Below are positions 1 to 32,000 of a stretch of 32,000 nt of DNA, piece after piece (position 1 is the stretch's first letter; every line of letters starts with the position of its first letter). The notes beneath the pieces were generated by a model. That model was not told where the DNA came from and did no database searches. It worked only from the letters and a program-made list of their open reading frames with translations. Origin of the DNA: Zygophlyctis sp. KS116 (Eukaryota > Fungi > Chytridiomycota); contig BAAFSQ010000090.1 of the NCBI GenBank assembly GCA_054661495.1, positions 1 to 32,000 on the forward strand. The letters run 5' to 3'. The translations under genes and the position numbers were made by a program.

Positions 1-794
1 ACATCAATCTTTCCAGGTTCTACTTGTGATCCGGGAGCTGATGGTAATAACGGATCTGGTATTTCTGATGGTAATGACGGGTCTGGTATTTCTGTTGGTA
101 ATGAAGGGTCTGGTATTTCTCCAGAATCCGATGAATGCTTTCCTGAACTTGAATGCCTTCCTGAACTTGAGTGATTTCCTGGACTTGAATGCTTTCCTGA
201 ACTTGAGTGATTTCCTGGACTTGAATGCTTTCCTGAACTTGAATGCTTTCCTGAACTTGAATGATTTCCTGAACCAACAGCAGGCTCAACAGTAGGCTCA
301 ACAGTAGGCTCAACAGTAGGCTCAACAGTAGGCTCAACCGTAGGCTCAACAGTTGGTGATTGTCCGATCTGCAAGGGAACTTTGAAGATGTTCCATAACT
401 GTTCATCTTTCATAACGATGGCATTGACGGTCAATGGACCGGTTTCTGTACCAGTCCATTCAAACTTTCCGCTCTTGGAGGCAGATGATGAATGAGTGAT
501 GGTTGATTTACCACCACAATTGGGTGAATTTTTGAAATCTCTTGTTGAAGATTGTAGAGTTCCTACATGCTTACCAGAAGCATCACTGACATATAGTAAC
601 AATCCAATAAACTGATCGTTGATTGCGATTGTGGCCTTGTTGCCTTCGGGAGTTACAGCAATATCATATTTGAGGTCCGAAGTCGCACCTCCATGGTTGG
701 ATGTGTCAAATGTGTCTACATCACATATTGGAGCCCCATCGGGTCGAGCGATTGAAAGAGCTGCTAATGATAATAAAACAAGTTTCTGAAGCAT
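1..794 (-). CDS. Secreted protein with reeler-like N-terminal domain and Pro/Thr- and His/Ser-rich repeats (3' end outside window)
   Basis: Open frame from ATG 794 to the window edge, absent from the ORF track because there is no stop. Reads MLQKLVLLSLAALSIA (signal peptide) RPDGAPIC...FIGLLLYVSDASGKHVGTL...CGGKSTITHSSS..K...FEWT, matching reeler-domain motifs (P-x-GAP-x-C, FxGxLL, VGT, C..TITH, W). Followed by (TVEP)6, eight SGKHSS-like units and three EIPDPSLP units. Confidence 0.75.
   Translation of the reverse strand, partial: MLQKLVLLSLAALSIARPDGAPICDVDTFDTSNHGGATSDLKYDIAVTPEGNKATIAINDQFIGLLLYVSDASGKHVGTLQSSTRDFKNSPNCGGKSTITHSSSASKSGKFEWTGTETGPLTVNAIVMKDEQLWNIFKVPLQIGQSPTVEPTVEPTVEPTVEPTVEPTVEPAVGSGNHSSSGKHSSSGKHSSPGNHSSSGKHSSPGNHSSSGRHSSSGKHSSDSGEIPDPSLPTEIPDPSLPSEIPDPLLPSAPGSQVEPGKID
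39..120. repeat. 27-nt coding tandem repeat x3 (EIPDP[S/L]LP[T/S])
   Basis: tgatggtaat(a/g)acgg(a/g)tctggtatttc-like unit repeated three times. Confidence 0.9.
132..275. repeat. 18-nt coding tandem repeat x8 ([S/P]G[K/N/R]HSS)
   Basis: tgaatgctttcctgaact / tgagtgatttcctggact units. Confidence 0.95.
282..353. repeat. 12-nt coding tandem repeat x6 (TVEP)
   Basis: aggctcaacagt x6, one unit with a mismatch. Confidence 0.95.
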
Positions 795-830
795 TTCTTA
801 TTTTTTAAGAAGCTATTTTAGAATGCCGCT

Positions 831-892
831 TAAATCCTGACGCCAGTCAGATGCAGACGCCACCTAAATCTTGACGCCAGTTCTATTTTTAG
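831..892. promoter_or_regulatory. Candidate promoter elements of the reeler-like gene: 17-nt direct repeat containing GACGCCA and a MEF2/Rlm1-type site
   Basis: taaatc(c/t)tgacgccagt at 831-847 and 865-881; third GACGCCA at 856-862; ctatttttag (CTAAAAATAG on the minus strand) at 883-892. Confidence 0.45.
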
Positions 893-986
893 AACATTTG
901 ATAGACACAATTGTGAAAGCAACAATCTCAATCTCTCATGATAATTCAAGTTACGAGTTAATAGAACTTATTAAACAGTCTTCTGC

Positions 987-2609
987 TCAAAACTGTTCAG
1001 AATGTAAAACAAACTCTGTTTCATACGTCGATACTTTGCTAATCTGATCCTTTAAAACCATCTCTAAAGATTTGGGGCCACAAAAAAACACTCCAACCTT
1101 TGTATGTATGCATTGCGGTTTAAGAGAATTCATGATCTTCTTTAGAATATCGTTCCATATAGGTCGACCGTAATGCGTAACATGTCCGAGCTCCTGATTC
1201 AAGGGCTTATCAAACTGATCCAGAATAATATTATGAATGTCACTTATGTCCAGGTTTCCTGTTATATATATGCTGCATTCAATAAAAGAATCTGAAGATA
1301 AAGTCTCAATTCTATGCAATTCATTTCTAAACCAGTAGAGGTCTTGTAAATCACGACAAACCCAAATGAAGTAAAGTTTTTCAAGTTTAATTGGCGCTTT
1401 CCTTTGATATGCATGATAAACTGATTTTAATATACCGGATGCAGGCGTTCCTCCTATCCCGGCACTGATTAATATCGAAACCTTATAATGAAGTAAATCT
1501 TGAACAGGCGCACCATAAGGTCCATCAATCAGCGCTCTTGGAATGTTAGATTTCCTGATTATTTCTAAAACACTTTCTGTCCAGTCTCCTACTACTTTGA
1601 TATGCACTGAAATGAATCCCTCGTGTGGAGCTGAAGTAATTGTGAAAGGATGCCATTCATACTTTGAAATTTCCGGAATATTCAGATACAAATACTGTCC
1701 AGGATTATAATTCATAGTTGGCTTTTCGAAATGCATTTCAATTACGTTTGATGGATGGATAATGGCGTCAGTAAGAACTGTATCTTCTCTAGATCTCCAA
1801 ATTCTGATTATTCGATCCACCAATGAAATCACAAAAACTGGAATTGTAAAATTATTAGAGTTATATCCTTTACATGTACCATCAATTGAAGATTTTACAA
1901 AACATCCAAAGGAATGAAAAAACAGTAGGATATAAAACATCCAATATAGTTGATGGGAATAGCTATTATATTATTTATAGATAAATCGTACAAGAAGATT
2001 TCATACTTTAATTTTTTAACAATCGGACAAGTTGCCGTAAAAATTATAAACATGATTAGGAGCATTCCATGTCCTGTAATGCCTGCCCATGATTTATAAT
2101 GTAATTCCCATGCTTTAAGCCGAAGTTGCGGTAATTTTTCTGGTACCTGAATATTAGAAATCAGTTAAAAATTACAGAGAAAAAATTAGTGTAATGCGCA
2201 TTTACATGAAGCAGGGTAAAGAAGAGTATTGAAAAAGAAGTGATCTTGTGTAAAAAGATACTATCATCAAAAGGGATCCACTTATTAATTAATGGTGATC
2301 TAAGTAATCGGATTAGATTTTTGCATGTCGGAAGTCTTGACTTTGTAAGATCAATAATTTAGCTTACATTAACAACACACAATCAAATGCAAGAACCAGT
2401 CCAGCTCCTCTTGAAACATAAATCGATTCACCAATTTGATTTAATAATCTTAAGCCTGGATCATCACGCTGCTTAATCCAACCATATGCGAATAGACCTG
2501 CATGTAGTCCAATATAAATGATCCAGAATAAGCAACATCTGAAAGTGAATGTAAAGTAATTGCTCCACTGAAAAGTTAAAATAGGATCGTAAGAAGAGAT
2601 TCTTTTCAT
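987..2609 (-). CDS. noxA: NADPH oxidase catalytic subunit, gp91phox/fungal NoxA-like (~510 aa, 4 exons)
   Basis: Exons 2609-2368, 2335-2176, 2146-1992 and 1962-987; GT-AG introns of 32, 29 and 29 nt keep the frame. Motifs: SRGAGLVL, LPTCKNL, four heme histidines (FLHK, NAHY, YSHQ, FFHSFGCFV), PGQYLYL, EWHPFTITSAP (FAD), DGPYG, AGIGGTP (NADPH), FFCGP and C-terminal EQF. No EF-hands. Confidence 0.93.
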
Positions 2610-2718
2610 TTTTTTAAGTTCCCTGTTCTGTCCGGACCCGAATGCGCCATTAATTTTCACTAAAAATAGTTCCCGCTAAAAATAGTTTGCGGCTAATTAT
2701 ATTTGATAAATCAATCTT
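2610..2718. promoter_or_regulatory. 109-bp bidirectional promoter noxA/noxR1 with two MEF2/Rlm1-type sites
   Basis: Divergent ATGs at 2609 and 2719; CTAAAAATAG at 2660-2669 and 2676-2685 flanking ttcccg. Confidence 0.6.
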
Positions 2719-3618
2719 ATGGCTGATATTTCAATTAATGAGATGTGGAGCAATGCATTGTCTGCTTATAGAGCAGGCAATAAAAGATCAGCAATTGATA
2801 TTTTTTCTCTCATTGCAAAGGCTGATGCTAGGATTTCATTTAATCTTGCATGCATATACATTGAGGATAAAAACTATCCAGTTGCATTGCAGTACTTGAA
2901 AGATGCACTGGAAATGGACAAATTTCTAGCAGTTGGCTATTTTCAAAGAGCACATGTCCGATATCAGCAAGGTCGATTTGATAGTGCTCATAAAAATTAT
3001 ACAAAAACTGTACTAGTAAGAATATTTTAGTTTCTAAATATATAGCTGATGGAAGGAAAACATTTGGATTTTAAATCAGAAGGATTAGAATTAACACTTT
3101 TTGAAGATGAAATCAAAATGAATATGACAATCACAAATCAAGCTAAGGAAGCAATTGCTCACCAGCAATCAAATGATTCAAAAAACCTTTTTACATTACC
3201 TCCGGGATTATTTTTTCATCCAATCAAGTCCAACAAAAAATCTCGCTTAAAGATCAACACCAATCATGAAATATTATCTAGTCCGCAACAAAACAGAACA
3301 TCTCCAGTACGCAACGATCCCAGAAACTTATCTACAGCCAAGAATGTGCCATTTTTTTCTCCAGTTTCACCAGATAGTATCCGTATTAAAATATTTTGGA
3401 ATGGAAAGAACGCCATGACCATTCTATCTCATAGAAAGGTTGCATTGTATGAAATCCTCAGACAAATCAGGTTTAAGATCCGTATAGATTTTGATCCTAC
3501 TCTACTAGACCCAGAAACCGGCAACATCATCAAATCTGATTCCATGCTTTCAAAACATTTAAGTGATATTGTACGCTCACAGTTCCAACTAAGAATTCAG
3601 GAAGAACTGCACATTTAA
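2719..3618 (+). CDS. noxR: NADPH oxidase regulator p67phox/NoxR-like, paralogue 1 (TPR + PB1-like, ~289 aa)
   Basis: Intron 3016-3045 (30 nt). ARISFNLACIY and DKFLAVGYFQRA align with p67phox SRICFNIGCMY and DKHLAVAYFQRG; also LDFKSEGLELTL and FTLPPGLFFHP. C-terminal IRIKIFW PB1-like domain. Confidence 0.85.
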
Positions 3619-3680
3619 AGTTATATAAGAAATTTCTATAAAATACATTGGCATCATTACATTAAAAGGATTAGTTCATT

Positions 3681-4084
3681 TTATTGATGAATCATACTAT
3701 AGGCCATCGTTGCGCACGCAATCATTAAAAAAGATGCGGGAATGATTAATACAATCTGAAAAAGAAATATTAAGCCACAGAGAAATGATGAAATCAGTAT
3801 TAACATCGTAAATGCCTTTGAAATCGGATTTCTTCTCATCAGATTTATGTTTGTCCAGAACAATAGATTAGCCAATAATATTGCCAAGATTCCAGGATAA
3901 GAAATCGGTTGATACCATTTAAGATACCTATCATCTTTGAGCATTACTGTATTTGAAAATATAAAGCTATAGATTCCTGCATTCATTAAAACTGTAAGTT
4001 AATGCTATTGATCGTACCAATTCCGCAAACGTAATATTGAACTTTTGCCCAGACTGCGAATGCTGATTTGTTATGATTAGTCAT
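3681..4084 (-). CDS. noxD: p22phox (CYBA)/NoxD-Pro41-like small membrane subunit (~125 aa, 2 exons)
   Basis: Exon 1 4084-4018, 26-nt GT-AG intron 4017-3992, exon 2 3991-3681. N-terminal FAVWAKVQYYVCGIVLMNAGIYSF parallels p22phox [23 protein letters not shown]. Central QPISYPGILAILLA and C-terminal LFQ...PASFLMIA...AYS resemble fungal NoxD as recalled. Several hydrophobic helices; the genomic context supports the call. Confidence 0.7.
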
Positions 4085-4119
4085 TTAAGATTTCACTTTT
4101 ATCCCGCAGAGTCAATTTC

Positions 4120-4574
4120 AGACGGCATGTGGCGCCGTCAATTTTGAAATTACTGAAAAGTGCAATGGACATGGGACTAAAATATACATTATGGAAAAGT
4201 GCTGAGAATGCATATTCGGACAAACAGTATAGTACTGCATTAAAGATTTATTCGTCGATCGGTCATCTGCCTCAGGTTTTGTTTAATATGGCATCTATAC
4301 ATTTGCTCAAGAATGATACTGGAAAGGCCATTGAATGTCTAACTAAAGCAATATCAATTGATAAGGTAAGCTATTGATCTTTTTCATTTGACTAGAAATT
4401 TGCAATCGCTTACTATCAGAGAGCAGTGTGCTTCTTTTTCAACCAAACATTTCATAGAGCGATTGCTGACTTCTCCTCAGTTCGCATATTATTGAAAACT
4501 AAAACTGTGGTTGATTACTCTCCTGCAGGACTAGATTTTAAGATTTATATGTGCGAAGTACTCTATAATATGGC
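4120..4574 (+). repeat. Near-identical duplicated segment, copy 1 (noxR2 promoter + TPR exons + intron)
   Basis: Matches 5721-6187 (ATG offset 1613); appears identical from ATG 4165 to about 4486, including the intron. Confidence 0.95.
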
Positions 4575-5382
4575 CAGTTGTTATGTTTCTTTAAAAGTAC
4601 CTGCCACAGCTGAGAGGCTGCTAGTTGCCGCCAAGAAATATGTGTCAAATGGATCTCATGAGCAGATAATTAAAGCTTCCGGCAAGTATATGGAATCCAA
4701 TATCTATACTATCGAGAACGGGTTGCAGTTCAAACCAAAAAAAATAAAAGATTCAAACAAAAGGATAAAGCGGGAGTTATCCCAGGGACCAGCAGGATTT
4801 ATGATGCGGAAGCAATCTCTAGATAATATCTCCAATCGAGGTTCTATATTGATTGAAACCCCCGATTTCATTCGTCAAACCAAGCACATGAGGACTTACT
4901 CTGCTATATTGGACCATTTCTCCGATTTTGAATCAGTCGGAGATATAGATTCAAAGGAACAAGTGTTTGAAGAATCACCTAGATCACATAAAAATCAACA
5001 GAAATGTGCTTATCGGAACGCTCACTTTACAGACCAGAATTACAATTCCGATTCTTGGCGGCAATCTAAAAATGAAAAGTCTATCAAAGATGATGATCAA
5101 TATCTTTTGAGGAATCTATCAAGTGCTGTACCGTCCGATAATATTCGTATAAAAATATTCTGGAATGGAAAGAATGCCATGACTATCCTTTCTCATCGTA
5201 TGGTATTGTTAAGTGATCTCACTCAACAAATACGTTCCAAGATACAAATAGATTTTGATCCTACTCTACTTGATCCAAAAACAAGTAGCATATTCACATC
5301 TGATTCAATGCTGTCAAAATATTTAAGTGATATTGAACGCTCACAGTTCCAATTAAGAATTCAGGAAGAGTTAAACATTTAA
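4165..5382 (+). CDS. noxR: p67phox/NoxR-like, paralogue 2 (TPR + long linker + PB1-like, ~395 aa)
   Basis: Intron 4366-4395 (30 nt) gives DKKFAIAYYQRA. DYSPAGLDFKIYMCEVLYNMA aligns with p67phox [21 protein letters not shown]. C-terminal PB1-like domain closely similar to paralogue 1. Confidence 0.88.
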
Positions 5383-5720
5383 CATTATAAATAAAGAATG
5401 TAAAATAAATTACGATCAGGGATTGATTTCATTGTTAATCTATTACTAAATATGTCAGGACTTAACGCTTCTGCCCCAAAACCAAAGCTTCAGACCATTC
5501 ATATATTATCCAGCTGGAAAAAATATCTGCATGTATATTGATTTAAGTTTTCATTCAATGGTTCATATTTTGAAGCGCATCTTCCATTGAACTAGTTATT
5601 GCAGTTGAATCAACGGACGCTCTAGAACTACAATACTCAGATACCGATGCCTTGATTCAAGTTAACTAGTAAACATGTCATATGATTTGTTGGGGCACAT
5701 TGAAAAGTTGGAGCAACTGA

Positions 5721-6187
5721 AGACGGCATGTGGCGCCATAAATCTTGAAATTAATCTTGAAATTACTGACAAGTGCAATGGACATGGGACTAAAATATAC
5801 ATTATGGAAAAGTGCTGAGAATGCATATTCGGACAAACAGTATAGTACTGCATTAAAGATTTATTCGTCGATCGGTCATCTGCCTCAGGTTTTGTTTAAT
5901 ATGGCATCTATACATTTGCTCAAGAATGATACTGGAAAGGCCATTGAATGTCTAACTAAAGCAATATCAATTGATAAGGTAAGCTATTGATCTTTTTCAT
6001 TTGACTAGAAATTTGCAATCGCTTACTATCAGAGAGCAGTGTGCTTCTTTTTCAACCAAACATTTCATAGAGCGATTGCTGACTTCTCCTCAGTTCGTAA
6101 ACTATTGAAATCTAAAACTGTGGTTGATTACTCACCTGCAGGACTAGATTTTAAGATTTATATGTGCGAAGTACTCTATAACATGGC
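5721..6187 (+). repeat. Near-identical duplicated segment, copy 2 (noxR3 5' part)
   Basis: Matches 4120-4574; carries an extra tandem aatcttgaaatt x2 at 5741-5764. Confidence 0.95.
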
Positions 6188-6839
6188 ATTTTGTTTTCGA
6201 TCATTAGATTTAACCGAAAAATCAGAAAGGTTGCTCTCACTAGCTATTAAATTTGCCGTGAATGATTCACATCGGCAAATTATTGAATCTTGTGTAAAGC
6301 TGCGTCGCATTACTTTGGATATGTTTACAATTGAGGCTGGGCTTCAATTCGCTCCAATTTTGAAACTAAAAACATTGGGAAAACAAGATATACCTAAAGG
6401 CGTGGAAAAGAATTCTGTAGATCAGTATTCTATATCAAGCTTTACAGACGAAGAGAAGAAAGGAAATAAACACCAAGCTAGCGATAATTACTTGAAACTA
6501 ATTCGATCTAAATCTTTAGTATTCAATCATTTATCATCAAGAAAAAAGGAAGAAACGAAAATTAATGTGAAAGAATCTTCAACTCCCAGTCTAAATCAAC
6601 AAAAACAGAAGTCGATGTTAAAGATTCAATTCCCAACCGGCAATTTAGTGATTTTACTAAATCATGATTCTGGGTTAGAAGAATTGAAGCGAAAGGTTGC
6701 GTTGAAATTGTATAATATGGGTGGAGGTGAGTATGATCGCATTTGCTTCAGGAAGGATGGATATGTGGTTAACACGGAAAAGGAGTTTGTGAATTTGCGG
6801 ATGCAAGAAGAAGTGCTTGAGCTCAGTCTTGATGTTTGA
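5778..6839 (+). CDS. noxR: p67phox/NoxR-like, paralogue 3 (TPR + divergent PB1-like, ~343 aa)
   Basis: Intron 5979-6008; same TPR motifs as paralogue 2; MFTIEAGLQFAP; C-terminal MLKIQF...LEELKRKVALKL consistent with a PB1 fold. Confidence 0.85.
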
Positions 6840-6902
6840 ATAAATATTTTCAATCATATGCAAGTGTGAATCTATTATTAAATTTCGGGAATTTTTTATG
6901 AA

Positions 6903-9097
6903 CTATGGATCCCCTTCTGAGAGATTCTCATTAGATGATATATCTTCTGTTAGATCTTCCGTTTCCTGATCCTCCAATATAGTAGAATTACCAAATCTTA
7001 AGGGACTTTCCATAGATACAGTCGAGGCCTCCTCTTTAATCGCTGCTTTCTTTTCCTGTTCTTGTTGTCTTAACCTCTGTTCGGCAACTGCCCTTATTGC
7101 TGCAGTCATTTGAGGATGATGAAGTAAAACCACATCAAGCTGTTTTTTCGACAAAGAATATAAAACACATGGGGTGAGACACTTGATAGATGCAGTTCTC
7201 TTCATTGTGCCGAATAACAAAGAAATTTCTAAATATCAGCCACTAAAATGTACCTCCAAAAAATGACCCCGATGCAAGAGTTGCTTTTACATCACCATTT
7301 ATACTTACTTCACATATACCGCTAGAAATAAAATACATTTCATCCCCTGTAGAACCAGCCTCTATCACCATATCTGCTGCTAGAAAGTGATTAAGCTCCA
7401 AACATAAAACCAGCTGAGAAATAAAAGAATTATCTGCGTCTCTAAAAAAGGGGACTTTTAAAATCAGACTTTTACAGTTATTTAATTGAATAGCCTAAAA
7501 AATAAGGTTTTTCTTATTACCTGTCTGAGTGGATTGTTTAATTCCGTCATGATACGTTTTTCATCAAAAAACTTTCCACCAGAGTATTTGTACTGATAAT
7601 ACTCAAGAATTCGATTCCTGAGATTCCAATCAAGTCCTTTGTACGAAATATATTGACTAACTTCATCCATTTTTTCTTGAAATATACGACCCGAACTTTA
7701 AATATTAGACTTTATCATCAAAATACCTGTCCAAACCAATCATAAAACTCGATATATTACCAACTAAAGTAGCAACTAAATAAGCACTTATGAGAAAATT
7801 GAGAATTGTGAGCCACCTTTCAACCATAGTTCCCGGTGGATGAGCACCAAATCTATTTTTTAACACAATCTATTTACCCTGCAGCCAGCATTTCTGCAGC
7901 AGAATGATAGAAAAATAGAGTATATCTATCATGAACTGCATATTCGCTGCTGTAATGATCATCAATTACTTGAGCTACCAAATTATGAATACAAGCAGAC
8001 CAATGCCAATATATTATCATAATCAATAGAATCTTAATTATAAAAAATATTTATCTTACTTTAACAATCCCCATTGTTGATGCGTTGATTTTTGTTTTCA
8101 TTCTGATTTTTTTCAAAAATGATTTATACCAAAATGGTTCCGGACCATTAATTAGCCTTAGAATTCTAAACCCATTTAACACACATATATATCTTAGTTC
8201 TTGGTTTAAAATCTGATTTGATGCTATAGGGCAAGCTGCATCAATAACAAATACATAAGGAAAAGTAGTAATTAAGTCCAAGTAAAAATTGTTACTTTTC
8301 AAATATGAATCCAAAATTGAATCTGGATCCATTATTGTGACCATATTCTTTTGTATACCTGTTCGGCATGAAATACACATTGATATGAAAAATATGATTG
8401 AAGTAAGTATCGTTAAATAAGGAAGCCCATTACTAAACTCGCTAAATCCCAACAATACAGGCAGAGTGAAAAACTGTATGATAATCACTATGGATTCTAG
8501 AGCGTCCCATTGTTTTTTGAATTCGGACATTGGGTGGATTACAAATGTTGCTGAAAACGTATCATTAATACCATTAATTGCCAACTGAGACTGGGAGGAT
8601 GCTGGTCCATCTACGTCACCCTGAACTCCTTTCCTAAAATAATCGGACCTCAGAATTCGATCCCATCTGGTTTGTCGCATAAAAGAGTTGAATGGAAATG
8701 ATTGCTGAAATTGAGTATTTGATGATAGAGGTATTTTTGACTCATCTTGATCGATGCAAACTGATCGTTCAATAGGATCTGCAGCGGATGCTGGATATGT
8801 CTTGGATTTATCGAGTGATTCTGACTTCCGTTTCATTCCAAATAATAATGTCTGGCCAGAAATTGAAACTAATGTTGAATTTAATGATTGATTACATCTT
8901 TTAGCAAAGCTCTGTCTCGATGATTGACCTGGATTGCTATTCATAGCTTCTGATGTCTGCATTACTAAAATACTTCTTGCAAAATTCATGGTCTCTTTTA
9001 CATCGCCTCGAATGTTCGATATGGCGGATTCTTCCTTCATCAACCTTTCTTCTATCTTCTGTAGCCGCTCCACTATAGTAGCCAAATCAATACTCAT
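6903..9097 (-). CDS. HCN/CNG-family cyclic-nucleotide-binding 6-TM cation channel (6 exons)
   Basis: IHPMSEFKKQWD (pre-S1), FYLDLITTFP (S3), FRILRL (S4), HWSAC (S5); spliced pore SAAEMLAAGFGAHPP (intron 7853-7877). HCN-like C-linker LDSSGRIFQEKMDEVSQY...KFFDEKRIMTELNNPLR. CNBD EMYFISSG...GSFFGEISLL...KRTASI. Confidence 0.9.
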
Positions 9098-9168
9098 TAA
9101 TCAATACTCACAATTATATTTAAATGCCGAATGACATATACTTCAGGATCATATGTCCGAAAACGTCA

Positions 9169-12100
9169 TCATTGATCCTCATCAAAATCAACGTACTCAA
9201 ATGATGGTCGAGGTATGCTAGATACAGCAGTATATCTGTATGATGTAGGACGCAGCCTATGGCTGATTTCCTCCTTTACAGATACTAACTTATCACATAT
9301 CCAGAAAAACACTCCAGATACGGTTTCCTTGATAGTGTTGGAAAATTGTCTAAATTGGAAACTCCGGGAGGAGAATTCATCCATCGGCAATCTTATTCTA
9401 CCCATTCCATTTGATTTATAATATCTTGACCCCAAAAAGAATAGGATTGCTAATCCGAAAATAGATAGGAGCATTTGAAAAATGATTGATTTTGAATTTT
9501 GGGTTCCTAATTTTGTAAAATTAAAAAAGAATACCACAAGAAATCATTACAGCCTCATAATCTTCTTCTAATCCACTTTGACATTTACTTAAAGCTTTTT
9601 TCTTATACCCTTTTGAATATCTCTTGTAACCGTTTACACAAAGAGGCTCTGCCTTTATGTCCCTTCCTTTGAAAAAGCAATCACTATTTTGGCCCAGCTC
9701 ATAGTCATAATCACATTCAAAATCGTTTCTTGTACATTCACAAGGCGAAAAATTCGCTTTCGGAATTGGTGATTCACCAACGGGAGAGCAGTCTCTATCA
9801 GATTTCCTACGAAAATACTCGGACTAATTATCAGATATAAGCATTAAAAAACCTTTTGGCCCAAATTACAAGTCCCATTCAGGTAATCCCATGATTCGTA
9901 ATCGCTCTTAGTCTTGTCTTCATTATCCTGGCACTGGCGAGGCCATACAGAGGAAAAGTCCAAATGGACAGCAGTAAATTTACCATCCATTGTGCCACCA
10001 TGAATGCTTCCAAGGACAATAAAATGGGATGAAATTCCAGACGGATCACTCAATATGTTGGTGGCAAGCAGGCGACCACCGGCAATTTTATGATCAATAG
10101 CCAAGTCTCGTAAATCCACACCTTGATTAATGGAATATCTAGTATATAAATTATAATAAAAAACCTAATTGAAGCACTGGGATCTAAATCATTCGCAAGG
10201 ATAAATACAGCTCCTGATTCAGAAATCTCATACATATAAGCCTGATCTGTAATTTCGCTCCACGTTATTCCAGCATCCCTACTTAAATACATCTTACTAT
10301 CATTTTGAACTTTTAAATATTTCCCAACATTGCCCACACCCAGAAGCATCCCAGATGCAGTTGTTATTGAATATTGATCACGTTTATCATTCCTATCTGT
10401 ATATGCATGCAAATTCAGTGAACAATCTGTACATTCGTAGTCTACACCTTTAGAATCGCGTTTCGGGGGAATAAGAGATTTCCAAGTCAATCCTAAGATT
10501 AATCATCAATTTATACCATCATCATGGCTAATTTGAGTAACCAACTTTTGCATAGAATCCCCGTCGCTGCTACTCTCAATCAGCTTATTTACTAAAAAGG
10601 CTCCATTTAATCCATTTATCCTTTCAAAGTCAACAAATCCTCTCCCATCATGATGCACTCGATCTAGCACATGGCCGAATACTGTGCCATTCCAATTGCT
10701 TCTAAATAGTGAGCCATAATCCTGAAATTTATTAGTGAGAAGTTCTAAAAATATGCTTCCCGTGGAGCCCTGTAATATTGTATAACCAAAAGAGGATGAT
10801 ACTTCAACGCCCTTTGGAAAGATAGCTTCCGCCCATTCCAATCCATCTAGAGTAACCAAAAGTTTAGATGCCGTCTAAAGACATGAATGAGAAAAAACTT
10901 ACGTTTATCGCCAACATGAATTTATCAAAGATTGCAAATTCAGAAGCCATGAATATTTCAAATAATGTTTTCGGATCGTTAGGATCATCCAAACGGACTA
11001 AAGTCTTGTCCTTAGATGTGGAAGAGTATCTCGGGTCGTCCAGTGCGGGAATATTTAGACAGAAAATGCTTCTTTTTTCATGAGAAATAAATCTTCCTTG
11101 GTATCCCCAAAAACATTTTAGAGAATTTTTTAATGTCGATGTCCATGATTTGCCTGCATTCCATGATACAAAGGTCACCGTTTGACAGCCATTTTCAGAT
11201 TTCATGCAATTGATTGCCCCTATAAGTAACAACCAATCCTGTTCTAGTGCATGGGTAGATATGGGTTGAGCCGTTATAGTCAAATCAATTACTATCGGAA
11301 TCATGATTTCAATATAAGTTTCTCCTGAATCGTTAGTAACGTATAAAATTCTTCTATCTGTAACGACAAAAGCTCGATTATTCCTATTTGTATCCATAAC
11401 CAAAGATATAATATTTTCTGTAGGAAATAGCTTTTTCCAATTTGAACCATTATCTTTTGACTGATATAAACCACCTGAAGTTCTTATTAATAAATTTGAA
11501 GATTTATTAAATCGGTAAAACTCTGTCATAGATTCATTGAAAAAACTTGTATCAACTTTGACTTCCCCTACTTTCATATTAGTTCCACACATTCTATCAA
11601 TTTTTTGAGTCAAATCCTCGCCATTTTCGCACTCAGAAAGAGAAACTCGACGATATCCGGAGGAGCCTTGGTACATGTTTCCCATCTTACAATCTTTGGG
11701 CTCTAAAATGTCTTTACCTACCAGTGAGCAGGCACCATCGAATGAGCGAAGAAACCCATAATCACTAGAATTAAAAAAACATGGTTACCATTCATAGTCA
11801 ATCTTAGAACAGGAACATTTCTTTGATTTCGAAGAAATAAATGGGTCATAGTCCTGTCCAAAGTAACAAGGGGAGTCTGATTTTCTTTGAAGTAGAGTTC
11901 TTTTTGCTCCCAGCAGGCATTCGTCCTTTCCACCATTAGGCGACCATGATATCAAATGTGTTTCTTTGGAGCATTTTTGCTTTAAAACATCTTTGAAGTC
12001 AATGCTGAATATTCTAGAAGACGACGGATTATTCCAATCAGTACCAACCAGAAACAAATTTAGAGAATCGGAATTTAAAGAGGATTCTATATGATCAATC

Positions 12101-15100
12101 ATAAAAAGTTTTTCAGTAAATTGAAATTGAGTAAATGTTTTCCCAAAATCAAATGTGAAAATTAATTTGTTGGTAACTTTCTCTTCCGTAAAAGCAATAA
12201 TGTTCCCATAGTCTGCCACCGCCCATCGATATGTTCCATTTAATACTTCAGACCAATGAAGCCCACCATCGCGAGAAATGTATATGTTGGAATTTGCAAA
12301 GTCACCTAAATAGTCTCCTACATTACCAGAAGCAATTAACAATCCTGGGCATCGTTTTGGAGAAAAGGGTCCTCTTCTTGACATGATTCCGACACGTGAG
12401 TGGAGATGAAGGTTACATCCATCTCTTTGATTGCATTCATAAGGTTTTCCATTTTGGTCAAGTTCAGGCGGAGATATCTTTCTCCAAGTTGACCCATCGT
12501 CAAATGATATAACTGAACGGGTCTTGCGATGTTGGAGAGCTGCGTTTGGATTTATTACGTTGTTGGCAAAAATAATCCCTGAAATACCGTCTACTTTGTC
12601 AAAATCAACTATATTTTCAGAATAGAATCAATCACCTTTTCCCTCTAAATTTCTGGAACTGTCGCCCAAAATCTTAGAAAAATAATTCCCGTCTTGGTTC
12701 GATTTATAAAGAGCACCAGAGATACCATAACCCATCTGTGAAGACATCTTTGAAACATCAACGAACAAACCATTTTCATTTCCCGAAAGAAGAGTAAATA
12801 TCTAAATGAGTCAATTACCAAATCAAACATACATTTTGCTCCTGAAGAGCTTCTGGTGGAAATTCTGCTTTCTTTAAAGATAGTCCATCCGATGATACGA
12901 AGAGAACAGAGCTTGATATTTCTTTAGCCGCCACAACTAAGACGTTTGATACTACGTAGAATCCTAGAGCGCCCCGTTCAAGCAGCCGATTTCTTTTAAG
13001 GCCTTGATCGGTTATTAGAACAAACTCCATTTCATTAGCGATGCTTTCAGCATCATCATAATTATTTCTTAGTTTGTCTTGAGATAATTTACCATTTTTA
13101 TTGATGAAGCTTAGACAGAATATAGAGTCCAGGTCCAAATCTCCATTTTTAAAATTACTATCTCTAGCCCAAACACATTTTTCTGCCCATGTTTCAATTT
13201 GCTTCCAGTTCTCACCGTTATCTTTTGTGAAATGAATTGTAGTGTAACAAATCGGAGACGAAACACAGTCCAAAGGGCTTGAGGCGAATATGTACCAATC
13301 TTTCTCCGTTGGATGAAGGTCAAGAATAGGAACATCTATAGAATTCGGCGCAGATGGCAATTTCAATGAATATGCTGCATCAGAAACAGTAATATCATCA
13401 ATAATCCAAATTTCTGACTTTGAAAAAAAGTAGATTCTTGAAGATATAACTTCACTCGCACCAACTTTATATATAGATGTGTCTTTTAGGGTAATTACAG
13501 AGTAGAAATCGAAACCACTCTTTACAGATTTGAATACAGATCCAGTGCGAGTAATAATGAGCACCACCGTTGAATTTTCTACGTAAAATATTTGCTCCAC
13601 CATGGAATCAAAAACTAAAGATATTGCTCTGGGAGCATCCTGAGAAGGAGGACTGGGAAAGTTTGGAGAATCTCCAACGCATTCACGTGTGACATTTTCC
13701 AATAAGTTCATTCCGCCTTGACATTTGTTTCCTGGCACTTTCCGGTATCCTGAACTGCCCATGTAAGATTTTCCGGGCTTACAATCTAAAGGTTGATCAA
13801 CGAATTCTTTTTGCGGGACACACTCCAGTTCCTTTGTCTTCCCAGACCCGGAAAAACCAGCGTCACATTGATAATCATTTTTGGTACATTCACAAGTTGA
13901 GACTTGGGTTTCCGGAAGGTTAAAGTTTGGATCAATATAGCAGTCTGCGTCGGGTTTTCTTCTGTAGAATGTTAAATACTGACCCAGCAAACAGTTGTGT
14001 TCCTCATTTGATGGGGACCATTTTTCAAAATCATATGAATTGAGAGGATCGATAGAATCACATTGGCGCAATATAGATTGTGAAAGATCTACTTGTACAA
14101 TCCAACCACTCGAAAGATCGTCTGGAGATATCGCTACAAGAAGGAATTTGAGATACTTAGAATCAGGATCAAGTAAAGTAATCCAAGGAATCCATTTTTT
14201 TTCTTCGAGAAGAACATATGTTCTGTCCCAGGAAGACCCATAGTCTTGAGAATACAAAAAATGATCTTGCGGTGCTGCACCATCAGGTATAAGAATAATA
14301 ATAGATCCTGATGCCACCGTTTCGTATTTATATGGCCCTTTAGCAATCATTCCCCATGTACGACCAGCGTCAATCGAGAGAAACGTGTCACATTGCTCAT
14401 AAGGCTTTAAATACTCACCAACTGAACCAACCCCTATAATTAGACCAGGTGCAGATGTTGTAGAGAAAACTTTTCCGAGATTATGCGGATGAGTTACTGA
14501 ATGCAAGTGCAGATTGCAAAGACCTTCACAAGAAATCCTGTTTTGATTAAAATCTACAATAGGAGGTTGTAAATCATTCCACGATCTTCCGTGATCAAAT
14601 GATAACTTTGATACAAGCTGCTTGTCTTCTTCTGTGAATGAATCTTTCTGAATAATTTCATCATAATTCTTTACAACATTTGCCAAAAGTATTCCTTTAT
14701 AACTATAAGATTGAATTGTTTCAAAATCAACCAAATAATTTGAAGCATGATTTGTGTGATCTAAAGAAGGAGTGAATATCACCCCTTGATCATCTGAAAA
14801 ATATAATGTTCCAAAAGGAGGTATCAAGGAAGATTTGTTAGAAGCTAAAATATCAACAGTCAAAGAAAATGAAGAAGAGTCTAAAACCGTAAATCCACTT
14901 TGTAAATCTCCTGCTCCAGGAAACCTAGCTTCATTAAATTCACCTCCATTTTTAGAAACATAAAGCTTATTCCCATTAGATGACAAAGGTTTCTTTAATA
15001 AATTTGAAAGAAAACTTACCACAGCAGCTAAAATGAATCCATTAACATATTTCAATCCAACCACTCCCCCTCCTAGATCATGCTGCTTCTTGCTTGTAAA

Positions 15101-15819
15101 AAATGTCTTGGAGGAAACCAACTGTAATCCCTTTGAGTTCAGGTCACCATACTGACTTGCATCTACCCACTTTGTACAATATATATGATCCCCAGGCTCT
15201 AAATCCCAAACACACGAATTAACTAGAGACAACAACAAATCAAAAGTTTTTAAACCATCCAAAGTGTAATACATACTATCATAGCACAAATCATTAACAC
15301 AAGAGTTTCCTTTAACCAAAAACTTTTCAGGATCAGAAGTAAACTCTACTCCAGTCACTAAATTCTTATTTGGCAAAGAAAACCCATCCCAGGATTTACC
15401 CCCATCAGTGCTTTTATAGTTATTACCATCTGCTCCAATCACCACAGCCTAAAATAAGAGGATATTATTTACAGTATCAATATCAAAAGGATGATGTATC
15501 AAATCCTTAAAATTGGACGTTGGCAGTTGAACAGTTTCCCATGATGAGCCCTGATTAGAAGATCGCATTATAACATTATCTTGACGAAATAGTAATATAC
15601 TCTACTGATTAGAAAATAATTAAAACTTGCATTTTTAAGATAGAATATAGATTTTGGAATAGATTCTAATTTAGTAACAGCGAGCAAAACTCCCCCGTTC
15701 TGCGCAGGCCTTTGAATAGTATTAAAAAGAATCCCAAAGACCAGTAAAATAGATACCAAACCAATGAATAATAATCTCTTGAGGCTATTTTTCATATCCA
15801 AACAGTTTCTATTTGACAT
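9169..15819 (-). CDS. VPS10: Vps10/sortilin vacuolar sorting receptor with three Vps10 modules (multi-exon)
   Basis: N-terminal hydrophobic segment; many Asp-boxes (SxDGGxxW); three C..CxLxLH and GxxxxxGxVGxYL sets; three Cys-rich 10CC ends (SSGYRKVPGNKC, SSGYRRVSLSEC, SKGYKKKALSKC); C-terminal TM and tail GRIRLP...YRYTAV...FEYVDFDED. Confidence 0.92.
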
Positions 15820-16127
15820 TTTAGGGTTTTAAGTGTTACAACTACTGAAGCTGATTTAGAATTATCATGTAGATTTCTTGATTAAAGCATAATCTCTCTT
15901 GAATTTTAATGTATCATGATTAATGCATTTTCATCATTTTTGATTTTTTCCATGTCCGAATATTATGATGATTGATCAGGGAAAATTCCAGACAATAAAG
16001 ATAATGACAATGCAATCGATTGTAATTATATCAGTAATTGAATATGATTTAATCTATTTCAGCTACGAAATCACAAAAAGTAAACATCGGCGTTACATTC
16101 GGACATCTTCTTACGAAATTAAAGAAT

Positions 16128-16927
16128 ATGAATGCGACAAAAACAAAGGTTCAGTTGAAATTGGCGTTAAATAGGCTCAAACTATCACAGCAGAAACAAA
16201 CTTCTCTTATTGCAATCGCCAGACAGGAAATAGCCCAATTATTAAGAGTTGGGAAAGTAGACTCGGCACGTATTAGAGTTGAAATGGTCATTAGACAAGA
16301 CTTGATGGTAGAAGCAATGGAATTATTAGAATTATATACGGAAACTCTACTTGCTAGATTTCCTCTCTTAGAATCTATGAGGAATTGCGATCCTTGTCTG
16401 GTAGAATCTGTAAACTCACTTATATATGGCGCTCCAAGGGTAGATATTCCAGAACTACTTCAAGTAATTTATAAATTCTAAATTTAGGTTAGAGATCAAC
16501 TAATTTATAAATTCGGAAAGGAATTTGGACAGGCAGCAATGGATAATTTAAATGATATCGTAAATCCAAAGGTATTAACTAGTTTATTTAATTTAAGTTG
16601 ATTCAGAAACTTAAAATTGCTTCACCAGAAACTTTCTTGGTAAATCAGTATTTACTGGAAATAGCAAAAGCGTATAAAGTGGATTGGACAATAGAAGGAT
16701 CGGCGCCAAAATATGAATCACAAGTGGCATTACCATTGGGGTATCAGTCGAATTCCTCATTACCTTGTAAAGAATGCGCAGGCCTTCCAATGCAAGAGTC
16801 AACGAATGAAAAAAACGAATCTCTAGAGTTTCAAACAACATTTCCTACAATTCCCTCACCTCAGACTCATGATCCGGATTTTGATGAATTAGAAAAGAGA
16901 TTTGAAGCTCTCAAAAAGAAGAAATAA
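16128..16927 (+). CDS. IST1: ESCRT-III-associated IST1
   Basis: KVQLKLALNRLK, ARIRVE, MELLELY, IYGAPRVDIPEL; introns 16464-16487 and 16572-16597; C-terminal MIM1 DFDELEKRFEALKK. Confidence 0.95.
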
Positions 16928-16938
16928 AATTCAATTTC

Positions 16939-18859
<1,921 letters not shown>

Positions 18860-18926
18860 TTTACAATCCCCTGACTCTCGCCACACTCTCAAATAGTCAA
18901 CATTCACCTGACTCTACTCACTGATT

Positions 18927-21900
18927 ATGACCAACCAATTGCCGCTAATAGACTTATCAGATATACTACTGCCGCATGATGATTTATTAAAAATAAATGA
19001 TGATATTCTTAAAGATTGTATCGGTAAACTATCTAGTCTCTTGGAAAGAGATGATTTAGATCAAGAAACTCTTGTAAAGATTAAATATGAAAGAGAATTA
19101 TATTCCAAATTTACTATAGAAAATTGTATTTTTTATTAATTTTTAAAGAATAATAGCTCATGCTCTGAAACTTGAAAATGTATTAGCGTCTATTTCTTTG
19201 GATGAATGTAATTTTGGAATCGGTCACTCAAATTATGAAACTTATTCTGAAATTGGAAAAGAGGCAATTGAAATTGTTGGATCGCAAGGTTTAGAGCGTG
19301 ATTTGTCTCGGATGGAGTCCGAATCTAAAACTAAATCTAATAGTTTTTTACTATCATGCAGAATTATGAAAAGTTTGTCTAGTCAAGTATTCAAGGAATT
19401 GATTTCAAGGTTTGGATCTCCTACTGTATTAAAGGTTTGTTCAAAGTTTATTATTGTTGGGACAATGTCTTGTGCAATTCTTGTTTTTGATTCATGTCAA
19501 AAATTGATTGGGATTTTAGATCCGCCGTTAAGTAAAATAACAAGAAATAATTATATAGAATTTGCTGTAACTGCGCTAGGAATATCTTTCTCTCAAAAAC
19601 TAATTGTGTCGGGGCATGAGTCTGGACATATCTTTATTTGGGATTTACAAAAGAAATTAGTTTTAAAAGCTATTCCTTCAATACCATCAGATAGATTTCA
19701 AGAGGCTGTAGATGGACATTTGTCTAATAGTTCAATCATTCATTTAACGTTTTTGGGTCAAAAAGATAGGTTTATCTCTGCTGATGATTCGGTATTCTAT
19801 TTTAAACAGTAATTAAAAGGGTTCTGCATTTTATCATGAGTTTAATCAATCAATATTGATGTATTCAATCAATTCAACTCGTATACATAATCATCCACGT
19901 GAAAATTCCATTTTTACTACAATCTATACTGTTAAAGGATTACCAGTGAGGTACAAAAACTCTGATGGAATGAGAATGGTGGCAATGACGACTCCTTACA
20001 AGGTTATAATTCTTTAATGTTAATTTTAGCTTGTTATTATGAATATGAAGCCTTCTCCTTGGATAGTTTTTAGATATTATTGGGCTGCAGATGGTCATAA
20101 TGAAACTAAAACTGTTTCTTGCGCTTGTATATCTTGGATGCCGATAAGTAAAGGTACATTCGCTTTGTGTTTAATTACAGGTGAGACCAAGATGCCTCAA
20201 TTGGCCGTGTCATTTGGACCAAGGATTATTATTTTTGATATTTCCTATAATCAAGATGCCATCGAGTCAGATTTACAATCTAAAATTTCTATTGGTATCT
20301 GTAAAGAATGGTCAATTGACGAAAATATTGTTTATATGGAGTGGATTACTGGAAATGTAAGATTATATCTTTTTTATGATTAGTTGTTACTATGTTTAAC
20401 TAGCCAATCAAAAGTAGTTTTTTCAAGTGTCACACATGGTTTTTTTTTGTAATTTCATTTTTAGCTCTAAATTATAGAGAGCAGGCTTCTGTTGAAAGTC
20501 TATCATTAGCTTCAAGTAATTGTTTCGCGGATATTGCAACCAAGCTGGGTATACGATCAGAGAAATCAATTCATCAGAGTATTACCTTTTTTAAAGAAAA
20601 AGTATTCGTCTTGGTAAATTAAGCTAGAATAAATGTGCCTTAGGGAACGGAACAAGCAGCCATGGTTAGTTTAGCTTCTTGGAAGGATCGCTTGAACTTC
20701 TGGATGGATCGCGATGATTTTCCACAGGCTTTCAGAATGGCTGAAGCTTTCTATGATGGGACAATTACTTTTGCCGTAACAGATATTCCAGAAAATGGTC
20801 ATGAGAGATCAGAAAAAGTTGGCGCTTTTATTGACGAAATGATGACAAGATTTCTTAATACAACTTTAGACCCAGAAAAATTGAAGAAATATGCGCCTGC
20901 CGCTGATCTTGTAAATTTGCTGATTGGTATTTCCATAAAGGTTGGAAGAATTGATCTAATTTTTGGGATAATTTATAATTCTTTTTGTAAATTAGACCTT
21001 CTGGATTCATTTGTAAGTATTGACTAAATAACCTGAAGTTTTTTGCTCTTGAATCGCGAATATTATACGGAGATGTATTATCTATACAATCACCCTCAAT
21101 CATGTCTGAATTTATCATTTTCTTTGTCAATCAGCATGCATTTGATAGGCTAGAAGGAGTTCTAATCAAGCTTGAACTAATGAATTTAGATATTGATTAC
21201 ACTTTGTCAATATGTCGAAGTCATGGACTGTTAATTTCCTTGATCAGGATTTTCAACGTTTGCTTGAATGAATATGTAGCTCCGATTGATGAAATTATTA
21301 ACATATGCTTTAAAGAATCCCAGTACATGCCAAAAATTGGAATACTATTTGATTATTTGCAGTTTTCATTAACTAGGAAGAGCTTTCCTGATGGATCTTT
21401 TCTTAATGAAGAAGTAGGTGCTTCTATTGCTAAAGACTGTATATTGCATTTATTTTCTAATCAATCTCTGGAGATTACGAATGTAGGTGAAGAGAATCAG
21501 TTCCCTCTCTTGAAATTATTATTGCATATCAACTGTTATAAACTCCTTGTAATTTTTGAAATATGGTTGGATGATTTTTACCTTGATAATCAGGCCAATA
21601 TTCATAATATCAATTTACTAAGCCCCAATGGCATTCTGGATAAAAATCTGATAATTACAGCGTTTCTTTACCTTGGGGAAACAGTGGAAAACGCTCAAGA
21701 AGAATCAACAATCAACTTATTTGTTGCAAAGATGATTGTTAAATACTCTTTACATTTCAAGTTTGAAATCATCAGAAAGCTTGCCTTGGCACTGTCTATA
21801 TCATCTGACAAGGACTCATTTATATCACGACAGAATGCTGTCATTAGCCTCTTTACATTTTACGAATCGGATTTTATAAATCAAGATCTTGATTCCTACA

Positions 21901-22853
21901 TTGAAGTATACGCAAAAGTTAAATTCTGGAAAGTTTATGAATTTATTGGGAGAAAAATGCGAAGATTTGATCTGGTTTTATTAGGATTGGTCAATGATGA
22001 AACAAGGCGTGATAGTTTCAGAGAATCCCTTATATCACTGATAAACGATCCATTTTTATCTATTGAAGAACAAAAAACTCTAAAAGATTCCATTTATTCA
22101 AATATTGAAAATATAGTGAACCTCAGTATTGGAATTGGATTTACAATCAGCGAATTCTGGCCTTTTGATCATTCTCTTGTACTCGATCTATTAAGTCCTA
22201 AATCTAAATTACGGTATTTAGATGACTTATTTTCAGACTGTGAAATTAAGAAAGAATCTATCAATTCATACTTGATTGGACTTTATGACACCTGGTTAAT
22301 TTTACTCTGTGAATTAGAATCTTTTAGAGTAAAACCAGTCCTTACTCGTGGATTTCCATTTACAACCTTGAAAATCTTGAATGCATGTAAATCTAATCAT
22401 GTATATGATGGTACTTTATTTCTTTTAGAACAAGAAAATCAGTTTTCAGAAGCCTTAATCTACTTGAAGAATGAATTAAAGGAGAATGCCAACTCTCTTT
22501 TAGTCTCTGAAGCCATTGGATTTTACAAACGTAACAAGAATCAACTTTCCTCGAATGAAATCCAAGAATTTTACATGTGTATTTTCAATTCGATTACCCC
22601 AAATTCTAATTTCAACCTTGAATCACTCTTGGGTATCATGATTGGAGATTTATCATGCTTTAAAATCCTAATTAAATTGATTAAATCTACTCATCAGTCT
22701 GGTCAACTTGTTAAAATTCTAAATTCTCTATTATCTCTATTATCGTATGAATCAGAATCAACTCAAAATGTATTAGAAATTCTGGAGGAAGAATCAATGC
22801 ATGACCTTGAATCTTTAGTAAAGATTCGGCGTAAAGCAAGATTGTACATGTAA
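18927..22853 (+). CDS. VPS8: CORVET subunit Vps8 (WD40 + helical/CHCR region), multi-exon
   Basis: FGSPTVL...IIVGT, VSGHESGHIFIWDL, FISADD, SWKDRL, LDIDYTLSICRSHGL, EYVAPI. The 3' end is uncertain: an extra intron could extend it to a stop at 22922. Confidence 0.82.
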
Positions 22854-22924
22854 CTCATTATATATTTTACAAGACCCAATAATTTTATTGAAATTATCAT
22901 GCGATTTGCAACAGTTACATAAAA

Positions 22925-23230
22925 TCAACAAGAGCCAAGATTTGATTTTGGATCCGGTTTCTTCTCTTTCATTCCAGGAGGGATCGAATGAGGAATCCTT
23001 TCTGGCGAGGGATGCGCAGATCCCACTTCGTTTGATTTCCCTACTTTTGCCAGCGCATAGTCTCCTGAATCAAAATACTTGCGATCGCCGTCCTAGAATT
23101 TAAAAAATTTAAATACCTTTAATCTTGAAGATAGAATCTGTTTAGTCGGAGGTAGTCTACCATATTTTGCAAGAAAAGCCTGATCTTCTGGTGATAATTT
23201 CTCTGCATTTTCCTTTTTACTAGAATCCAT
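22925..23230 (-). CDS. IGO1: Endosulfine/ARPP19-family PP2A inhibitor (93 aa), missed by the ORF track
   Basis: Exon 1 23230-23117 (…LAKYGRLPP…), 24-nt intron 23116-23093, exon 2 with the Greatwall/Rim15 site RKYFDSGDYAL and HPSPERIP. Confidence 0.95.
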
Positions 23231-23284
23231 TGTTGGACGGTTTAATAGCGGATCAAAGTCTTAGGATCGCTGTCGCCCAAAACC

Positions 23285-23405
23285 TTGGCAGTGTCCAATG
23301 ACTCAAGAATGGCGCTGGTCGAACATTGGTGGGTCATGCACATTGTCCAAGTAGTGTGTAGGTGGGACCGGTTCCGGACAAGTGCCACAAGTGCTGATAC
23401 TGCCA
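23285..23405 (+). ncRNA. Candidate structured RNA (three-helix junction, ~120 nt), family unassigned
   Basis: GC-rich intergenic island with nested complementarity: tggcagtgtc/gatactgcca, atgactca/tgggtcat and gcac(a)ttgtcc/ggacaagtgc; G-U pairs favour the + strand. Confidence 0.3.
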
Positions 23406-23525
23406 TAAGTGCCACAACTGTTGATAAGAGATACCAGACTATTAAACTCTACAATTCAAAAAGTGTGCTTTGAAATCTCTCCCATGAAAGGATGACGTAG
23501 ATATAAAAAAAAGTCCGAAGATTGA

Positions 23526-25039
23526 ATGGTAATTTCTCTAAATCTCATATATAGTCTGCAAAAGGGAAAAAAAGTGGATCTAAATCTTCTCTAAGTGCAT
23601 CTAAAACTGTTCTCAGTGAAAAAGGAGCTGATGCATTAGAAGCTGAAATTAAGAAATTGACTCTAGAATTGAATAAAGAAAGAGAAGAAAGGAATTTCTT
23701 TCAGTTGGAAAGAGTATTTATTATTATAAGAATAACTGTTAGGATAAGATAGAATCTTTTTGGAATATTACAAAAAATGAATTATCAAATACAAAAGCTC
23801 AATTACTAAATAAAGATCGTGAAATTGAAGAGCATGAAGAGAAGCATCAAGTGGAAATTAAAGTTTACAAACAAAAAGTTAAACATTTACTCTATGAATA
23901 TCAAAATAATGTTGCTCATTTACAAGCAGATTCAGAAAATGCAATCTCTTTAAAACAAGAAGAACATCGAAATTCTGAATTACAATTAAAAAAAGATAAA
24001 AGAGCTCTAAAAATTGAATTAAAGGAATTTGAACTCTCTCATCAAGATATAATCAAGAATTTAATTCAGAAACATGATCAGGAAATAACTAAAATGAGAG
24101 CAGATTTTGAAAGAAGAGCTAAAGAACTACATGTTAAATATGATAAGAGAATCAAGGCAGTCAGAGAGGACTTGGATTTGAAAAGGAAAAATGAAATTCA
24201 TGAAATTGAAGAACGTAAAAACTCTCAAATTAATGCTTTAATGAAGAATCATGATAAAGCATTTACAGAAATTAAAAATTATTATAATGATATTACTCTT
24301 AATAATTTGGCATTAATAAATTCACTCAAAGAACAAGTCGAAGAAATGAAGAAAAAGGAAGAAAGATCAGAAAAAGCAATGATTGATATTACAGCTGAAA
24401 ACAAGAGACTCTCAGAACCATTACAAATTGCATTATCAGAATGTGAATCTCTTAAAAGAGAATTAACACATTATAAAAAAGATAAAGCAAGTTTACAAAA
24501 TACAAAAGCGAGATTAAAAGTTTTAGAAGAAAAACATAAAGAACTCTTATGGGAACATGAAGTTTCTGATCAAAGATTTCAAAAAGTTGAAAGAGAAAGA
24601 GATGAATTATATGAAAAATTTGTTGATAGAGTCATTGGAGTTCAACAAAAAACAGGATTCAAGAATTCTATTTTAGAAAAAAAAGTAGAATTACTTTTAG
24701 AATCTTTAGAAAAAAAGGAAATTCAAATCTCTGAAGTATTAAAAGCCACCAACCTTGATCCCTCTGCTATTTCATCTTTAACAAGGAGATTAGAAGAAGT
24801 CTTGAATGTCAAGAACCAACAAATCAAAGAGTTACAGTATGATTTATCAAAAGTAACAAAGGTATTTTTAATATTATTTATTCTAGGCACATAATGACAT
24901 GATTCGTGTTTATGAAGCTAAACTTACAGAATTTTCTATTCCAGTTGAAGAATTAGGATTCAAACCATTGTTCATCTCTTCTAAAAATATAGCAGCTCCA
25001 AAGAATCCATCTGGGTTTGTAGCAGCTCCAGTGACATGA
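23526..25039 (+). CDS. GAS8: Nexin-dynein regulatory complex subunit 4 (GAS8/DRC4/trypanin)
   Basis: ATG followed directly by intron 23529-23554; EREERNFFQLER|DKIESFW, HQVEIKVYKQKVKHLLYE, IKNYYNDITLNNLALINSLK, AHND...YEAKL...IPVEELGFKP. Confidence 0.95.
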
Positions 25040-25115
25040 TTATTTTCTCTTTTAATCTTAGTTTAATAAAAGCGATTTATAGACTAATAAACAGTTAAAA
25101 AACATTTCAATTTCC

Positions 25116-26140
25116 ATGTCCAGAAAAGATGAAGACGCTTTTACTGAGCCTGCATTCATTCCTAGATCTGTTGCACCACAGAAATTCTCAAGTCCTGGAG
25201 AATATTTGGATTTTCTAAAGCAAAATGAATTAATAACTTTTGAAAATGATTCCACTCTACAAAATTCAACAGAGAGTGAAATTGGGAAAATGATATTCAA
25301 GACTACTCAACAGTCTTGTCATAAAACAGTTGATTTGGATGAATTGAATCGTAATTTCTATTTTTGGGATTTCTCTGGAAAAACGTTGGATTCTGTCTCT
25401 AATTTCCCAAAACTTTATACTAGATCTAAAGTCTCAATCTCTGATTTCTCTCGTAAAATACCCAGTAATGATCATTCTTTTGCTTTACAACTGATAATGT
25501 CTAGAGACAGACTTGAATCTATTCATGAAAAGACTAAATCATCCACAAAAACACTATTAATGACTACGACAGAAATTGAACATGATGAAGAAGAGTAATT
25601 TTAGTTTTTTTAAATTACTATAGTATATTTGCAGATGCTGGAAGAGATTATGTCGTGACTGTTGATGAATCTTATCAGTATTCAAATTTACAAGATTCTA
25701 TAGACTTTCAAGATTCTATTCAAGATTTAGAACCGATTAATATGGATAATATAGTTAATATAGATATTTTAAAGAATTCAGCTGCAGATATTGTAGATAC
25801 TGATATGATGGATTTGGATTTGGATGAAATAGAATTTAGTAATTTTCAAGACTCGAGTATACAGCCTACAAAGAAACTTAAATTAAGATCAGATTTTGAG
25901 TCTGAAGAAGCATGGAACTCTTATAGTGAAACTCAGTCTCTTTTACTATCAAGTAGCCGTGTCTCTTTTCAAGATTCTAAACCAAGGGGGAGAGGTCGTG
26001 GTGGGTCTCAGCGTGGTTCTAATCGTGGTTCTAATCGTGGTTCTCAGCGTGGGTCTACAAGAGGAAAAGGAAAATTAGACAAGGAATTAGATGCAGTTGG
26101 AAAGGTTTATCAGGAAAAGTATGGATCTTCTCTAAAATAA
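25116..26140 (+). CDS. Divergent spliceosomal protein RED/IK (SMU2)-like
   Basis: Intron 25595-25623 gives DEEDIFADAGRDYV. Motifs NRNFYFWDF...FPKLYTRSK, DFESEEAWNSY and KLDKEL occur in the order recalled for RED (GRMAYVVDL...IPTTLIRSK, DF-x-TEEEW, LD/N-x-EL). Confidence 0.6.
26003..26062. repeat. 12-nt coding tandem repeat x5 (GS[Q/N/T]R)
   Basis: gg(g/t)tct(cag/aat)cgt units, the last one degenerate. Confidence 0.85.
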
Positions 26141-26180
26141 AACTATTGGTTTGTATAATGAGGTGTAGGAAAGGATAAAA

Positions 26181-26992
26181 ATGAAAAACCTGTTAAAGCG
26201 ATCGATTCTAATGAGATCGCCATATGATCTTTTAAAGAATATAGATCATAAGATCAAGGCAGGAAGACTTTCAGGTAGACCGCCCTGGTACGATGCAATG
26301 AAATTGGTTCCAATGGCTCCAATGCCAAGTGCATATGAAGATACTGTGAAATCAGGTGCTTTTGGTGGAATAGATTCGTCAATTGAGAAAACACAACTTT
26401 ATTACTCTACGAATCAAACTAGGAAAATTCAAAAAAGGAAAAATGTGTCAGTTATGCCAATCAAGATGTGCAGGGAAATTGAATTTCCAGAGGATTTAAT
26501 CCGTGCTAAATTCTATGAAAGTCATCCATTTGAATTAAATAGACCAAGATCGCTGATTGATAGTGATTACGCATTGTTACATAGAGATTGGTGTTCTATT
26601 TATGGAGGGAATATACCGGCACAAGTGACTGGTGAAAGGTTGGTTTTAAATTTTTAAGTGCTAGTGTGGTTCAGTATACCTTATATTTGATGTCTGAAAA
26701 GGGTGGTGCGTTAAGTGAGACAGAGGCTTACAAAATTGCACTTGATGAGTTTTACAGGGTGAGAAAAGAAGAAGAAATTAGAGAGAGAGAAGAAACATTA
26801 TTAAAAACTAAAACAGCAAAAACAAAGGTTACTCAAACACCAACCGCTCCGTCAATAATGCAGGGTGCGATTGAATCTTTAGAGGCTATGGATTTAAATA
26901 GTACAAAGCCTAAATCTGAAAGTATAATTAAAATTGAACAAATTGAAATTGAAGATGGACAAGTATTTGCTCAAATTCAAACAGAAGCGTAA
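26181..26992 (+). CDS. RSM25: Mitochondrial small-subunit ribosomal protein mS23/Rsm25
   Basis: PPWYDAM, FPEDLIRAKFYESHPFELNRPR, VTGE|SVVQ (intron 26639-26664), AYKIALDEFYRVR. Confidence 0.9.
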
Positions 26993-27086
26993 GATTTATA
27001 TAGTTTTTAATCAAAAGTTTGGAAACTAAAAGAGCTGCATATAAGAAATTGGCAGCGTTTGAACATCAGCAGACTATGGCCAAGGG

Positions 27087-28284
27087 TTAATTCTTCTTTC
27101 CAATGGGTTTCATAGTATTTTCTGCTAAAATTTCAGCGTCCTCTCGTTCTTGATTGGCTTTGATCTCTTCTAATTTCTTTTGAATCATTTCATGAAGTCC
27201 AAGAGAGGTTTGAACTGTTTCTTTTTCGGATTTTTCAGTATTATGAGATTTCATTTGTCCTTCCCATTGATTTGGTCTAATATACCACTGCCCATATTTC
27301 GGACGTATCTTTTTCTCGCTTTTTGAATGATAACTAAAGCCAGGGATTGATTTGGTTGATTTTTCTTGAGATCCATTTCCGTTTTCTATACTTACTCCCA
27401 GAGTTTTTTGTAGATTTTTTACAAGTAAATCAGGTGGTGCCACTTCCTGAACCACGTTTAGTCTGATTGGTGGTTTTGAATCAAATAAGGAAGGTTTACA
27501 TGCGTTAAGCAAAACATCTAATGCTCCTATATCTACAGTCTCATGTAAAGGAACAGATGTGACACGATCAGGATCAGGATTATTTGGATCCAAATCTTCA
27601 ATGAGAACTTCTGGTTTATCCAGCACATTCGTGGCCCAATTTTGCAATTCTTGAGTTGTCATTAGCATTTCTTCTAGTGAAACTTGCTCAATAGCTTTCT
27701 TGGTTGATTCTTTTTTAGATTTGACCACTTTTACTTCAATCATTGTAGAGTATCGTTCAAATTGACTTTTCTCTGTTCTTTCTTCATCTTCGTTTGCAAT
27801 AAAAGAGCTGCTACTATTGACTGAAATATCATTTTTAGCAATCACTTCCTTTTGATCTATTGGAAAAGGAATATTGCAGTCTAAATCTAAAATTTCCTTT
27901 TCGGACAAGACTGAATCTAATCTTTCATCAAACCGGGTTGAATTATTTAAAACCTTTTCAAGATTTCTTAGTATTTTCGAATTCTCAATAGTTGTTTTTT
28001 CCACAATTTCTTTTTGTAATTGAGAGAGTCCTGCATACTTTTTCTATTTTATGATCATAAATATCTTACCGAGTCATGTATAATTTCAGACTCTAATGCT
28101 TCAATTGTCTTGAGATTATTTTTTCTTCTTTCCTGTCTGCATTGAATTGTATCATAGGGATTTTTAAACTCTTCTACTCTTCTTAAAGCTGATATATTCA
28201 ATCTGTTTTCTTATAATAGTAAAATTACCCCTTGGATTTGATCTTTCTTAGAGTCCAAGATGTTGGATGTGAAGAATCGGCCAT
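27087..28284 (-). CDS. Hypothetical protein (3 exons, coiled-coil, KYGQWYxxPxxW motif)
   Basis: ATG 28284 (MADSSHPTSW...) spliced through two ~26-nt GT-AG introns into the 305-codon ORF in frame. Confidence 0.65.
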
Positions 28285-28490
28285 ATAAAACAATGTGATA
28301 GGTAGACGTGCAAATACGTCATTTTGCATCTACAAATTTAGACAATGTTTTGATAATGACTTGGACATGTGCCGGATCTTAAAGCTTTAAATGTGCAAGT
28401 TTTACAATCGGGAAAACTGAAAGAAATTTGTCCGAATATTTTGACAATAATCGCCTAGCTCAAAGCCTAACTAAACGTCTGAAGCCATAA

Positions 28491-31400
28491 ATGAACTTTG
28501 AGCAACTCAAGCAAAGTCTATTGTCTTCTCAGTCGGACTCTGAAAGAGTAGAAGTCAATCAGAGACATTTAATTGACAAGATTCTTGCGAGATACTCTGC
28601 AGAGCATACGATTTACAGAGAAGTAATTTGAATTTTTAATGTCAAGTTGTTACAAAATTCCAACGATGCACATGCTTCGAAAGTGACAATCAGCTTTATT
28701 ACCAATGATAAGAAAATAATTTCACTTTCCTGTAAATTTGTAGACTGTAATTCTAGATCAGAATAATGGAAAACCATTCTCAGCAACTGATTTCACCCGC
28801 TTAACAAATATTGCTCAGGGGAATCCGGACGAACAGAAAATCGGGTTTTTTGGTGTTGGATTTTACTCACTCTTCTCAATATGTGAAGAACCGTTCGTGA
28901 CTTCAGGGTAATTTAGCGGTTTGAATTCTTTTAGTTGTCATACGTTGGGGTTCTTTTGGAAAGGAGATTCACTATTCACAAAAAAAGGAACAGTTCCTCA
29001 GGGCCAAGAAACGGAATTGACTACATTTTGGTTAAAATGTAGAGAACCATTGGAAATGCCAAAGTCTAGTGATTTCGCTAGATTTTTAGCTACATCATTG
29101 GCATTTACAACTCATATAAAGGAAGTGGAAGTTTTTGTTGATAATAATAGGACTCAATACTTTCTAAAAAAGGTTTCAGTACCAAGACCTCTGTCATTTC
29201 CGAGTGGAGATTTTATTTTAAACTCACAAAGCTCTATATTTAAACTTCAGACTGTAGAAATTCAAAATATTCAATTGGATGTTTATCTTAAAGAAGAAAA
29301 ATCATCTTTTTTAGGTCCCGTAAAGGTGGTTGAAACAGAATCTAGTTTATTTACAAGAATAGCTTTCGGAAATCTTGATGTTAATGTTTCCAAAAATATG
29401 GAAAAGGAAATGGAAAGAACTACCAAAAAGAAGCCACCAAAGACTGTTAAACTACAAATAATATATTCAAATTATGATGAATATACAAGCTCAGATTTAG
29501 TAAAAGAGAAAACAGATATATTTTTGGATATTCTGCCGGGACCAAATTCTCAGGGGCGTATTTTTATAGGTTTTCCTACCTTTCAGACGACAGGTTGTTC
29601 AATTCTGTTATCTACCCATTTAATACCAACAGTTGAACGTGAAAGTATTGATTTTGTTGATAAAACTCTTAATGTCTGGAATCAAGAGCTTTTGTCTATG
29701 GGTGGATTATTGGCTCGGATAGTTGCCGAAGATGATTTGGATTCAACTGCAAAACTTTATAGTGAAATGAAATTAGACGCAACTGGTGAAGAGTGGCTTC
29801 AAAAAAAGGGGAATCATAATTTACTCTCTTTTACATTTCATAATTCGACTCCATCACCAATTGTCAGCAGGATTATATCAGTCTCTTTTTACAAGCTGTC
29901 TTCAAAGCCGATTCGTATAGTATCGACAAAGGGTATACTTCCAGTTTCGTCTGTAAGATTAAACGATCCTGAATTATCTGAATTTTTCAAGTCAATTCCA
30001 ATTGTTCCTCTTTTAACAGAATCATGCTGTAAAGAACTTATCAAACGGCTTACTGATAATGGAAGTTTACGAAAAGTTGATCTAGAGGACTTATTTGAAG
30101 AGCTGTCGAAGCGTCCTTTGACCTCTGCCGAAACAGTTTCGATTTTTCAATATTGGATCAGCAAATGGAGGCAACAGAAAATTAGCCGTAGCCTTTCAGA
30201 TCGGTTACGCTCAGTTTTGGTGATTGCTGAAAATGATACATTGATTCTCATGGCTCCTGTAAAATATTTTGCTTTGCCTCAGCTTGTTCCTTCCGACTTG
30301 CCTCTTCCGGAAACGGTTTTACCGTTAACAATCACTAAATATTTTATTAAACCTGAACTAGAACAGGCTTTATGGTAAGTATAGTCTTATTAATGGGAAG
30401 GGGACTTACGGAATATACCATATTGAATTGGCTGGATTTCATCACCAAAGAAAATCGATTTGGGCTAGATCCTAGCTTTACTGAAAAAATCATGGGAGTT
30501 TGTAGTAGACATTACGGTTCCCTTTCGCAGCAGGATAAGCTTTCAATGACCGCACTTTTATCAAAAATGAGCTGTATAGTTACACGCCTAGGAATGAAAA
30601 TTCCTTCTCATAGTTATTTTAATTCAGTTAGTCTTTTCGATGACTTACCAACTGTTCATTGGACAAATCCAAAATCTATTTCAGATTTATTTCAAAAGGC
30701 GATTGGAGTTCGTGATCACGTAGAATTGCAGCTTGTATTTGATAGGCTTTTAGACTTAAACTGGAATCATACACAGCTTATTAAATATTTAACTTCTGTG
30801 CAAGATAAATTAACCACTATGGAATTCGCCAGACTTCAAGCAACGCCAATGTTTCCTAAAGAAGTGTATGGTGAAACCCCGTCATCTAAAAAGGAGAGAT
30901 TTCAGGCAAAAGATTTATTTGCTCCAATCGATTCTTTCAGGTCCTTTGACCTTCCATTACTGGCATGGGATGGTAAATGGCGATATAATTCAAATGAAGG
31001 TAAAATTTACTGTCTGTCTAATATATAAGCAAAGTTTATGGAGACTTTGGGCCTCAATTTATCACTTCCATTGGACATTTTCTTCAAATTGGCGGCAAAT
31101 TCTCCCGCTAAAATCCGCATGGGAGTCCTTAAATATTTTATTGATAATTATGAAAGCTACTACTCTTCAAAATATCGCCCAAATGAAGCGAACGTTCCAT
31201 TTCTACCGATTTTAAACGATGAAAATATTCTTTCTACTCCATTACTTTGTTATTCAGAAGATGGATCTAAAGTCCTAGGCTTCAAAATTCTTCATCGAGA
31301 TTTAAAACAGCATTTCCAAAAATTTGGGGTCCGAAACCATCCGCCAAATACAGAGCTGCTTCAAGCTTTGGGAGCCAATCCACCTACATTAGAAAACGCA

Positions 31401-32000
31401 CAGTCGGTTTTTAACTATCTACTGTCACGACAGCATGGTATGTAAAATAAACTGATGGTAGATTTTGATCGTGATAATTGGTCACAGTTGCGGAATATGA
31501 AATTCATTCCTGTTATAAAAAATGGCAAACCATTCTGGATGGCTCCTGTGAATGTATACTTCGGAAAATCTGAAGATAAAATGCTTACTGATTACTTTAC
31601 GTATATCGGTATTTATATATTTATATTTAATAATATGTTTAGATTTTGGAGTATCAAGCAACATCTTTCTCGGTGCATGCGGCGTAAAAGATGAGCCAAC
31701 TCCAATTGAATTAGCATATATGATTATACAAGAACCAGATGTTATGCTCTCAGACCATGGAGTAGAAAATTATTTAGCATTGTTACGCCAGATAGCCTCT
31801 AATTATATGTCATTGAAGCATGATTCTAAGTTAGTTTCATGTATGAAAAAATCGGCATTTCTTATAGGTATAAAAAGTAAAGATCATTCCAATGATACTG
31901 ACGTAGCTTATCAGCTTGTCCTAGCTAAAGATGTATATCTAATTGACGATACGGTTATCGGACAATTATTTAATGTTTTGGGAGCCCCTGTAGAGTCAAT
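28491..32000 (+). CDS. Large DUF3684-type protein with N-terminal GHKL/sacsin-like ATPase (3' end outside window)
   Basis: VEVNQRHLIDKILARYS..TIYRE|LLQNSNDA, NNGKPF, IAQGNPDEQKIGFFGVGFYSLFS, GRIFIGFPTFQTTG, PTVERESID; multiple 24-30 nt introns. Confidence 0.85.

Follow-up and report, generated by a model that had tools for sequence, protein, structure and literature searches.

Within a 32,000-nucleotide stretch of the Zygophlyctis sp. KS116 genome (the window), 5.85 kb holds five intact genes: one for an NADPH oxidase of probable NoxA type, one for a member of the p22phox/NoxD family, and three for p67phox/NoxR proteins. We propose that the window probably carries a copy of an old chytrid NoxA-complex cluster, later duplicated, expanded in noxR, and diverged, whose NoxR proteins would serve as adaptors. 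A second nox, noxD, and noxR trio lies on contig C18 of the same genome, in which a second-clade nox and a canonical noxR (C216) also occur, both unlinked, bringing the totals to five noxR and two noxD genes. The cluster and its surroundings comprise:

987-2609, minus strand: nox, NADPH oxidase catalytic subunit, NoxA-type; 510 aa; exons 2609-2368, 2335-2176, 2146-1992, 1962-987
2610-2718, no strand: nox/noxR1 divergent spacer, ATG to ATG; 109 bp
2719-3618, plus strand: noxR1; 289 aa; intron 3016-3045
3681-4084, minus strand: noxD, p22phox-family small membrane protein; 125 aa; intron 4017-3992
4085-4164, no strand: noxD/noxR2 divergent spacer, ATG to ATG; 80 bp; the part nearest noxR2 recurs upstream of noxR3
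4120-4582, plus strand: duplicated block, copy 1; about 460 nt, 94.7% identity with 5721-6195; covers upstream DNA as well as the intron
4165-5382, plus strand: noxR2; 395 aa; intron 4366-4395
5721-6195, plus strand: duplicated block, copy 2; about 460 nt
5778-6839, plus strand: noxR3; 343 aa; intron 5979-6008
6903-9097, minus strand: flanking gene for a cyclic-nucleotide-binding channel; a related gene flanks the cluster in L034, Globomyces, and Gorgonomyces
9169-18573, minus strand: flanking genes for Vps10 and fumarate reductase/cytochrome b5, with Ist1 between them on the plus strand; both flank the B. dendrobatidis cluster

All five gene models have an open frame after splicing, with zero internal stops, and their predicted introns (26-32 nt, GT-AG) are placed by frame and consensus only. 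Homology searches were run exon by exon, and exons were joined by script for frame and motif positions. The five-gene cluster described in the initial annotation is present in full, and the spacers of its two head-to-head pairs are as claimed (109 bp for nox/noxR1, 80 bp for noxD/noxR2). The 109-bp spacer is a candidate bidirectional promoter; nox and noxR1 are likewise head-to-head in a relative (L034), with a spacer of about 76 bp. The GNAT gene of the relative was not found in the window, nor in the genome with that gene as query. pN lies well below pS in five of five divergent gene comparisons, suggesting that the window cluster genes are under purifying selection.

The last exon of nox carries FAD_binding_8 and NAD_binding_6 domains, and its best natural PDB match is human NOX2 (E 8e-60). 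Heme-ligating histidines are found at His110/124 (TM3) and His189/202 (TM5), with spacings of 13 and 12 residues, together with the Nox-specific extra TM3 histidine (NOX2 H119), the TG motif (T178/G179), an Arg54 equivalent, and the FAD/NADPH-binding motifs HPFT, GPYG, GxGxTP, CGP, and terminal Phe; there is no EF-hand extension. The catalytic motifs are intact, and superoxide output is predicted. It is very improbable that the enzyme is instead a ferric or metal reductase: the Pfam domains are common to ferric reductases, but the His119 equivalent and TG motif are among the criteria that separate Nox from these enzymes (PMC9421330), and the histidine spacing, the grouping with NoxA, and the adjoining p22phox and p67phox homologues also led us to reject a reductase identity. 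The domains, the NOX2 match, and the Nox-specific histidine and TG motif uphold the original identification as a gp91phox-type oxidase, probably NoxA.

In a tree containing proteins named NoxA/Nox1 and zero labelled Dikarya NoxB, the clustered Noxes form one chytrid clade (100/99), sister to the NoxA/Nox1 proteins (100/100). The window Nox, on a long branch, pairs with its C18 paralogue as sister (100/99). An earlier study assigned the B. dendrobatidis Nox to NoxB (PMC4206789). The window oxidase departs from its homologues at two near-invariant residues: GIGVTP has become the unusual GIGGTP, with Gly where 113 of 120 homologues have Val, and HH in TM5 has become HQ. These changes, the long branch, and degenerate activators (below) would suit a decaying duplicate under relaxed selection, with C18 as the working oxidase; we consider this improbable, because all five frames are intact, pN is far below pS, HQ is common to a 68%-identical relative (P0002), and the layout is retained in a relative.

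The identity of the small gene emerged at the level of the family. The window noxD protein searched alone against Pfam had no match, a homologue search with its exon 2 as a single sequence found nothing, a Pfam DUF7727 search of the genome gave no match, and a 7-sequence noxD profile did not reach human p22phox. A 48-sequence family profile that includes the window noxD was the only one to reach human p22phox (E 6.6e-8), supporting the p22phox/NoxD identity first proposed; DUF7727 matches 22 of these 48 sequences and Cytochrom_B558a matches three. The exon-2 model (pLDDT 92.6) aligns with p22phox 21-128 at Z 7.9 and rmsd 2.8, a match that unrelated helical bundles equal, and a Foldseek search with the model returned no significant match.

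p67phox is the sole PDB match of exon 2 of both noxR2 (E 1e-12) and noxR3 (E 3e-14) and the best natural match of noxR1 exon 1 (E 4e-11); noxR1 exon 2 has no match among PDB sequences. We rejected unrelated TPR families and, given also the PB1-type C-termini, agree that the three TPR proteins are p67phox/NoxR. Their TPR domain is of the p67phox type, with a beta-hairpin insert; NoxR3 has four TPRs, and the TPR region of NoxR1 is about 25 aa shorter, within the fourth repeat. The modelled C-terminal domain of NoxR2 has PB1 domains as top matches (Z 11.4, rmsd 1.8), that of NoxR1 is 78% identical to it and has a PB1 fold, and the divergent C-terminus of NoxR3 is PB1-like by alignment only. Pfam PB1 has no match in the window NoxRs, whose acidic OPCA motif is degenerate. 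The activation domain (Lys196...Val204 region) is absent in NoxR1 and NoxR2 and degenerate in NoxR3; five chytrid orthologues retain the motif, as do the NoxRs of C18 and C216. The Rac-contact Arg102, whose equivalent is retained in C216, is also missing, replaced by Met in NoxR1 and conservatively by Lys in NoxR2 and NoxR3; the Asp67 equivalent is retained in the NoxR2 and NoxR3 alignments. In Epichloe, the NoxR mutation R101E abolished RacA binding (PMC8146680).

These losses in the NoxRs, together with the two-residue change in the oxidase, make the cluster's initial description as a self-contained module doubtful. Less probably, NoxR1-NoxR3 are true specialised activators that co-evolved with the window Nox and differ in location or timing. 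Nox and NoxRs diverged together under apparent purifying selection, the noxR1 and noxR3 types are also kept in a relative with about 68% nucleotide identity in flanking genes, and the Asp67 equivalent and the conservative Lys would fit such a role; the motif shared by the orthologues and the two other NoxRs of this genome, however, is gone or degenerate here, and NoxR1 is without part of TPR4. Cdc24 and CBS-PB1 partner candidates are located elsewhere in the genome.

noxR2 is a mosaic of a noxR3-type TPR region and a noxR1-type PB1 domain. The block of about 460 nt that it shares with noxR3 probably reflects recent duplication or gene conversion. About 300 nt of the two genes are 99% identical and, among the contigs listed, none covers the whole stretch, as might be expected if one gene had been split by an assembly artefact. 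We find this scarcely credible and rejected it: two read sets, possibly the source samples, place a 411-nt repeat unitig at roughly double depth (about 1.5-2.6x that of the flanks) between unique unitigs, unique sequence separates the copies, one contig from an independent sample spans 5532-6154, and downstream of the block divergence between the genes has reached saturation at synonymous sites. We regard the duplication of noxR2 and noxR3 as genuine.

Linkage of nox, noxD, and noxR extends to B. dendrobatidis, Gorgonomyces, Globomyces, Entophlyctis helioformis, Polyrhizophydium, Polychytrium, and Spizellomyces, seven named genera in three chytrid orders, and the neighbouring genes at these loci were confirmed as homologues. 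In Homolaphlyctis, the nox and noxD locus tags are consecutive, and a metagenome scan yielded three short loci, one of them (L036) a C18-type nox/noxR head-to-head pair. Non-homologous genes of related function have stayed linked here. This conservation bears out the chytrid origin of the cluster and narrows the novelty first claimed: uniqueness to this genome is rejected, as the three-gene core is kept in three orders and occurs twice here. Linkage is not obligatory, because two same-clade Noxes of Cladochytrium stand without noxR or noxD within 8-10 kb. The second-clade Noxes examined (Polychytrium L033; C285, on one side only) showed no clustering, in agreement with the binding of Magnaporthe NoxD to Nox1 and not Nox2 (PMC5542705).

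Passive synteny, in which the genes of a compact genome are neighbours by history alone and neither their linkage nor any common regulation is selected, could draw on the Cladochytrium exception and on the Vps10, fumarate reductase, and cNMP channel flanks that this genome has in common with other Rhizophydiales. We give it little weight, because the trio persists through at least five internal arrangements, with gene order, strand, and most flanks varying, and Polychytrium, Polyrhizophydium, Spizellomyces, and C18 each place it among other flanks; moreover, it was duplicated as a unit in this lineage, and three subunits of one complex first had to be brought together. The suggestion that the window cluster is accessory to canonical nox genes elsewhere stands in part: it is the more divergent of two paralogous clusters, but it is itself one copy of the NoxA-clade locus of chytrids and shares the neighbours Vps10 and fumarate reductase/cytochrome b5 with Batrachochytrium.

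In our preferred account of an old, duplicated, and diverged NoxA-complex cluster, the chytrid cluster would hold the three dedicated subunits of a superoxide-generating NoxA (Nox1) complex: the flavocytochrome, a p22phox-like NoxD, and the Rac-binding activator NoxR. Duplication in this lineage gave the window and C18 copies, after which the window copy acquired extra noxR genes, one via mosaic formation, and diverged. By analogy with animal and ascomycete work, NoxD would bind and stabilise Nox, Nox would pass electrons from NADPH through FAD and two hemes to O2, and the short divergent spacers would favor joint expression. Because their activation motif is lost or degenerate, the window NoxRs may most plausibly serve as TPR/PB1 adaptors, positioning or modulating the oxidase; activation might then come from the C18 or C216 NoxR, or the requirement might be relaxed in the divergent Nox. 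Motif loss need not equal loss of activation, since Dictyostelium p67-like (NcfA), a TPR and PB1 p67phox homologue, is like the window NoxRs without a typical activation domain (PMC2121648). NcfA is a single gene, whereas the window has three NoxRs. We know of no clustering of NcfA with the Dictyostelium nox genes. More speculatively, the cluster may be an undescribed, selected, and co-regulated unit that dates back to the ancestor of most chytrids, or perhaps of fungi with later dispersal, with three activation-domain-less NoxR adaptors in the duplicate that target or restrain a divergent oxidase, a new control logic.

The window has three subunit families in common with the fungal NoxA(Nox1)-NoxD(Pro41)-NoxR-RacA complex of Podospora, Botrytis, Magnaporthe, Epichloe, and Neurospora, and its Nox groups with the NoxA/Nox1 of that complex. 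Its genes are adjacent, whereas locus tags lie far apart in Neurospora (NCU02110, NCU07850) and Magnaporthe (NOX1 MGG_00750, NOXR MGG_05280, NOXD MGG_09956; PMC5542705). The mould complex also differs from this genome's five noxR and two noxD genes and from its three NoxRs in which the activation motif is lost or degenerate. For each of the three window subunit types, the best natural match in the PDB is a component of the human phagocyte oxidase (NOX2-p22phox-p67phox-Rac), but the window NoxRs are without SH3 domains, and NoxD (125 aa versus 195) is without the proline-rich tail that binds p47phox. The human NOX2, p22phox, and p67phox genes lie on different chromosomes. That a zoosporic fungus can have several noxR genes is already on record, for Allomyces macrogynus and its three NoxR isoforms (PMC4206789); we found no statement on linkage in that paper.

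Our literature search found no description of the chytrid cluster in accessible papers; Lacaze 2015, which reportedly defined fungal NoxD, may contain one. The cluster-bearing Batrachochytrium is a frog pathogen. An operon-like arrangement of one complex's subunits, retained across chytrid orders, gives genomic support for an old NoxA-NoxD-NoxR partnership in fungi and allows a name to be given to chytrid NoxD, a hypothetical protein in databases (e.g., BATDEDRAFT_90395, SPPG_07580). As Spizellomyces and Batrachochytrium are both transformable (PMC7213984, PMC10823177), the role of superoxide in zoosporic fungi is testable at one compact locus, and the activator variants of the window copy form a natural series for dissecting p67phox/NoxR function.

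The initial annotation read positions 987-6839 of the window as an operon-like cluster of noxA, noxD and three noxR genes, and five genes do lie there, all with open frames lacking internal stops once short GT-AG introns (inferred, 26–32 nt) are removed. The divergent spacers measure 109 and 80 bp, the lengths it had given for the head-to-head pairs.

Genes of the window cluster
2609-987, minus strand: nox, 510 aa
2719-3618, plus strand: noxR1, 289 aa
4084-3681, minus strand: noxD, 125 aa
4165-5382, plus strand: noxR2, 395 aa
5778-6839, plus strand: noxR3, 343 aa

The assigned subunit identities hold. The window Nox matches Ferric_reduct, FAD_binding_8, NAD_binding_6 and human NOX2 (E 8e-60), and carries four heme histidines together with the extra TM3 histidine and TG motif that separate Nox from ferric reductases (PMC9421330). 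In exon-by-exon database searches, p67phox was the only PDB match of exon 2 of noxR2 and noxR3 and the best natural match of noxR1 exon 1; judged by sequence, the window TPR proteins are p67phox homologues, as annotated, rather than members of unrelated TPR families. The modeled C-terminal domain of noxR2 folds as PB1 (Z 11.4 to MEKK3 PB1). Window NoxD alone is too divergent to match Pfam. A profile of this protein and its syntenic orthologues collected 48 relatives. In the alignment made next, also of 48 sequences, 22 match DUF7727 and three match Cytochrom_B558a; the profile of this alignment matches human p22phox at E 6.6e-8 and nothing else below 0.08, in agreement with the p22phox/NoxD assignment. 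Structure comparison of NoxD with p22phox is compatible but not discriminating.

The closest named homologues of the window DNA are chytrid, and this DNA is present in freshwater and estuary metagenomes. A GAS8/DRC4 flagellar gene (23851-24894) fits a zoosporic organism. Adjoining nox and cut by the contig end, positions 1-794 (minus) encode a secreted-looking protein whose Cys-containing N-terminal domain is reeler-like by eye, with no Pfam support, followed by PTVE and His/Ser-rich repeats.

We inspected the contigs of the best Nox homologues for neighbors and found nox, noxD and noxR linked as a trio within 4.2–7.5 kb in seven other chytrids (Batrachochytrium dendrobatidis, Gorgonomyces, Polychytrium, Entophlyctis helioformis, Globomyces, Polyrhizophydium, and Spizellomyces punctatus), which fall in Rhizophydiales, Polychytriales, and Spizellomycetales. 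The adjoining genes were confirmed to be homologues of NoxR and NoxD; in Homolaphlyctis, nox and noxD bear consecutive tags (HPOL_001939/001938). The cluster is no peculiarity of the window genome and is more general than the initial annotation supposed. In the commonest layout noxR stands head-to-head with noxD, followed by nox; noxD is inverted in Batrachochytrium and Entophlyctis, and nox in Spizellomyces. The window differs from this layout by an insertion of noxR1 between noxD and nox and by a doubling of the outer noxR. Vps10 and fumarate reductase neighbors are common to the window and Batrachochytrium clusters, and a cNMP-channel neighbor to those of the window and Globomyces, more weakly Gorgonomyces. 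The flanks differ in the remaining genera, suggesting that the trio is held together by selection rather than by passive synteny. No partner gene lies within 8–10 kb of two Cladochytrium Noxes that share the clade of the clustered ones, or of a second-clade Polychytrium Nox. Locus tags of Nox-complex genes lie far from each other in Magnaporthe and Neurospora, whereas the window genes are adjacent.

The window Vps10 gene (9169-15819, minus) is long and encodes repeated luminal modules; its counterpart beside the Batrachochytrium cluster is likewise a triple-module protein of 2297 aa. Genes resembling noxD, all annotated as hypothetical, are duplicated in several zoosporic fungi: Boothiomyces sp. 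JEL0866 and Paraphysoderma carry copies whose tags are consecutive, and Cladochytrium, Terramyces, and Geranomyces have two genes each. Identical longest-contig sizes for metagenomic nox/noxD proteins (P0008/P0172, 31367 bp; P0025/P0130, 7030 bp; P0003/P0161, 15234 bp) hint at three more linked loci.

All components belong to known families, and three NoxRs are already published for Allomyces (PMC4206789). No report of nox-noxD-noxR linkage was found in the literature searched, a coverage that stops short of Lacaze et al. 2015 and the commentary on it. That study reportedly defined fungal NoxD by phylogenetic analysis and may treat basal fungi, so that prior notice of the linkage in print is a real possibility.

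A tree of 54 sequences places the clustered Noxes in one chytrid clade (100/99), whose sister (100/100) comprises Dikarya and Mucoromycota proteins, some named NoxA/Nox1. Their assignment to NoxA is probable rather than proven, since the tree contains no labeled NoxB and an older neighbor-joining survey classed the Batrachochytrium Nox as NoxB (PMC4206789). A NoxA identity would fit the binding of Magnaporthe NoxD to Nox1, not Nox2 (PMC5542705).

Further loci, which the initial annotation had proposed counting, occur in the 12.7-Mb assembly to which the window belongs as contig C90; all counts are lower bounds.

Other nox, noxR and noxD loci of the genome
C18, about 16237-19469 (excerpt L006:5238-8470): second trio, nox head-to-head with noxR, then noxD, 3.2 kb
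C285:1-1439 (excerpt L008), minus strand: third nox, cut by the contig end
C216:8277-9524 (excerpt L051:4278-5525), minus strand: fifth noxR, unlinked, multi-exon, canonical TPR

The C18 trio is tighter than the window cluster, with a 65-bp nox-noxR spacer, and sits between Rpc34-like (RNA polymerase III subunit) and SF3B1-like genes. Both noxD genes found are clustered. As paralogues, the Noxes of the window and of C18 are sisters in the tree; the C285 Nox, possibly a NoxB, belongs to the other chytrid clade, where its branch is long.

The main rival reading takes the window cluster as a co-evolved self-contained module, self-containment being what the initial annotation had proposed. The cluster of NoxA-type, NoxD and three NoxR genes is real but probably less self-contained than this implies: a segment of the activation domain that is retained by five chytrid orthologues and by the C18 and C216 NoxRs is missing in the noxR1 and noxR2 products and degenerate in that of noxR3. 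The Arg102 position is Lys in the noxR2 and noxR3 products and Met in that of noxR1, whose fourth TPR is short by about 25 residues. In the C216 NoxR, a Pfam PB1 accompanies the Rac-contact Arg and an activation motif; the C18 NoxR keeps the motif and has no recognizable PB1. The window Nox has Gly in GIGVTP at a position that is Val in 113/120 homologues, and HQ replaces HH in TM5; the C18 Nox retains both Val and HH.

The noxR2 gene is a mosaic of noxR3 and noxR1 types, with its 5' ~460 nt, upstream DNA and intron included, 94.7% identical to noxR3 and its PB1 78% identical to that of noxR1. Outside the block shared with noxR3, the two genes approach saturation at synonymous sites, which makes an older duplication, followed recently by conversion, the likely history. 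Assembly graphs place the noxR2/noxR3 repeat at about double depth, flanked by unique pieces. The related cluster at L034, a locus of a relative, has nox, noxR1, noxD, a GNAT gene and noxR3, without noxR2; the intronless GNAT acetyltransferase gene (L034:7215-7694) occupies the position of noxR2 in the window. The genes compared diverge much less at non-synonymous than at synonymous sites, and by this measure the noxR and noxD genes are maintained.

By reference to known Nox systems, NoxD would pair with Nox in the membrane, NoxR bound by Rac-GTP would start the transfer of electrons from NADPH to oxygen, and short divergent spacers would favor joint expression. PB1 domains would connect NoxR to polarity proteins (PMC2121648); Cdc24 and CBS-PB1 genes are present in the genome. 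More tentatively, the conservative version may be that on C18, and the window copy may be a specialized oxidase whose local NoxRs would serve as adaptors or dampers, not activators. The cluster occurs both in saprotrophs such as Spizellomyces and in pathogens, which makes a role in development or polarity more probable than one specific to parasites.
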